Assembly: GCA_965222875.1 (NCBI GenBank)
Contig: CBDCVC010000002.1
Span: forward strand, 1,172,723 to 1,236,722
From: Candidatus Multivorans sp.
GTDB taxonomy: Bacteria > Acidobacteriota > Thermoanaerobaculia > Multivoradales > Multivoraceae
Length of the DNA stretch: 64,000 nucleotides
Reading direction: 5' to 3'
In this document: positions 1 through 64,000 of the stretch, piece after piece
Numbering within the stretch: position 1 is the first letter of the stretch
How the letters are laid out: each line of letters begins with the position of its first letter
Program-made: the position numbers and the translations under genes
The notes under the pieces: generated by a model
Seen by the model: the letters and a program-made list of their open reading frames with translations, nothing else
What the model was told of the DNA's origin: nothing
Databases searched by the model: none

Positions 1-103
1 TAGTCGACTGGGCCTTCGCGAACCGGAGGCCGACCCCGACCGACAGGACGAGGCTCGCCCCGACGATCAGGTAGTCGACGACGTGGAGGGACGGGGTGTC
101 CAT
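1..103 (-). CDS. Sodium:solute symporter family protein, N-terminus only (runs off the window)
   Basis: Minus strand from ATG at 103 reads MDTPSLHVVDYLIVGASLVLSVGVGLRFAKAQST, typical of the first TM helix of SSS-family transporters. Only 34 codons are visible. Confidence 0.6.
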   Translation of the reverse strand, partial: MDTPSLHVVDYLIVGASLVLSVGVGLRFAKAQST

Positions 104-155
104 GGGCTAGGCGGAGGTAAGCGGACGCCGGCCTTGCGGCCGGCGCGTCTGTATA

Positions 156-234
156 GCCGCCTGCGGCGGCAGCGGGTCAGAAGACCCGCGCACCCAGAGC
201 ACCGTCGTCGACGTAGCGCAACGCTCTACTGCAA
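156..234 (+). repeat. REP-like hairpin repeat, single copy
   Basis: gccgcctgcggcggc-agcgggtcagaagacccgcgcacccag, then 31 nt, then ctgcaa; the stem carries a compensatory T/A pair. Confidence 0.85.
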
Positions 235-238
235 GCTC

Positions 239-3007
239 CTAGAACGACCAGCGCATGCCGGCGTTGAAGGTCCGGCCGGTGATGTCGTACTGGGAAGCCC
301 GGCTCGCGATGCCCCGGTAGAGGTAGACCACCTCTTCCGTCAGGTTGTTCGCCTGCAGGAACAACTCGAGACCGCTGTCGAAGAGATAGGTGAACGAGTA
401 GTCGAGGTACATCGCCGAGTCGTTCCACTCGTCCGAACCGGCCTCGTCGCCGACCTCGCTCAGCCACCTGCCGCTCATGTTGAGGGCGAGCCGGGTCAGC
501 ACCCTGTTCTTCTCGTAGATGAGTGCCAGGTTGCCCACGTTCTCCCTCTGTTCCGGCAGCACGTTGATGTCGTCCCGGTCGGTCTGTTCACCGAGATCGA
601 TGCTCATCACGTCGGTGTACGTGTAGTTCGCGTAGATGCCGAAGCCCGAATCCCAATGCTGCTGCCAGGCGACCTCGATGCCCATGAGGTCCGCGTTGCC
701 GCCGTTGACCGGTTCCTCCACGTCGAAGCCGTCGAACTCCCCGCCGCGCTGGGTCGTCCCGGTGACGAAGTTGAAGTCGTCGATGCTCTTGAAGAACACG
801 CCGCCGGAAACGATGCCGACGTTGTCGAAGAACCGCTCGACCAGGAAGTCGAGGTTGTTCGAGAGCGCCGGCTCGAGGTGCGGGTTGCCCCGCACGATCT
901 CCTCGTCGTCCGTGTGGGTGTAGGAGAACGGCATCGAATCCCAGAAGTTGGGCCGGGCCATGCCGCGCGTGAAGGCGGCTCGCAGGAGGGTCTCCTCCGA
1001 CAGGGCGTAGCGGAACTGCAGGTTGGGATAGACGAAGTCGTAGGACCGCGACACGCTCTCCTGCGTGTTCCTGAGCACGTCGTCGTCATTGACCACGAGG
1101 TTCGCCGCCGAGTAGTCCAGGTCGTTGAACTCGCCACGGACGCCCACCAGCATCGTCAGTCGTCCGTACTCCTGGGTGGTCATCGCGTAAACGCTGGTGA
1201 TGTCCTCCTCGGCGTTGTACGGCTCCCCGAGGTTCACGTCGTTGCGCACCTCCTCCTCGAAGCCGCCCGGGCCCTGGTTGGCGTAGAAGAAGGAACGGAA
1301 GCCCGCCCGGTTGTACTCCTGGCCGAGGTTGTAACCGCCCTCGGTGAGGTTGGCGCCCCCGGCCTCGAACTGGTCGAGGAACAGGTCGTCATCGCCCTTC
1401 CACTTCCACTTCGAGCGCAGGTCGGCGCGTTCCTTGTGCAGCGCGCGGACCTTCACGCCCAACTTGAACTCGCCGGTATCGCTGCCCCACTGCATCGGCC
1501 GCGTCAAGTCCAGCTTGGCGGTGTCGATCGTGCTGGTCGTGTTCTCGAACTTCTCGTCCACGGCGTCGAACTCGAAGACACCGCTGTCATGGATGTCCTG
1601 CCGGGTCGAATCCCAACCCGGCGCCTTGCCGCCGATGTCGGTCACGTTCAGGTCGAACCCGCGGGCCTGGAACTCCGGCTTGAGCTGCCCTTCCGGCTTC
1701 TTGGTGAAGGCGCCGCTCGTCGACAGCGAGAAGTCGAGCACGGACAGACCCAGCCGGTGCTCTCCGCTGACGGCATAGGCCGTGATCTCCTGCTCCTCGA
1801 GACGATCGTGCAGGGACTTCACCAACCTCAGGCCCTCGACCTCCGTGGGGCTGATGTAGTCGCCCTTGTCCCAGCGAATCCGCGTGATCTGGCGATCCTG
1901 GTCGTCTTCGCGGTAGTTCTGCACGACGCTGAAATCGAGCTTGTGGTCGTCGTTGATCCGCACCTCGAGACGCGCGTTCGCGCCGAAGCGGTCGCGGTCG
2001 TTGGCCGAGAACTGTGCCTCCGTGTTCCTGAGCGCATAGGGAATCTCCGCGCCGCCGACGGTCTCCCGGTCGCCCCACTTGTGCTCGTTGTTGTGGCGCT
2101 CGGCCGCGGTGCGCGCGAAGTTGACGCCGATCGAGAATCCGAGGTTCTGGTTCGTACCCAATACGGTCGAGTAGTTGAACGCCGACCGCGAGTGGGTGCC
2201 GTCGGCGATCGAGTTGTCGCCCACGCCCAACGTGAAGTTGGTCACGCCGTCCGGCTGGTCGAACGCGCTCCGCGTCTTCAGGTTGATCGCGCCGCCGACC
2301 GAGTCGGCGTCCATGTCCGGGGTCAGGACCTTGGTCACCTCGATGCCGGTCAACTGAGCGGCCGAGATGACGTCAAGCTCGACCATGCGATTCGCACTGT
2401 TCGAGTACGCGACCTGCTGGCCGTTGATCGTGATGTTCGTCATCGCCGACGGCGTGCCGCGCATCGAGACGAAGCGGCCTTCGCCGTTGTCGCGCGTGAT
2501 GCTGACGCCGCTGACGCGCTGCAGTACCTCGGCCGTGTTCAGGTCCGGGAAGCTCTGGATCTGCTCCTCGGAGAGCACGTTCTTGATGTTGATGGCCTGC
2601 TTCTGGTCGTTCAGCGCCTTGCTTTGCCCGAAGCGGACGGCCTGAACAACGATCTCCTCGGCGAACTCGTAGCGGGCGTCGAGCTGGATCGGCAATGTCA
2701 CCGTTCCCGACGCGCTCACCGAGACGCTGGCCTCGAAGTCCTCGAAGCCGACGTAGTTCACGACGACCGTGTAGTCGCCAGCCGGTACGCCGTCGAGGCG
2801 GTAGCGGCCGTCGCTACCCGATCGCGTGCGGTACTGCGTGTCCTGGAGCTCCACCTCGGCGCCCGGAAGCCGTGCGCCGGATTCCTTCTCGGTGATCGTG
2901 CCCTGGACGGATGGGCCGGCCTGCGCCCAGGCCGTGCCGGCGCAGATGAACACGGCCAATGCCGCAAGGCCGGCACGGGTCAGAACGTTCGCGAATCGCT
3001 GTTTCAT
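239..3007 (-). CDS. TonB-dependent receptor
   Basis: 922 aa with signal peptide, carboxypeptidase-regulatory-like N-domain, plug motif (VLQRVSGVSI...GEGRFVSMRG, DMDADSVGGAINL) and C-terminal aromatic end (GMRWSF). Confidence 0.95.
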   Translation of the reverse strand: MKQRFANVLTRAGLAALAVFICAGTAWAQAGPSVQGTITEKESGARLPGAEVELQDTQYRTRSGSDGRYRLDGVPAGDYTVVVNYVGFEDFEASVSVSASGTVTLPIQLDARYEFAEEIVVQAVRFGQSKALNDQKQAINIKNVLSEEQIQSFPDLNTAEVLQRVSGVSITRDNGEGRFVSMRGTPSAMTNITINGQQVAYSNSANRMVELDVISAAQLTGIEVTKVLTPDMDADSVGGAINLKTRSAFDQPDGVTNFTLGVGDNSIADGTHSRSAFNYSTVLGTNQNLGFSIGVNFARTAAERHNNEHKWGDRETVGGAEIPYALRNTEAQFSANDRDRFGANARLEVRINDDHKLDFSVVQNYREDDQDRQITRIRWDKGDYISPTEVEGLRLVKSLHDRLEEQEITAYAVSGEHRLGLSVLDFSLSTSGAFTKKPEGQLKPEFQARGFDLNVTDIGGKAPGWDSTRQDIHDSGVFEFDAVDEKFENTTSTIDTAKLDLTRPMQWGSDTGEFKLGVKVRALHKERADLRSKWKWKGDDDLFLDQFEAGGANLTEGGYNLGQEYNRAGFRSFFYANQGPGGFEEEVRNDVNLGEPYNAEEDITSVYAMTTQEYGRLTMLVGVRGEFNDLDYSAANLVVNDDDVLRNTQESVSRSYDFVYPNLQFRYALSEETLLRAAFTRGMARPNFWDSMPFSYTHTDDEEIVRGNPHLEPALSNNLDFLVERFFDNVGIVSGGVFFKSIDDFNFVTGTTQRGGEFDGFDVEEPVNGGNADLMGIEVAWQQHWDSGFGIYANYTYTDVMSIDLGEQTDRDDINVLPEQRENVGNLALIYEKNRVLTRLALNMSGRWLSEVGDEAGSDEWNDSAMYLDYSFTYLFDSGLELFLQANNLTEEVVYLYRGIASRASQYDITGRTFNAGMRWSF

Positions 3008-3218
3008 GGCCCAGTCTCCCCAAAAAGATTGTTATGAGTTAGAGCACCCCCACTCGCCTGAGCAGGGGTGTTGATCGGTTCCTTCGGGAGCGCTATCGGC
3101 TCGAGTAGCTACCACAAACGCTGTTGGAGCAAGCTAGCACAGGGGGCCGCCCCAAGTGCCCTAGCGGACGGGAGATCCAACTGTATGGATACTGGCCCGT
3201 GTTCTTGAAGCCGCGGAA

Positions 3219-4067
3219 TCAGGGAGCGAGCGTTCTGGCCACCCGGAAGCCGATGAAGTAGCTCCGGAAGCGGGAGTAGATCTTCAGGCGTATGGCGGAG
3301 CGGAGGTACCCGGGGCCGCCGTTGTAGGCGCCGCCGCGCACGACCCGGCCCACGCAATCCCCGGACAGCCAGGCGCTTCCGTCCGCCGGGGCGCCCTCGT
3401 AGCTCCCGTTCCAGCAGTCCGCCGTCCACTCCCACACGTTGCCGTGGACGTCGTGGAGCCCGAACCCGTTCGCCGCGAACGACCCGGTCGGGGCCGTGTA
3501 GCGGTAGCCATCGTCCGGCCAGCCGTGATCCTGCTCGCCGTTCGCATGGTCGGCGCTGGGTTCGTCGCCCCAGCTATACCGGGTCGCCGTCCCGGCCCGC
3601 GCCGCGTACTCCCACTCCGCCTCGCTTGGCAGGCGGTAGTCCTCGCCGGTCACCTCGGACAGCCAGGACACGTACGCCTGGGCGCTGTGCCAGTTCGCAT
3701 TGAGCACCGGGCGAGTGCCTCGGCCCCGACCCTCGTCCCCCGCCTCGTAGCCCTCGCAGCCGCCGTCCGCGACGCAGGCGTCCCACTCCGCGAAGCTCAC
3801 CTCACGGGTGCCGATCGCGAAGGGCTCGGCGATCGTGACCCGGTGCGCGGGACCCTCGTCGTCGTAGCGGCCTTGCTCGTCGGGAGGTGAGCCCATGGTG
3901 TAGGCGCCGGACGCCAGGACGACCATTTCGGGGCATTCGGCGCAGTCGCGGAAGATGGTGCCGGGCTCGGGTGGGGCTTGCGCCGCGGCTGCGGCGTTGC
4001 CGGCGATCGAGGCGGCGGCGACGAACAGCAGCAGGCCGGGGCTGGGATGCGAAGCAGGGGACCGCAT
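3219..4067 (-). CDS. FGE-sulfatase (SUMF1/EgtB/PvdO) domain protein, secreted
   Basis: Motifs FRDCAECPEMV, RLPSEAEWEYAARAG, NGFGLHDVHGNVWEW, RVVRGG, GFRVAR; N-terminal signal peptide. Confidence 0.92.
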   Translation of the reverse strand: MRSPASHPSPGLLLFVAAASIAGNAAAAAQAPPEPGTIFRDCAECPEMVVLASGAYTMGSPPDEQGRYDDEGPAHRVTIAEPFAIGTREVSFAEWDACVADGGCEGYEAGDEGRGRGTRPVLNANWHSAQAYVSWLSEVTGEDYRLPSEAEWEYAARAGTATRYSWGDEPSADHANGEQDHGWPDDGYRYTAPTGSFAANGFGLHDVHGNVWEWTADCWNGSYEGAPADGSAWLSGDCVGRVVRGGAYNGGPGYLRSAIRLKIYSRFRSYFIGFRVARTLAP

Positions 4068-4140
4068 CGTTCTCCGGAGTCAGCGGGGTGGAGTCGGAGT
4101 TGCCTTGGGATCGTAGCGCCCGGAGGAAGGAGCGAGGCCT

Positions 4141-4350
4141 GCGGCCTCGCGCAGCTTCGCCCGGAAGCGGGCCAGAAGGCCCGCGCACCCAGAGCACCGC
4201 CTTGCCCGGAGCGGGAATCTCTACTGCAAACCCACCGCTCGCAGTGACGCCGTCACGGTTGCAGAACCGAGGCACGCTCACACCGCAGCGTATCTCTGGG
4301 TGCGCGGGCCTTCTGGCCCGCTGCCGCCGAAGGCGGCCAGGAACACGCGC
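4141..4350. repeat. Inverted pair of REP-like repeats
   Basis: Box A at 4168-4192 (+) and at 4296-4320 (-), each followed by 31 nt and ctgcaa; intergenic between two minus-strand genes. Confidence 0.88.
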
Positions 4351-4397
4351 GAGGCGTCAGCCTCGCTCCTTGCCCGACGTGGGCCTCCTGTCTACTC

Positions 4398-6980
4398 CTA
4401 GCCGCCCCACCGGTAGTTGAACCGCGCGTAGTAGTAGCCGCCGCTCAGGCCCCACGGGGTGACCGGGCTGTACCGCGAACCGAGGACGTCGACGAGCCCG
4501 GCGGGCGCGGACGAGACCACATCGAACATGTTCTGCGCGCCGATGGCCAGGGTCGTGTCCGCGGCGATCGGGATGCTGGCCTCGAAGTCGACGATGTAGG
4601 TCGAGTCCTGGACCGGCGGCGCGGAATCCACCCACAGCCGCGTGTAGTAGTAGTCGATCCAGGAGCCGTAGTAGCTCAGGCGGCCGAGGAGACTGACCGG
4701 CCCGACCTGCTGGTTCACCGCGACGTTCCAGCGAAGCCGGGGCACGCCGCGCTCGATGGCGAGCACGTCCGCGGCGCTCAGCAGGTCGGACTCCTCCGTG
4801 ACCTCGGTGTCGGTGTAGTTCAGGGTGAAACTGAACTCGGTGTCGCCGCCGAGGGCGAGCGGAATCCAGGTCGAGACGAGGTCGATGCCTGCGGTCCGGG
4901 TCGAGAAATCGTTGATGAAGAAGCGGAAGAAGGACAGGTTGCCCGCCGAGGTGATGCCCTGTGAGAGCAGCAGTTCCCGTTCCTCCGCTGTCAGCGTCAG
5001 GACCTGCGACAGCGAAAGCCGGTCGGAGATGTCGACGTTGAAGTAGTCGGCGGTCAAGGTGAACGGACCGGTGTCGATCACCAGGCCGGCGGTCGTGTGG
5101 ACCGACTCCTCGGGTTCCAGCGGCTTGCCGCCGCGCGGCCCCGCCGCCGCGAAGGTGGACGGCACGGTGGCGCTGTCGACCAGTTCCAGGGTCGTGGGAT
5201 CGATCGTGGTCTGCACGTTGAGCGCGTTCTGCTGCCCCGGCGTCGGCGCGCGGAATCCCGTGCTGACGCCGCCGCGCACCGAAGTGACGTCGCTCAGGGC
5301 TCGGCGGAACGACAGCTTGCCGTTCGTCGTGTTGCCGAACACGTCGTAGTCCTCGACCCTGAGGGCGCCGCCCAGGGACCACCGGTCGTCCTCTCCGTGC
5401 AACTCGACATCGCCGTAGACGGCGACGTTCTCACGGCTCCACGTCCCGGCCGTGTAGTCGGGGAAGCCGGGGAACCCGTTCGATGCGGGAATGAAGCCCT
5501 GCGCCGCGTAGGGGCCGACCTCCCAGGACGGCCGACCCCCGGCGCCGACCGTGAAGCTCTCGTCGCGCCACTCGACGCCGGCGGCGACGTTGACCCTGTG
5601 GGAGACGCTATAGGAGATGTCGAAGTTCAGGTTCACGTCTTCCTGGTCGTAGAGACCGGGGTCGAAGTCGCGCGGCGTGTCCGGGCCGAGCGACGCATTG
5701 ACGGTGTTCATGAAGAAGAAGTCCGATTCGTGCGAGCCGAAGCTGGCGCTCAGATCCCAGGCGAAGCCGCTGTCGAACTCCTTCCGCAACCCGGCGACGA
5801 TCGAGCTGTCGGTCACGATGCCGCCGAACTGGGGGGTGAAGCCGCCCGGCGCGATCTCCTGGAAGGAGAAGCAGTTTGGGTCGGCGAACACCTGGGCGAG
5901 GGCATCCGGGTCGGGCACGCTGTTCGTGATCCTGACCTCGGGACAGTTGGCCGAACCCATGCCCTGGGCGCGGAGGACGTCGCCGATCAGCAGCGTCTGG
6001 CCGCCGTCGAGGCTGTAGATGCTCTGCCGGGAGTTCGGATTCCGGAAGAAGAAGCCCTCGGTCATCTTCTTCTCGGCGAAGTTGGCGAAGCCGTAGAACT
6101 CGAGGCCATTGTCGGAACGGCTGCCGATGTTGGCGAACAGCTTCACGTCGTCCTCGATCTTCGGGTTGCCCCAGACCTGCGCCGGCAGGGCGACGTTGGT
6201 GTTGCCGGCGGCGATCAGCGCGGCCGCGTCCCGGCGCTGGACGCTGCGGTCGGTCGGGTCGGCGCCGCCGTACTCGAAGCTCAGGTTGGCGAAGCCGTTG
6301 CCGCCCATGGGCAGGCCGAAGTTGCCGGCCACTGTGTACCCGGCGCCATCACCCGCGATATAGCTGCCGCTGTGGAGCTCGATGCTGCCACCGGCGGCGT
6401 CATCCTTGAGCTGGAAGTTGATGACGCCCGCGATCGCGTCCGAGCCGTACTGCGCCGACCCGCCGTCACGCAGCACCTCGACCCCGCGCAGGGCGATCGC
6501 CGGAATGGTCGAGATGTCGGGCCCCTGCGCGCCGTCCGTCACGCCGCCGAACCACGCGACGACCGACGATCGGTGGCGCCGCTTGCCGTTGACCAGGATC
6601 AGCGTGTGGTCGTGCGCGAGGTTGCGCAGGCTCGACGGCCGCACCAGCGTCGCCGCGTCGCTGATCGGATGGGTCGCGACGTTGAAGGAGGGGATCAGGT
6701 TCCGCAACTGGTAGTCGAGCGTGGTGGCGCCCTGCCGCATGATGTCCTCGACGGGAATCGCGTCGATGGGGACCTGGGATTCGGTCACCGAACGAGGGTG
6801 CGCGCGACTGCCGAGGACGACGATCCGCTCCTCGAAGTGAGCGTGCTCCTCGGCCTCTTCAGCGGCCTCGGACTCGTGGTCGTGGTCCTCTTCCTGCGCC
6901 GCCGTGGCGGTCGGCACGAGCAGGGTGATGACAATGGCCGCCGCCGCCGCCAGGGGCAGATTTGTCGTCGTCCAGGTCAT
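4398..6980 (-). CDS. TonB-dependent receptor
   Basis: Plug motifs (LRNLIPSFN, LILVNGKRRH, IEVLRDGGSAQYGSDAIAGVINF), C-terminal YARFNYRW; RBS GGAGG before ATG 6980; His/Glu-rich linker after the signal peptide. Confidence 0.95.
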   Translation of the reverse strand: MTWTTTNLPLAAAAAIVITLLVPTATAAQEEDHDHESEAAEEAEEHAHFEERIVVLGSRAHPRSVTESQVPIDAIPVEDIMRQGATTLDYQLRNLIPSFNVATHPISDAATLVRPSSLRNLAHDHTLILVNGKRRHRSSVVAWFGGVTDGAQGPDISTIPAIALRGVEVLRDGGSAQYGSDAIAGVINFQLKDDAAGGSIELHSGSYIAGDGAGYTVAGNFGLPMGGNGFANLSFEYGGADPTDRSVQRRDAAALIAAGNTNVALPAQVWGNPKIEDDVKLFANIGSRSDNGLEFYGFANFAEKKMTEGFFFRNPNSRQSIYSLDGGQTLLIGDVLRAQGMGSANCPEVRITNSVPDPDALAQVFADPNCFSFQEIAPGGFTPQFGGIVTDSSIVAGLRKEFDSGFAWDLSASFGSHESDFFFMNTVNASLGPDTPRDFDPGLYDQEDVNLNFDISYSVSHRVNVAAGVEWRDESFTVGAGGRPSWEVGPYAAQGFIPASNGFPGFPDYTAGTWSRENVAVYGDVELHGEDDRWSLGGALRVEDYDVFGNTTNGKLSFRRALSDVTSVRGGVSTGFRAPTPGQQNALNVQTTIDPTTLELVDSATVPSTFAAAGPRGGKPLEPEESVHTTAGLVIDTGPFTLTADYFNVDISDRLSLSQVLTLTAEERELLLSQGITSAGNLSFFRFFINDFSTRTAGIDLVSTWIPLALGGDTEFSFTLNYTDTEVTEESDLLSAADVLAIERGVPRLRWNVAVNQQVGPVSLLGRLSYYGSWIDYYYTRLWVDSAPPVQDSTYIVDFEASIPIAADTTLAIGAQNMFDVVSSAPAGLVDVLGSRYSPVTPWGLSGGYYYARFNYRWGG

Positions 6981-7140
6981 GATGCGCCTCCCTTTCGCAT
7001 TCATGATGGCCGCGCTACCGCGCACGCCTGTACCTACAGGGGCTTGCTAGTCGACCAGGCAGTTACGGCTATCTCGTTAACTCTCGTCAGCAATCATACC
7101 CGGTACTGGGTGCACCAGACGGGGACGCCCACCCTCGCTG

Positions 7141-7290
7141 TTACGGCAGCTCGCTGCCGAGATCCGGGGCGGCGTTCATGAGCGCCCGCGTGTAGGGCTC
7201 GCGCGGCGCCTCGTAGAGCTGGTCGGCCGGCCCGTGCTCGACGATCCGGCCGTCCTTCATCACGACGATGTCGTCGCAGAGGATCTTGAC
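7141..7290 (-). pseudogene. C-terminal remnant of an oligopeptide/nickel-type ABC transporter ATPase
   Basis: ILCDDIVVMKDGRIVEHGPADQLYEAPREPYTRALMNAAP is the typical tail of DppF/OppF-like ATPases; no Walker A/B region upstream. Confidence 0.8.
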
Positions 7291-7377
7291 GTGAAAGCCC
7301 GGTCGAAACTTGAAACAATGTAACATGTTGGCGATCCACTGACCGGCGTACCATTTTCCAGGGCGGAAACACCACCT

Positions 7378-8109
7378 ATGACGACCCCCGAAGCCAAGAG
7401 CCCCAAGGCTGGCGGGCCGACGAATCGACGCGAAGCGAACGTAGCGGCGCGCCGGCAGCGCATTCTGGAATCTGCCCGCGCCCTTCTCCAGGAGGCCGGG
7501 CCCGAGGGTCTCTCGATGCGCAAGCTGGCCCGCCAGGCCGGTTTGAGCGTCACCACGCTCTACAACCTGCTGGGCTCCCGCGAAGAGATCCTGCAGGCGC
7601 TGATCCAGGACTCGGTGCAGCGTCTCGAAGCGCCCGCCGCCGACACCGGCACCGCCCGCGACCCCTTGCTCCGGGCGTCGAGAGCCATGGACGGCATTCT
7701 CCAGTACATCGTCGACAACGGAGACCTGCTGCGGCCGCTCATCGTGGCGGACTTCAGGACCGGCTCCTGGTCACAACTCAACGAACAGGACGAGGGAGAG
7801 CACTTCAGGTCTTCCAAGAACGCGATTCGCGCCGCGATCACCGAGGCCCTAGCCGCCGGGCAACTGCGCAACGTCGTAGGCCAACGGTTCCTCGAGGTGC
7901 AGCTCCATGTGGGCTGGGAGTTGGCTCTCGACCAGTGGGCATACGGCGCTATCGACGACGAGGTCTTCCGCCTCAAGAGTTTGTGTGGCTTCCACGTGGC
8001 CCTGCTCGCCTTCGCGGCGCCGCATGTCCGCCCCGGCATCGAGAAGGAGCTTCGTCGTCTCGAGCGCGAGCTCTCCTCGCGGACACCGCTCCGCAAGCCC
8101 GCCGAGTAG
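7378..8109 (+). CDS. TetR/AcrR family transcriptional regulator
   Basis: N-terminal HTH (RQRILESARALL...LSMRKLARQAGLSVTTLYNLLGSREEIL); divergent from the receptor gene. Confidence 0.92.
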   Translation: MTTPEAKSPKAGGPTNRREANVAARRQRILESARALLQEAGPEGLSMRKLARQAGLSVTTLYNLLGSREEILQALIQDSVQRLEAPAADTGTARDPLLRASRAMDGILQYIVDNGDLLRPLIVADFRTGSWSQLNEQDEGEHFRSSKNAIRAAITEALAAGQLRNVVGQRFLEVQLHVGWELALDQWAYGAIDDEVFRLKSLCGFHVALLAFAAPHVRPGIEKELRRLERELSSRTPLRKPAE

Positions 8110-8153
8110 CCGGCTTGGACAACCGCCTGACCGGTGGTGCCGGCCGTTGGCCG

Positions 8154-8885
8154 GCGCGTGTTCCTGGCCGCCTTCGGCGGCAGCGGGCCAGAAGGCCCGC
8201 GCACCCAGCGCACGATGGCGGTGACGGCGTGGCTCTGTTCTGCAACCGTCACGACGTCACCGCGGGCGCTGGGCTTGCCCCAGCGCGTGTTCCTGGCCGC
8301 CTTCGGCGGCAGCGGGCCAGAAGGCCCGCGCACCCAGCGCACGATGGCGGTGACGGCGTGGCTCTGTTCTGCAACCGTCACGACGTCACCGCGGGCACTG
8401 GGCTTGCCCCAGCACGTGTTCCTGGCCGCCTTCGGCGGCAGCGGGCCAGAAGGCCCGCGCACCCAGCGCACGATGGCGGTGACGGCGTGGCTCTGTTCTG
8501 CAACCGTCACGACGTCACCGCGGGCGCTGGGCTTGCCCCAGCGCGTGTTCCTGGCCGCCTTCGGCGGCAGCGGGCCAGAAGGCCCGCGCACCCAGCGCAC
8601 GATGGCGGTGACGGCGCGGCTCTGTTCTGCAACCGTCACGACGTCACCGCAGGCGCTGGGCTTGCCCCAGCGCGTGTTCCTGGCCGCCTTCGGCGGCAGC
8701 GGGCCAGAAGGCCCGCGCACCCAGCGCACGGTGGCAGTGACGGCGTGGCTCTGTTCTGCAACCGTCACGACGTCACCGCGGGCGCTGGGCTTGCAGTAGA
8801 GATCCGCGCGACGGGGAACGGCGTATCGCTGGGTGCGCGGGCCTTCTGGCCCGCATCCGGGCGCGGCCGCGAAGCGGCGCGCGAG
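8154..8885. repeat. Tandem array of 5 x 129 bp REP-like units plus one inverted terminal copy
   Basis: ttcctggccg recurs at 8161, 8290, 8419, 8548 and 8677 (period 129). Copies differ by a few SNPs. An inverted box A lies at 8829-8853. Confidence 0.95.
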
Positions 8886-8975
8886 TGGCGGTCCATCCCC
8901 CTCCCGCTCTGGCGTCGAGTCGTTACCAGAAGTCGACCTCGATGCGTGTTCCCTTCGGCAGCAGCTTCGGCTCCT

Positions 8976-10901
8976 TTAGGGGCTGTACCAGATCGGCGAC
9001 GACCAAGCCCGCTCCTGGATGGTAGACGGCATGTCCCGGCGTGGCTCGACGCCCTCTCGCAGCGCATCCCAGGTCGACCAACGGCAGGTCGGGTTCTCGA
9101 TCACCCGCACGTAGTAGAAGGCCCGATGCGCCGGGTCGAAGTCGGGGTCGGTCCACACGCCTTTGAGCTCGTTGGCCCCGACGTCCGCACTGATGGCGCA
9201 GGTGGCGAGATCGACGCTCGCCCCGTTGTCCGGGCAGCGGTGGGTGTCGGAGTCGACGGCCGCGCCGTCCGAGCAGGCGAGGTCGTAAACCATTTCCTCG
9301 CTGTTCCCGTTCTCCGACCAGCCCTTGATGATCTGTAGCCGGTCGAGCGGAGCGGCGAGCGGATCGCGCAGCGCCCAGGCCGCGAAGGTTGGTGCAGCCC
9401 CGTTCGAGGTGGAGAGGTCGCCACCCATCGGCACGCCTTCTGCGTAGGCTTTGGTGAGGAAATCGGGATCCTCGAGATCGGCGCTGGTGGTCCCCGCCCG
9501 AGAGAAGAAGCGCACACGAATGCGCGGACCCGACGTGGCGAAGGTTTCCTTGCGCCGAAAGGCCTGGAAGATCGCCTCGCGCGTGTTCTCCTCCGCCCAT
9601 GCGCCGGCGAGGCCCGACGCACCCCAGGTGTGGTAGTAGGTGTCGCGGTAAGTCCGGCCGGAGCCGTCGCCGGTGCGCGTGGAGGAGCCGGACCGCTCCG
9701 CGGGATCGCCGTAGCTGGCGATCTCTCCCGTGCCCGGCACCGAACCGCGCAACAGCGGCGTGGCGTCCAGAATGCCCGTTTTCGACCAGTAGTCGTCCTC
9801 CTCGAAGGAGCCGGCCGCGACATGGCTGTCGCTCGACCCGATCAGGCCGAGCTTGTACGGATTCAGCACGCCGCCGTCCGCGATCCCGAGGCCCCGTCGA
9901 TAGGCGTCACGCACGTAGCTGCCTTCTCGCGGCAGACTGAGGACCACAGACCCGATCCTGTACGGCATGATCTCGAATTCGGCCCACTCGTCATTGGGCG
10001 ACAGCGCCGGATGGGTGTCGGAGGTACCCTTGACCTGCGTGATCTCCACCACCGGCTCGTTGCGCGAGCGCAGTTCCGAGTAGGCATCGTCGATCGCACT
10101 ACCGCCAAAGTACTCGAGCTCGAACATGCGGCCCGCCGAGGCGTTCGAGTTGTGCGGAATGGCCAGCGAGTCGATGCCCTGGGCGCGCCACTCGTCCATT
10201 GAGGCCCAGAGATCTTCAGGGTTGGATGAATCGAAGCGGGTGAAGGGAACTGTGGGCGCCGCGGCGCCGCGGAAGATCACATTGCGGTGCAGGTTCGTTC
10301 CCCCTGCGCCGGAAGAGGTGTATTCGTAGCCGATGAAGGCGGTGAACGTCCCAGGATCGTTGTGCCGGTTGGCGGCCGCCTGGATCTCCTCCCACGCGTC
10401 GCGCACGATATCCATGTTCAGGTGCTCTTCGGTTCCCGGTTCTGCGTTCCAGTAGGGGCCTACGGCCATGAAGTTGGCGCGTCTCTCATCGGCCGAGCGT
10501 GCAGTGCGCACGCCCTCGGCAATGGGGTGATCGTAGGCTGGTGAAGCGGGATCGGTCATTGCCGCGAGCATGCCGAGATACCCGCCGTGATCGGCCACCG
10601 CCTGAAAGTCGAGTGGCCGGTCGAGTTTCATCTCGAAGCCTGCCGGATGCAGGATCGCGCCGCCCTTGGCGAACTCGTAGGCTGCGTTGGGATCTGCCGT
10701 GGTGCCGAAGACAAAGCCGTCGAGTGAGTAGCGTGTGTGTACATGGAGATCGCCGAAGTAGGCGTTCCGCGTCGGATTGGGCGCCGGGGTTGCAGCGTCG
10801 GGCACGGAGTCGGCCGCCGGCGCCTCGGCTGCCGGCTCCTCGCCGGGGCCGCAGCCGATGAGTAGAAGGGCGCCCATCAGTAGACCCTTCCCTGAGTTCA
10901 T
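8976..10901 (-). CDS. DUF3604 domain protein (PHP-like metallohydrolase fold), probable lipoprotein
   Basis: YFGDLHVHTRYSLD, AVADH, FIGYEYTS, NLHRNVIFRG, IPHNSN, EITQVKGTSDTHP, YYVRVIENPTCRWST, IQERAWSSPIWY; lipobox-like LLIGC. Confidence 0.9.
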   Translation of the reverse strand: MNSGKGLLMGALLLIGCGPGEEPAAEAPAADSVPDAATPAPNPTRNAYFGDLHVHTRYSLDGFVFGTTADPNAAYEFAKGGAILHPAGFEMKLDRPLDFQAVADHGGYLGMLAAMTDPASPAYDHPIAEGVRTARSADERRANFMAVGPYWNAEPGTEEHLNMDIVRDAWEEIQAAANRHNDPGTFTAFIGYEYTSSGAGGTNLHRNVIFRGAAAPTVPFTRFDSSNPEDLWASMDEWRAQGIDSLAIPHNSNASAGRMFELEYFGGSAIDDAYSELRSRNEPVVEITQVKGTSDTHPALSPNDEWAEFEIMPYRIGSVVLSLPREGSYVRDAYRRGLGIADGGVLNPYKLGLIGSSDSHVAAGSFEEDDYWSKTGILDATPLLRGSVPGTGEIASYGDPAERSGSSTRTGDGSGRTYRDTYYHTWGASGLAGAWAEENTREAIFQAFRRKETFATSGPRIRVRFFSRAGTTSADLEDPDFLTKAYAEGVPMGGDLSTSNGAAPTFAAWALRDPLAAPLDRLQIIKGWSENGNSEEMVYDLACSDGAAVDSDTHRCPDNGASVDLATCAISADVGANELKGVWTDPDFDPAHRAFYYVRVIENPTCRWSTWDALREGVEPRRDMPSTIQERAWSSPIWYSP

Positions 10902-11938
10902 CAGTACCCCAGTTTCTTGTCGATCACGTTACGCAGCGGACGGCCGTTGACAAAACGCTCGATGTTGTCGCGGAAGAGAATGACCCGCCGCTCAATCGAG
11001 TGATCGGACAGCGTCGCAATGTGCGGCGTGATCGCCACGTTGGGCATCGACCAGAGAGGATGACCGTCAGGCAGGGGCTCGGGGTCGGTCACATCGAGAC
11101 CCGCCGCGCGCACCTTGCCGGAACGCAACGCGGCCACGAGAGCGTCGGTGTCGATGATCGGGCCGCGTGACACGTTGACGACATAGACCCCGTCCTTCAT
11201 CAGCGCGAACTGCTCCTTGCCGAGCATGCCGTGGGAACGAGGGGTGTGCGGAACGCTGCTGAAGACGACGTCGGCCTGGGGCAAGAGCTCGTCGAGCTGG
11301 TCCGGCGTGCCGACGTAGGCAACATCCCGGCTCATTGGAATGTCCTTCGGATCGACCGCGATGACGCGCATCTCGAAGGCCGCAGCGCGCTGCGCGATCT
11401 GGCTGCCAATGCCCCCGAGGCCGATGATGAGAGCCGTCTTGCCCCGCAGTTCGATGATGGGAAGACGGTTTGCCCGGTTCCATGTCTCCTGCTCGTTGAA
11501 GAAGCGAACGTCGCGAGTGAGATTCAAGAGCAGGGCAAAGGCGTGATCGGCGATCTCAGGCCCCTGCAGGATCTTGGCGTTGGTCAACACGATGTCCGAA
11601 GCGACGAGTTCGTCGTAGCGCACCAGCCTCTCGACCCCGGCGCCCGCGGTTTGCAGCCAGCGCAGGCGCGGCCCGGCACGGAGAACCTCGTCGAGACCTG
11701 TTGGCGCCATGCCGATGACGGCATCGCACTGCCCCACTCTCTCCACCAGTTCCGCGTGATCACCGAAACGGATCATGCTCGCACCCTCCTGCTGCGCGAC
11801 CACATCGGCCACCTGATCGGCGAATCGCTCGGTCACGCAGAGCGCGACGTCCTGCGCGCGGGATGGCGTTTGCACCGAGAACGCGAGTGCAACAAGACAG
11901 CCGCCTACGGTACTCACGGTCGGAAACACTTTCGTCAT
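10901..11938 (-). CDS. D-2-hydroxyacid dehydrogenase family protein (NAD-binding)
   Basis: GLGGIG Rossmann motif, VNVSRG, AGLDVTDPEPLP, TPH; hydrophobic N-terminal leader. Confidence 0.92.
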   Translation of the reverse strand: MTKVFPTVSTVGGCLVALAFSVQTPSRAQDVALCVTERFADQVADVVAQQEGASMIRFGDHAELVERVGQCDAVIGMAPTGLDEVLRAGPRLRWLQTAGAGVERLVRYDELVASDIVLTNAKILQGPEIADHAFALLLNLTRDVRFFNEQETWNRANRLPIIELRGKTALIIGLGGIGSQIAQRAAAFEMRVIAVDPKDIPMSRDVAYVGTPDQLDELLPQADVVFSSVPHTPRSHGMLGKEQFALMKDGVYVVNVSRGPIIDTDALVAALRSGKVRAAGLDVTDPEPLPDGHPLWSMPNVAITPHIATLSDHSIERRVILFRDNIERFVNGRPLRNVIDKKLGY

Positions 11939-12004
11939 TGCTCACCTCCTCATGGAAATCACCATGGTCAATGTACCAACTCGATGCCAGGGCCCGGGCG
12001 GCCC

Positions 12005-13825
12005 TCATCGACGGCGCACACGGTCTCGAGCTTCTCCGTCGCGCTTGGGCAGAGCGAAGACGAAGAGGGTGTTGCCCGAGCTCGGGCGCAGCTCGGGGGT
12101 GAGCCCTGAACCAAGCGCCGCCGACCCAGGGCCGGTCGAGGCGACGACGTACTGCCGTCCGTCGACCCCATAGCTGATCGGAAAGCCGGAAACCGCCGAG
12201 CCGAGATTGATCTCCCACAAGACGTCGCCGGTTTCCTGGTCCAGAGCCTTGAAACGCCCGTTCGCATCGCCCACGAAGACCAGTCCGCCGCCGCTCGCAA
12301 ACAGCGCTTGGGTTCCGGCCCGCTGCTCGTGGGTCCAGATGATCTTTCCGGTCTTCACCGAAACGGCGTAGACGCTACCCAGTTGGTCGGTGCCGGGAGC
12401 GATCTGGTCTTCCACGTTGAGAGCGTAGAGGGCGAGACGTTCCTCCAGGCTGGCCGTCATTTGCGCGCAGGTGTTGCGCAGGGGGAAGAACATGCTGCCG
12501 GTCAGCGGGCTGTAAGCGCCGGCCTGCCAATCCCTGCCGCCGAAATAGCTCGGACAGACGAGGATGGTCTGGCCGAGCTCGGTGAACACCGTCTCGACGT
12601 TCTCGGTCACCTCTCCGGTGGCGCCGTCGATGTCGCTGATCACGTTCTGCGCCACGGTGGGGGTGGCCCAGAGAAACTCCCCGGTCTCGCGGTCGAGGGT
12701 GTAGACCACGCCGGTCTTGCCTGGAATCCCGGTCATCACCTTGCGCACCTCTCCCGGCTCGAGACGGGGGTTGATCCACCGCACCTCGCTCGGGTCGGGC
12801 GCGACCGCGGTGTCGACCAGGATGCGCTCGAAAGGGTGGTCGAGATCCCAGTGGTCGATGAGATGCTGGTAGTACCAGGCGATCTCGCCGGTGGCCACCT
12901 CGAGCGCCAGGGTGGAGTTGTGGTAGAGGTGCTCGTTCGTCGCGCCGCCGAGGAGGAACTTCGGCGCCGGCGAGGTCACCGACGTTCCGATGTAGAGGAG
13001 CTCGAGGGCGGGATCGTAGCTCGGCACCATCCAGGTGCCGACGTGCTTGCGATCCGCGAAGGGCACCTCGCCCCAGCTCTCGTCTCCCGGCTCGCCCGGC
13101 GCGGGAATGGTGCGCCGACGCCACAGCTCTCTGCCGCTGTGCGGATCGTGGGCGGTGACGACACACGCCTCCGGCCCGGCGAGGGGCCGGCAACTGCGCC
13201 CGGAGATCACCTTGCCGTCGGCGATGATGGGACCGGAGCCCTGAATCGCCGGATGCGTCCGATAGTCGAGGATCTCCGTGTCCCAGACCAGCTCCCCCGT
13301 CGTCGCGTCGAGGGCGAAGATGTGCTCGTCGTAGCTGGTATCGATGATCAACCTGCCGTAGATGGCCAGATTGCGGTTGTTGGCGCCGAGGCTGCCGACG
13401 TAGCTGGCAACGTCGTCGGGAAGGTCGCGGCGATGCTCCCAGATGAGGTCGCCGCTCACCGCATCGATCGCCTGAATGACATCCTTCGGGTTGGGCAGGT
13501 ACAGCACTCCGTCGTAGACCAGAGGAGTCCCCTGCTGACGACCCTCGCTCATGCCACGAGACCAGACGAGGCGCAGCTCGTCCACATTCTCGCGGTGGAT
13601 CTGGTCTAGCGGGCTGTAGCCCCAGCCGTCGAGGGTGCGGCGCCACATGAGCCAGTCGTCATCGCTGGGGTTCTGCAGCATCTCGTCGGTGACCGCGACG
13701 AACTCGTCGGCCGCCTGAACCTGGACGGCGACGGACGAGAGCGCCACCAGGAGAATCGAAACTGTGGCTAACTTGCTGGCCTGTCCAGCCTCGCGCTGAC
13801 TACAACCGGATGTCCAGGACATCAC
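12005..13825 (-). CDS. PQQ-binding beta-propeller dehydrogenase-like protein
   Basis: DWLMWRRTLDGWGYSPLDQI, repeated W-x beta-propeller motifs, WYYQH..DHWDLD, PISYGVDGRQYV; signal peptide. Confidence 0.9.
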   Translation of the reverse strand: MMSWTSGCSQREAGQASKLATVSILLVALSSVAVQVQAADEFVAVTDEMLQNPSDDDWLMWRRTLDGWGYSPLDQIHRENVDELRLVWSRGMSEGRQQGTPLVYDGVLYLPNPKDVIQAIDAVSGDLIWEHRRDLPDDVASYVGSLGANNRNLAIYGRLIIDTSYDEHIFALDATTGELVWDTEILDYRTHPAIQGSGPIIADGKVISGRSCRPLAGPEACVVTAHDPHSGRELWRRRTIPAPGEPGDESWGEVPFADRKHVGTWMVPSYDPALELLYIGTSVTSPAPKFLLGGATNEHLYHNSTLALEVATGEIAWYYQHLIDHWDLDHPFERILVDTAVAPDPSEVRWINPRLEPGEVRKVMTGIPGKTGVVYTLDRETGEFLWATPTVAQNVISDIDGATGEVTENVETVFTELGQTILVCPSYFGGRDWQAGAYSPLTGSMFFPLRNTCAQMTASLEERLALYALNVEDQIAPGTDQLGSVYAVSVKTGKIIWTHEQRAGTQALFASGGGLVFVGDANGRFKALDQETGDVLWEINLGSAVSGFPISYGVDGRQYVVASTGPGSAALGSGLTPELRPSSGNTLFVFALPKRDGEARDRVRRR

Positions 13826-14753
13826 TGAGATACTGGACGTTGTGGTCCACGTAGTCGGCCACGCTTCCTTCCCCGGGGCGTGGTCTGCCGTAGTCGAGGC
13901 TCACCCAGCCACTGAACTTCTTTTCTCGAAGGATCTTCACGAAAGCCACGAAATCCACACCGCCCGTACCCATCCTCTTGTAGAGGCCGGCCCGGCGGTG
14001 CTCGTCGCGAGAAGGTGTGCCGCCGCGGTACCCGCGGTACTTCGCCGATATGTCCTTCAAGTGGATGGCCGCTACGCGATCATAGTGCTTGCTGAGGAAC
14101 TTGACCGGGTCCATACCTGCAAGTGTCAGATGCGCAGTATCCGCGGTCAGGTAGACGTATCGCGGGTCGGTCAGCTCCAAGACGCGATCGACCTCCTCCT
14201 GCCGTTCGAAGGGTGACCAGAGGTGAGGGTGAGGGGCCAGCCGTACTCCAACTTCGGCGGTGCGCTTGCCCAGCTCGTTCAGGGCCTTCGCCATGGTCCG
14301 CAGTTGCTCGTCGCCGATCGTCCCTCCCTCACGTTGGGGGCCCACGTTGATCTTGAAATGCGAACAACCGAAGTGGGCAAGGAAATCACGGGCAAACGTG
14401 GCGTGTTCGGCGATCGTCTCCTTCACCTTGGAAGGATCGGTGAAGTTGTCGGCCATCGGTGCGCCACCATTGGAGCATGTCGCCATGCGAATGCCGGCCG
14501 CCTCCAGCAGCTCCGTGAGGGCCTGCGGCCGGTCGATGTACTTGAGGATGCTGCCCATGTAGGGCTCGATTCCCTCGAAGCCCAGGCGACCGCACTCGCG
14601 TATGGCTTCCTCGACGCTGTCGGGCCATATGTTCCCAACGTGGGCGACGCGGAACGTTCTCCCTGAGAGGGGGCGAGCAAACAGCCTTCCCTGTGCGGAG
14701 TGGAGAACCGTCGCCGCCAAGCCCGTGGCCAGGAACTCCCGTCGGTTCATCAT
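13800..14753 (-). CDS. Sugar phosphate isomerase/epimerase (AP endonuclease 2 TIM barrel, IolE-like), Tat-exported
   Basis: Tat motif NRREFL; metal ligands HPH, DTAH, HLKD, and G.GGVDF. Confidence 0.88.
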   Translation of the reverse strand: MMNRREFLATGLAATVLHSAQGRLFARPLSGRTFRVAHVGNIWPDSVEEAIRECGRLGFEGIEPYMGSILKYIDRPQALTELLEAAGIRMATCSNGGAPMADNFTDPSKVKETIAEHATFARDFLAHFGCSHFKINVGPQREGGTIGDEQLRTMAKALNELGKRTAEVGVRLAPHPHLWSPFERQEEVDRVLELTDPRYVYLTADTAHLTLAGMDPVKFLSKHYDRVAAIHLKDISAKYRGYRGGTPSRDEHRRAGLYKRMGTGGVDFVAFVKILREKKFSGWVSLDYGRPRPGEGSVADYVDHNVQYLSDVLDIRL

Positions 14754-14879
14754 GTTGGTGCCTCGCTTTCTTGTGAGGACGGAAGACCGCACTCGGGTTC
14801 CTGGTTTTCGCTGTCCTCCGAGGCGGCTTACGGGATTTCAGTGTACAGCCTGACCGGCATCATGCCAACCCGAGCGATC

Positions 14880-17471
14880 CTAGTTGGAATCACTGGCGAG
14901 GCTCTCGCCCACCCAGAACGGGCTCGACCACGCCATCGCGCCGTCAACCTGGCGCACCCGCACGTAGTAGTAGTCGCCGGGCTGCGGATTGTCGAGATCC
15001 AGGTATCGAAAGTCCTGATCGGCGTCGCCCAGGTCGCTGACCACCTGGACGGCGAGAGCGTCGGTGTGATCCAGCACTCGATACTCCCGTCGGTCGACCT
15101 GACCCCCGAGGCTTCCGAGCCTAAACGTTTCGACCCTGGCGGGAAGCCGCTGCGGCTCGCGCTGGTCGCTTCCTGTTCCGCGCAACTCCTGCGTCGACTC
15201 CATGTTCACGATCACGCGCGTGTCGGCGTCGGCGGCGCGCAGCCGAAGCAGAATCGCCGCACTGCGTCCTCGAGTGAGCATTTTGAACCGGATCTCATTC
15301 CCCGTCCGCTCCGTGTAGTAGGAACCCGGATGGCGGAACCAGGGGTCTTGGTGACCTACGATCTCCGCGCCCTCGACGCGAATGACGCCTAGCCACGGCC
15401 GACTACCCCGGGGGCCCCGACGATCGCCCACGACCTCGGTCGACGCCTCGAAGCTCACCTGGACGACCGCGTCGCTTGTCATAGCAGCCTCGAGGTACCG
15501 CTGCGAATACACGACGCGGCCGTTCTTGACCACATCGATGGCGTCGATCGGAGCCGTGCCGTGCACTCGGCATTCCAACTCTCTCCGGTTCGTGGCGGGC
15601 TGCTCCTGTCCCATGGGGACTCCATTGAGCCACGCGTCAAGGACAATGCGTTCGCCGGTGGTCGCATACGTCGCTCGACTGCGCAGCGCGTTGAAGATCG
15701 TTTCACCGGTGTTCTCCGCCGCCAGGACAGCGGCGAGCCCGCCCAGTTGCGTACCCGAAGACTGCCCGGGCCCGCCCATGAAGCCGTAACCCGGATGTCC
15801 CGTATGGTTGTCCGACGCGCCGACAAACCCGATCCGGAACCCGTTCTGCAAGTACCGGTTTCCGTACCAGTCGAACGTGCCGTGGCTGGACTGGATCTCG
15901 ACCAGCTTCTGCATCTCCCCGTCGCTGCGGGTCCAGTCGCCCGGCTGATGGGCGTGCGGAATGATCAGCACGTCGTCACTCCGGTTCGCAGCTCGCAGTT
16001 CCGCGTAGAGCTCGTCGAGCAGAGGCTTTCTTTGCGTGCCGACGCGTCGTCGTCCTGGCACGTCGCGGAAGAAGACGTTGTGGTGTCCGCCGTCGGCTGC
16101 CGTGGTTGTCCACTCGAACCCGAGAATCGGCGTGAATCGCCCTGGCGCGCGGTACTCCTCGGCAAGCTGTTGCAGCGTCCGCCATTCGCCGTCGTCGAGC
16201 CACCGGTCGTGCTCGGACAATGAGAGAAAGTCGAGTCGGGCTGCGTCACGCCCGAAGCGGAAGTAACCTTCTGCGGAACCCTGTCCCTCCGCCATCCCGG
16301 TGTGACCGTGCGTCTCTCCCCAGTAGATGCGCCGAGACGGGTTCCTTTCGACGAGGATGGGGTTGCCGGCCCCTTGCAAGGTCCCGTCGGCGGTGCGCAC
16401 CGCGAACCGATGGACGCCGGCGGAGCGGATGGCGACGTTCTCGATCTGCGCCAGCGCTTCCGACTCGGCCGAAAGCGTCCGGAAGGGCTCGCCGTCCAGC
16501 AGCACCTCCAATTCGCCTGGACCGGCGGACGCAACGTTGCGAAAGCGGTCCTCGGCGCGGACCGTCAGGGTGAACTCCTCGCCCGGTTCGACCACCGACG
16601 GCGCAATCGCGTTCAGGAAGCTCACTCTCTCCTCTCCGACGACCTCGAACGACGGCCAGTCGGGCCAAAGGAGCACGCCGTCTCCGTCCAGGTCCAGCAG
16701 GAACGGAAGGGGGACCTCGTCGTTGGACCACTCCTGCAGCTTCATGCCCGGCCCGCCGCCGGATCGATCCCCGTAGGTCACGGTCACCGTGTCTCCCTCT
16801 TGCAGAGTGGCGCCGCTCAGACGGAATCCGATCGCGGTTCCGGTAAGTCCAGCCGGGTAGGACGTCCATGGCTCGACGGCAGAGAGCCGGGCGTCCGGAT
16901 TCGAAGAGCGGACGGTGACGAAGTCGGCGTCAGTGGCGCGCGTGGAGAAGGCGCCGGTTCGCTTCCCCTTGGCGAGAATCAGCCCGCCGCCTTCGGCGAT
17001 CGGCCGCTCCCCGACGGTGTAGGTCTGCGTTACCGTGGCGTACCCTCCCGCTGGAAAGGGCCCCTCGGAAGAGATGGTCAGGCTGCCCAAGGCTCCAGGG
17101 TCCTCGTCCGGGACCTGGAGTTGCCGGACCATGTAGCCGATGAGATCGGAAATGCGGTCGACCGGGATTGGTTGACCGGCAAGCCCACGCAAGGCCCGGT
17201 TCAGGTAGGACGCGTTCTGAGGGAAGTCATCAGGGATGCGGCCGCGCTCTCGCGCGTATGCGTTCCCCCATTCCCAAAGAGTCCGGAACCTGGAGATTAG
17301 CTCGTCGACGTCGTCTGTCGGAACAGAGGCCTCTTCCACCAGCGCGTCGACTCGGGCGCGTAGCTCTTGCGACAGGTAGTCGCCCGAGCTGCGCCGGTCT
17401 TGAGCCGCTACGACCCCAGCAAGAAAAGCCAGAACGGTGATGGACGCGACGCGAAAGAATCTCATGAGCAC
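14880..17471 (-). CDS. Large DUF3604-like/PHP-fold secreted protein
   Basis: YWGETHGHT, LSEHD, GFEW, GHHNVFF, IPHAH, VEIQSSHG, GFVGASDNH, YYYVRVRQ.DG.MAWSSPFW; about 390 aa N-terminal extension. Confidence 0.8.
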   Translation of the reverse strand: MLMRFFRVASITVLAFLAGVVAAQDRRSSGDYLSQELRARVDALVEEASVPTDDVDELISRFRTLWEWGNAYARERGRIPDDFPQNASYLNRALRGLAGQPIPVDRISDLIGYMVRQLQVPDEDPGALGSLTISSEGPFPAGGYATVTQTYTVGERPIAEGGGLILAKGKRTGAFSTRATDADFVTVRSSNPDARLSAVEPWTSYPAGLTGTAIGFRLSGATLQEGDTVTVTYGDRSGGGPGMKLQEWSNDEVPLPFLLDLDGDGVLLWPDWPSFEVVGEERVSFLNAIAPSVVEPGEEFTLTVRAEDRFRNVASAGPGELEVLLDGEPFRTLSAESEALAQIENVAIRSAGVHRFAVRTADGTLQGAGNPILVERNPSRRIYWGETHGHTGMAEGQGSAEGYFRFGRDAARLDFLSLSEHDRWLDDGEWRTLQQLAEEYRAPGRFTPILGFEWTTTAADGGHHNVFFRDVPGRRRVGTQRKPLLDELYAELRAANRSDDVLIIPHAHQPGDWTRSDGEMQKLVEIQSSHGTFDWYGNRYLQNGFRIGFVGASDNHTGHPGYGFMGGPGQSSGTQLGGLAAVLAAENTGETIFNALRSRATYATTGERIVLDAWLNGVPMGQEQPATNRRELECRVHGTAPIDAIDVVKNGRVVYSQRYLEAAMTSDAVVQVSFEASTEVVGDRRGPRGSRPWLGVIRVEGAEIVGHQDPWFRHPGSYYTERTGNEIRFKMLTRGRSAAILLRLRAADADTRVIVNMESTQELRGTGSDQREPQRLPARVETFRLGSLGGQVDRREYRVLDHTDALAVQVVSDLGDADQDFRYLDLDNPQPGDYYYVRVRQVDGAMAWSSPFWVGESLASDSN

Positions 17472-17550
17472 GCTGAGTGCCCGATAGTGTACTAGACTCC
17501 TTGAATCGACCTGCGGAAGCCAGCCGACTCTGCCCTCTGGAGGATCTCAG

Positions 17551-18621
17551 ATGAGCCACCAATCCGAGACCCGGATCGCCTCGCTCCTCGTGGTCGCCAT
17601 GGCCGCGGTTGGAGTCGCTTTCGCGAGCGATATCCCTCGAACCGCCAGCGGCAAGCCCGATCTTTCGGGGAACTACGACATCGCTACCCTGACGCCGCTG
17701 CAGAGGAGTCCCGCGTTCGGAAACCGCCTCTTCCTCACCCCCGCCGAGGCCGAAGAGATCAGACGGAGCGCGGCCGAGAGAACAGCTCAACGCTCTAGCC
17801 CCAGCGATCCGAATCGCCAACCCCCGCCGTTCACCGGCCGACTAGGCGGTTACAACGAGTTCTTTCATGACCGCGGCACCGAGGCGGTTGCGGTCGACGG
17901 CAAGTACCGCACATCGCTCCTTACCGATCCGCCCGATGGCCGCCTTCCACCCCTCACCGAGAGAGGGCGCGAGCGTCGCAAGGGCCTCTACGTACGTCGG
18001 GATCTGGCGGACAAGAATGCGAGCCCCGCCTGGTGGCGCGATCTCGAAGCCGGCCCCTACGATGGGCCTGAATCGCTGTCGATCGCCGATCGCTGCATCT
18101 TTACGCTCGAGGCAACGATCCCGGTGCTGCCGAAGAACTACAACAACATCAAGACCATCGTGCAGACCGAGAGTCACGTGATGATCCTCATCGAGTGGAT
18201 GCACGAAGCGCGCGTCATTCGACTCAGCCCTTCGCGGGCCGAGGCCAGGCATCTGCCGCCGGAGGTTCGCTCACGCAGTGGCGATTCGGTCGGCTGGTGG
18301 GAGGGAGACACGCTGGTCGTCGATACGACCAACTTCCTGGAAGAGAGCTGGGGGACGGTCACCCTCTTCGGCGAGCCCTCCCCCCCGCACGATCAGCACG
18401 TCGTCGAGCGCTTCTCTCTCACCGACGAGAACACTCTTCTCTACCAATTCACCGTGGAGAGCGGTGACTGGGAGACGCTCTACAGCGGCGAGTACACCTG
18501 GCCCGCCACGAACGACAAGCTGTACGAGTTCGCCTGCCACGAAGGCAACTACTCGATGGGCAACACTCTCCGCGGCGCCCGCTTCCAAGAGAGTCGGGCC
18601 ACGCGGGAGTCGGGGCGGTAG
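17551..18621 (+). CDS. Conserved secreted hypothetical protein
   Basis: Signal peptide then DIPRTASGKPDLSG; GDSVGWWEGDTLVVDTTNF and YEFACHEGNYSM resemble a widespread uncharacterised periplasmic family. Confidence 0.8.
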   Translation: MSHQSETRIASLLVVAMAAVGVAFASDIPRTASGKPDLSGNYDIATLTPLQRSPAFGNRLFLTPAEAEEIRRSAAERTAQRSSPSDPNRQPPPFTGRLGGYNEFFHDRGTEAVAVDGKYRTSLLTDPPDGRLPPLTERGRERRKGLYVRRDLADKNASPAWWRDLEAGPYDGPESLSIADRCIFTLEATIPVLPKNYNNIKTIVQTESHVMILIEWMHEARVIRLSPSRAEARHLPPEVRSRSGDSVGWWEGDTLVVDTTNFLEESWGTVTLFGEPSPPHDQHVVERFSLTDENTLLYQFTVESGDWETLYSGEYTWPATNDKLYEFACHEGNYSMGNTLRGARFQESRATRESGR

Positions 18622-18776
18622 CGCAAGGTCGGAGCCGACCGCCTAGTAAGCCTCCGCGTAACGGGCACAGCGATCGTCGCGATCGAGATCTTTCATGATC
18701 TCGATCTCCGCCCGGTTCTTGGCGGGAGATGCAGCGGCTCGGGGTCGATACGGCGATGGCGACGGTTTCGGAGGTT

Positions 18777-19959
18777 TAGGCCGAAGTTCTGGTGCCCAAG
18801 GCGTCAAAACTCCTGCAATGACGGTGGTTTTTTGGATAAGGGTGTGTTGTCTACTGGGTACTGTTGGTCATGGTCGGAGGTTGAGGAGGCTGAATGCCTC
18901 GGCCTGGAGGGGTGTCGGTCTGGTCAGGACATCCGCGGTGGCGTTCTCGTGGCCCTGCATTCGGACGCGATTTCGGGTCAGGGTGGCGAGGTCGGCGAGC
19001 AGGGTCTGGAAGCTGTGGACGGGTAGTCCTTGCAGTGTGCGCTTGGCGCTCGACGCGGCTGAGGCTCTTGTAGGCCCGGACCGCCTCCGGCGCCGGGAGG
19101 TCGGCCTCGGCCACGTTGGTGCGGATGACGTAGAAGCCGTCGAGGGCGGCCTCTTCCGCGATCCGCGTCTGATTGCGGCAGTAGCGGAAGCCGTCTTCGT
19201 CGATCTCGGTGTCGAAGTGCTTGCCGTCCTTGGAGTACCCGCGCCGGGCGAGGGCGCATTTCGCGCCCTCGAAGTAGACCGAGGTCACGTCGCGCAAGAC
19301 GAGGCAACCGTCTTTGAGGTGCTGTTCGGCCAGTCGTCGCTCGATGCGTTGCTGCCATTTGAGCAGCCAATCCATGGCGGAGTAGAGCTCGTCGGCGCCC
19401 GCCTCCTCGACTCCGAGTTCCTCGCCGAGGGTGTGGGTCGTGGTCTCGCTTGAGAGTCCGCGTGCGGTGGCGAGCTTGGAGCGAGGTTCGAGGATGCGGG
19501 CGATGATCATGGCGAGCGCAAGCGCCCGTTCGCGCGAGGGTCGGCGGTCGAGGAGTGTCTCGAGGCCGCGTCGTCGCGCGGCGCCGAGCGTGGCAGCGAC
19601 ATGACCGTGGGGCCTGGAGCGCAGGATTTCGAAGGCGGAGTCGAGGGAGGGCAGTGCCACGCCGCCCTTGAGGAGAGTGCGCAGGCCCTCAACGAGATGA
19701 TCGGGCCACTTGGAGAGGTTGGCGAGTGTCCGTTTGCAGACTCTTCCGTGGTCTCGGTAGGACTCGCGCAGGAGCACGGCGGGTGGCGAGTTGCGGTTGG
19801 GTACGCGTTCGATGTACATGGCTTCTATTGTAGCTTCATCATGTCTCCATGTCTACCGTATTTGACTATGCTACATGGGTACATTGTGCGGCTCGGAAAC
19901 CACAAGACCCTAGGCGCGGCAACGATCCGCAACACTCAGGCCCCCAGAACTTCGGTCTA
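18777..19959 (-). mobile_element. IS1634-family insertion sequence, internally deleted (non-autonomous)
   Basis: 16-bp imperfect terminal inverted repeats: taggccgaagttctgg (18777-18792) and ccagaacttcggtcta (19944-19959). About 1.18 kb, shorter than a full element. Confidence 0.85.
18866..19819 (-). pseudogene. IS1634 transposase with two internal deletions
   Basis: Starts MYIERVPNRNSPPAVLLRESYR. It jumps from GYSKDGK directly to HFDTEID (about 19220) and changes frame after LSRVER (about 19045) into the family tail GLPVHSFQTLLADLATLTRNRV...PTPLQAEAFSLL. Confidence 0.88.
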
Positions 19960-20020
19960 GCGCAGGCTCTCGGAAGGGCCGAGGAAGGATACACGGCTCC
20001 GATGAGCCCCCCAACAAGGC

Positions 20021-20050
20021 TTGAAAATCAAGCAGCGTTGGATGTACACT
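20021..20050 (+). promoter_or_regulatory. Putative sigma70 promoter for the receptor-sulfatase genes
   Basis: TTGAAA (20021-26), 18 nt, TACACT (20045-50), about 130 nt upstream of the receptor start. Confidence 0.45.
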
Positions 20051-20181
20051 GCTAGTTGCAAGCCTGCCTTTCAGTGACGCCCCACTGTCGCTGCGTCCAA
20101 CGCGATTCAGCGTGGCGCAGGAGTGGCCAAGGGGCGACTCGATCTGGCAGCGCTTGCGAAAGGACAAAGGAGGGACCAGCC

Positions 20182-22878
20182 GTGACCACCAACATTCCTA
20201 GAACCTGGATCTGGATTCTCGCCGTGAGCCTGTGTGCTCAGTTGCCGCTATGGGCCGACGGCCCGCAGACGGGGACCATCGACGGCCGCGTTCTCGACGC
20301 CCAGGGGCAGGGCCTACAGGGGGCCACGGTGACCCTCGAGGGTCCTCAGAGAACGACGACCACCATGTCCGATGCCGAGGGGCGGTATCGCTTCGCGCTG
20401 CTGCAGGCGGGAGAGTTCACCGTCAGCGCGGTGCTGGAGGGCCTGGGATCGGCCGAGCTTGCGACCACGCTCGATCCGGGTGAGCGCCGGGGTATCGACT
20501 TGACCCTGCAAGGGGGAACCGCGGAAGAGATCACGGTCGTTGGCGAAGCGACGCTGATAAGCAAGTACGAGACCGGCTCCGTCAGCTCACTGAAGCCGGA
20601 AGTGGTCGAGAACGCCGCCTTCCAGAGTCGCGACTATGGTTCCACCGTCCGCGCGCTGCCGGGAGTGGTGAACATCGGTGAGTACAACCTTTTTCCCGCC
20701 ATCAACGGTGGCATTGAGAACGAGACGCAGACCTTGATCGAGGGCGTGGACACCTCGAACACGCGCAACGGGGGGCAGGTGCGCGTGATCATGCCGGCGT
20801 CGTCGCTGTCGGAGACCAGGCTCGAAACGATGGGCTTCGGCGCCGAGTACGGCCGGGTGAGCGGCGGCATCATCAGCTCGACCGTCAAGACCGGCACCAA
20901 CGAGTTTCACGGCGATTTTCTCTACGTCGGCCAGAATCCGAAGTGGAGAGCGGAGGACCAGTTCGGGTTGGAGCGGCCGGACGACCGGATCGACAGCTAC
21001 GAGGCGTCGCTGGGCGGGCCCATTTTCCGAGAAAAGGCGTGGTTTTTCGCCTCTCACGCCGAGTTGACCGACAACCGGCTGGACCAATTGGCGAGCGGCG
21101 ACGTGATCGACGCCAGTCAGAGCTCGCGGCCGCGGATCCTCAAGGTCAACTACCAGCCTAGCGATCGGCACCAGCTGGCGACGACGTGGATCGATTCGCG
21201 CGGCGACTGGATCGCCGCCCCTTTTCGCACCGGCGACCTCAGAGCCCTCACGGCCCGTCCGCTCTACGCCCAGGTTCTGACCGGGAGCTGGAGCTTCGCC
21301 GCTACCAACTCGACCTTCATCGATGTCAAGGTATCCCAGCGCAAGGATCTCTTTCCTCGCACTCTCAAATTCCCCAAGGATCCGTCTACACTGTGCCCCG
21401 AGTGCTCCGACAATCCGGTCGACAACAATTTCCGCTACCGCGATCGGGCGCAAAGTAACGTTCGCTTCAACGGCGTGACGAGCGGGAACGGGATCGGCTT
21501 CAACGACTTCCCTCGCGACACGGCTCATGCCTCTGCGACTGTTTTCACAGGCAGCAACGAGGTCAAGTTCGGCATCGACATCCAGGACATCGCCTTCACC
21601 AACTCCGGCAACGTGGGCAAGGAGTATCGCGGCAGAAACTTCTGTTTTGAATGCCCCGGAGGCTTCCAGACACCGCAGCAGCTGCGGGTCTTCCCGCCGG
21701 CCCTGCCGTCCACAAGCGAAGGGCTCGAGAGCTCGGCCTATGTGCAGGACCGGCTCGACGTCGGTGATCGCTTGAGCCTCCACATGGGCGTGCGCTACGA
21801 CGCCCAGACGATCGACAACGACGTCGGAACGCGGGTCCACGATTCCGACAACCTGGCGCCGCGTCTGTCCGTGGTCTACGACGTCGGTGGCAACGGAACG
21901 CTGCTGGTGCGCGGCAGCGTCGGACGCTACTACCAGAACATCGGCCTGGATTTCGCCTGGCGTGAGTTCGGGCAGATACCCGCCGGGCAGCTGAGCTACG
22001 ACGAGTTCCTCTGGAATCCCGTCAGCGAGCGCTACGACATCTTCCGCCGGACCAGGACGCCGGCGTTCGAAACCCAGACCCTGATTCCGGTCGATCATCC
22101 GTACAAGGATCAGGTTGCGTTAGGAGTGGACTGGCAGATCTCGCGCAACTGGGTCTTCAAGTCGAACGTGGTGATGCACGAGACCAAAGACATCTTCTTT
22201 GGCAACGACCAGTACTCCGCCGACGGCTTGGAGGTCGTTCGCTTAGTGCAAAACTGGCCCGGCGCCTTCCGCGAGTACGAAGCCGTCAGCGTCGAGCTCA
22301 ATCGTAGATTCCGCGGCGGTTGGGCGTTCCGCTCCAACTGGACCATCGGCGATGCCACAGGAAACGCAGCAAACGCAAGCTCCAACAATAACCTCTTCGA
22401 GGGCCTCGGCGGCATCGAGGTGGGCACCAGCGCGACCGATGCCACCACCAGGTTCCGGACCGGCCGGATGCGTCACGATATCGATCGGATGAACGTCGTC
22501 GGCATGAAACGCCTGGATTTCGGCAAGCACGCCCTGACACTGGGTGGCTTCTTCGCAACGACCACCGGCAGGTACTTCGGCCCGTCTGAACCCACCACGG
22601 TGGCGCATCCTGTGACCGGTGTCGAGATCGACACCGTGACCTTCACCGCGCCGGTGGACAGCCAGCAGCTGGAGGACATCTTTACTCTCGACCTGTCGGC
22701 CATGTGGTCTTTCCCGATTCGTGGCGAATGGGAAGGGGAGCTCGGCTTGGAGGTCGCCAACGTCACCAACGAGCAGGAGGTGCTCCAGGTCGACACCAGA
22801 ACCCTCGAGCCCCTGAACTCGCTCGCGGCCTGGCAGCTGCCGCGCGAGTTTCGACTCAAGGCTGGGTTCCGCTTCTGA
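20182..22878 (+). CDS. TonB-dependent receptor (carboxypeptidase-regulatory N-domain, Oar-like)
   Basis: RBS GGAGG before GTG 20182; signal peptide; GTIDGRVLD..LQGATVTL, GFGAEYGRVSGGII, C-terminal KAGFRF. Confidence 0.9.
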   Translation: MTTNIPRTWIWILAVSLCAQLPLWADGPQTGTIDGRVLDAQGQGLQGATVTLEGPQRTTTTMSDAEGRYRFALLQAGEFTVSAVLEGLGSAELATTLDPGERRGIDLTLQGGTAEEITVVGEATLISKYETGSVSSLKPEVVENAAFQSRDYGSTVRALPGVVNIGEYNLFPAINGGIENETQTLIEGVDTSNTRNGGQVRVIMPASSLSETRLETMGFGAEYGRVSGGIISSTVKTGTNEFHGDFLYVGQNPKWRAEDQFGLERPDDRIDSYEASLGGPIFREKAWFFASHAELTDNRLDQLASGDVIDASQSSRPRILKVNYQPSDRHQLATTWIDSRGDWIAAPFRTGDLRALTARPLYAQVLTGSWSFAATNSTFIDVKVSQRKDLFPRTLKFPKDPSTLCPECSDNPVDNNFRYRDRAQSNVRFNGVTSGNGIGFNDFPRDTAHASATVFTGSNEVKFGIDIQDIAFTNSGNVGKEYRGRNFCFECPGGFQTPQQLRVFPPALPSTSEGLESSAYVQDRLDVGDRLSLHMGVRYDAQTIDNDVGTRVHDSDNLAPRLSVVYDVGGNGTLLVRGSVGRYYQNIGLDFAWREFGQIPAGQLSYDEFLWNPVSERYDIFRRTRTPAFETQTLIPVDHPYKDQVALGVDWQISRNWVFKSNVVMHETKDIFFGNDQYSADGLEVVRLVQNWPGAFREYEAVSVELNRRFRGGWAFRSNWTIGDATGNAANASSNNNLFEGLGGIEVGTSATDATTRFRTGRMRHDIDRMNVVGMKRLDFGKHALTLGGFFATTTGRYFGPSEPTTVAHPVTGVEIDTVTFTAPVDSQQLEDIFTLDLSAMWSFPIRGEWEGELGLEVANVTNEQEVLQVDTRTLEPLNSLAAWQLPREFRLKAGFRF

Positions 22879-22956
22879 GCGCGTCGAGGCACAATGGGCT
22901 TAGCCCCGATTCCAAGACACCAGCGGCTCGGCCGCCGCTGTCTTTCTTTTAGACGA

Positions 22957-24453
22957 GTGCTCTCTCGACGAGAATTGCTCAGGCGTGTGGGGCTCGGTGC
23001 CCTGGCCGCGGGCTGCGCAGGCGGTGAAGAGCCGCGTCCTGAAGGCCCGAACGTCCTCATGATCTCGATCGACGATCTGAACGACTGGATCGGCGTCCTC
23101 GACGGTCACCCACAGTCGCTGACACCGAACATTGACGCGCTCGCTGGGCGCGGCGTCACCTTCCGGCGAGCCTACTGCCAGGCGCCCGTCTGCAACCCCT
23201 CTCGGGCGAGTCTGATGACCGGCAGGCGCCCGACGACATCGGGGTGCTATCGCAACGCGGACGTCTGGCGGGACGCCATGCCGCGGGCCGTGACTCTGCC
23301 GCAGCACTTCATGCAGCACGGCTACGAAGCGATCGGCGGGGGCAAGACGTTTCACCAATCGCAGAACGAGGCCGCGTCGTGGCACTACTACAACAGCTTC
23401 CGTGGTTTTCTGTGGGCCCCCGGCTACCCCGTGAACGGGCTCGACCGCCTCAACCTCGACTGGGGCGCCCTCGACGTCGACGACGAAGAGACGACCGATA
23501 CCCAGCTCGCCCATTGGGCGGCTGAGTACCTGTCGAGAGATCACTCCAGACCATTCTTCCTGGCCTGCGGCTTCTATCGCCCGCACCTGCCGTTCTACGC
23601 CCCCAGGAAATACTTCGACAAGTTCCCCGAGGCCGAGATCGAGCTGCCGCCCTATCTCGAGAACGACCTCGACGACGTGCCCAAGTCCGCGCCCTCGGAG
23701 CTCGGTTTGGGCCACCACGAACTGGTGACGGCGACCGGGCAGTGGAAGCGCGCCGTGGCGGCCTATCTGGCGTGCATCAACTTCGCCGACGCGAACGTGG
23801 GGCGCGTGCTGAAGGCGCTCGACGAAGGGCCGCACGCCGAGAATACGGTCATCGTCCTGTGGACCGACCACGGCTGGCAGCTCGGCGAGAAGAACCAATG
23901 GAGCAAGTTCACACTATGGGAGCGCTCCTGCCGGGTGCCGATCATCTTCGCCGGCCCCGGGATCGAGGCGAAGGGAGAATTTTGCGACCGGACCGCCGAA
24001 CTGCTCGACATCTACCCCACCCTGGCGGATCTCGCCGGGCTCCCCGAGCGCGAGGAGCTCGACGGCGAGAGCCTTCGGTCACTGCTCGAGAATCCCGAAG
24101 CGGAGTGGGATCGCCCTGCGGTCACCTCCGACGCGCCGGACAGACACTCGATCCGCACCGAGCGCTGGCGCTACACCACCTATCCCGACGGTGAAGAGCT
24201 CTACGACCACGACCACGATCCGAACGAGTGGCGCAACTTGGCGAACGTCCCCGAGCACGCCGAGACGAAGCAGCGGCTGCGGGCCATGTTGCCGCAGAAC
24301 CCTTCCCGCAAGAGGGTGCTGCAGGTCGTCGACCTGCCCGAGGAGCAGCGTCGCTTCACCGAGCTCCTGCCGGGTCGCCTCGACAGGCTGCCGGGTCGCT
24401 CCCAAAGGGCAGGCGCGGCGAACGAGGTCGGGCTCGAGCCCGCGCCGCCATAG
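22957..24453 (+). CDS. Sulfatase (iduronate-2-sulfatase/choline-sulfatase-like), probable Tat lipoprotein
   Basis: Formylglycine motif CNPSRASLMTG, NVLMISIDDLND, GKTFH, GFYRPHLPF, DHGWQLGEK; leader LSRRELL...LAAGC. Start position uncertain (22894 possible). Confidence 0.92.
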   Translation: MLSRRELLRRVGLGALAAGCAGGEEPRPEGPNVLMISIDDLNDWIGVLDGHPQSLTPNIDALAGRGVTFRRAYCQAPVCNPSRASLMTGRRPTTSGCYRNADVWRDAMPRAVTLPQHFMQHGYEAIGGGKTFHQSQNEAASWHYYNSFRGFLWAPGYPVNGLDRLNLDWGALDVDDEETTDTQLAHWAAEYLSRDHSRPFFLACGFYRPHLPFYAPRKYFDKFPEAEIELPPYLENDLDDVPKSAPSELGLGHHELVTATGQWKRAVAAYLACINFADANVGRVLKALDEGPHAENTVIVLWTDHGWQLGEKNQWSKFTLWERSCRVPIIFAGPGIEAKGEFCDRTAELLDIYPTLADLAGLPEREELDGESLRSLLENPEAEWDRPAVTSDAPDRHSIRTERWRYTTYPDGEELYDHDHDPNEWRNLANVPEHAETKQRLRAMLPQNPSRKRVLQVVDLPEEQRRFTELLPGRLDRLPGRSQRAGAANEVGLEPAPP

Positions 24454-24479
24454 CGCGGCTTACCTGGTCGCAGCGAGCC

Positions 24480-26282
24480 CTAGCTGCCGGGAGAGATCCA
24501 GATCGGCGAGGACCAGGCGCGCTCCTGGATCGTCGCCGGCAGGGACACGCGCGGCGAAACTCCGGCTTTCACGGCATCCCACGTCGACCAGCGGCACGTC
24601 GGGTTCTCCAGGACGCGAACGTAGTAGAACGCGTGATGCTCGGGGTCGAAGCCGGGATCGCTCCAGGTCACTCCCAGCTCGGCGTCGCCCACGTCCTGGC
24701 TGATGGCGCAGTTGGACAGATCGACGGAGGCGCCGTTGTCCGGACATCGGTGGGTCCCGGGATCCGGCTGCAGCCCATCGGAGCAGGCGACGTCGAAGAT
24801 CTGCTCGTGCCGGTCGCCGCCCTGGACCCAGCCCTTGACGATCTGGAGACGCTGGAGCGGGGCGCCGGACGGGTCGCGCAGCGCGCGGACCGCGAAGACA
24901 GGACTGCCGCCTCGATCGGCGTCGATCTCGCCTCCCAGGGAGACGCCGCGCTCGTAGCCCACGGCCGCCATGTCGTCACGGCGGTGAAGGTCATCGGGCA
25001 GGCCGTAGCCGGCGAACATCCGCACCCGGATGCGAGTGCCCGAGGTGGCGAAGGTCTCCTTGCGACGCAGAGCTTCGTAGAGGGCCTCCCGGGTGTTCTC
25101 CTCGGCCCAGACACCGGTGAGGCCCGAGTTGCTGTAGTAGCGGCGGAAGACCTCGCGATACGTCGGCACGCCGTCGACGACGTCGGCCGGGACCGAGCCC
25201 CTGCTCACCGGGTCGAAGTCGTGCACGCCGACCTTGCCGGTGTGCTTCTCCTCGTCGAACTGAAAGCCCGAGTTGTGGGTGTCGCTGGCGCCGACGAACC
25301 CCAACAAGTACGGGTTGAAGCCGTCCTGGCTCTGAAACGCGATGCCCTCCAGCAGCGCCTGGCGGACGTAGCTGCCCCTGGGTCGGCTCTTGCTCCACTG
25401 GCCGACGCGAAAGGGGAAGATCTCGAAGTCGGCCCACTCGTCGTTGGGCGACAGAAAGGGATGGGTCTCCGAGGTTCCCTTGACTTGCGTGATCTCGACG
25501 AGCGGCTCGTTGCGCATCCGTTTCGTCGCGTAGTCGGCGTCGAGCAGGCCGCCGGCGAACGTCTCGGTCTGGAACATCCAGCCGTCCGAGCCGTTGGAGT
25601 TGTGCGGGATCGCCAGCGCCTCGATGCCCTGGTCACGCAGGCGATCCATCCAGCTCCAGAGGTCCTCGGGATTCGCCGAATCGAGTCGGCTGAAGGGTTC
25701 CCGGGGCGCGGCGCTGCCCCTGAAGATCACGTTCCGGTGCAGGTTGCCGCCGTCTCGCGAGGGGGTGTACTCGTAGCCGATGAAGGTCGTCAGGGTGCCC
25801 GGCCGGTAGTGGCGCTCCGCGGCCGCGACGATCTCCTGCCACGCCGTCCGCAACGTTTCGGGATCCGCGTGCCGGGCAACGAACTCCTGGGCGCCCGGCA
25901 GGTAGCCTCCTCGCGCCTTGACCGTCGTCGCGTCGACGAAGCGCTTGACGTCGGGCTCGTCCGCGAGCGGGTGGCTGGGGTCGGCGAGGGCGCGCATGAC
26001 CCCCAGGTACGCCGCGTGGTCCGTCACGGCGTAGAAGTCGAGGGCCCGGTCGAGCTGGATCTCGTGGCCCGAGGGATGCCTGATCGCCTCTCCAGCAGCG
26101 AAACGGTACGCGTCGTCGGGTGTCGTCCGCGTGGCGAACGAGAAGGCATCGAACGAGTAGGCGGTGTGCACGTGCAGGTCGCCGAAGAACGCCGAGCGCT
26201 CCTGCCCTGCGGCAGGTGAGAGCGGCGCGACCGCCTGGAGAATCCCCAGGATCGCCGGGAGAAGGAGTCGAGGAGGTCGCAT
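24480..26282 (-). CDS. DUF3604 domain protein
   Basis: FFGDLHVHTAYSFDA, NLHRNVIFRG, EITQVKGTSETHP, YYVRVLENPTCRWST, IQERAWSSPIWI; clear paralog of 8976-10901. Confidence 0.9.
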   Translation of the reverse strand: MRPPRLLLPAILGILQAVAPLSPAAGQERSAFFGDLHVHTAYSFDAFSFATRTTPDDAYRFAAGEAIRHPSGHEIQLDRALDFYAVTDHAAYLGVMRALADPSHPLADEPDVKRFVDATTVKARGGYLPGAQEFVARHADPETLRTAWQEIVAAAERHYRPGTLTTFIGYEYTPSRDGGNLHRNVIFRGSAAPREPFSRLDSANPEDLWSWMDRLRDQGIEALAIPHNSNGSDGWMFQTETFAGGLLDADYATKRMRNEPLVEITQVKGTSETHPFLSPNDEWADFEIFPFRVGQWSKSRPRGSYVRQALLEGIAFQSQDGFNPYLLGFVGASDTHNSGFQFDEEKHTGKVGVHDFDPVSRGSVPADVVDGVPTYREVFRRYYSNSGLTGVWAEENTREALYEALRRKETFATSGTRIRVRMFAGYGLPDDLHRRDDMAAVGYERGVSLGGEIDADRGGSPVFAVRALRDPSGAPLQRLQIVKGWVQGGDRHEQIFDVACSDGLQPDPGTHRCPDNGASVDLSNCAISQDVGDAELGVTWSDPGFDPEHHAFYYVRVLENPTCRWSTWDAVKAGVSPRVSLPATIQERAWSSPIWISPGS

Positions 26283-26300
26283 GGTGGGCTCCGATTCAGC

Positions 26301-27042
26301 CGGTTTCAACTGCGAACGCGTTTACCGGCAGGATCGTACATCGCCCGGATGGAAGCCTCGGCCGGGACGCGGACGCCCGCGACCTCGATCTCGAATCCCG
26401 GGTCCACATACCGGCGCAGATCACGACCCGGTCGGCATCGATGTCCCCCTGCTCCGTGGCGACGCCCAAAACGCGCCCCCCGGCGGTGCGAACGGCGGTC
26501 ACCGGCACATGCTCGACGATCCGGGCGCCGGCGGCGCGGGCGCCCGCGGCCAGCGCCCGGGTGATGTCCGCCGGGTTCGCGTAGCCGTCGCCCGGGATGT
26601 GCAGTCCGCCGAGCAGGTCGGAGGTCTCAAGGAGCGGTACGCGTTCCCCGATCGTCTTCGCCGTCACCACCTCGACCTGCAGCCCGAGGACCTTCGCCAG
26701 CGAAGCGCCGCGCTTGAGCTCCTCGAACCGCTCCGGGTCGGCGGTGACCGAGAGGGAGCCGCACCGGCGATAGCCGGTCGGCTGTCCGGTTTCCTTCTCC
26801 AGGCGACTGTAGAGCTCGCTCGTGTAGCGGGCGAGGTTCGTCATCGTGATCGACTGCCGCAGTTGGCCGAGCAGGCCGGCGGCATGCCAGGTGGTGCCGG
26901 AAGTGATCTGCCGGCGCTCGAGCAAGAGCACATCGGAGCGTCCCGAGCGCGCGAGGTGGTAGGCAACCGAGCAGCCGATCACGCCGCCGCCGATGACGAC
27001 TACGCTCGCGCGGCGCGGCAATTCCGCTGTGCCTTGACTCAC
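26301..27042 (-). pseudogene. GcvT-family FAD-dependent oxidoreductase (sarcosine/dimethylglycine dehydrogenase-like) with a large internal deletion
   Basis: N-terminal VVIGGGVIGCSVAYHLA...TTWHAAG to CAGMWTRD is joined out of frame at about 26395 to the family C-terminus GFEIEVAGVRVPAEASIRAMYDPAGKRVRS*. Confidence 0.88.
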
Positions 27043-27102
27043 GTCACTCGTGGTCCGTCGGGTTCAACGGGCGTCACCATCAGTTCAGGCACCCGCGGTC
27101 CC

Positions 27103-27435
27103 TCAGGTCAGGATCGCGGCGAGGCGGGCCAGCACTTCATGCGTGATCTGTTCGGGGACGGATTCGAGGCGTTTCCCGTTCCGGGCGGCCAGATCCAGGG
27201 TACGCGGCTGGTCGCAACGGATCACGCCGACCGTTCGCGTACCCGCGTCGTCGAGCGAAACCGTGAAGCCGCGCTGGCGCGCGAAGTTCCCACCTGTAGT
27301 GATGGGAAGAACGACCGGCGTCCTGGTCAACGCGTTGAAGCGTGCGGGGGATGCGATCAACACCGGCCGTGTTCCCCGTTGTTCATGGCCGGCGGTGGGA
27401 TCAAGGCTGACGAGCCAGATCTCGCCGCGGCGCAT
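27103..27435 (-). CDS. mazF: MazF/PemK endoribonuclease toxin
   Basis: MRRGEIWLVSLDPTAGHEQRGTRPVLI...CDQPRTLDLAAR. Confidence 0.93.
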   Translation of the reverse strand: MRRGEIWLVSLDPTAGHEQRGTRPVLIASPARFNALTRTPVVLPITTGGNFARQRGFTVSLDDAGTRTVGVIRCDQPRTLDLAARNGKRLESVPEQITHEVLARLAAILT

Positions 27436-27692
27436 TACAACAGTTCATTGCCGACTGGCTGGCCATCGAGCCATGCCCGATCTCCGTCGTCGGCCGGTGC
27501 GGTCTCGTCGCACATCGCCAGCAGCTCGTCGAGTGTGTAGCTTGGGCGGGTTCTTGGCGCTACAACCAGGCGGTCGCCCTCAACGCCGATATCCACCTTG
27601 GCGCCGGCCCCCAGGTTCAGGAGATCGAGAAGCACCGGCGGCACCGCGAGCATGACCGAGCCGCCGACCTTGCGGAGATTGGTGGTGTGCAT
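27435..27692 (-). CDS. mazE: AbrB/MazE (PemI-like) antitoxin
   Basis: MHTTNLRKVGGSVMLAVPP...RPSYTLDELLAMCD; coupled to the toxin gene. Confidence 0.92.
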   Translation of the reverse strand: MHTTNLRKVGGSVMLAVPPVLLDLLNLGAGAKVDIGVEGDRLVVAPRTRPSYTLDELLAMCDETAPADDGDRAWLDGQPVGNELL

Positions 27693-27699
27693 GCGCGTG

Positions 27700-27717
27700 G
27701 TTATATCACGGTATAAC
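27700..27717 (-). promoter_or_regulatory. Operator palindrome overlapping the -10 box of mazEF
   Basis: Perfect inverted repeat GTTATA-N6-TATAAC; the minus-strand TATAAC lies 7 nt before the ATG. Confidence 0.7.
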
Positions 27718-27931
27718 TTGGCCCACAGTGCGAGCGACGTCAGGTCGCGACGTCGGCTCAATGAGATGCGTCCGGCTTCAGGCCAGCCCTTCGAGCTGCC
27801 TGAGCGCTACAAGGACTACGGCATGCCCCGGAGCGACCCCGACGGTCGATGGGGACCGGGGGCTCTAGGAGTCAGTGCGACCGCCGCACTGGGAACTGGC
27901 CGCACACTGGTGCGCCAGGTGTCAGGACGCC

Positions 27932-28279
27932 TCAGCTCGAAACGAGATCGTCCAGGCAAACGCCGAGGGCGTCAGCAAGGCGCCGGAGCGTATGGACGGA
28001 ACCGGTTCGGCGAGCTGCTTCGATCTCAACGATCTGGACCCGGCTGGTGTCGGCGGCACGGGCCAAGGCGGCCTGTGAGAGGCCTCGGTACTCTCGCCAC
28101 ACCCGCAACGGCGGCTCGCCATCGATCAAGCGGTTTACCACCGTCTCGGGAACGAGCTCCTCGGTGCCGGCGTCGATTCTCGCCTGAACGGCGAGCGCGG
28201 CCCGGATGTCGACCGAGTCTTCCTCAACGGCGCGCAAGCGCTGGTATTCGGCCTTCGGGATCGTCACGGTCTCGGTCAT
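27932..28279 (-). CDS. XRE-family HTH antitoxin
   Basis: PLRVWREYRGLSQAALARAADTSRVQIVEIE; lies immediately downstream of a RelE-like gene. Confidence 0.88.
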   Translation of the reverse strand: MTETVTIPKAEYQRLRAVEEDSVDIRAALAVQARIDAGTEELVPETVVNRLIDGEPPLRVWREYRGLSQAALARAADTSRVQIVEIEAARRTGSVHTLRRLADALGVCLDDLVSS

Positions 28280-28282
28280 GGG

Positions 28283-28537
28283 TCACTCCCTGTAGGCGCT
28301 GCCACGGCTGGCGACGTGCAGAATCTCAAGACGGTCGGCATCGCGCATGATGACTCGCCAGTCGCCCATGCGGAGTCGGAGCAATCCGCCGGAGCCCCGA
28401 AGGCGGGAGACCTTGTTCGCCTGCGAAGCGGGGTCTTCGACGAAAGCCCGGATCTTGCGGCGCAACCGGATGGCGTGGTTACGAGGCATGCGAGTGAGGA
28501 CCCTCACGGCGCTACGGCTGTAGACGATGTCCTTCAC
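28283..28537 (-). CDS. RelE/ParE-family toxin
   Basis: MKDIVYSRSAVRVL...LRLRMGDWRVIM...ILHVASRGSAYRE. Confidence 0.88.
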   Translation of the reverse strand: MKDIVYSRSAVRVLTRMPRNHAIRLRRKIRAFVEDPASQANKVSRLRGSGGLLRLRMGDWRVIMRDADRLEILHVASRGSAYRE

Positions 28538-28539
28538 CC

Positions 28540-29230
28540 GGGGAATGTAGCGTTGCGCGACAGTGTCGTCAAGAGCGACACCCGCGCACCCGTCGGTGAA
28601 TCACCGATGATGTCGCCATCGGTGTGGGCAGGGCCAAAGTGGTACAGCTCGATGCGGTCAATGTGAACCGCCCAAGCGTAGATCCTGCCCGGCAGTCTGC
28701 TTGTGTCCGCGACGAATCCCTTCTTTGCCATCGTTCATGAGGAAGTACGCTCCGGTGATCCAGTCGCCCAAGGTGTTTGCCACCAGGATGTCGATGTCGC
28801 CGTCGCCGTCGATGTCGCCGACCGCGGCGTTATGCGTGTAGCCCGTCGGATCGGGTGGGAGCCGGTCGGTTGCGTCCACGTAGCCAGCTGCGGTCCACAG
28901 CAGCTATTGGTTGTGCCAGCCGGGGAACGGGGGTCTGTCGTAGCCATGGTCGGCGATGAAGAAGTCCTTTCTGCCGTCGCCGTTGAAATCGTCCATCAGG
29001 ACTTCGCGTTGAGCTATGCCGCGGGGGCGGTCCCCGGCAGCGACCTCGAAGGTGAAGTCCCCGTTGTTGATGAGGACGATCCCGTCCGCCGGACTAAGCG
29101 CGATGTCCGACGGCGCTAACAGCACGTCGTCGTCGCCGTCGTCGTCGAAGTCGGCCGCGAAGGGAAGCAGATGGACATCGTCGTAAACGACATCAGCGAT
29201 CCAGACGACCCCCTCGTCGGCTATGGACCC
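28540..29230 (-). pseudogene. Degraded FG-GAP/VCBS-repeat protein fused to an MBL-fold hydrolase fragment
   Basis: DFDDDGDDDVLL, DFNGDGRKDFFIAD and GDIDGDGDIDILVAN repeats; in-frame TAG at 28904-28906; frameshift near 28725; then RIELYHFGPAHTDGDII. Confidence 0.75.
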
Positions 29231-29476
29231 GGGCGCTCGCTCTCCGACAATCCAGGTTGCTGGGCGGCGCCGAGGCCAACCACGGCGATTAGGGCAACCG
29301 CACTGCCCGACCGTCGAAGCAGGCTGCTCGAGTAGAGCCGAGTCACCGTGGCTCAGACCTTACTAGCTCTGCGCTACAGCGTCGCGGCTGGGCGTCGTCG
29401 CGCGAGGGGCCCATAGTAGTCTGAGTGAGGTCGTTGGTGCAGAATCGGCCCGGATCCGGAAAGAGGAGGGGAGCAT

Positions 29477-30547
29477 ATGAAGACCACACACCTGAGGCTT
29501 GTCATTGCATGCACACTGCTGATTGGCGCTTGCGCGACCGCCCCGGAGGACGCGACTGAGCCGGCAACGGACACGGAAACAACGGCATCCTCGCCGGAAC
29601 CCGCGCCGAGCTACTCTCCCGGATCGCGCGATCTGTCCCAGGCGGACATCGAGCGCCTGATGGAGGAGCTCTCCAATTGGGGTCGCTGGGGCGACGACGA
29701 CCAGTTGGGGGCGGCCAACCTGATCACCCGGGAGAAGCGCCTCGAGGCTCTGGCCCTGGCGACGGAGGGCATCTCCGTCTCCCTCGCCCATCGTCTGATC
29801 ACCGAGGAGGCCGTCGATGTGCCGCTGCCGTTCGAGCGCGCGATCCTGGCGCTTCCCGATCCCGACGAGGAGCCCGCGTTTCGCGGCGGCGTCAGCGATC
29901 GCTACGAGATCAGCTACCACGGCTACTCGCACAGCCACATCGACGCGCTGTGCCACATCCTCTACAAGGGGAAGATGTACAACGGCTACTCGCAGGACAC
30001 GGTGACCGAGGAAGGCTGCACGAAGTCTTCGATCTTCAACCTCCGGGGCGGCATCGTGACGAGGGGGATCGTTTTCGACATCCCGCGCCTCAAGGGCGTG
30101 CCGTATCTCGAACCGGGCACGCCGATCTACACCGAGGACCTCGAGGCGTTCGAGGAGATGGCCGGGCTCCGCGTCCGCCCGGGCGACGCCGTCTTCATCC
30201 GCACCGGGCGCTGGGCGCGGCGAGCCGAGCTCGAACCCTGGGCCGTGTCGCAGAACGCGGCTGGCCTCCACGCCTCGACGATGCCCTGGGTGCGCTCCCG
30301 CGACATCTCGTTCATCGGCTCCGATGCTGCGCTCGACGTCGTTCCCTCGCTGGTGGAGGGCGTCGATCTGCCGGTGCACGTCCTCACGATCGTTGCGATG
30401 GGCATCGACATCTTCGACAACCAGGACCTCGAAGCGGTCGCCGAGACGGCCGCCGAGCTGGGTCGCTGGGAGTTCCTGCTCGTGGCGGGGCCGCTGGCCG
30501 TCGAAACCGGCACCGGATCGCCGATCAACGCACTGGCGATTTTCTGA
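29477..30547 (+). CDS. Cyclase family (kynurenine formamidase-like) metallohydrolase, lipoprotein
   Basis: SNWGRWGDDDQLGAANLI, HGYSHSHIDALCH, GDAVFIRTG, GSPINALAIF; lipobox LIGAC. Confidence 0.9.
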   Translation: MKTTHLRLVIACTLLIGACATAPEDATEPATDTETTASSPEPAPSYSPGSRDLSQADIERLMEELSNWGRWGDDDQLGAANLITREKRLEALALATEGISVSLAHRLITEEAVDVPLPFERAILALPDPDEEPAFRGGVSDRYEISYHGYSHSHIDALCHILYKGKMYNGYSQDTVTEEGCTKSSIFNLRGGIVTRGIVFDIPRLKGVPYLEPGTPIYTEDLEAFEEMAGLRVRPGDAVFIRTGRWARRAELEPWAVSQNAAGLHASTMPWVRSRDISFIGSDAALDVVPSLVEGVDLPVHVLTIVAMGIDIFDNQDLEAVAETAAELGRWEFLLVAGPLAVETGTGSPINALAIF

Positions 30548-30581
30548 GACCGTTCGCATTGGAAACACCAAAGGAGCCACG

Positions 30582-31808
30582 ATGATCGATTTCGAGATTC
30601 CAGCCGAGACGAAGGCGGTGCGCGCCAAAGTGCGCGAGTTCGTCCAGACCGAGTGCATCCCGGCCGAAGAAAGATGCACTCCCGAGAACTTCGACGAGGT
30701 GCTGGCCGAGCTCCGCACGAAGGCGAGGTCGCAGGGGCTGTGGTGCCCCTTCATCCCGGAGGAGCACGGCGGCATGGGTCTGAGGCCGCTGGCCAATGCG
30801 CTGGTCCAGATGGAACTCGGCGAGAGCTTCCTCGGAGCGCTCTCCCTCAACACGCAGGGTCCCGACGACGCGACCATGCTGACGCTGCTCGAAAACGGCA
30901 CCGAGGACCAGAAGGAGCGCTTCCTGAAGCCGCTGCTGGCGGGCGAGAAGCGCATCTGCTACTCGATGACCGAGCGAGCCGCCGGTGCGGACGCCACGGG
31001 CATGCAGACCTCCGCCGTTCTCGACGGCGACAACTACGTGCTCAACGGTGAGAAGTGGTTCAGTTCCTCCGCGAGCGTTGCCGACGTCGCCCTCGTCATG
31101 GCGAAGACCGATCCCGACGTCGCCCGCCACCGGCAGTTCTCGACCTTCCTCGTCGAGCTGCCGAACCCCGGCTACAGGATCATCCGCAACATCGAGACGA
31201 TGCAGCCGCACACCGATCTCGGCCTGAAGCTCGGGTCCTCGCACTCGGAGATCCGCATCGAGAACCTCATCGTCCCGAAGGAGAACCTCCTCGGTGGCCG
31301 CGGCCAGGGCTTCGCGATGGGCCAGCACCGCCTCGCCTACGGCCGGCTGCGTCACGGCATGCACAACGTGGCGATGGCGCAGCGCGCCCTCGATCTCGCC
31401 GTCGGGCACACCGTGAAGCGGGTGACGTTCGGCAAGCGCCTCGCCGACCGCCAGGGGGTTCGCTGGATGCTCGCCGACTGCGCCGCCGAACTCTACAAGG
31501 CCCGACTCATGCTGCTACACATCGCCTACAGAGCGGAGAAAGGCATGGACCTGCGCAACGAGAACGGCATCGCCAAGGTCTTCCTCGCCAACATGGTGCA
31601 CCAGGTGGTCGACACCGCGATCCAGCTCCACGGCGCCCTGGGCTACAGCATGGACACGCCGCTGGCCCGCTGGTATCGCGGCATCCGCGCGCAGCGTCTG
31701 GTCGATGGGCCGGACGAGGTCCATCGCTGGCGCACCGGCAAGAACGTCGTGCAGGCGTTCGAGGCGCACGGCACCTGCGCTTCCGCCTGCGGCGGCGATC
31801 TCCTTTGA
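30582..31808 (+). CDS. Acyl-CoA dehydrogenase
   Basis: ICYSMTERAAGADA, YVLNGEKWFSS, GQHRLAYGRLRH, AIQLHGALG, RLVDGPDEVH; RBS AAGGAG. Confidence 0.93.
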   Translation: MIDFEIPAETKAVRAKVREFVQTECIPAEERCTPENFDEVLAELRTKARSQGLWCPFIPEEHGGMGLRPLANALVQMELGESFLGALSLNTQGPDDATMLTLLENGTEDQKERFLKPLLAGEKRICYSMTERAAGADATGMQTSAVLDGDNYVLNGEKWFSSSASVADVALVMAKTDPDVARHRQFSTFLVELPNPGYRIIRNIETMQPHTDLGLKLGSSHSEIRIENLIVPKENLLGGRGQGFAMGQHRLAYGRLRHGMHNVAMAQRALDLAVGHTVKRVTFGKRLADRQGVRWMLADCAAELYKARLMLLHIAYRAEKGMDLRNENGIAKVFLANMVHQVVDTAIQLHGALGYSMDTPLARWYRGIRAQRLVDGPDEVHRWRTGKNVVQAFEAHGTCASACGGDLL

Positions 31809-31849
31809 GTCATGTCGCGCTCTCCGGCGGCGGCCGCGGCTGCCGCGGC

Positions 31850-31903
31850 GCGGCCGTCCTCGTCACGTTGGACGTCGGCGGGATAGTTGTAAACGTCAGG
31901 CAT
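31850..31903 (-). pseudogene. 18-codon HicB-like antitoxin remnant
   Basis: MPDVYNYPADVQRDEDGR closely matches the start of 34547-34795 and then degenerates. Confidence 0.7.
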
Positions 31904-31943
31904 CAACTGCCGACAAGCAGGGCGCCGCGGCGATCGGGTTGTC

Positions 31944-32198
31944 TCATTCTTCCAGCCGGTCTTCGGGATCTGGAGCTTGGCCGCCCGATCTGCGCAACAG
32001 CCGCCGCGCCGCTTCGATGTCAGCCCGAGACGCGCGCCCCGTGAAGAACTCGGCAGTCCGCATCGCCGAGACTTTCTCGGCCACCGCCGTCGTCACGAAC
32101 TGGTTGATGCTCGTGCCGTCGGCTTGGCTGATCTCGGCGACCGCCGTCTTCAACGACGTAGGTAGCCGCAACGGATAGGTACTAAGCTGTTTCTTCAT
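31944..32198 (-). CDS. Ribbon-helix-helix antitoxin (partner of PIN toxin)
   Basis: MKKQLSTYPLRLPTSLK.AVAEISQADGTSINQFVTTAVAEKVSAM; overlaps the PIN gene stop (ATGA). Confidence 0.85.
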   Translation of the reverse strand: MKKQLSTYPLRLPTSLKTAVAEISQADGTSINQFVTTAVAEKVSAMRTAEFFTGRASRADIEAARRLLRRSGGQAPDPEDRLEE

Positions 32199-32620
32199 GA
32201 CGACAGTCTCCTCAGGGCCTCTTGGGGTGACAGCAGCGCGATGCCGAAGCGCTCGGGCGCCAAGCCGAAGTCCTTCCGATTGAACGTCACCAGAGCGTCG
32301 GCCCTGCCGTTGATGGCGGTTTCGAGCACAATCTCGTCGGCCGGATCGTGCAACTGTGGACGCCACAGAAACCGGGTTTCAACGGGCGCCGCAACGGCGC
32401 AAAGCGCCGAGACGATGATCCCGACCTCCGTCTCGCTCAGGCCCGACACGATCCGTTGGGCCGGATCCCGGCAGACCGCCTCGTACTCCAGCGCTAGAGG
32501 AACGGACAGCACCAACACGAACGTCGCGTTCAAGGCGTGGTCGATCAACGCCGCAGACGCGCCGGTCGGACTCCGCAGGCCGGCAACAATGACATTGGTG
32601 TCCAGAACAAGCCGTATCAC
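32195..32620 (-). CDS. PIN-domain toxin
   Basis: RLVLDTNVIVAG...LEYE...DPADEIVLETAINGRADALVTFN.KDF; GTG start at 32620. Confidence 0.9.
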   Translation of the reverse strand: MIRLVLDTNVIVAGLRSPTGASAALIDHALNATFVLVLSVPLALEYEAVCRDPAQRIVSGLSETEVGIIVSALCAVAAPVETRFLWRPQLHDPADEIVLETAINGRADALVTFNRKDFGLAPERFGIALLSPQEALRRLSS

Positions 32621-32667
32621 ATGCGATATGGTATCAACACCTTGCGAAGCCGGAACTCCGCTCAAGG

Positions 32668-32875
32668 ATGTGGCGGCCGACCCATCCCGGCGCCACGGTC
32701 TGGCGCCATCCTCTCGGTCCCTTCGACAACCTCTACGGCATGGCTGCCTCTCCGATCCTCGCCGCGGGGAACGTGGTGCTCGTGGTCGACCAGCAGCAGG
32801 GCTCCCATGTCCTGGCCGTGGACTCCGAGTCCGGCGAGCTGGCATGGCGCACCGAGCGGCCGCGCTGCTCGAATC
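32668..32875 (+). pseudogene. Internal fragment of a PQQ-like/BamB-like beta-propeller protein
   Basis: VWRHPLGPFDNLYGMAASPILAAGNVVLVVDQQQGSHVLAVDSESGELAWRTERP with neither terminus. Confidence 0.7.
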
Positions 32876-32906
32876 TAGGGCCGGCGGTAGAATCGCATCC
32901 ACCGCC

Positions 32907-34088
32907 ATGAACGATACGCAGAGCGCAAGCGACTCGGTGACGACGCCGACTCGGGCGGAGCACGCGGCCGGTATGGCGGCGTACAAGGAAGAGGGGCTGC
33001 GCCTCGCCGACGAGATCGGCAACCGGGGGCGGATTCGACTGACCGACGACGGCAGGCTCCATCCAGACATCCTGGCGGCGTACTGGAGGCAGGGGTTCTA
33101 CGTGTTCGAAGGACTCATCGACGGCGACGAGTTGGCCGAACTGCGTCGCGATGCCAACGAGATGCTGGAGCGCGCGCCGGTGGGTCCGGATGCGGACGTG
33201 GATGCGCGAGGGCGCCCGGCGCTGGGGCTCGACTACGCCCGCCGACCGTATCTCTTCACCAAGCCTCTGGCCGATCCCTGGGGCGGTACCGAGCTTCTCG
33301 GTGGACGTCACCCGACGCAGATGACTCAGCCCTTACCCGAACAGGACGCGCCCGCGGACGTGGTCTTCCTCATGAGCTCCATGTGCCGGGCGATGCCCTC
33401 CGGGCTGCGGCTCTACGGCCACCCGCAGCTCCTTGAGATCGCCGCGGCGATCAACGGCGACGACTTCGTGCCCTTCAACGACGCGATCTTCGTCAAGCAG
33501 CCGGGTCTCGGCGGTTCGGTGGCGTGGCACCAGGACGGCGTCACCCACTGGGGTTCTCCGGACTGGGACGAAGGCATCCACGGCTTCAACTTCCAGGTGC
33601 AGCTCTATCCCACGACACCGGCGAGCTGTCTCTGGGTGGCGCCGGGCACGCACAAGCTCGGCAAGATCGACATCGAAGCGCGGGTTCGGGAGAACGGAGG
33701 AAGCGAGCAGCTCCCCGGGGCCCTGCCGCTCGTCTGCGACGCCGGCGACGTCACCATCGTCAACCGCCAGATGCTCCACGGCTCGTTCGCCAACAGCTCG
33801 TCGGAGCTGCGCATCTCGCTCACCTTCGGCTTCCACCGCCGCAAGTCGGTGGAGGGACAGAAGGCCGCGCTCGCCCTCGAACCCGACGACAGCGTCTACG
33901 ACGCCCAGCGCATCTTCGATCGCTCGTCGGTGATCGCCGTGGCGATCGACGCCCGGCGCCAGCACCGGCCCGAGGAGCCGTCGTTCATCTACGAGCCCTT
34001 CGCCGGTCTCGAGGACGACTTCCGCTTCAGCGATGAGACGTTCGAGCGCGTGATCCGCGACTACAATCTGAACGATCTGGCGATCTAG
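32907..34088 (+). CDS. Phytanoyl-CoA dioxygenase (PhyH) family Fe/2OG enzyme
   Basis: GFYVFEG, FVKQPGLGGSVAWHQDG, CLWVAPGTHKLG, LHGSFAN...R. Confidence 0.88.
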   Translation: MNDTQSASDSVTTPTRAEHAAGMAAYKEEGLRLADEIGNRGRIRLTDDGRLHPDILAAYWRQGFYVFEGLIDGDELAELRRDANEMLERAPVGPDADVDARGRPALGLDYARRPYLFTKPLADPWGGTELLGGRHPTQMTQPLPEQDAPADVVFLMSSMCRAMPSGLRLYGHPQLLEIAAAINGDDFVPFNDAIFVKQPGLGGSVAWHQDGVTHWGSPDWDEGIHGFNFQVQLYPTTPASCLWVAPGTHKLGKIDIEARVRENGGSEQLPGALPLVCDAGDVTIVNRQMLHGSFANSSSELRISLTFGFHRRKSVEGQKAALALEPDDSVYDAQRIFDRSSVIAVAIDARRQHRPEEPSFIYEPFAGLEDDFRFSDETFERVIRDYNLNDLAI

Positions 34089-34100
34089 AGGGAGGAAACG

Positions 34101-34541
34101 ATGTCCAAGGCGACCGTGATTCGCGTTGTGGGATGCGTGCTGCTGCTAGGCGGCGTAGTACTCATGGTGGGAACGGGCTACGTTGCCGTATCACTGGGAG
34201 TCGGAAGCCCCGTGCCGGAAATCGGTGCGAGCGATCCGGCGGCCATGGAGTTCTTCCGGCAGCTCACTTTCATTCGCATGTTTGCAGTGGCCGCAATCGG
34301 TTTCTCGGCCATCTGCTTCTGGGGTGGAAGTCAGCTCACGTCGACTCAGCAGACTTCCTTGCTGAGGCTGCTGGTCGGCGTGTTCGCGGCGATGAGCGCG
34401 ATGGCCGTCGGGCAGCAGGTCGCCATTTGGAATCGTGGAACTGGATGGGCCCTCGCGGGAGTCTTGTGTGCGCTGCTGCTCACCTGCCTTGCCGCTGTCG
34501 TTTACGAAACGACCACGAGCCGCCGTCTAGCAAGCGCCTGA
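34101..34541 (+). CDS. Hypothetical membrane protein (about 4 TM)
   Basis: RBS GGAGG, four hydrophobic stretches, no family recognised. Confidence 0.7.
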   Translation: MSKATVIRVVGCVLLLGGVVLMVGTGYVAVSLGVGSPVPEIGASDPAAMEFFRQLTFIRMFAVAAIGFSAICFWGGSQLTSTQQTSLLRLLVGVFAAMSAMAVGQQVAIWNRGTGWALAGVLCALLLTCLAAVVYETTTSRRLASA

Positions 34542-34546
34542 ACCAG

Positions 34547-34795
34547 TCAGCGATACGAGCGGACCGGCGGGACGACCATGGGCCGCTGCTCGCCGGTGGG
34601 CGACGGTTCGGGAAGATCGCCGCCTTCGCGTATCGTGGTGGCGATCAACTCTCGCAGCAGATTCCTGGCTTCGGCCAGCGCCTCCTCTCTCGTCGCGCCG
34701 TCTGTGGCGCCCCAGCCGAAGTCCGGAAACGCGACGACATGACGGCCGTCCTCGTCGCGCCGGATGTCGGCGGGGTAGTTGTAACCGTCAGGCAT
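34547..34795 (-). CDS. hicB: HicB-family antitoxin, orphan and probably C-terminally truncated
   Basis: YPADIRRDEDGRHVVAFPDFGWGATDGATREEALAEAR; no HTH/RHH domain and no adjacent upstream hicA. Confidence 0.75.
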   Translation of the reverse strand: MPDGYNYPADIRRDEDGRHVVAFPDFGWGATDGATREEALAEARNLLRELIATTIREGGDLPEPSPTGEQRPMVVPPVRSYR

Positions 34796-34914
34796 CGGGT
34801 TCTCCTAGGCTAGACCGGCGCATTCGGGGTAGCCGCCCGCCCTGGACCGCTATCGGAGTAGGCGTGGGTATGCGAGTTCCCGCACAGGCTGCGGTGCTAC
34901 GCTACAGCAGGACG

Positions 34915-35118
34915 ATGAAGCTGCAGGTCGTGATTCACGAGGCCGAAGAGGGCGGGTACTGGGCGGAAGTGCCGTCGATCCCGGGGTGCGCCACCCAGGG
35001 AGATTCCTTTGAGGAACTGCTGACCAACCTCTACGAAGCGGTCGAGGGCTGCCTCTCCGTGCAGATCGCCGAAGTCCCCGTCTCCGAGACGGACCGGGTC
35101 ATCGAAATCGCTGTGTGA
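34915..35118 (+). CDS. hicB: HicB-family antitoxin (short form)
   Basis: MKLQVVIHEAEEGGYWAEVPSIPGCATQGDSFEEL..NL.EA.EG.L. Confidence 0.92.
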   Translation: MKLQVVIHEAEEGGYWAEVPSIPGCATQGDSFEELLTNLYEAVEGCLSVQIAEVPVSETDRVIEIAV

Positions 35119-35318
35119 AGGCTCTCACCGGCAAGCAGTTCTGCTCGCTGCTCCAATCGCGAGGATGGCAGTTGAAGCGGATCCGAGGCAGCCATCACAT
35201 CTTCGTCAAGCCAGGCATCGCGGTTCGTATCTCAGTCCCAGTCCATCGGGGCACACTGAAGGGCGGCCTTCAACGGCACCTGATGAAGCTCGCCCAGATC
35301 AAGGGCTCGGAGTTGTAG
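35115..35318 (+). CDS. hicA: HicA-family toxin
   Basis: L.SRGWQLKRIRGSHHIFVKPG...ISVPVH; GTGA overlap with hicB. Confidence 0.92.
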   Translation: MKALTGKQFCSLLQSRGWQLKRIRGSHHIFVKPGIAVRISVPVHRGTLKGGLQRHLMKLAQIKGSEL

Positions 35319-35372
35319 GGCCCCGATCCAGCGCAACTGAGAGGCGTCGCCAGCGTCGTGGCCCGTCCCCCT

Positions 35373-35500
35373 TCAGCGGTTCGCCTCGACCACCTCGCCC
35401 GGCTTGAGGAAGCGATCCTCCGGTCCGCGAGTTGCGGCCGCTCCGGCTGCCGTGCCGCCTGAGGTGCCGTTGTTGATGACGTCGCCCGGGTAAAGGGGAC
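35373..35500 (-). pseudogene. Fumarylacetoacetate hydrolase family C-terminal fragment
   Basis: PLYPGDVINNGTSGGTAAG...RFLKPGEVVEA matches the FAH GDVI.TGT.G motif region; no start and an early stop. Confidence 0.65.
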
Positions 35501-35559
35501 GACGGGTCTGTGCGATGGAGCGACGAGTCTAGCTCCCCGCGCACACCGCAATTGGTCCG

Positions 35560-36387
35560 TCAGGTTCCGGGTGATCGACCGGAAACCAGGATGGAGAACT
35601 GTCGATCCGGGTCGTTCTGGAGAACGGGTCGGTAGCCGCCGGCACTCTCGTCGGGCTCCATACGGCGGGCCCCGTCGGGGGCGAGCTGAACGATGTAGGC
35701 CTTACGGACCTCGGAGGTGAGATTCGGCCCGGTGGCATGCGGAGTGAGTGAGGAGAAGACCACGATGCTGCCTGCTCTTGCCGGTGCGGCGAGCCCTTCG
35801 GAACCCTCTTCCGCACAGCAGTAGCCGAGATCGGTGGTCCAGTGCTCGAGAGTGCCCTGGCGATGCAGTCCTGGAAGCACCTGGGGGCACCCGTTGCTGG
35901 GGTTGGCGTCGGTCAGTGCGATCCAGCAAGTGAGATAGCTCTGGGGTTCGAGGAACCCGTAGCCGTTGTCCTGATGCCAGGGAAAGGGGGCGGGAACGCT
36001 CGGCTTCTTGTAGACCGCCTGGTCCCAGTAGAGCCGAACGTCGGGGCCCACCAGGTCCCATGCGAGATCGCGAAAGAGAGGGCCGGCACAGAAGTCGCGG
36101 AGAAAAGTCGAGCGCTGCACCAGGTGGACGGTGAAGGTGATCTCGTCGGCGCGAGCGATGAAGCGACGCCCCTGCGGCTGCTTGCGCAGCCACGCTTCGG
36201 CCTCGGCCTCCCAGGGGTCGATCTCGGCGATCAAGCGCTCGAGCGTGGAAGGCTCGACAGCGTTCTCGAGCACGAAGAAGCCCTGCTCGCTCCATTGGCG
36301 GGCCTGCGCCGAAGAGATGCGCCGGTAGGGGCCGCCTCTGGGCTCCCAGCGAAAGCCCTGGTTGAGCGGATGGAGCTTCGGCGTCAT
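35560..36387 (-). CDS. Phytanoyl-CoA dioxygenase (PhyH) family protein
   Basis: QGFFVLEN, YWDQAVYKKP..P..WHQDNGY, CWIALTDA...NGCPQVLPGLH, PHATGPN. Confidence 0.9.
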   Translation of the reverse strand: MTPKLHPLNQGFRWEPRGGPYRRISSAQARQWSEQGFFVLENAVEPSTLERLIAEIDPWEAEAEAWLRKQPQGRRFIARADEITFTVHLVQRSTFLRDFCAGPLFRDLAWDLVGPDVRLYWDQAVYKKPSVPAPFPWHQDNGYGFLEPQSYLTCWIALTDANPSNGCPQVLPGLHRQGTLEHWTTDLGYCCAEEGSEGLAAPARAGSIVVFSSLTPHATGPNLTSEVRKAYIVQLAPDGARRMEPDESAGGYRPVLQNDPDRQFSILVSGRSPGT

Positions 36388-37433
36388 GCCTGATCGGCAA
36401 CTGACTGGTCCGGCACGGCGGCCACGATCAACCCCCCGATCGGCGTGCCGCGCCCGGACTCCCTTCCGAGCGACTCGAAGCTCTCCACTTCCAGGCCGCG
36501 GCCTTCGAAGAAGTCCAGCGCCTGCTGACGCGCGGGTGCGGCGGTCGAGATGCCGAAGTGCATGTTCTCGCCGTAGAACGACTTCAAGGCGTACTTCATG
36601 TAGGTCCCCATCACGGCGTAAGGCTTCCGGCCGAACACGAGTTCCCGGCTGAAGAAGTCGAAGGCGATGCGAGAGCCGGGCGCGAATCCGGCGACTTCGG
36701 CCAGCGTCTTGTCGACCGCCGCGTCGTCGAGGTACATCGTGACGCCTTCCCAGAGGATGAAGGTCGGCTCGTCCGGATCGAAGCCGTGCTCCTTCAGGGA
36801 ATCCAGCCAGGACTGCTGGTTGAAGTCGGTCGGTGCGAACGTCACGTGGGAGTGTTCGACGCCGGCTGCTCGCAGGGCCTGAACCTTGACCTGCTGCGTG
36901 GGCGGCTCGTCGACCTCGAAGAGCTTCAGTCCTGCGTCGCCCGCACGTGCGGCCAACGCCCGCAGGTCGGCGCCCTCGGACAACGGACCGTACGACCGCG
37001 TGTCCCACCCCGCGCCCAGGAAGACGAACTGACGGATCGGGCTGTTTGCTTCGGCCGCGGCCGCCATGGCGGTGTCGAAGAAGTGGGTGCGATGGCTGAT
37101 GAAGGTCATCAACGTCGACGGCCGCGGCCCCGGATAGGCGAAGAACGATCCCCGGAAGCCGCTCCAACGCGCCGCCAGAGCCACGGTCTTCATCAGCAGC
37201 CGCATGATCAGGGGCGACAGCGCCGGCAGGTGCGCGGCGATGCGTTCCGCGACAGGGTCACTCCGGTTCCCGATCATCTGAAGCATCAAGCGGGCCATGT
37301 AGGGCTCGTACGCGGTGCCGGAGATGCCCCGCGGCATGTTCACGAAACGGACCTTGAAGGCAAAGGCCAGCGTTCCGATGAGCTGGAGGGGCGAGAAGAA
37401 GACCTCCAGGAGGGCGAAGAGGAGGGCTTTCAC
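36384..37433 (-). CDS. Class I SAM-dependent methyltransferase (LCM/Rv0731c-like)
   Basis: RTHFFD, QFVFLGAGWDTRSY, LFEVDEP.TQ..K, WEGVTMYL. Confidence 0.88.
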   Translation of the reverse strand: MKALLFALLEVFFSPLQLIGTLAFAFKVRFVNMPRGISGTAYEPYMARLMLQMIGNRSDPVAERIAAHLPALSPLIMRLLMKTVALAARWSGFRGSFFAYPGPRPSTLMTFISHRTHFFDTAMAAAAEANSPIRQFVFLGAGWDTRSYGPLSEGADLRALAARAGDAGLKLFEVDEPPTQQVKVQALRAAGVEHSHVTFAPTDFNQQSWLDSLKEHGFDPDEPTFILWEGVTMYLDDAAVDKTLAEVAGFAPGSRIAFDFFSRELVFGRKPYAVMGTYMKYALKSFYGENMHFGISTAAPARQQALDFFEGRGLEVESFESLGRESGRGTPIGGLIVAAVPDQSVADQA

Positions 37434-44520: not shown

Positions 44521-47100
44521 ATGAAAGCCGCACGCAGAGCCTCGATCCTGGCCCTGGCGACCGGTCTCTTCTTCGCCTTCACCACGCCGGCAGCCGCACA
44601 GGAGGAGAAGAAGGAGACTCGCAAGGAGAGGCGAGAGCGCCGGGCCGCCCTCGAGGCGACCGAAGCGGCGCTGTCGCTGGAGTTCAAGAAGTTCCTCGAC
44701 GACGTCCACTACCTGATCGCCGGCGGGGAACGGGAGGCGTTCCTCAAGATTACCCAGGACTACCAGCGGCGCGCCTGGATCGAGCGCTTCTGGCGGGTGC
44801 GCGACCCCTACGCCGACACGCCGCGCAACGAGCTGCGGGCTCGCTGGGAGGAGCGGCTGCTCTACGTCGAGCGGGAGTTCGAGGGCCCGCGCTCGGACCG
44901 GGCGCGCATGTTCCTCCTGAACGGGGAGCCCTCGGGGCGGCTCAAGTTCCAGTGCACCATGGTCACTTGGCCGATCGAGATCTGGTTCTACCAGCGCAGC
45001 GACCGGGTCGGCCACGAGTTCTTCCTGCTCTTCTACCGGCGCGCCAACCAGCCCCACTACGAACTCTGGCACCCCTCGGACGGCATCGACCGTCTGCTGG
45101 ACTTCGGCGTCAGCGCGCAGGGCGCGGGCTTCGACATCCAGAGCTGCAAGGACGGCGACGTCGCCGCCTCCGCGATCAACTGGCTGTTGCGCTCGGGCGG
45201 CATGGAGTTCGCCATGCTGATGGGGCGCCTGATCGAGCCGCCGGAGGCGCCCTCGGCGGAGTGGACGCTCACCTTCGAGGCCTACACCACCGACGTGCCG
45301 GAAGACGCCGAGCCCTTGGACGCCACGGTCGAGGTCCGCTACCCGGCGCGCTACCAGGCGCGCACCGTGGTGGAGGCCGTGGTCGAGGTGGACCCGTCCT
45401 CGGCCCGCCGCGACACGGTGGGCGGGCAGTCGAGCTACAACTTCTTCCTCACCGGCGAGGTGCTGCGCGAAGACGCGCTGTTCGAGAACTTCCGCTACAA
45501 GTACGACCTGCCCCTGGGCGCCGCTGACAGCGCCGGCGACGCCGCCGAAAGAGACGGCACTGACGGCGCGCCGATCCTGCTCTCCTTCGAACGGCGGCTG
45601 CGACCGGGCAACTACCGGCTCGTGCTCAAGATCGAGGATCTGAACGGGACCCGATTCGCCCGCCTGGAGCAGCCGCTCGAGGTGCCGACGCTCGAGGCGC
45701 CCGCCGCCCGCCAGCTCGACCCGGCCGTGCAGAAGATCATCGACCAGGCGGAGGCGGTGCTCACCAGCGAAGTGCCCACGGTGCAGCTCCTCGAACCGCC
45801 GGGCGAACTCCAGACCGGCCTGGTGCGCTTCGACACCCTGGCCACCGGCGACATCGCCGAAGTGCGCTTCTGGCTCGACGGCAGCCAGGTCGCCCGCAAG
45901 CGCCGGGCCCCGTTCTCGGTCGAACTCGACCTGGGATCGGTGCCCCGGGTCCACGTCCTGCGCGCCACCGCCCACGATGTGGACGGCGCCGAGATCGCCT
46001 CGGACGAGATCTCCATGAACTCCGGCCGCAACCGCTTCGCGCTCCGCTTCGCCGAACCGCGCGAGGGCGTCAAGTACGAGGGCGAAGTCCAGGTCGAGGT
46101 CGATCTCGCGGTCCCGGACGGGCGCCTGGTCGAGCGCCTGGAGCTCTTCCTCAACGACGAGCCGATCGCCACCCTCTACCAGGAACCCTTCAGCCACCGG
46201 GTCGACCTGCCGCCCGGCGACGAGATCACCTACCTTCGCGCCGCCGCCTTTCTCGTCGACGGCAACTCCACCGACGCCGTCGTATACGTCAACGCGCCGG
46301 ACTACCTGGAGATCCTCGACATCCAGTACGTCGAGCTCTACGCCACGGCGCTCCACAGGTCGGGCCGGCCGTACGAGGACCTCCAGGCCGAGCAGGTGAC
46401 GATCCTCGAAGACGGCGCGCCGCAGGAGATCCTGCGCTTCCAGCGCGTCACCGATCTGCCGGTCCACCTCCAGGTGATGCTCGACGTCTCGGCCTCCATG
46501 GCGGAGCGTTTGAGCACGGCCCGCGAGGCCGCCCTCGGCCTGTTCCAGTCCGAAATCACCCCCCGCGATCGGGCGGCCCTCGTCACCTTCAACGACCATC
46601 CGTACCTCGCCTCCGACTTCACGAACGACCCGGTGAAGCTCGCCGGGTCCCTCGCGGGGCTCAAAGCCGAGCGCAGCACCGCGCTCTACGACGCGCTCGT
46701 CTTCGGCCTCTACTACCTGAACGGGATCAAGGGCCAGCGGGCACTGCTGCTGCTCTCCGACGGCAAGGACGAGAGCAGCCGCTTCAGCTTCGAACAGGCG
46801 CTCGAGTACGCGCAGCGGTCGGGGGTCGCGATCTACGCGATCGGGCTGGGCCGCCAGACGGGTCCGGCCAAGCGGGCGCTCTCGCGGCTCGCCGCCCAGA
46901 CCGGCGGCCAATCCTTCTTCATCCGCAGCGTCGGCGAACTCGCCGGCGTCTACGGGCAGATCCTGGGCGAGCTGCGCTCCCGGTACCTGATCACCTACCA
47001 GTCGACGAACACCAGCGGCGACCGCCGCTTCCGCGAAATCGAGGTCGACGCCCGGGCGCCGGGAGTGTCGATCCGGACGCTCAAGGGGTACTACCCGTGA
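44521..47100 (+). CDS. GWxTD-domain / Ig-like / VWA-domain protein
   Basis: Signal peptide; FWRVRDPY.DTP.NE...W; EIWFY; C-terminal VWA with MIDAS DVSASM and LLLSDGKD. Confidence 0.88.
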   Translation: MKAARRASILALATGLFFAFTTPAAAQEEKKETRKERRERRAALEATEAALSLEFKKFLDDVHYLIAGGEREAFLKITQDYQRRAWIERFWRVRDPYADTPRNELRARWEERLLYVEREFEGPRSDRARMFLLNGEPSGRLKFQCTMVTWPIEIWFYQRSDRVGHEFFLLFYRRANQPHYELWHPSDGIDRLLDFGVSAQGAGFDIQSCKDGDVAASAINWLLRSGGMEFAMLMGRLIEPPEAPSAEWTLTFEAYTTDVPEDAEPLDATVEVRYPARYQARTVVEAVVEVDPSSARRDTVGGQSSYNFFLTGEVLREDALFENFRYKYDLPLGAADSAGDAAERDGTDGAPILLSFERRLRPGNYRLVLKIEDLNGTRFARLEQPLEVPTLEAPAARQLDPAVQKIIDQAEAVLTSEVPTVQLLEPPGELQTGLVRFDTLATGDIAEVRFWLDGSQVARKRRAPFSVELDLGSVPRVHVLRATAHDVDGAEIASDEISMNSGRNRFALRFAEPREGVKYEGEVQVEVDLAVPDGRLVERLELFLNDEPIATLYQEPFSHRVDLPPGDEITYLRAAAFLVDGNSTDAVVYVNAPDYLEILDIQYVELYATALHRSGRPYEDLQAEQVTILEDGAPQEILRFQRVTDLPVHLQVMLDVSASMAERLSTAREAALGLFQSEITPRDRAALVTFNDHPYLASDFTNDPVKLAGSLAGLKAERSTALYDALVFGLYYLNGIKGQRALLLLSDGKDESSRFSFEQALEYAQRSGVAIYAIGLGRQTGPAKRALSRLAAQTGGQSFFIRSVGELAGVYGQILGELRSRYLITYQSTNTSGDRRFREIEVDARAPGVSIRTLKGYYP

Positions 47101-49679
47101 CTCGCGCGCGCCCCGCAGCGGCGTGCGCGCGTCTCACCCTCTGCCTCCTCGCCACCGCCGCCCTCGCCCAAACCACCGCCACCACCGGGCTCGACCGCCG
47201 TCACGCCGAATTCCTCGACGCGGTCGACCCCATCCTGACCGACACCGAGCGCCGCGTGTTCGGCGAGCTGCGGCACGACTACCAGCGCGACTCCTTCATC
47301 AAGCGCTTCTGGAGCGTTCGCGACCCCTATCCCGAGACGCCGCAGAACGAGTTCCGGGAGCATTTCGACCGCGCGCGAGAGACGGCCGAAGAGCGCTTCG
47401 GCGGCGCCCGGGGCGCACGTTTCGAGGCGCTGCTGCTGCACGGGGCGCCGCAGCGCACGTTACGCACCACCTGCTCTCTGCTCCGCACGCTCGAGATCTG
47501 GCACTACCCGCACAGCCCGGTCGTGCGCGGCGAGTTCTACCTCGTCTTCCTGCGCCAGGGCGGCGGTTACCGGCTGTGGACGGCGGCGGACGGGCTGTCC
47601 GGGATCGTCGCCTTCACCGGTCCCGTGACTGATCGCGCGTCGCAGGTCGCGAAAATCGGCCGCCAGTGCGCGCACGGCGGCGACGTGCTGGCCGCGCTGG
47701 GGCTCGCGCTCGACTGGGAGGCGATGGGCGGCGAACCCGAGCCCGGGAGGGCGAACGACGAATGGGCGCTCGCCTTCCTCGACCGCAGCACGGAGGCGCC
47801 CGCAGGCGCCGAGCAGCTACCGGCCGAGATCGCGATGCGGTACCCGGGCCGCCGGGGCAGCCGCACCGTGGTCCAGGCGATCGTCGGCATCGACCCGGCC
47901 CTGTTGCCTGCGGCCGAGAAGGGCCGCCGACGCTTCGTGCTCGACGGCGAGGTGCTGCGGCAAGGCGAGCTGTTCGAGAACTTCCGCTACCGCTTTGAGC
48001 CGCGGACGGGGCGCCGGGCCGGCGCCCCGGACGGCGGAGCGGTCCCCCTGGTCATGCAGCGCTACCTGCGCCCCGGCGCCTACCGGCTGGTGGTCAAGGT
48101 GCGCGATCTGGACGCCGACCGCTACTTCGCCGCCGATGCCGACATCGAGGTCCCGCTCGTGCCGCGGACACAGACGGAACAGGCCGGGGCCGGCGCCGGC
48201 GCCAACACCGCACCTGCCACCCTTGCCGCCTCCGCCTCCCGCACGGCGCCAGCAGCCGCCCCGGCCATCCCGCCCGACTGGCTCGCCGAAGCGACCGCGG
48301 CCGGCCCCCACGACCTCGAGTCGAACGACCACACCGTCCGCATCCTCCCCCTGCCTGAACAGCTCCTTGTCGGCCGGGTCCGGATCGGCGCCGACGCCGA
48401 GGGTGGGGGCATCCACCGCGTCGGCTTCTCCCTGGATGACCGCGAGCTGATCAGCAAGCGACGCCCGCCCTATCAGGTAGAGATCGACCTGGGGCCGGCG
48501 CCGCGCGTCCACACCCTGCGCGCGGACGCCTACGACCAGCAGGGCGGCGTGCTGGCGAGCGACGAGGTGCTCGTCAACTCGGGGCCCCACCGCTTCACCG
48601 TCCGCCTCACCTCGCCCCAGCGCGGCGCCGCCCACACCCGGAGCGTGCGCGCGGTCGCCGAGGTCGAAGCGCCGCGCCACGAGCGGCTGGACCGGGTCGA
48701 GTTCTTCCTCAACGACACCCGCACCGCGACCCTCTACCAGCCGCCCTTCGAGCAACCCATACGGATCGATCCCGGCGAGCCCCTCTCCTACGTCCGCGCG
48801 GTGGCCCACCTGCGAAGCGGCGCCTGGGCCGAGGACCTCGTCTTCGTCAACTCGCGCAACCTGGTCGAGAAGGTCGATGTCGCCCTGATCGAGCTCTACA
48901 CCTCGGTCACCGACCGCTCCGGCGCGCCCGTGCGCGGACTCATCGAGAGCGACTTCCAGGTCCTCGTCGACGGCGAGCCGCAGTCCCTGCAGCGCTTCGA
49001 CCGCGCCGCCAACCTGCCGGTCCACGCGGGCGTCCTCTTCGACACCTCGACCTCCATGGTCGACCGCATCGAAGCCGCCGAAGAGGCGGCGCTCCACTTC
49101 TTCGAACTCGTCCTCGGGCCGCGGGACCGCGCCTGCCTGATCACCTTCAACGATCGGCCCGAACTCGCCGTCGGCTTCACCGGTTCGAAGGAGACCCTGG
49201 CCGGCGGCCTCGCCGACCTGACAACGGAGGGGGAGACCGCCCTCTACGACAGCGTGCTCTACGCGCTCTACTACTTCGGCGGCCTGCGCGGGAAGCGGGC
49301 GCTGATCCTGCTCACCGACGGCGGCGACTCCAGCAGCGAGCACCGTTTCGAGGACGTGCTCGACTTCGCCCGCCGCACCCAGGTGGCGATCTACAGCATC
49401 GGCATCGACATCGACCAGCGCGAACTCCTGGCCCGGGGCCGCCTGCGGCAGCTCTGCGATGAGACCGGCGGCCGCTGCTTCTTCATCACCTCCACGGCCG
49501 AGCTGAAGCGCGTCTACGAGCGGATCGAGACCGAAGTCCGCTCCCAGTACCTGCTCGTGCTCGAATCGCCCGAGGGCGAACCCGACACCTTCCGCAAGGT
49601 CGACGTGAAACTCACCAACCCCCGGCCCCAGGGCCGCCGCGGCCTGAAGGTCCAGACGATCCCCGGCTACTTCCAGTGA
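47097..49679 (+). CDS. GWxTD-domain / Ig-like / VWA-domain protein (paralog)
   Basis: FWSVRDPYPETPQNEF, EIWHY, DTSTSM, LLTDGGD; GTGA overlap with the upstream paralog. Confidence 0.88.
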   Translation: MTRARPAAACARLTLCLLATAALAQTTATTGLDRRHAEFLDAVDPILTDTERRVFGELRHDYQRDSFIKRFWSVRDPYPETPQNEFREHFDRARETAEERFGGARGARFEALLLHGAPQRTLRTTCSLLRTLEIWHYPHSPVVRGEFYLVFLRQGGGYRLWTAADGLSGIVAFTGPVTDRASQVAKIGRQCAHGGDVLAALGLALDWEAMGGEPEPGRANDEWALAFLDRSTEAPAGAEQLPAEIAMRYPGRRGSRTVVQAIVGIDPALLPAAEKGRRRFVLDGEVLRQGELFENFRYRFEPRTGRRAGAPDGGAVPLVMQRYLRPGAYRLVVKVRDLDADRYFAADADIEVPLVPRTQTEQAGAGAGANTAPATLAASASRTAPAAAPAIPPDWLAEATAAGPHDLESNDHTVRILPLPEQLLVGRVRIGADAEGGGIHRVGFSLDDRELISKRRPPYQVEIDLGPAPRVHTLRADAYDQQGGVLASDEVLVNSGPHRFTVRLTSPQRGAAHTRSVRAVAEVEAPRHERLDRVEFFLNDTRTATLYQPPFEQPIRIDPGEPLSYVRAVAHLRSGAWAEDLVFVNSRNLVEKVDVALIELYTSVTDRSGAPVRGLIESDFQVLVDGEPQSLQRFDRAANLPVHAGVLFDTSTSMVDRIEAAEEAALHFFELVLGPRDRACLITFNDRPELAVGFTGSKETLAGGLADLTTEGETALYDSVLYALYYFGGLRGKRALILLTDGGDSSSEHRFEDVLDFARRTQVAIYSIGIDIDQRELLARGRLRQLCDETGGRCFFITSTAELKRVYERIETEVRSQYLLVLESPEGEPDTFRKVDVKLTNPRPQGRRGLKVQTIPGYFQ

Positions 49680-50278
49680 GGACGACGTCCACCACCCCCG
49701 GCCCCCTCGTCCTGGCCTCCGCCTCCCCGCGCCGCCGCGAGCTCCTGGAGTCCCTCGACCTGGACTTCACGGTCCGCCCAGCCACCGTCGACGAAACGCC
49801 CGGCCACGGCGAACGGCCCCGCGACCTGGTGCGGCGCCTCGCCCGCGAGAAGGCCGAGGCCGAGGCCCAGGACGGCGAGTGGGTTCTGGCCGCCGACACC
49901 ATCGTGGTCAGGGACGGCGAGGTGCTCGGCAAACCCAAGGGCCGCGACCAGGCCCGCAACATGCTGGAGCGTCTCCAGGGCCGCTGGCACCTGGTGCTCA
50001 CCGGCGTCGCCCTCAAGCCCCCCGCCGGCGACACCCTGCACGCCGTCGAAAGCACCCGCGTCCTGTTCTCCGAACTGACCCCCGAGCAGATCGACTGGTA
50101 CGCCGCCACCGGCGAGCCCGACGACAAGGCCGGCGCCTACGCCGTCCAGGGCCTGGGCGCCCTCTTCGTCTCCGAGATCGACGGCAACTACACCAACGTC
50201 GTCGGCCTGCCGCTGCCGACGGTGCGGCAGTTGTTCGAAGGGGCGGGGAGCGACGTGAGGGCGTTCCGGCGGGGGTGA
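49676..50278 (+). CDS. maf: Maf family nucleoside triphosphate pyrophosphatase
   Basis: LVLASASPRRRELL, LAADTIV, GKP, DKAGAYAVQG, NVVGLP. Confidence 0.96.
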   Translation: MRTTSTTPGPLVLASASPRRRELLESLDLDFTVRPATVDETPGHGERPRDLVRRLAREKAEAEAQDGEWVLAADTIVVRDGEVLGKPKGRDQARNMLERLQGRWHLVLTGVALKPPAGDTLHAVESTRVLFSELTPEQIDWYAATGEPDDKAGAYAVQGLGALFVSEIDGNYTNVVGLPLPTVRQLFEGAGSDVRAFRRG

Positions 50279-50283
50279 GCCTG

Positions 50284-50470
50284 GCCTGGAAGGCCCCCGC
50301 ACCCAGGAGTACAGCGTCGGCGCGGTGGGATGCCCTGCTGCAGTTCCGGGGCCCGCGGCGGCGGGGTGCCGGTTGCAGTACAGAACTGCCTCGACACGAC
50401 GGCCGTTCTCTGGGTGCGCGGGCCTTCTGGCCCGCATCAAGCGCGACGCCGCGAAGCGGCGAGCACGAGC
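50284..50470. repeat. Inverted pair of REP-like repeats (one degenerate) between convergent genes
   Basis: Reverse box A at 50410-50435 with ttgcag 31 nt away (50373-78); degenerate forward copy ggaaggcccccgcacccagg at about 50288-50307. Confidence 0.8.
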
Positions 50471-50481
50471 CTCTCGCTCGA

Positions 50482-51744
50482 CTAAGCCCCGAACTTCGCC
50501 AACTTCCCGGCGTTCGCGAGCAACAGCCCCATCAACTCGCTCGCCGGGATCGTGCCCACGGCGCCGCGGATCGCCTCGACCTCGCTGAACCGCGTGCAGT
50601 CGTCGACGAAGCACCGCTCCGACCACACAAGAAGCGGCACGGGATGCCAACTGTGGGCCTTCATCGGCGCCGGGGTCGAGTGGTCGCCGGTGATGGCGAG
50701 CACGTCCGGACCCAGGTCGAGCAGGCGCGGCAGCAGCGCGTCCACCGACTCGATCACACCTACCTTCGCAGCGAGGTCGCCGTCCTCGCCGGCCATGTCG
50801 GCGCCCTTGACGTGGAGGAAGAAGAAGTCGAAGTCACACCAAAGCTCCTCGAGCCGGTCGAGCACCTGCTCGAAGGGCTTGCCGCAATCGATGACCTCCA
50901 TGCCGCAGACCTTCGCCACGCCCCGGTAGAGGGGATAGCCCGCCAGGGCGGCCGCGCGCAGACGGTAGAGCTCGCCCACGCCGGGCAACGCCGGCAGCTT
51001 GGAGAAGCCCCGGAGCAGGAACGTGTTCGCGCGCTCTTCAGCCCGCAGCTCCCCCTGAAGCGTCTCGACGCCAGGCGCGATGCGGCGGGCGGTTTCCCGG
51101 GCCGCCTCGCCGGAGTCGCCCGAGCCCGCGGCCGCCTCGAGCGGCAGCGGCGGCACGCCGAGCTGCTGCGGGTCCGTGTCCAACAGCCCCGGATCGAGCG
51201 GCGGCGTCCCAGGGGCGGCCCGGAACAGGAGCACGAAGCGATACCCCTCGCCCGGGTGCACCTCGACCCGGACGCCGTCGCCGAGCACCCCGCCGGCGGC
51301 CTCGATCCGGCGCGCGAGGAGCGCACAGATCCGCTCGCCCTCCGCGGTCGGGATGCGCCCGGCGCGCCGGTCCAGGAGCAGGCCGCCCTCGTCGACGGTG
51401 GCGAAGTTGCCGCGCGCCGTGACCACCTCGGGCGGGAAGTCCAGGCCGAGGCCGAGCGCCTCCAGCACGCCGCGGCCGATGTCCGCTTCCGGCGAGGTCG
51501 GCTCGTACCCGAACAGGGCCAGATGGCCCGGCCCGCTGCCCGGCGTGATGCCCGTTCCGGCCGGCGCCAGGCGGCCCAGCGCCGACCGCGCCGCCAGCCG
51601 GTCGAGGTTCGGAGTGCGGGCCTCGTCCAGGGCCGTCCGCGGCTGGGCGGCGGTTCGCAGATCCCCGACGCCGTCGAGCACCAGCAGGACGATCCGGCGA
51701 TCGTTCCGCTGCGCCAGGCGCGTCAAGATTTCTTGCCGCGTCAC
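50482..51744 (-). CDS. apgM: 2,3-bisphosphoglycerate-independent phosphoglycerate mutase (archaeal-type)
   Basis: LLVLDGVGD, TPGSGPGHLALFGY, IGRGVLEALG, FFFLHVKGADMAGEDGD, TGDHSTP..MKAHSWHPVP. Confidence 0.94.
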   Translation of the reverse strand: MTRQEILTRLAQRNDRRIVLLVLDGVGDLRTAAQPRTALDEARTPNLDRLAARSALGRLAPAGTGITPGSGPGHLALFGYEPTSPEADIGRGVLEALGLGLDFPPEVVTARGNFATVDEGGLLLDRRAGRIPTAEGERICALLARRIEAAGGVLGDGVRVEVHPGEGYRFVLLFRAAPGTPPLDPGLLDTDPQQLGVPPLPLEAAAGSGDSGEAARETARRIAPGVETLQGELRAEERANTFLLRGFSKLPALPGVGELYRLRAAALAGYPLYRGVAKVCGMEVIDCGKPFEQVLDRLEELWCDFDFFFLHVKGADMAGEDGDLAAKVGVIESVDALLPRLLDLGPDVLAITGDHSTPAPMKAHSWHPVPLLVWSERCFVDDCTRFSEVEAIRGAVGTIPASELMGLLLANAGKLAKFGA

Positions 51745-51755
51745 GGCAGGTCCGT

Positions 51756-52172
51756 TCAGGCCACGAAATAGGCCGAAGCGCGGATCTGCACCCGCGTCCG
51801 CGGCTGGAAGCCGCCGCCGTGAAGCCGCAACGCCGTGTCCCCGGACAGCACCGGCAGGACGATCCAGCCGTCGAACGTCTCGCCCCGCTGGTAGGGCGAC
51901 ACGACCGGTTCCAGCTCGGCCAGCCGCGTCCAGTGACCGTCCTCCACGAAGTTCGCCCGCAACTCGAGGTACGCCTTGTCCAGGTCGATGTTCTTGCCTT
52001 CGCGCGGGTGCCAGACCGAAACGACGAACCGCATCTCGTCGTAGCGGAGCGTGTCCACGCGCTCGCCCAGCTCGTGCGTCAACGGGTAGACGAAGGCCCC
52101 CTTGCTGTCGGTCGCGAAGATCTCCGGCGTGGCTGTGAAGGCCACATGGAGCGGCTGTACGTTCGGGCTCAT
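51756..52172 (-). CDS. Hypothetical protein
   Basis: Strong GC3 coding bias between the macro-domain gene and apgM; the start may lie upstream (up to 52250). Confidence 0.65.
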   Translation of the reverse strand: MSPNVQPLHVAFTATPEIFATDSKGAFVYPLTHELGERVDTLRYDEMRFVVSVWHPREGKNIDLDKAYLELRANFVEDGHWTRLAELEPVVSPYQRGETFDGWIVLPVLSGDTALRLHGGGFQPRTRVQIRASAYFVA

Positions 52173-52254
52173 TCGGGGGTCGCCGCCGAAGCGATGGAGG
52201 CTATCAGCCTGGATGCACCACCGGGTGCGCCGGCCGGAAGGCCGGCGCACTACC

Positions 52255-52782
52255 TCAGCGGAAGCCGCGGCGGAGTTCGTTGCGGAACGTCTGGTAGTTC
52301 TGGTCGCCGTGCAGGCAGACGACGACGCGCTCCAGCTTCGTGCCGCCTTGCAGGTAGCGGTGAACCTCCGTCAGCAGGATGCGGGCGCAGCGGTCGACCG
52401 GGTACCCGAACACGCCGGTGGAGATCGCGGGGATGGCGATCGTGCGCTGGCCGTTGCGGTCGGCCAGGGCGAGCGACGCCCGCACCGCGGCGGCCAGCTT
52501 GCGGTCCTCGTCGCCCTCGCCCATGCGGGGACCGACGGCATGGATCACCTGCTTCGCCTTCAGCGTGCCGGCGCCGGTCATCACCGCGGTGCCAACCGAC
52601 GTGCCGCCGATGCGGTTGCACTCGTCCTGGATCGAGGCGCCGCCCTTCTCGCGGACGGCGCCGGCGACGCCGCCGCCAAGCTGCAGTTCCTCGTTCGCCG
52701 GATTGACGATCGCATCGACTTGCAGTTCAGTGATGTCGCCCTCGATCAGCTCGAGCAGCGTATCGTTCATCCTGACGGCCAC
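52255..52782 (-). CDS. Macro-domain protein (ADP-ribose binding/hydrolase)
   Basis: GDITELQVDAIVNPAN..L..GGGVAGA, VIHAVGP, IAIPAISTGVFGYP. Confidence 0.94.
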   Translation of the reverse strand: MAVRMNDTLLELIEGDITELQVDAIVNPANEELQLGGGVAGAVREKGGASIQDECNRIGGTSVGTAVMTGAGTLKAKQVIHAVGPRMGEGDEDRKLAAAVRASLALADRNGQRTIAIPAISTGVFGYPVDRCARILLTEVHRYLQGGTKLERVVVCLHGDQNYQTFRNELRRGFR

Positions 52783-52974
52783 AACCTACTCCCAAAGCTG
52801 CCCGCCGAAGGCCGCACCGACCCCTTCCTTCAGCGGCCCGCGAGCGACGGTTTCTGGAACTGTCTGCCGTAACTGTCGAAGCGGGCCGATTCTAACGTAC
52901 CGATGAAGATCGCGTGTCATAGTGCAGTGCCGCACTGCACCCTGCCGGGCGACCTTCCCGCCCGGCGCAGCTTC

Positions 52975-54354
52975 CTAGAACAGATCGCTGTCGCCCTTCG
53001 TGTAGTAACCCCGGCGCAGCAGCGACACGGCGTCGCCGCGGACGAAGGGCGCCAGCCCGGTCACCAGCCCCTGCGGTTCGGGGCGCCGGACAAGGCCGAG
53101 AGCGTCCAGTTCCCTTGACAACCAGCGGGGCCGATCGCTGAACCAACCGACGATCGGAAGGCCGGGCGCCCGCATCTCGGCAACCAGCGCGCGCAGGGCC
53201 GGCCGCTCGGCCGGATCGACCAGGGCATCGCCCCATTCCACCCGATCGGGCAGACGCGTCGCCGCCACCCACGCCGCCAGACGTCCCCGCCGGTAGGCGG
53301 CGATCAACTCGGGGCCCTCGGCCGGGCAGTCGAGATAACGCCAGCGCAGGTACTCGGCGGAGCGCTCGACCAGCAATCCGTAGCGGTCGCTCACGCGCTC
53401 GAACAGGGCATCGAACGCGGCGTCGACTTCTGAACGCTCCGTGATCCGCCGCAGATCGTAGCGGCGGCAGAGCCGGGCGCTGCGGCCGAGCCGGGCCGCG
53501 GGCGGCAGCTCCCGGTAGGGCGCCTCCTCCACCTGCCGCACGTTCAGAAAGCGATTGGAGAACTTCAGGATGTTGCCGGTGTTGAAACCGTAGTTGAACG
53601 CGACCCGGCCCTTGCAGTTCACGAGATAGAAGTGCCTCGCCGCCCGCGCGAGCAGACTCGTCGGCCCGCGGCCGACGGCGCGGGCGCTGCGCCGCGTCAT
53701 CGTGTCGCCGACCTGGTGGCTGTCGGCGGGGCTCGTCGGCGGCAGGCCATGCCAGCGCACCGGGTACGCGCAGTACTGGCAGACCAGTTCGCCGCCGGGC
53801 GAGAACGCGAGCGAGATCCGGGGACCGCCCCGGGGGTTGTGGTGGTACTTCCAGGCCCAGTGCTTCAGGCAAAGGTCGCTCCGGAAGCTGTCCCGGAACA
53901 AGTCGAGAATCGCCTGCTCGTCCCCCGGCCGGTAGCTGCGGAAACGGTACCCGTCGCGGCGAGCGCGCACCACGCGGAACGGCGGCGCCGCTTCGTGCCC
54001 CGGAACCGGCGCCGGCAGACCGGCCCGCTCGGCGACCGGCCGGAACCCCGCCTCCAGCAGATCCACGATCAGCCGGTCGTAGCCGCTCGGCTCGGACTCG
54101 CAGGCGGCGGCGTCGTACGCCCACCCGATCGCCACCTCATCCGGCAGTTCCTCCGCGGCGCCGACCGCCTCCGAGGCGATCACCAGGCGAAGCCCCTCCG
54201 GCTGCACGGTCTCCCCACCGCCCCGGCGCAGCACCGCCGCGACCGCCTGGTCGAGACCGCCCTCCGGCGCCACCCCCGCACGGCGGCGTTCGAGGCAACG
54301 ATGCCAGGCTTCGGCCGCTGCAGCGGCCGTCTCCGCGCCGCGCTCCGCGTTCAC
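52975..54354 (-). CDS. GNAT-family acyltransferase with N-terminal extension
   Basis: FRSYRPGDEQAILDLF...W.WKY..NP, QVGDTMT...AR..GRG, YGFNT, ERSAEYLRWRY; typical of polysaccharide-locus GNATs. Confidence 0.75.
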   Translation of the reverse strand: MNAERGAETAAAAAEAWHRCLERRRAGVAPEGGLDQAVAAVLRRGGGETVQPEGLRLVIASEAVGAAEELPDEVAIGWAYDAAACESEPSGYDRLIVDLLEAGFRPVAERAGLPAPVPGHEAAPPFRVVRARRDGYRFRSYRPGDEQAILDLFRDSFRSDLCLKHWAWKYHHNPRGGPRISLAFSPGGELVCQYCAYPVRWHGLPPTSPADSHQVGDTMTRRSARAVGRGPTSLLARAARHFYLVNCKGRVAFNYGFNTGNILKFSNRFLNVRQVEEAPYRELPPAARLGRSARLCRRYDLRRITERSEVDAAFDALFERVSDRYGLLVERSAEYLRWRYLDCPAEGPELIAAYRRGRLAAWVAATRLPDRVEWGDALVDPAERPALRALVAEMRAPGLPIVGWFSDRPRWLSRELDALGLVRRPEPQGLVTGLAPFVRGDAVSLLRRGYYTKGDSDLF

Positions 54355-54364
54355 GCCCGCGATG

Positions 54365-55426
54365 TTACTTCGGCCCGCCGAGATCCCGGCCGGCCCCGTC
54401 GCTCACGCGAATCCACAGGTCGGACCTGGCGCCCTGTACGACATCCGGCGGCAACTCGAAGTCCGGCACGCCGCCACCGTCAACGTGACAGCCCGCAGCA
54501 GGCACGCCCAGCGGCAGGGGCGTGACCTCGACCCACGCCTCGCCGTCCACTGGCCCGGCCGGAAGCGGCGGCGGATCGGCGAAGCGCCGGGGCAAGCGTT
54601 CGAGGAGCCGGAGCAGCGCCGCGAACCAGGCGCCGTAGCGGCGCCGGCGGAACCGCGCCATCGACTGCTCGAACCACTTCTGCGCGCGAGGTTCAAGCTG
54701 CGCGCTCTGGTCGTAGGCGTGAACCGCGCGCGCCGCCGGAACCAGGACCGCCCTCGCGCCCAGCGCCCGCGCGCGAAGCAACCAGTCGGTCTCCTCGAAG
54801 TAGAGCCGGTAGCCCTCGTCGAACGGTCCAACCCGGCGCCAGCAGTCCCTTGTCATGGCCAGGCAGGCGCCGGTCAGCTCGAAGCAGGGCACAGGTTTCC
54901 GGGCCGACCAGAGAGCACGGGCGCGACGCCGCCACCGGCGGCGGTAGGAACGGCCCCAGGCCGCCGATCGCTCGGCCCAGACCGCGTCCAGTTCGGCGGC
55001 GCGCGTACGGACCTGCTGCGGCGGCAGCATCAGCCGGCAGTCCCGATCCCAGAACAGCCTCGGACCCGCGATGTCGGCCTCGCCGAGCGCCTCGACGAGC
55101 GCCCTCAGGCACCCCGGTTCCACGACGACGTCCGCGTTCATCAGCAGCACGACATCGCCTGCCGGCGCGCGGGCGCCGAGATTGATCCCGCCCGCGTAGC
55201 CCAGGTTCGAGGGCGGCTCGAGAACCCACGCCTTGACACGCTCCAGGTCGAGGTGCTCCGCCGGCCCGCCCGACCGGGCGCCGTTGTCCACCACGATGAC
55301 GTCAAGGCGCAGACCGGATGCCCGCGCGTCCGCCTGGAGCGCCTCCACCGCCGCCTCGAGGAGCCGAGGCGTCCGGTAGTGGACGACGACGGCCGTAATG
55401 GCCGCGTCGCTGAGAGCGCCAGTCAC
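54365..55426 (-). CDS. Glycosyltransferase family 2
   Basis: IVVDNG, NLGYAGGINLG, LMNADV, GPFDEGYRLYFEETDW. Confidence 0.92.
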   Translation of the reverse strand: MTGALSDAAITAVVVHYRTPRLLEAAVEALQADARASGLRLDVIVVDNGARSGGPAEHLDLERVKAWVLEPPSNLGYAGGINLGARAPAGDVVLLMNADVVVEPGCLRALVEALGEADIAGPRLFWDRDCRLMLPPQQVRTRAAELDAVWAERSAAWGRSYRRRWRRRARALWSARKPVPCFELTGACLAMTRDCWRRVGPFDEGYRLYFEETDWLLRARALGARAVLVPAARAVHAYDQSAQLEPRAQKWFEQSMARFRRRRYGAWFAALLRLLERLPRRFADPPPLPAGPVDGEAWVEVTPLPLGVPAAGCHVDGGGVPDFELPPDVVQGARSDLWIRVSDGAGRDLGGPK

Positions 55427-55427
55427 C

Positions 55428-56225
55428 TCAGATCTCGTCCGCAAGACCATCCTTCAACCGGGCAAACAGGGCGCCGCCCAGGATGAGAGCGCCGGCGGCG
55501 CAGGCGAGAAGCGGAACCAGGCTGACCCGAAGCCCTCCGCCGAGGAACGCGGCCCGGTAGAGGTAGACCAGACCCGTCAGTGGGTTGAGCTCCAGCACCT
55601 GCCGAACGGTCTCATTCGGGGCCACGTTCACCGAGTAGATGATCGGCGTGACGTAGAACCACGTGTTCAGAATCAGGCCCGCGGCCTGCGCGACGTCCCG
55701 GAAGTAGACGTTCGCCCCCGCCAGACCCAATCCAAGGCCGAAGGTCAGCGCCACCTGCAGGAGCACAGCGACCAGCAGCAGAGGAAGGCTGGCGACGGAG
55801 AGTTCCCCCATCACGGCCAGGACGACGATGAACGCCAAGGCGCCCACCCCGGCGTGGAGCAGGGCGCCGAGCACCAGGGACGCCACCAGCAGCTCCCCCG
55901 GCAGCCGCATCTTCTTGACCAGGTCGGGGTTGTCCGTGATCGCCGACGCGGAACGGCTCAGCCCCTCGTGGATCGCGAACCAGGGCAACAGCCCGCAGAA
56001 CAGGAAGACGGCGAAGCTGTCGGTCTGCTCTCCATCGAGCGGGAAGCGAAGCACGAACGAAAACACGAACGTGAACAGCAGGAGCTGCCACAGCGGGTTG
56101 AGCAGCGACCACACGAGACCCAGTGCCGAACCCGCGTAACGCGACCGGAGGTTCCGCACCACCAGCTCGCGCAGCAGGAACAGGTGCTGCCGGCGACGCC
56201 GGCCGCCGAGAGACGCATCACCCAC
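55428..56225 (-). CDS. wzm: ABC-2 polysaccharide export permease
   Basis: RNLRSRYAGSALGLVWSLLNPL, YFRDVAQ, WFYVTPIIYS, LNPLTGLV..YR. Confidence 0.93.
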   Translation of the reverse strand: MGDASLGGRRRRQHLFLLRELVVRNLRSRYAGSALGLVWSLLNPLWQLLLFTFVFSFVLRFPLDGEQTDSFAVFLFCGLLPWFAIHEGLSRSASAITDNPDLVKKMRLPGELLVASLVLGALLHAGVGALAFIVVLAVMGELSVASLPLLLVAVLLQVALTFGLGLGLAGANVYFRDVAQAAGLILNTWFYVTPIIYSVNVAPNETVRQVLELNPLTGLVYLYRAAFLGGGLRVSLVPLLACAAGALILGGALFARLKDGLADEI

Positions 56226-56709
56226 TTGCAGCCCTCCGGGAAGGCCCTGGTGTCTTCGCGCGGATCCTCACTCGGTGATTATCCCCGACAAGCGGAAATA
56301 GAGCGTTGAGGAAGCCGGCACAGCCGCCAGCAGGCAAACTACCCAGGCGGCAACTCGGCTGAGCCCGTTGCGTTCCTCATGCACCACTCTGTGCTCCACG
56401 GGGCCGGCGGAACCCGGATTATTCCACAGAAGAGACGGGCAGCCGGCCCTTGGAGGCGCCCCTTTTCTCCGGAACAGGCCGACCCCCCGAAACGCCCTCC
56501 CGCTCGCTGCGGCCTCTCGGCGAACCCCGGAAGAAGTCGACCGGAGTTCCGTGACCTGCAGGTCTGCGTGGAAGTAGCGCTTCTACAGACTAAGACGGAA
56601 AACCGTCCCAGTTCTTACATCGCCTCTGGAAGCCGTTTGTTTCCAGCGATTTGGGGGGCGTCGCAAACACCGGGTGCACGCTGTGGCGGACCCAGTGCCG
56701 GCGCGACAC

Positions 56710-57765
56710 TTAGCCGCCCACCGGGAACGGGTTCTCCGGCACCAGCTCCGCGGCCAGACTCGCCGCGCTGTCGTCGGGGCAGTTGACCGTGAACGCCGCT
56801 TCGAGGCCGTCCGGCTCGAGGCTCGGAATGACCTCCTCCACCTCGGCGACCGCAACGGTCACTATCTGCTCGTTCAGGCGATCCGGGTCGTTGTTGGCGG
56901 CCAGACAGCGGTCGTCGTCGGCGCCGACAATCAGGGCCCACTGGAGCACCCCCGCTTCGCCCGGCGCCGGCGCCTCGCCCGTCCGGCTCTCCAGCGTCAC
57001 CGTCAGGACGCTGCTGTGGTGCTCGGCAACTGCCGTCGCATAGACCTCGCCGGTGGTGATGAAGTTCGCTCCCATCAGCCTCACCGTGACCTCCTTGGCC
57101 GCAGCGCTGCCCGTCGGCCGGATGACCCTTGGCGGGCTGGCCACAAGCGACCAGCCGGCCGCCGACCCCAGGTGGCAATCCGTGGCGGTCGCCTCTCCCA
57201 CCTCACCGCTGCAACCGGGAAGCGGCTTCTCGGGAATGATGTGGGGAATGATCCCGACCCGCCCGGTCGGTGTGTGCTTGACGAAGGTGGCGGCGCCGTC
57301 TTCCACGGTGCTGAGCGTCACGCCGCCCGGATCGGTCGGCTCGATCTGCTCGTTGCCGAGGACTCTCTTCGGGATCAAGGCCGAGACGGCAGAGTTCGTC
57401 TCGTCGTTGATCCAGTACCACCCGCCGTCCTTCAGGCCCTTGATCTCGATGGTACCGCCGTCCTGGGCCAGGCAGGCGAAACCGTTCGCCGTCGTCAGCG
57501 CCTGGCGCACGATCCCCTTGCTGTCCGGCACGACCGTGGCCGTAATCGTCACGTTGCCACAGATGACGAAGAAGCTGACCTCGCTCTCATCCACGTCCGC
57601 CGTGTCCCCGTCGTCCTCGCTGGCCGCTTCGCCCACGAAGCCGCCGTTGCCGACGTAGTACGGCGCAATGTGACAGTTCTCCTCCGGGCAGTCGACCGAG
57701 ACCTGGCCGAAGAGCAGCGCGGGGACCGCGCCGAGCAAGAGCGCGAGAGGGATAGGGTGCTTCAC
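56710..57765 (-). CDS. Secreted 8-Cys protein, paralog P1 (unknown family)
   Basis: Signal peptide; shared motifs GGWYWIND..NSAV, GRVGIIPHI, C-terminal ELVPENPFP; GTG start behind AAGGAG. Confidence 0.85.
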   Translation of the reverse strand: MKHPIPLALLLGAVPALLFGQVSVDCPEENCHIAPYYVGNGGFVGEAASEDDGDTADVDESEVSFFVICGNVTITATVVPDSKGIVRQALTTANGFACLAQDGGTIEIKGLKDGGWYWINDETNSAVSALIPKRVLGNEQIEPTDPGGVTLSTVEDGAATFVKHTPTGRVGIIPHIIPEKPLPGCSGEVGEATATDCHLGSAAGWSLVASPPRVIRPTGSAAAKEVTVRLMGANFITTGEVYATAVAEHHSSVLTVTLESRTGEAPAPGEAGVLQWALIVGADDDRCLAANNDPDRLNEQIVTVAVAEVEEVIPSLEPDGLEAAFTVNCPDDSAASLAAELVPENPFPVGG

Positions 57766-57923
57766 TGCTTTCTCCTTGTGGGGCGCGTCGGGGCTTCGAT
57801 GCTGCGAGGGTCCAGGGGCTCACCCAGAGATGAATAGCATCATTGCTATATCACACTGTCCCACCCGCACCGATGCGGCCACCCCCAACTGGGTGCGGCC
57901 GGCGTACGCGGTGGTTGCGACTC

Positions 57924-58958
57924 TTACCCGTCGACCGGGAAGGGGTTCTCCGACACCAGCTCCGCGCCCGCAGCCGCCGCCTGGCTGGAGGGGCAGTTGA
58001 CCGTGATCGTGGTCTCCACCTCGTCATTGGGTACATCGGGGACGACGCCGTCCAGTTGGGCAATGATGAACGTGACGATCTGCGCCGTTTCGCGATCCGG
58101 ATTGTTGTTCCCAGGCAGGCACCGTGTGTCGTCGGACCCTACCTCCACCGACCAGCCGAGGACGCCCGACTGGCCCTCGGCCGGCGCCACGCCAACGTCC
58201 TGGTTGAAGAAGATCCCCTGAACGCTCGTGTGGTGCTCGACTCTCGCCCTCGCGGTGACCTGCCCCGTACGGACGAAGTTCTCGCCGTGGAGCTTGACGA
58301 TCACTTCCCTGGACTGCTGGCTGCCGGTGGGCCGGGTGACGGACGAGGGGCTCGCGGAGACGCGCCAGCCCTCCGGCGACCCTAGGTGGCAGTCCCTCGC
58401 GGATTCCTCTGTCGCCATGCCGCTGCAACCCCTGATCGGCCGCGTGGGCACGATATGCGGGATGATGCCCACCCTGCCGGTCGGCTCGTGCTTGACGAAG
58501 GTGCCGAAGCCATCCTCCTCCCTGTCGACCACGATGCCGCCCGGGTCGGTCGGGACGATCTGCTCGTTGTCGGCGGCGTCCTTGGGGATGAACGCGGAAA
58601 CCGCCGAGTTCCGGTCGTCGTTGATCCAGTACCAGCCGCCTGGTTTGAGGTTGGCGATCTCGAGCCGGCCGCGGCGCCCGTCACCGCAGGAGAAGCCATC
58701 GGCGTCGCTGAGGGACTGGCGGACGATGCCCTGGCTGTCCGGCTCCACGACCCCTGAGGTCGTCACATTGCCGCAGATCACGAAGAACGTGACGTCGGTG
58801 TCGCCGCCCACGCCGGCGGCCTCACCGACGAAGCCGCCGCTGCCCGCAAAGTACGGCGCCAGTTGGCAGGTTTCGTCGGGGCAGTCGACCGTGATCTGGC
58901 CGAACAGCAGCGCCGGTGCGGCACCGAACAGAAGTGCGACGGGGATGATGTGTTTCAC
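57924..58958 (-). CDS. Secreted 8-Cys protein, paralog P2
   Basis: Same motifs as P1, ends ELVSENPFPVDG; RBS AAGGAGG. Confidence 0.85.
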   Translation of the reverse strand: MKHIIPVALLFGAAPALLFGQITVDCPDETCQLAPYFAGSGGFVGEAAGVGGDTDVTFFVICGNVTTSGVVEPDSQGIVRQSLSDADGFSCGDGRRGRLEIANLKPGGWYWINDDRNSAVSAFIPKDAADNEQIVPTDPGGIVVDREEDGFGTFVKHEPTGRVGIIPHIVPTRPIRGCSGMATEESARDCHLGSPEGWRVSASPSSVTRPTGSQQSREVIVKLHGENFVRTGQVTARARVEHHTSVQGIFFNQDVGVAPAEGQSGVLGWSVEVGSDDTRCLPGNNNPDRETAQIVTFIIAQLDGVVPDVPNDEVETTITVNCPSSQAAAAGAELVSENPFPVDG

Positions 58959-58967
58959 TGCTCCTCC

Positions 58968-60125
58968 TTACCTCGGCGCGCAGACGATCGCGAGCCGCGC
59001 GGAGGCCCCGTAGGTGCCCTCGGAAGTCCGCGTGAAGCCGGCGTCGCGTCCAACGGCGACCGCCGGATGCACGGCGTTCTCGCCAGGGGTGGCGTAGACA
59101 CGAATCGTCGCCGTGTGCTGCGTGCCCGTGGACGGGCAGTAGTCGTCGCTCGCCGCAATCGTGATCGTCGCCTGGCCGGGTGGGGTCGAGCCGGACCCGT
59201 CCGCGGTCAGCGTGACGCCCGCGCCGGCGAGATCGCCAGTCTGCGGCGTCGCGCCGGAGAGACCCAGGGAGAACGTGGCCGTGAGCCAGTTCGCGTTGTG
59301 ATCGTCCTGGCCCGAGGCCGTCGTGCCGACCCAGCCCTTGCGGATGGATTCCGCGCTGGGGCCGCCATTGTCGCTCGTGTCCGTCGAGTAGCTGCCGCTC
59401 TCGTCGACCCAGAGATCGGCACTGACCGTGATCTCCCCGGCAACCGGTCGCGTCACCGACCCGGTCGTGATCATCGCGCGGCTGTTGTAGGCACCCGGGC
59501 CGATCAGCCGGACCTTCGTGTTGGCGCCGCCGAGCACGCAACTGCCCGTCATCTGGCGGTCGTACGCATACGGCCAGCTCGGGTTGCGCCGCGGCCCGCA
59601 GAACTCCGCCCGTTCCGCCCGGGGCCGCGGCAGGATGTTCGGCAGAATGCCGACACGACCGGTGCTCGTCTCCTTGAGGAAGACGGCGCCCTTGCCCGCC
59701 GACATGGTGACGCCGGCGCCGGCGCTGGTCAGATCGACCGTGTCGTTGTCGAGAACCTCCCTGGCAACCAGGTTGCCGACGGCGGAATTCTCTTCGTCCG
59801 TGATCCAGTACCAGCCGCCATCCTTCAGGCCGGCGATCTGGAGGCCGCCCTCCTGGTCGCAGGCGAGGCCGTTCCGGTGGTTGAACAACTGGGAGGCCGT
59901 GCCGCCGTGGACCCGGGCTTCCCCGGAGATCGTGACGGTGCCGCACGAGACGAGGAAGGTGATGTCTTCCGCCTCCGCGGCGACGGTACCGATGAATCCA
60001 CCCTCGCCCCTGAAGTAGGGAGCGACGTGGCGGCACTCGGGGCAACTGACCTCCTGGGCGAACGCGGTCGCCGGAATCGTCGCCGGAATCGCGCTCAGCG
60101 CCAGCGCGAGCGTGACGTGCCTCAT
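58968..60125 (-). CDS. Secreted 8-Cys protein, paralog P3 (lacks the C-terminal tail)
   Basis: MRHVTLALAL signal; close to P4 over its length; stops at IVCAPR. Confidence 0.85.
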   Translation of the reverse strand: MRHVTLALALSAIPATIPATAFAQEVSCPECRHVAPYFRGEGGFIGTVAAEAEDITFLVSCGTVTISGEARVHGGTASQLFNHRNGLACDQEGGLQIAGLKDGGWYWITDEENSAVGNLVAREVLDNDTVDLTSAGAGVTMSAGKGAVFLKETSTGRVGILPNILPRPRAERAEFCGPRRNPSWPYAYDRQMTGSCVLGGANTKVRLIGPGAYNSRAMITTGSVTRPVAGEITVSADLWVDESGSYSTDTSDNGGPSAESIRKGWVGTTASGQDDHNANWLTATFSLGLSGATPQTGDLAGAGVTLTADGSGSTPPGQATITIAASDDYCPSTGTQHTATIRVYATPGENAVHPAVAVGRDAGFTRTSEGTYGASARLAIVCAPR

Positions 60126-60176
60126 TGTTTCCGTTCGCTCTCTCGGGGCCCTGAAAGGTCGCCTGAAAAGGCGAAA

Positions 60177-60208
60177 CCTCCGCGCCGGGTGTGAGCCCGA
60201 CGCGGAGG
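60177..60208 (-). promoter_or_regulatory. GC-rich stem-loop between P4 and P3
   Basis: cctccgcg ... cgcggagg 8-bp stem with inner cggg/cccg pairing; no poly-U tract, so an attenuator or RNA-stability role is only inferred. Confidence 0.4.
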
Positions 60209-60288
60209 CACCGCTCTTGAAGTCGTTCTTCCTCTGAGCTGCTGGACTCATGCGAGCCCTTCAGCCCGGGGGAGGAATCGGCTGTTCC

Positions 60289-61515
60289 CTACTTGTCGGT
60301 CGGGAACGGGTTGTCCGGAACCAGCTCCTGGCCCTGGTTGGCTGCCGCCCTCGGCGCGCAGACAACCCTTAGCCCCGTCGCGGCGCCGAAAGTGGCCTGG
60401 GTACTGGCGGCGAAACCAGCGGCACGCCCAACAGCCACCGCCGGATGGATGTCGTCCGCGTCCCCGCCAGAGCTAGGTACGGCGATGACATGGATCGTCG
60501 CCGTGTACTGCGTACCCTTGGCCGGGCAGTAGTCACCGTTCGCCGAAACCGTGATCGTCGCCTGACCGTCGCCGACCCCGCTTCCGCCGTTCTCCGTCAG
60601 TTCGACACCCGCGCCAGCGGTATCGCCAGTCTGTGGGTCTCCGCTGTCGAGGGCTATAGTCCACGTGGAAGTGAGCCAGTTCGCGTTGTGATCGCTCTGG
60701 CCGACGGCCGTCTTGCCGATCCAGCCCTTGCGGATGGAGTCCGCGCTGGGAGCTGAATTGGCGCCACTGGTGTCAGTCGAGTAGCTGCCGCTCTCGTCGA
60801 CCCAGAGATCGGCATTGACCGTGATGCTCCCCACACTGGGCCGCGTCACCATGCCGGTCGTGATCATCCCGCGGCTGTTGTAGGCGCCCGGGCCGATCAG
60901 CCGGATCTTCGTCTTGCCGCCGCCGAGCATGCAACTGCCCGTCTGCTGGCCGTCGTAGGCATACGGCCAACTCGAGTTGCGCCGCGGCCCGCAGACCACC
61001 GCCGCCGGAGCCGGAGGCTCTGGCAGGATGTTCGGCAGGATGCCGACACGACCGCTGGCCGCTTCCTTGAGGAAGACGGCACCGCTGCCCATCGTCATGC
61101 TGACGCCGTTGCCAGCGCTGGTCAGATCGGTCGCGTCGTTGTCGAGGATGTCCATGGCGACCAGGTTGCCAACGGCCGAGTTGTCGGCGTCGTTGATCCA
61201 GAACCAACCGCCGTCCATGATCGGGCCGAGCTCAAAGCTGCCGCCCATCTCCGCCTCGCAGGCGTAGTCGCCCGCGAACAGCATGGAGACGACCCCGTCG
61301 TCGTTGGCCTCGAGCTCACCGCTCCTGGTGACGCCGCCGCAAGAGGTGACGAAGGTCACCATGTCGGCGCCGTCGGCTGTTGCAATCATTCCGCCCATGC
61401 CCTTGTAGTAGGACACCGTGTGCGTGCAGTCGTCGCAAGTGACGGTCTGACCGAACGCCATGGCCGGAATCGCGCAGAGAACCAGCGCGATCGTGATGTG
61501 CTTCATCAGCTTCAT
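60289..61515 (-). CDS. Secreted 8-Cys protein, paralog P4 (first in array)
   Basis: RBS AAGGAG; signal peptide ending AMAFGQ; ends VVCAPRAAANQGQELVPDNPFPTDK. Confidence 0.87.
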   Translation of the reverse strand: MKLMKHITIALVLCAIPAMAFGQTVTCDDCTHTVSYYKGMGGMIATADGADMVTFVTSCGGVTRSGELEANDDGVVSMLFAGDYACEAEMGGSFELGPIMDGGWFWINDADNSAVGNLVAMDILDNDATDLTSAGNGVSMTMGSGAVFLKEAASGRVGILPNILPEPPAPAAVVCGPRRNSSWPYAYDGQQTGSCMLGGGKTKIRLIGPGAYNSRGMITTGMVTRPSVGSITVNADLWVDESGSYSTDTSGANSAPSADSIRKGWIGKTAVGQSDHNANWLTSTWTIALDSGDPQTGDTAGAGVELTENGGSGVGDGQATITVSANGDYCPAKGTQYTATIHVIAVPSSGGDADDIHPAVAVGRAAGFAASTQATFGAATGLRVVCAPRAAANQGQELVPDNPFPTDK

Positions 61516-61871
61516 CAGTTTGTTTTCTCCTTGAGCGGCCTTTCGAGCCGCCATTCGTTTACCGGACCGGCCGTTTGCCGGGCCGGGAGTTTCTTTGATC
61601 CGAAGATCAGGCCACTGCAATGCGGACATTCCGCGCTGCCGTGGCCGCTGACGTTTCTCTCTGGACGATCGAATCCCGGCTGAACCGAGCCGCCGACCGT
61701 CACGCGCTGATGCTGCGCATCACCTCCCGATAAAAGACTTCAAGGCCATCTGTCCAATCGTAGGTGGAACCCTAGCGGAAACGACCGAATAGATCCAGTG
61801 GCAGCCAAGCGTTGCGCGGAATGTCGCGGAGCGCCGGGGCGCGGGCGGATCGAAAGGGCCTTCCTGCCGAT

Positions 61872-63140
61872 TCAGTTCCTCCGAGACCAGACACTATAGG
61901 GCCTTCGGGGGGATTCGTCAAGGGTTGGGGGTGTAAGTGTCAAATTATTGAGGGGATTGGGGTTAGGTGCGTCCCAGGCGACTTCGTCGGGGTTCTCCTC
62001 GCCCGGCGCCGGCGGCGCCGCGCGGACCAGGTCGCGCTCGAGGGCCGGAAGCAGAGTGCGGCCGGCGGCGCCCTCGCGGTAGGCGCTGGTTTCGGGCGAC
62101 TCCAGGCGCCGCAGGGCGGAGAAGTGGACCTTCTCGCCGGTGACCAGGGGCCGGCCCTCCTCGTCGCGTTCACCGACCGGCCGGTGGTAACGGCCCCAGA
62201 GCCGGTAGACCAGGGACATCGAGTCGCCCTGCGGTCCGAGTTCGTCGGGCGCCAAGCCGGCGCGGACGGCATCGGGCCGCAGCGCGAGGCCGGCGGCGTG
62301 GGCCCCGGCCCACATCCAGAGCAGGGCGCGGTCGGAGAGCGCGGCGTTCGGGCGGCCGCCGCCGACATCGCTGTGAACGCCGGGAAACCAGAGCTGTTCG
62401 ACGTTCTGGCCGGGTGCCGGCCGGTTCGTCCACAGGGTGGGGGCGAAGGGGCGGCGGGCCTCGTCGATCGCCACCGCGTGGCAGGCGTGCCGGATGTGGC
62501 GGTCGAGCCGCACGTCGTGGAAGCGGTGGCGGCGGGCGCCGACCCAGTTCAGCCAGGTCACCGGCACGCCGAGGGCGCCGACCGTGTCCCAGACGCCGAT
62601 GAAGTGGACCTTGCACGGGGGCGCCGGGCCGGCCGGCCCCCGCTGGCGGCCCTCGGCGCCGCGGGTCACGGCGAAGGTCTCGACGTGGCGCGCGGCGCGT
62701 TCGCTTCGCCCGAAGCCGCGGCGCAGCCGGTAGACCGCCATGCCCTGGAGCGCGACATCCGCCACCCGGAGGCCGGCGGCGGCGCAGCGCTGCGGGTCGG
62801 GGACGCCGCACAGGCCGAGCAGCCCGGCCAGGCTGCGCGCGGTGTAGGCCCCGCGGCTGTAGCCGAACAGGAAGAGCCGGTCGCCGGGGCGGTAGTGCGC
62901 GCTCAGCCAGGCGTAGGCCAGTTCCACGTTGCGAGCGAGGCCCAGCCCCACCACCCCGCCCCGCACCCGGTCGAAGCGGCCGGTGCCGACGCCGCGGTCG
63001 TAGTAGCGGAGCTGCGGTGTGCCCGCCGCAGTCTGCGGCAGCAGCGCCTGGCTCGTCTTGACGACGTTCGTGGGCGACGCCCGGTCGTCGCTGTTCCAGG
63101 TGCCGTCGAAGCAGAGTGCGATGTTGCGTGGGCCGGCCAA
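61872..63140 (-). CDS. DUF2235 (Tle1-like alpha/beta hydrolase) protein
   Basis: IALCFDGTWN, TNVVK, YYDRGVGT, LFGYSRGAYTARSLAG, FIGVWDTVGALG, HAVAIDE.R..F.PTLW, WFPGVHSDVGGG. Confidence 0.92.
   Translation of the reverse strand: MAGPRNIALCFDGTWNSDDRASPTNVVKTSQALLPQTAAGTPQLRYYDRGVGTGRFDRVRGGVVGLGLARNVELAYAWLSAHYRPGDRLFLFGYSRGAYTARSLAGLLGLCGVPDPQRCAAAGLRVADVALQGMAVYRLRRGFGRSERAARHVETFAVTRGAEGRQRGPAGPAPPCKVHFIGVWDTVGALGVPVTWLNWVGARRHRFHDVRLDRHIRHACHAVAIDEARRPFAPTLWTNRPAPGQNVEQLWFPGVHSDVGGGRPNAALSDRALLWMWAGAHAAGLALRPDAVRAGLAPDELGPQGDSMSLVYRLWGRYHRPVGERDEEGRPLVTGEKVHFSALRRLESPETSAYREGAAGRTLLPALERDLVRAAPPAPGEENPDEVAWDAPNPNPLNNLTLTPPTLDESPRRPYSVWSRRN
61893..61921 (-). promoter_or_regulatory. Near-consensus sigma70 promoter for the P4-P1 array
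   Basis: Minus strand TTGACG (61921-61916), 17 nt, TATAGT (61898-61893), in an AT-rich patch that also has a second TTGACA at 61943-61938. Confidence 0.7.
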
Positions 63141-63233
63141 GTGGGACTTGGGATGGCGGGGCTCGGGGAGCGTAGCGGGTGCGGCGGGGGGAGGGCAAGC
63201 AAGCCCGCGCAGCCGCGAAGCGGCGCGCGGAAA

Positions 63234-63569
63234 CTAGCCCATTCGGAACAGGTTCTGCATCTGCATCGCCAGGCCCATGTCGCCGGCGATGCGCAGGCGG
63301 CCGGTCATGAAGGCGGTCATGCCGTCCAGGCTGCCGGCGGTGAGTTCCACGTAGTCGGCCGCTTCCATCGACACGGTCATCGTCGGCGCGTCGTGGGCGC
63401 CCTCGCCGACGGTGCAGGCGCCGTCCTTGATCGCGCAGTGCCAGACGCCGCCGCCTTCGCCCGAGAGGTCCAACTGGATCACGACGTCGAGACCGGCGGC
63501 GGCTTCCGGGTCGAGACGGCTGGGCATCTGCGAGAAGATGTCGCTGAGGGCGGCGGCGGTATCGGTCAT
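63234..63569 (-). CDS. SCP2 sterol-binding domain protein
   Basis: IQLDLSGEGGG.W...IKDG.C.V.EG....PTMTVSM...D......G.LDGMTAFMTGRLRIAGDMGLAM. Confidence 0.92.
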   Translation of the reverse strand: MTDTAAALSDIFSQMPSRLDPEAAAGLDVVIQLDLSGEGGGVWHCAIKDGACTVGEGAHDAPTMTVSMEAADYVELTAGSLDGMTAFMTGRLRIAGDMGLAMQMQNLFRMG

Positions 63570-63639
63570 CGGGAGGGCTCTCCTGCGGGTCTGGATATCG
63601 GACGTGTCGGAAGGATGGACGGATTCTCCGTAGACGGCT

Positions 63640-64000: not shown

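Follow-up and report, generated by a model that had tools for sequence, protein, structure and literature searches.

The minus strand of the window (the whole stretch of 64,000 nucleotides that was analysed) carries four co-oriented paralogous ORFs, in the 5' to 3' order P4, P3, P2, P1, and the question raised by this locus is what their exported products do. Thermoanaerobaculia of the 'Ca. Multivorans' group live in many sponges and corals as symbionts that have not been cultured, and how such symbionts hold on to the host matrix or escape being eaten is an open question. The first-pass annotation had proposed the subunits of a fimbria, S-layer or sheath, or a diversified adhesin set. With about even confidence, we read P1-P4 as lineage-specific, abundant, Sec-exported and disulfide-stabilised proteins that lie outside the cytoplasmic membrane and form a surface-associated or extracellular binding set of the adhesin or matrix type. 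The limits of the four ORFs were exactly those first reported, each ORF was preceded by a ribosome-binding site (AAGGAG-type or weaker), and database proteins matched P1-P4 in length. Coordinates are given in Table 1.

Table 1. Features of the P4-P1 array and of the region upstream of P4.
Feature	Position	Strand	Description
P4	60289-61515	-	ORF with RBS; 408 aa; first in array; type A
P3	58968-60125	-	ORF with RBS; 385 aa; start MRHVTL; type B
P2	57924-58958	-	ORF with RBS; 344 aa; type C
P1	56710-57765	-	ORF with RBS; 351 aa; second type C
P1 N-module	57232-57690	-	aa 26-178
P4 tail	60301-60327	-	ELVPDNPFP
P2 tail	57936-57962	-	ELVSENPFP
P1 tail	56722-56748	-	ELVPENPFP
P4 promoter candidate	61893-61921	-	sigma-70-type; TTGACG-17-TATAGT; 10/12 matches
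P4 5' leader	61516-61886	-	conserved core of ~290 nt (61516-61810)
Intrinsic-terminator-like hairpin	60165-60212	-	P4/P3 gap; 14-bp G+C-rich stem, then UUUCGCCUUUU

The N-termini of all four proteins read as Sec signals, as first claimed, with an n-region (K/R, H), a hydrophobic core of 12-16 residues and a cleavage-type site A/G-x-A/G↓Q. No lipobox was found in P1-P4, whose cleavage regions read …LFG↓Q or …AFA↓Q. Export via Sec is likely for the whole set; in a diderm, a Sec signal alone proves export to the periplasm only, and the P1-P4 genes have neither a linked secretion system nor a linked anchor. Each mature protein has exactly eight Cys in aligned columns, in agreement with the earlier claim of equivalent positions (a ninth Cys of P4 lies within the signal peptide), and 144 family members share six of the eight without exception. 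The proteins are likely stabilised by four disulfides each. Directly past the cleavage site, P3 and P4 have a CxxC and P1 and P2 a Cx4C. Ala, Gly and Thr abound in P4, which is an acidic protein.

P1 and P2 are 59% identical, P3 and P4 ~60%, and identity between the pairs is 35-38%. The N-domains of the two pairs are clearly homologous (hhalign E 7e-49) and the C-domains are marginally related (hhalign probability 92% over ~50 columns). Mean pairwise identity was 0.49-0.62 in the N-domain versus 0.32-0.44 in the C-domain, which bears out the description of a conserved N-terminal half and a variable C-terminal half falling into the subfamilies P1/P2 and P3/P4; the four sequence motifs quoted in the first-pass annotation are all visible in the P1-P4 alignment. 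Relatedness within the family is far above chance (E-values 1e-50 to 1e-230 among relatives), and homologues of P4 showed 50-66% identity.

Pfam, NCBIfam and PADLOC scans of P1-P4 gave nothing above noise, and a profile search of PDB sequences gave 0 matches at an E of 10 or less. The Pfam, NCBIfam and PDB-sequence searches of P1-P4 also gave no match to SLH, to other known anchoring domains or to known S-layer families, and nothing was found in the literature on the genus or on the expression of such proteins. No known family had been recognised at first, and judged by its sequences the family is undescribed. Structure prediction and fold comparison, which had been proposed as a check, were carried out for the monomers. 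The AlphaFold2 models have two beta-sandwich domains and a flexible tail (pLDDT 87.4 for P1 and 86.7 for P4), and the sandwiches are complete at high confidence, with no missing strand apparent. In Foldseek, both models compared with the PDB, and P1 compared with BFVD, matched only generic structures (tandem Ig-like, antibody, invasin, BcpA or BACON-type; TM ~0.2), and P1 and P4 are therefore read as beta-sandwich proteins without a specific relative. In every one of the four proteins, a linker clamped by a disulfide lies between the conserved module and a variable Ig-like domain. P4 consists of a signal peptide, an N-module (~aa 27-165), a larger C-domain and a tail, and P3 is built in the same way minus the tail. 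P2 has an N-module, a small Ig-like C-domain and a tail; in P1, the signal peptide (aa 1-20) and N-module are followed by a Cys185-Cys197 linker, a C-domain (aa 206-330) and a tail.

An exhaustive HMM search returned 268 clusters among 1.84 billion representatives, and all genome matches belonged to the class Thermoanaerobaculia ('Ca. Multivorans'; MAGs from sponges and corals), where a genome has several to many loci. The family is found only in sponge- and coral-associated Acidobacteriota. Synteny, which it had also been proposed to compare, is retained: the order type A, tail-less type B, type C recurred in ~20 arrays, and the tandem arrangement A-B-C(-C') is kept across species.

The N-module of ~140 aa, with two disulfides and conserved aromatics (Y/F-Y/F, W-Y-W), also terminates other secreted proteins of the same bacteria, namely subtilases, matrixins, a nuclease and LRR/cadherin/fn3 proteins, where it occurs as a tandem pair. 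The architecture enzyme + module + module was present in 28 of the 140 representative clusters, and the Pfam domains on module-bearing proteins were Peptidase_S8+P_proprotein, Peptidase_M10/Reprolysin, Exo_endo_phos+LTD+fn3, LRR+Calx-beta and cadherin+fn3. Enzyme-borne modules retain only one Cys of the N-terminal CxxC/Cx4C pair. The 'conserved assembly domain' of the first-pass annotation is not borne out by these proteins: the N-domain is a mobile module and not specifically an assembly domain. Its occurrence as a tandem pair at the end of secreted proteases, a nuclease and adhesin-like proteins is more suggestive of a unit for binding or anchoring. PPC, PKD and P-domain accessory domains and CBMs are likewise small beta-sandwiches, C-terminal on secreted subtilases or metalloproteases, often in tandem and with conserved aromatics. 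The N-module differs from them in matching none of their Pfam models, in its length and two disulfides, and in being also the N-terminal half of the stand-alone two-domain array proteins.

Three things were overlooked in the earlier reading: the leader RNA, the paralogue without a tail and a conserved C-terminal peptide. This peptide, ELVP[ED]NPFP, lies near the C-terminus and was the most conserved segment of the family (identity 0.61-0.67). It was specific to the family, being present in 83 of 161 family ORFs versus 0 of ~900 neighbouring ORFs. The N-P-F core is invariant and is followed by an acidic residue; one lineage has N(A/S)W(S/N)PF in place of NPF. In tail-bearing proteins, 2-4 residues remain after ELVPxNPFP before the stop, and no hydrophobic segment is present. 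P3 is without the peptide because it stops straight after the last Cys (…IVCAPR, then stop); the tail was always absent from the P3-type paralogue, and the second gene of related arrays likewise stops at …VVCP (28 family ORFs). The last ~20 residues of the AlphaFold2 model of P1 are of low confidence, and the pLDDT of the tail is low in the monomer. The ending differs from those of three kinds of sorted proteins. Sortase/LPXTG proteins have a hydrophobic helix and basic tail behind an LPXTG-like motif, and the tail-bearing proteins have no hydrophobic segment after ELVPxNPFP; the tail contains VPEN as in PEP-CTERM/exosortase substrates, but no helix, Arg cluster or NCBIfam match; and in place of the 80-100 aa sorting domain (TIGR04183-type) of T9SS cargo, the C-terminal element is a peptide of nine residues.

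The promoter candidate of P4 and the 3' end of the Tle1-like gene upstream overlap. The promoter block is conserved in related loci even where the next 90 nt are not (blastn), and a contig of the RNA-like run X3 begins at 61876, just downstream. Within the core of the leader lie several hairpins and a 45-nt block that is invariant and contains an orphan Shine-Dalgarno-like sequence, GGAGGTGAT, which is perfect and without a properly spaced start codon. Nucleotide identity of the leader was 75-91% in ~35 loci. In the 31-sequence alignment, 97.6% of cells were paired, and changes on both sides of a pair were counted in 38 cells versus 12.7 ± 3.8 in shuffles. With the cut-off set at the gathering score or at an E of 1 or less, Rfam gave no match in the whole window, including the array and the leader, and there were no tRNAs. 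By analogy, the leader may be compared with STAB-SD and other long leaders (cryIIIA, ompA, S-layer genes), which are also long and structured, have a perfect SD-like sequence without a spaced start and precede a strongly expressed exported protein; it differs in its unrelated sequence and in having no Rfam family.

RNA levels were taken from assembler contig depth, with the RNA nature of X3 inferred from patchy coverage and poly-T ends, and on this basis the leader was the region's deepest RNA contig in two runs, X3 (depth 28, 61523-61876) and X8, an independent sponge metatranscriptome from a related strain (depth 69, 61480-61802). P4 was the best-covered gene of the window, its X3 contigs (60252-60401, 60528-60863 and 61297-61447) having a depth of 7-23 versus at most 6 in the rest of the 64 kb. 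Depth was zero for P3-P1, which is not proof of silence. The P4/P3 hairpin has a dG of -40 kcal/mol (z -5.6), and a hairpin at the same position after the first gene, with dG -33 to -45 and a T-rich tail, was present in 17 of 17 related arrays checked. P4 is thus a separate high-expression unit (promoter, structured leader, P4, terminator), with P3, P2 and P1 behind the terminator. The suggestion of a major and minor arrangement fits this layout and the RNA coverage.

Between symbionts of two host species, pieces of the array were 84-94% identical versus ~99% for the flanks (6-16% versus ~1% divergence), an estimate that is possibly inflated if contigs of paralogous loci were placed on the array. 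Within the array of the window, where paralogues are 70-85% identical in DNA, no recent gene conversion or inverted repeats were found. One relative has full-length genes flanked by inverted 5'-truncated cassettes, and no convincing invertible-promoter repeats were found beside the paired tyrosine recombinases that flank long-form relatives. The strong transcription of P4 and the fast evolution of the set suggest an abundant surface or matrix-binding protein set. In such a set, the N-module would be the common binding or anchoring unit, whose ligand could be an own envelope glycan or host matrix, and the C-domain would be the unit that is exposed and diversifies. The major component would be P4, with P3, P2 and P1 as minor components made by read-through. 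The C-terminal peptide may mediate a contact, with a partner or between subunits, that is impossible for the tail-less P3 type. Because the family is lineage-specific and multi-copy, with a lead gene that ranks with the best-represented transcripts of host tissue, a fast-evolving array and a module common with secreted proteases and adhesin-like proteins, it is a concrete candidate for the symbiont's exposed interface. It also provides three new modelable and searchable elements: the ~140-aa domain, the C-terminal peptide motif and the ~290-nt structured leader RNA.

From the structures first proposed, the adhesin-like exported set is favoured, and the fimbria, S-layer or sheath lost ground to the complete sandwiches of the models and to the gene neighbourhood: nothing known to assemble a pilus, fimbria or S-layer was found close to the array, either in the window or at the 75 related loci. 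A fimbria-like polymer built head-to-tail, with the conserved tail of one subunit inserted into the next, P4 as major subunit, P1 and P2 as minor subunits and P3 as cap or base, is rather unlikely. It would account for a tail that is both family-specific and the most conserved segment, for the one paralogue per array that is always tail-less, for the layout of major gene, terminator and minor genes, and for two-domain beta-sandwiches like those of type V and Gram-positive pilins. However, no conserved usher, chaperone, sortase, lipoprotein signal or processing protease was found near the array in the window and related loci, no sandwich lacks a strand, and the tail is Pro-rich (P-x-N-P-F-P) and therefore a poor beta-strand. 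A C-terminal segment plays an important part in the assembly of the FimA/Mfa1 (type V) pilins of Bacteroidia, which polymerise by exchange of a C-terminal strand, and the genes for their major and minor paralogues lie side by side. P1-P4 share their two beta-sandwich domains but differ in having no lipoprotein signal, no Pfam or NCBIfam match, no anchor or tip genes and no sign of an incomplete fold in the models, and in belonging to another phylum. Chaperone-usher subunits differ likewise, as P1-P4 have no fimbrial Pfam match and their models are complete sandwiches, not incomplete Ig folds with an N-terminal donor strand; no PapD-like periplasmic chaperone or outer-membrane usher was found by Pfam among the window neighbours and in two related loci, and none recurred in the 75 loci. 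An S-layer or sheath lattice built of P4 is very unlikely, even though P4 is very highly expressed behind a leader of the kind typical of S-layer mRNAs (long, structured and conserved), has the acidic, Ala/Gly/Thr-rich composition noted above, and belongs to a family with inversion-type cassettes in one relative that recall sapA variation in Campylobacter fetus. Gram-negative S-layer proteins are usually Cys-free and larger, unlike P1-P4 with their four likely disulfides; P1-P4 also have no SLH or other anchoring domain, the same module occurs on enzymes, and there are many paralogous loci per genome.

Of a similarly low probability is a periplasmic location without surface exposure, for instance as binding, chaperone-like or redox proteins using the N-terminal Cys pair, in which case the value of the finding would fall to a new DUF. 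The Sec signal with no linked secretion system and the CxxC or Cx4C directly past the cleavage site would suit such proteins. Against this, the module is fused to extracellular-type domains (subtilase with P-domain, matrixin, cadherin, fn3, LRR, Calx-beta, LTD), its enzyme-borne copies have kept just one Cys of the pair, and fast divergence and multi-copy expansion better suit exposed proteins. Eukaryotic EH-domain endocytic proteins bind NPF ligands, and host-directed effectors whose tail mimics these ligands and disturbs sponge-cell phagocytosis would be in keeping with a family limited to invertebrate symbionts and with the invariant N-P-F core and its acidic residue. This is highly improbable, since disulfide-rich Sec substrates are not expected in the host cytosol, no translocation system is linked, the flanks ELVP…P are conserved and foreign to the eukaryotic motif, and one lineage has replaced NPF. 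Finally, although we consider it quite unlikely, the family might be the scaffold of a hitherto unknown docking system outside the cell, with the ~140-aa module as receptor for ELVP[ED]NPFP, so that P4, P2 and P1 would form head-to-tail chains or coat the cell, P3 would cap, and secreted tandem-module proteases, nucleases and adhesins would dock onto free tails. Cohesin-dockerin of the cellulosome is similar in that one module occurs both in scaffold-like proteins that stand alone and at the ends of various secreted enzymes; it differs in that there is no homology and no Ca-binding dockerin repeats occur here. If docking were true, host-associated Acidobacteriota would have a display platform resembling a cellulosome, which would be expressed from a structured leader RNA of its own and would owe its diversity to recombination.

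For the favoured surface or matrix-binding set, the neighbouring genes offer a weak link to polysaccharide. The first-pass annotation had placed the array next to a polysaccharide export and modification locus; an ABC-2 permease and a GT2 glycosyltransferase do follow, but 484 nt downstream and with no ATPase or export protein beside them. An operon link to the ABC-2 permease, GT2 and 459-aa genes was dropped as the main reading because of the 484-nt gap, the genes inserted between in several relatives and the absence of these genes from most family loci. The proximity is mostly conserved synteny at one orthologous locus, and many other family loci are without such genes. In Vibrio cholerae, the biofilm matrix proteins RbmA (tandem FnIII), Bap1 and RbmC are encoded between the vps clusters, and binding of matrix glycan has been proposed for them. 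P1-P4 resemble them as secreted beta-sandwich proteins beside glycosyltransferase or polysaccharide genes, and differ in that there is no homology, the link to glycan genes is weak and not family-wide, and P1-P4 are Cys-rich and have a C-terminal peptide. In one distant genome, GT2, Bac_transf and Wzy_C genes independently adjoin the array.

P1-P4, the four paralogous genes described in the first-pass annotation, are present as claimed, co-oriented on the minus strand within 56710-61515. All four have high third-position G+C, a ribosome-binding site, and lengths agreeing with proteins already in the public collection. Each product carries a typical Sec signal peptide without a lipobox, read from the sequence as ending in …FG↓Q or …FA↓Q, with an invariant Gln at +1 of the cleavage site. 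The mature proteins align at exactly eight Cys, as had been reported, six of them invariant among 144 relatives, and every motif quoted earlier was located. The proposed split between a common N-terminal half and two kinds of C-terminal half also held: hhalign shows clear homology between the N-domains of the P1/P2 and P3/P4 subtypes (E 7e-49), while their C-domains are related over the last ~50 columns only (probability 92%). Within the proteins, hhalign found the C-domain unrelated to the N-domain.

Features of the array, its surroundings and related loci (coordinates are those of the window unless a locus, L, is named).
Feature	Coordinates	Strand	Remarks
P4	60289-61515	minus	ORF; first transcribed
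P3	58968-60125	minus	ORF; second transcribed
P2	57924-58958	minus	ORF; third transcribed
P1	56710-57765	minus	ORF; last transcribed
P4 promoter	61921-61893	minus	near-consensus TTGACG-17-TATAGT; inside 3' end of upstream Tle1-like hydrolase gene
P4 5' leader, ~370 nt	61516-61886; core 61516-61810 (~290 nt)	minus	conserved, structured
Terminator-like hairpin	60165-60212	minus	strong; between P4 and P3; U-rich tail; dG -40, z -5.6
Tle1-like (DUF2235) alpha/beta hydrolase	61872-63140	minus	no signal peptide; directly upstream of array
SCP2 sterol-carrier-like protein	63234-63569	minus	upstream neighbour
Conserved downstream trio	52975-56225	minus	ABC-2 permease, GT2 glycosyltransferase, 459-aa protein
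IS110-family transposase	42506-44221	minus	DEDD_Tnp_IS110 + Transposase_20
RNA-like contig	42689-42935		low depth; in the IS110-family transposase gene
ParE-toxin-like gene, then HTH (Xre-type) gene	27932-28600	minus	
TonB receptor/sulfatase-type cluster	239-26321		three TonB-dependent receptors, FGE-sulfatase, sulfatase, three DUF3604 proteins, PQQ dehydrogenase, TetR regulator
Contig-depth increase	63629-64000		5- to 20-fold in DNA-like runs; window's end
Inverted-cassette loci, OZ220482.1	L039 1653-11800; L043 5327-13729; L031 4290-14233		truncated copies up to 2807 nt, 99% identical
Recombinase-associated loci	L027, L029, L030, L036, L038, L040, L046, L050, L051, L062		~1-5 kb upstream of family gene
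Second, unrelated family	L032 11555-16418; L008, L063, others		clusters c20/c42

No known family had been recognised at first reading, and searches with P1-P4 against Pfam, NCBIfam and PADLOC gave no match; the 144-sequence family profile matched no PDB sequence, even at E=10. Structure prediction and fold comparison had both been proposed by the first-pass annotation. The two AlphaFold2 monomer models, from alignments of 70 and 74 sequences, are all-beta and confident (pLDDT 87.4 and 86.7; pTM 0.60 and 0.63), each with two beta-sandwich domains, a linker holding one Cys pair, and an unstructured end of ~20 residues. Foldseek against PDB and BFVD returned only generic tandem Ig-like proteins (TM-scores ~0.2); the fold class is therefore ordinary, but no relative of the family can be recognised.

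When 1.84 billion representative proteins were searched exhaustively by HMM, only 268 clusters were recovered. In GTDB, with one genome per species, 127 of 127 confirmed relatives fell in the Acidobacteriota, class Thermoanaerobaculia, under the labels 'Candidatus Multivorans', Holophagales or Acidobacteria MAGs from sponges and one coral. The family is real, undescribed and lineage-restricted. With function and localisation inferred, we place P1-P4 in a broad class already known, that of exported beta-sandwich proteins with a surface or binding role. The accessory set is conserved and unusual: a mobile module, a tail peptide, a tail-less paralogue, a leader RNA and a terminator.

A genome can hold at least ten family loci. 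The type found in the window is kept across species; the synteny comparison suggested earlier gave this conserved order: S9 peptidase, SCP2, Tle1-like hydrolase, two to four family genes, ABC-2 permease, GT2, 459-aa protein, Macro and phosphoglycerate mutase. Hydrolase and SCP2 genes are kept upstream in most orthologous loci. Paralogue order is likewise kept within arrays, from the P4 type (~400 aa, with tail) through the P3 type, which resembles it but terminates directly after the last Cys, to one or two of the P2/P1 type (~345 aa, with tail). In the downstream trio, no ATPase gene adjoins the ABC-2 permease gene, and the 459-aa protein is conserved without a Pfam match. The polysaccharide locus that had been placed beside the array is represented by the permease and GT2 genes, and its association with the array is weak: these genes lie 484 nt downstream, several relatives have other genes in between, and the majority of family loci are without them. 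In one distant genome, GT2, Bac_transf and Wzy_C genes independently adjoin a four-gene array.

Three features had gone unnoticed in the first-pass annotation, the first being that the N-domain is a mobile module. Of the 140 best representative clusters, 28 carry it as a tandem pair at the very C-terminal end of larger proteins, which lack both C-domain and tail. By Pfam, the carriers are a subtilase with P-domain, a matrixin/reprolysin, an endonuclease/exonuclease/phosphatase with lamin-tail and fn3 domains, an LRR protein with Calx-beta, and a cadherin with fn3; one more protein has the module N-terminal to an FGE-sulfatase domain. We judge that at least two such larger proteins are encoded on 'Ca. 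Multivorans' chromosomes. A small beta-sandwich that recurs at the ends of diverse secreted hydrolases and of adhesin-like proteins usually marks a unit for binding or anchoring.

The second is the C-terminal tail peptide, G-x-E-L-V-P-(E/D)-N-P-F-P-(V/T)-(D/E), the best conserved segment of the family: mean pairwise identity is 0.61-0.67 there, 0.49-0.62 in the N-domain and 0.32-0.44 in the C-domain. Of 161 family ORFs, 83 carry it, versus none of ~900 neighbouring ORFs. The P3-type member is tail-less in the related arrays examined, and 28 family ORFs stop directly after the last Cys. The Ser/Ala-rich stretch preceding the tail is, speculatively, a glycosylation site.

The third is that P4 is an expression unit of its own. 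The last 290 nt of its leader are 75-91% identical in ~35 related loci, more than in the coding regions, where orthologues have 50-65% of residues in common. The leader folds as a series of hairpins; in an alignment of 31 sequences, 97.6% of cells were paired (27-47% in slid controls), and ten pairs and 38 cells had changed on both sides, versus 12.7±3.8 cells in shuffles. An invariant 45-nt block holds a perfect but orphan Shine-Dalgarno-like GGAGGTGAT, and no Rfam family matches the leader. In 17 of 17 related arrays the first gene is followed by a hairpin with a T-rich tail at the same position.

Three sequencing runs came from the sample with the exact window sequence. Two have even, DNA-like coverage, and the third (X3) was read as RNA because it is small and patchy, with contigs ending in poly-T. 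It gave a handful of contigs across the 64 kb: four on P4 and its leader (depth 7-28), none on P3, P2 or P1, and those elsewhere at depth ≤6. In an independent, labelled sponge metatranscriptome (X8) from a related strain, the deepest contig of the 14-kb region (depth 69) covers the leader and the start of P4; the leader gave the region's deepest RNA contigs in two runs. Contig depth is a crude measure, though consistent in direction, with P4 as the main product and minor products from the genes downstream of the terminator; it is evidence of high expression in a host-associated bacterium.

The symbiont of another host species has flanking genes that match the window at ~99% identity, with 24 differences over 2659 nt, and array pieces (56700-61500; runs X4/X5) that match it at only 84-94%, some possibly from mis-assigned paralogous contigs. 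The array thus appears to be a local hot spot of divergence, mis-mapping of paralogues being possible, and the comparison is evidence that the array of this host-associated bacterium evolves fast. Within the window, the array shows neither inverted repeats nor recent conversion tracts. In another Thermoanaerobaculia genome (OZ220482.1), inverted, 5'-truncated copies flank full-length family genes; in one case, 924 nt with the promoter side and first 143 codons lie between arms of 1589 nt that are 99% identical. The cassettes resemble a system that would switch the protein's C-terminal part by inversion or cassette exchange, and their architecture is one known where surface proteins vary by inversion. 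One or two tyrosine-recombinase genes, often accompanied by a histidine-kinase/response-regulator gene, lie directly upstream and divergent of long-form members (560-650 aa); at these loci neither invertible-promoter repeats nor flanking inverted repeats were found.

The best-supported reading, to which we give about an even chance, is that the four genes encode a set of binding or adhesin-type proteins, abundant, exported and stabilised by disulfides, that act at or beyond the cell surface. The N-module would be the common binding or anchoring unit, with the bacterium's own envelope glycan or host matrix as candidate ligands, and the C-domain the exposed, diversifying unit; P4 would be the major component and P3, P2 and P1 minor ones. 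The surface structure proposed in the first-pass annotation agrees with this as far as an exported adhesin-type set goes; its fimbria or S-layer form fares less well. A true polymer, either an S-layer or a fimbria-like fibre using the tail, with tail-less P3 as terminal subunit, is an alternative of lower probability: no known assembly machinery is linked to the array, the predicted folds show no sign of incompleteness, and Pro residues abound in the tail.

A docking system, with the tail peptide as ligand of the N-module, is a further, more novel reading of low probability. Mimicry of host endocytic ligands by the tail's NPF motif is a long shot. A purely periplasmic role is less likely than a surface one, because the N-module is fused to extracellular domains.

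Near some family loci are genes of a second family, whose secreted products combine (PD)n linkers with a conserved C-terminal domain of ~110 aa that contains Cys (…GYTDC…CYETA…LWFF…VKVLDGC…). Elsewhere in the window, the ParE-like and Xre-type HTH genes are probably a toxin-antitoxin pair, and the depth increase may reflect sequence common to many community members, or a repeat. The TonB receptor/sulfatase-type cluster is of a kind typical of sulfated-glycan use by sponge symbionts.
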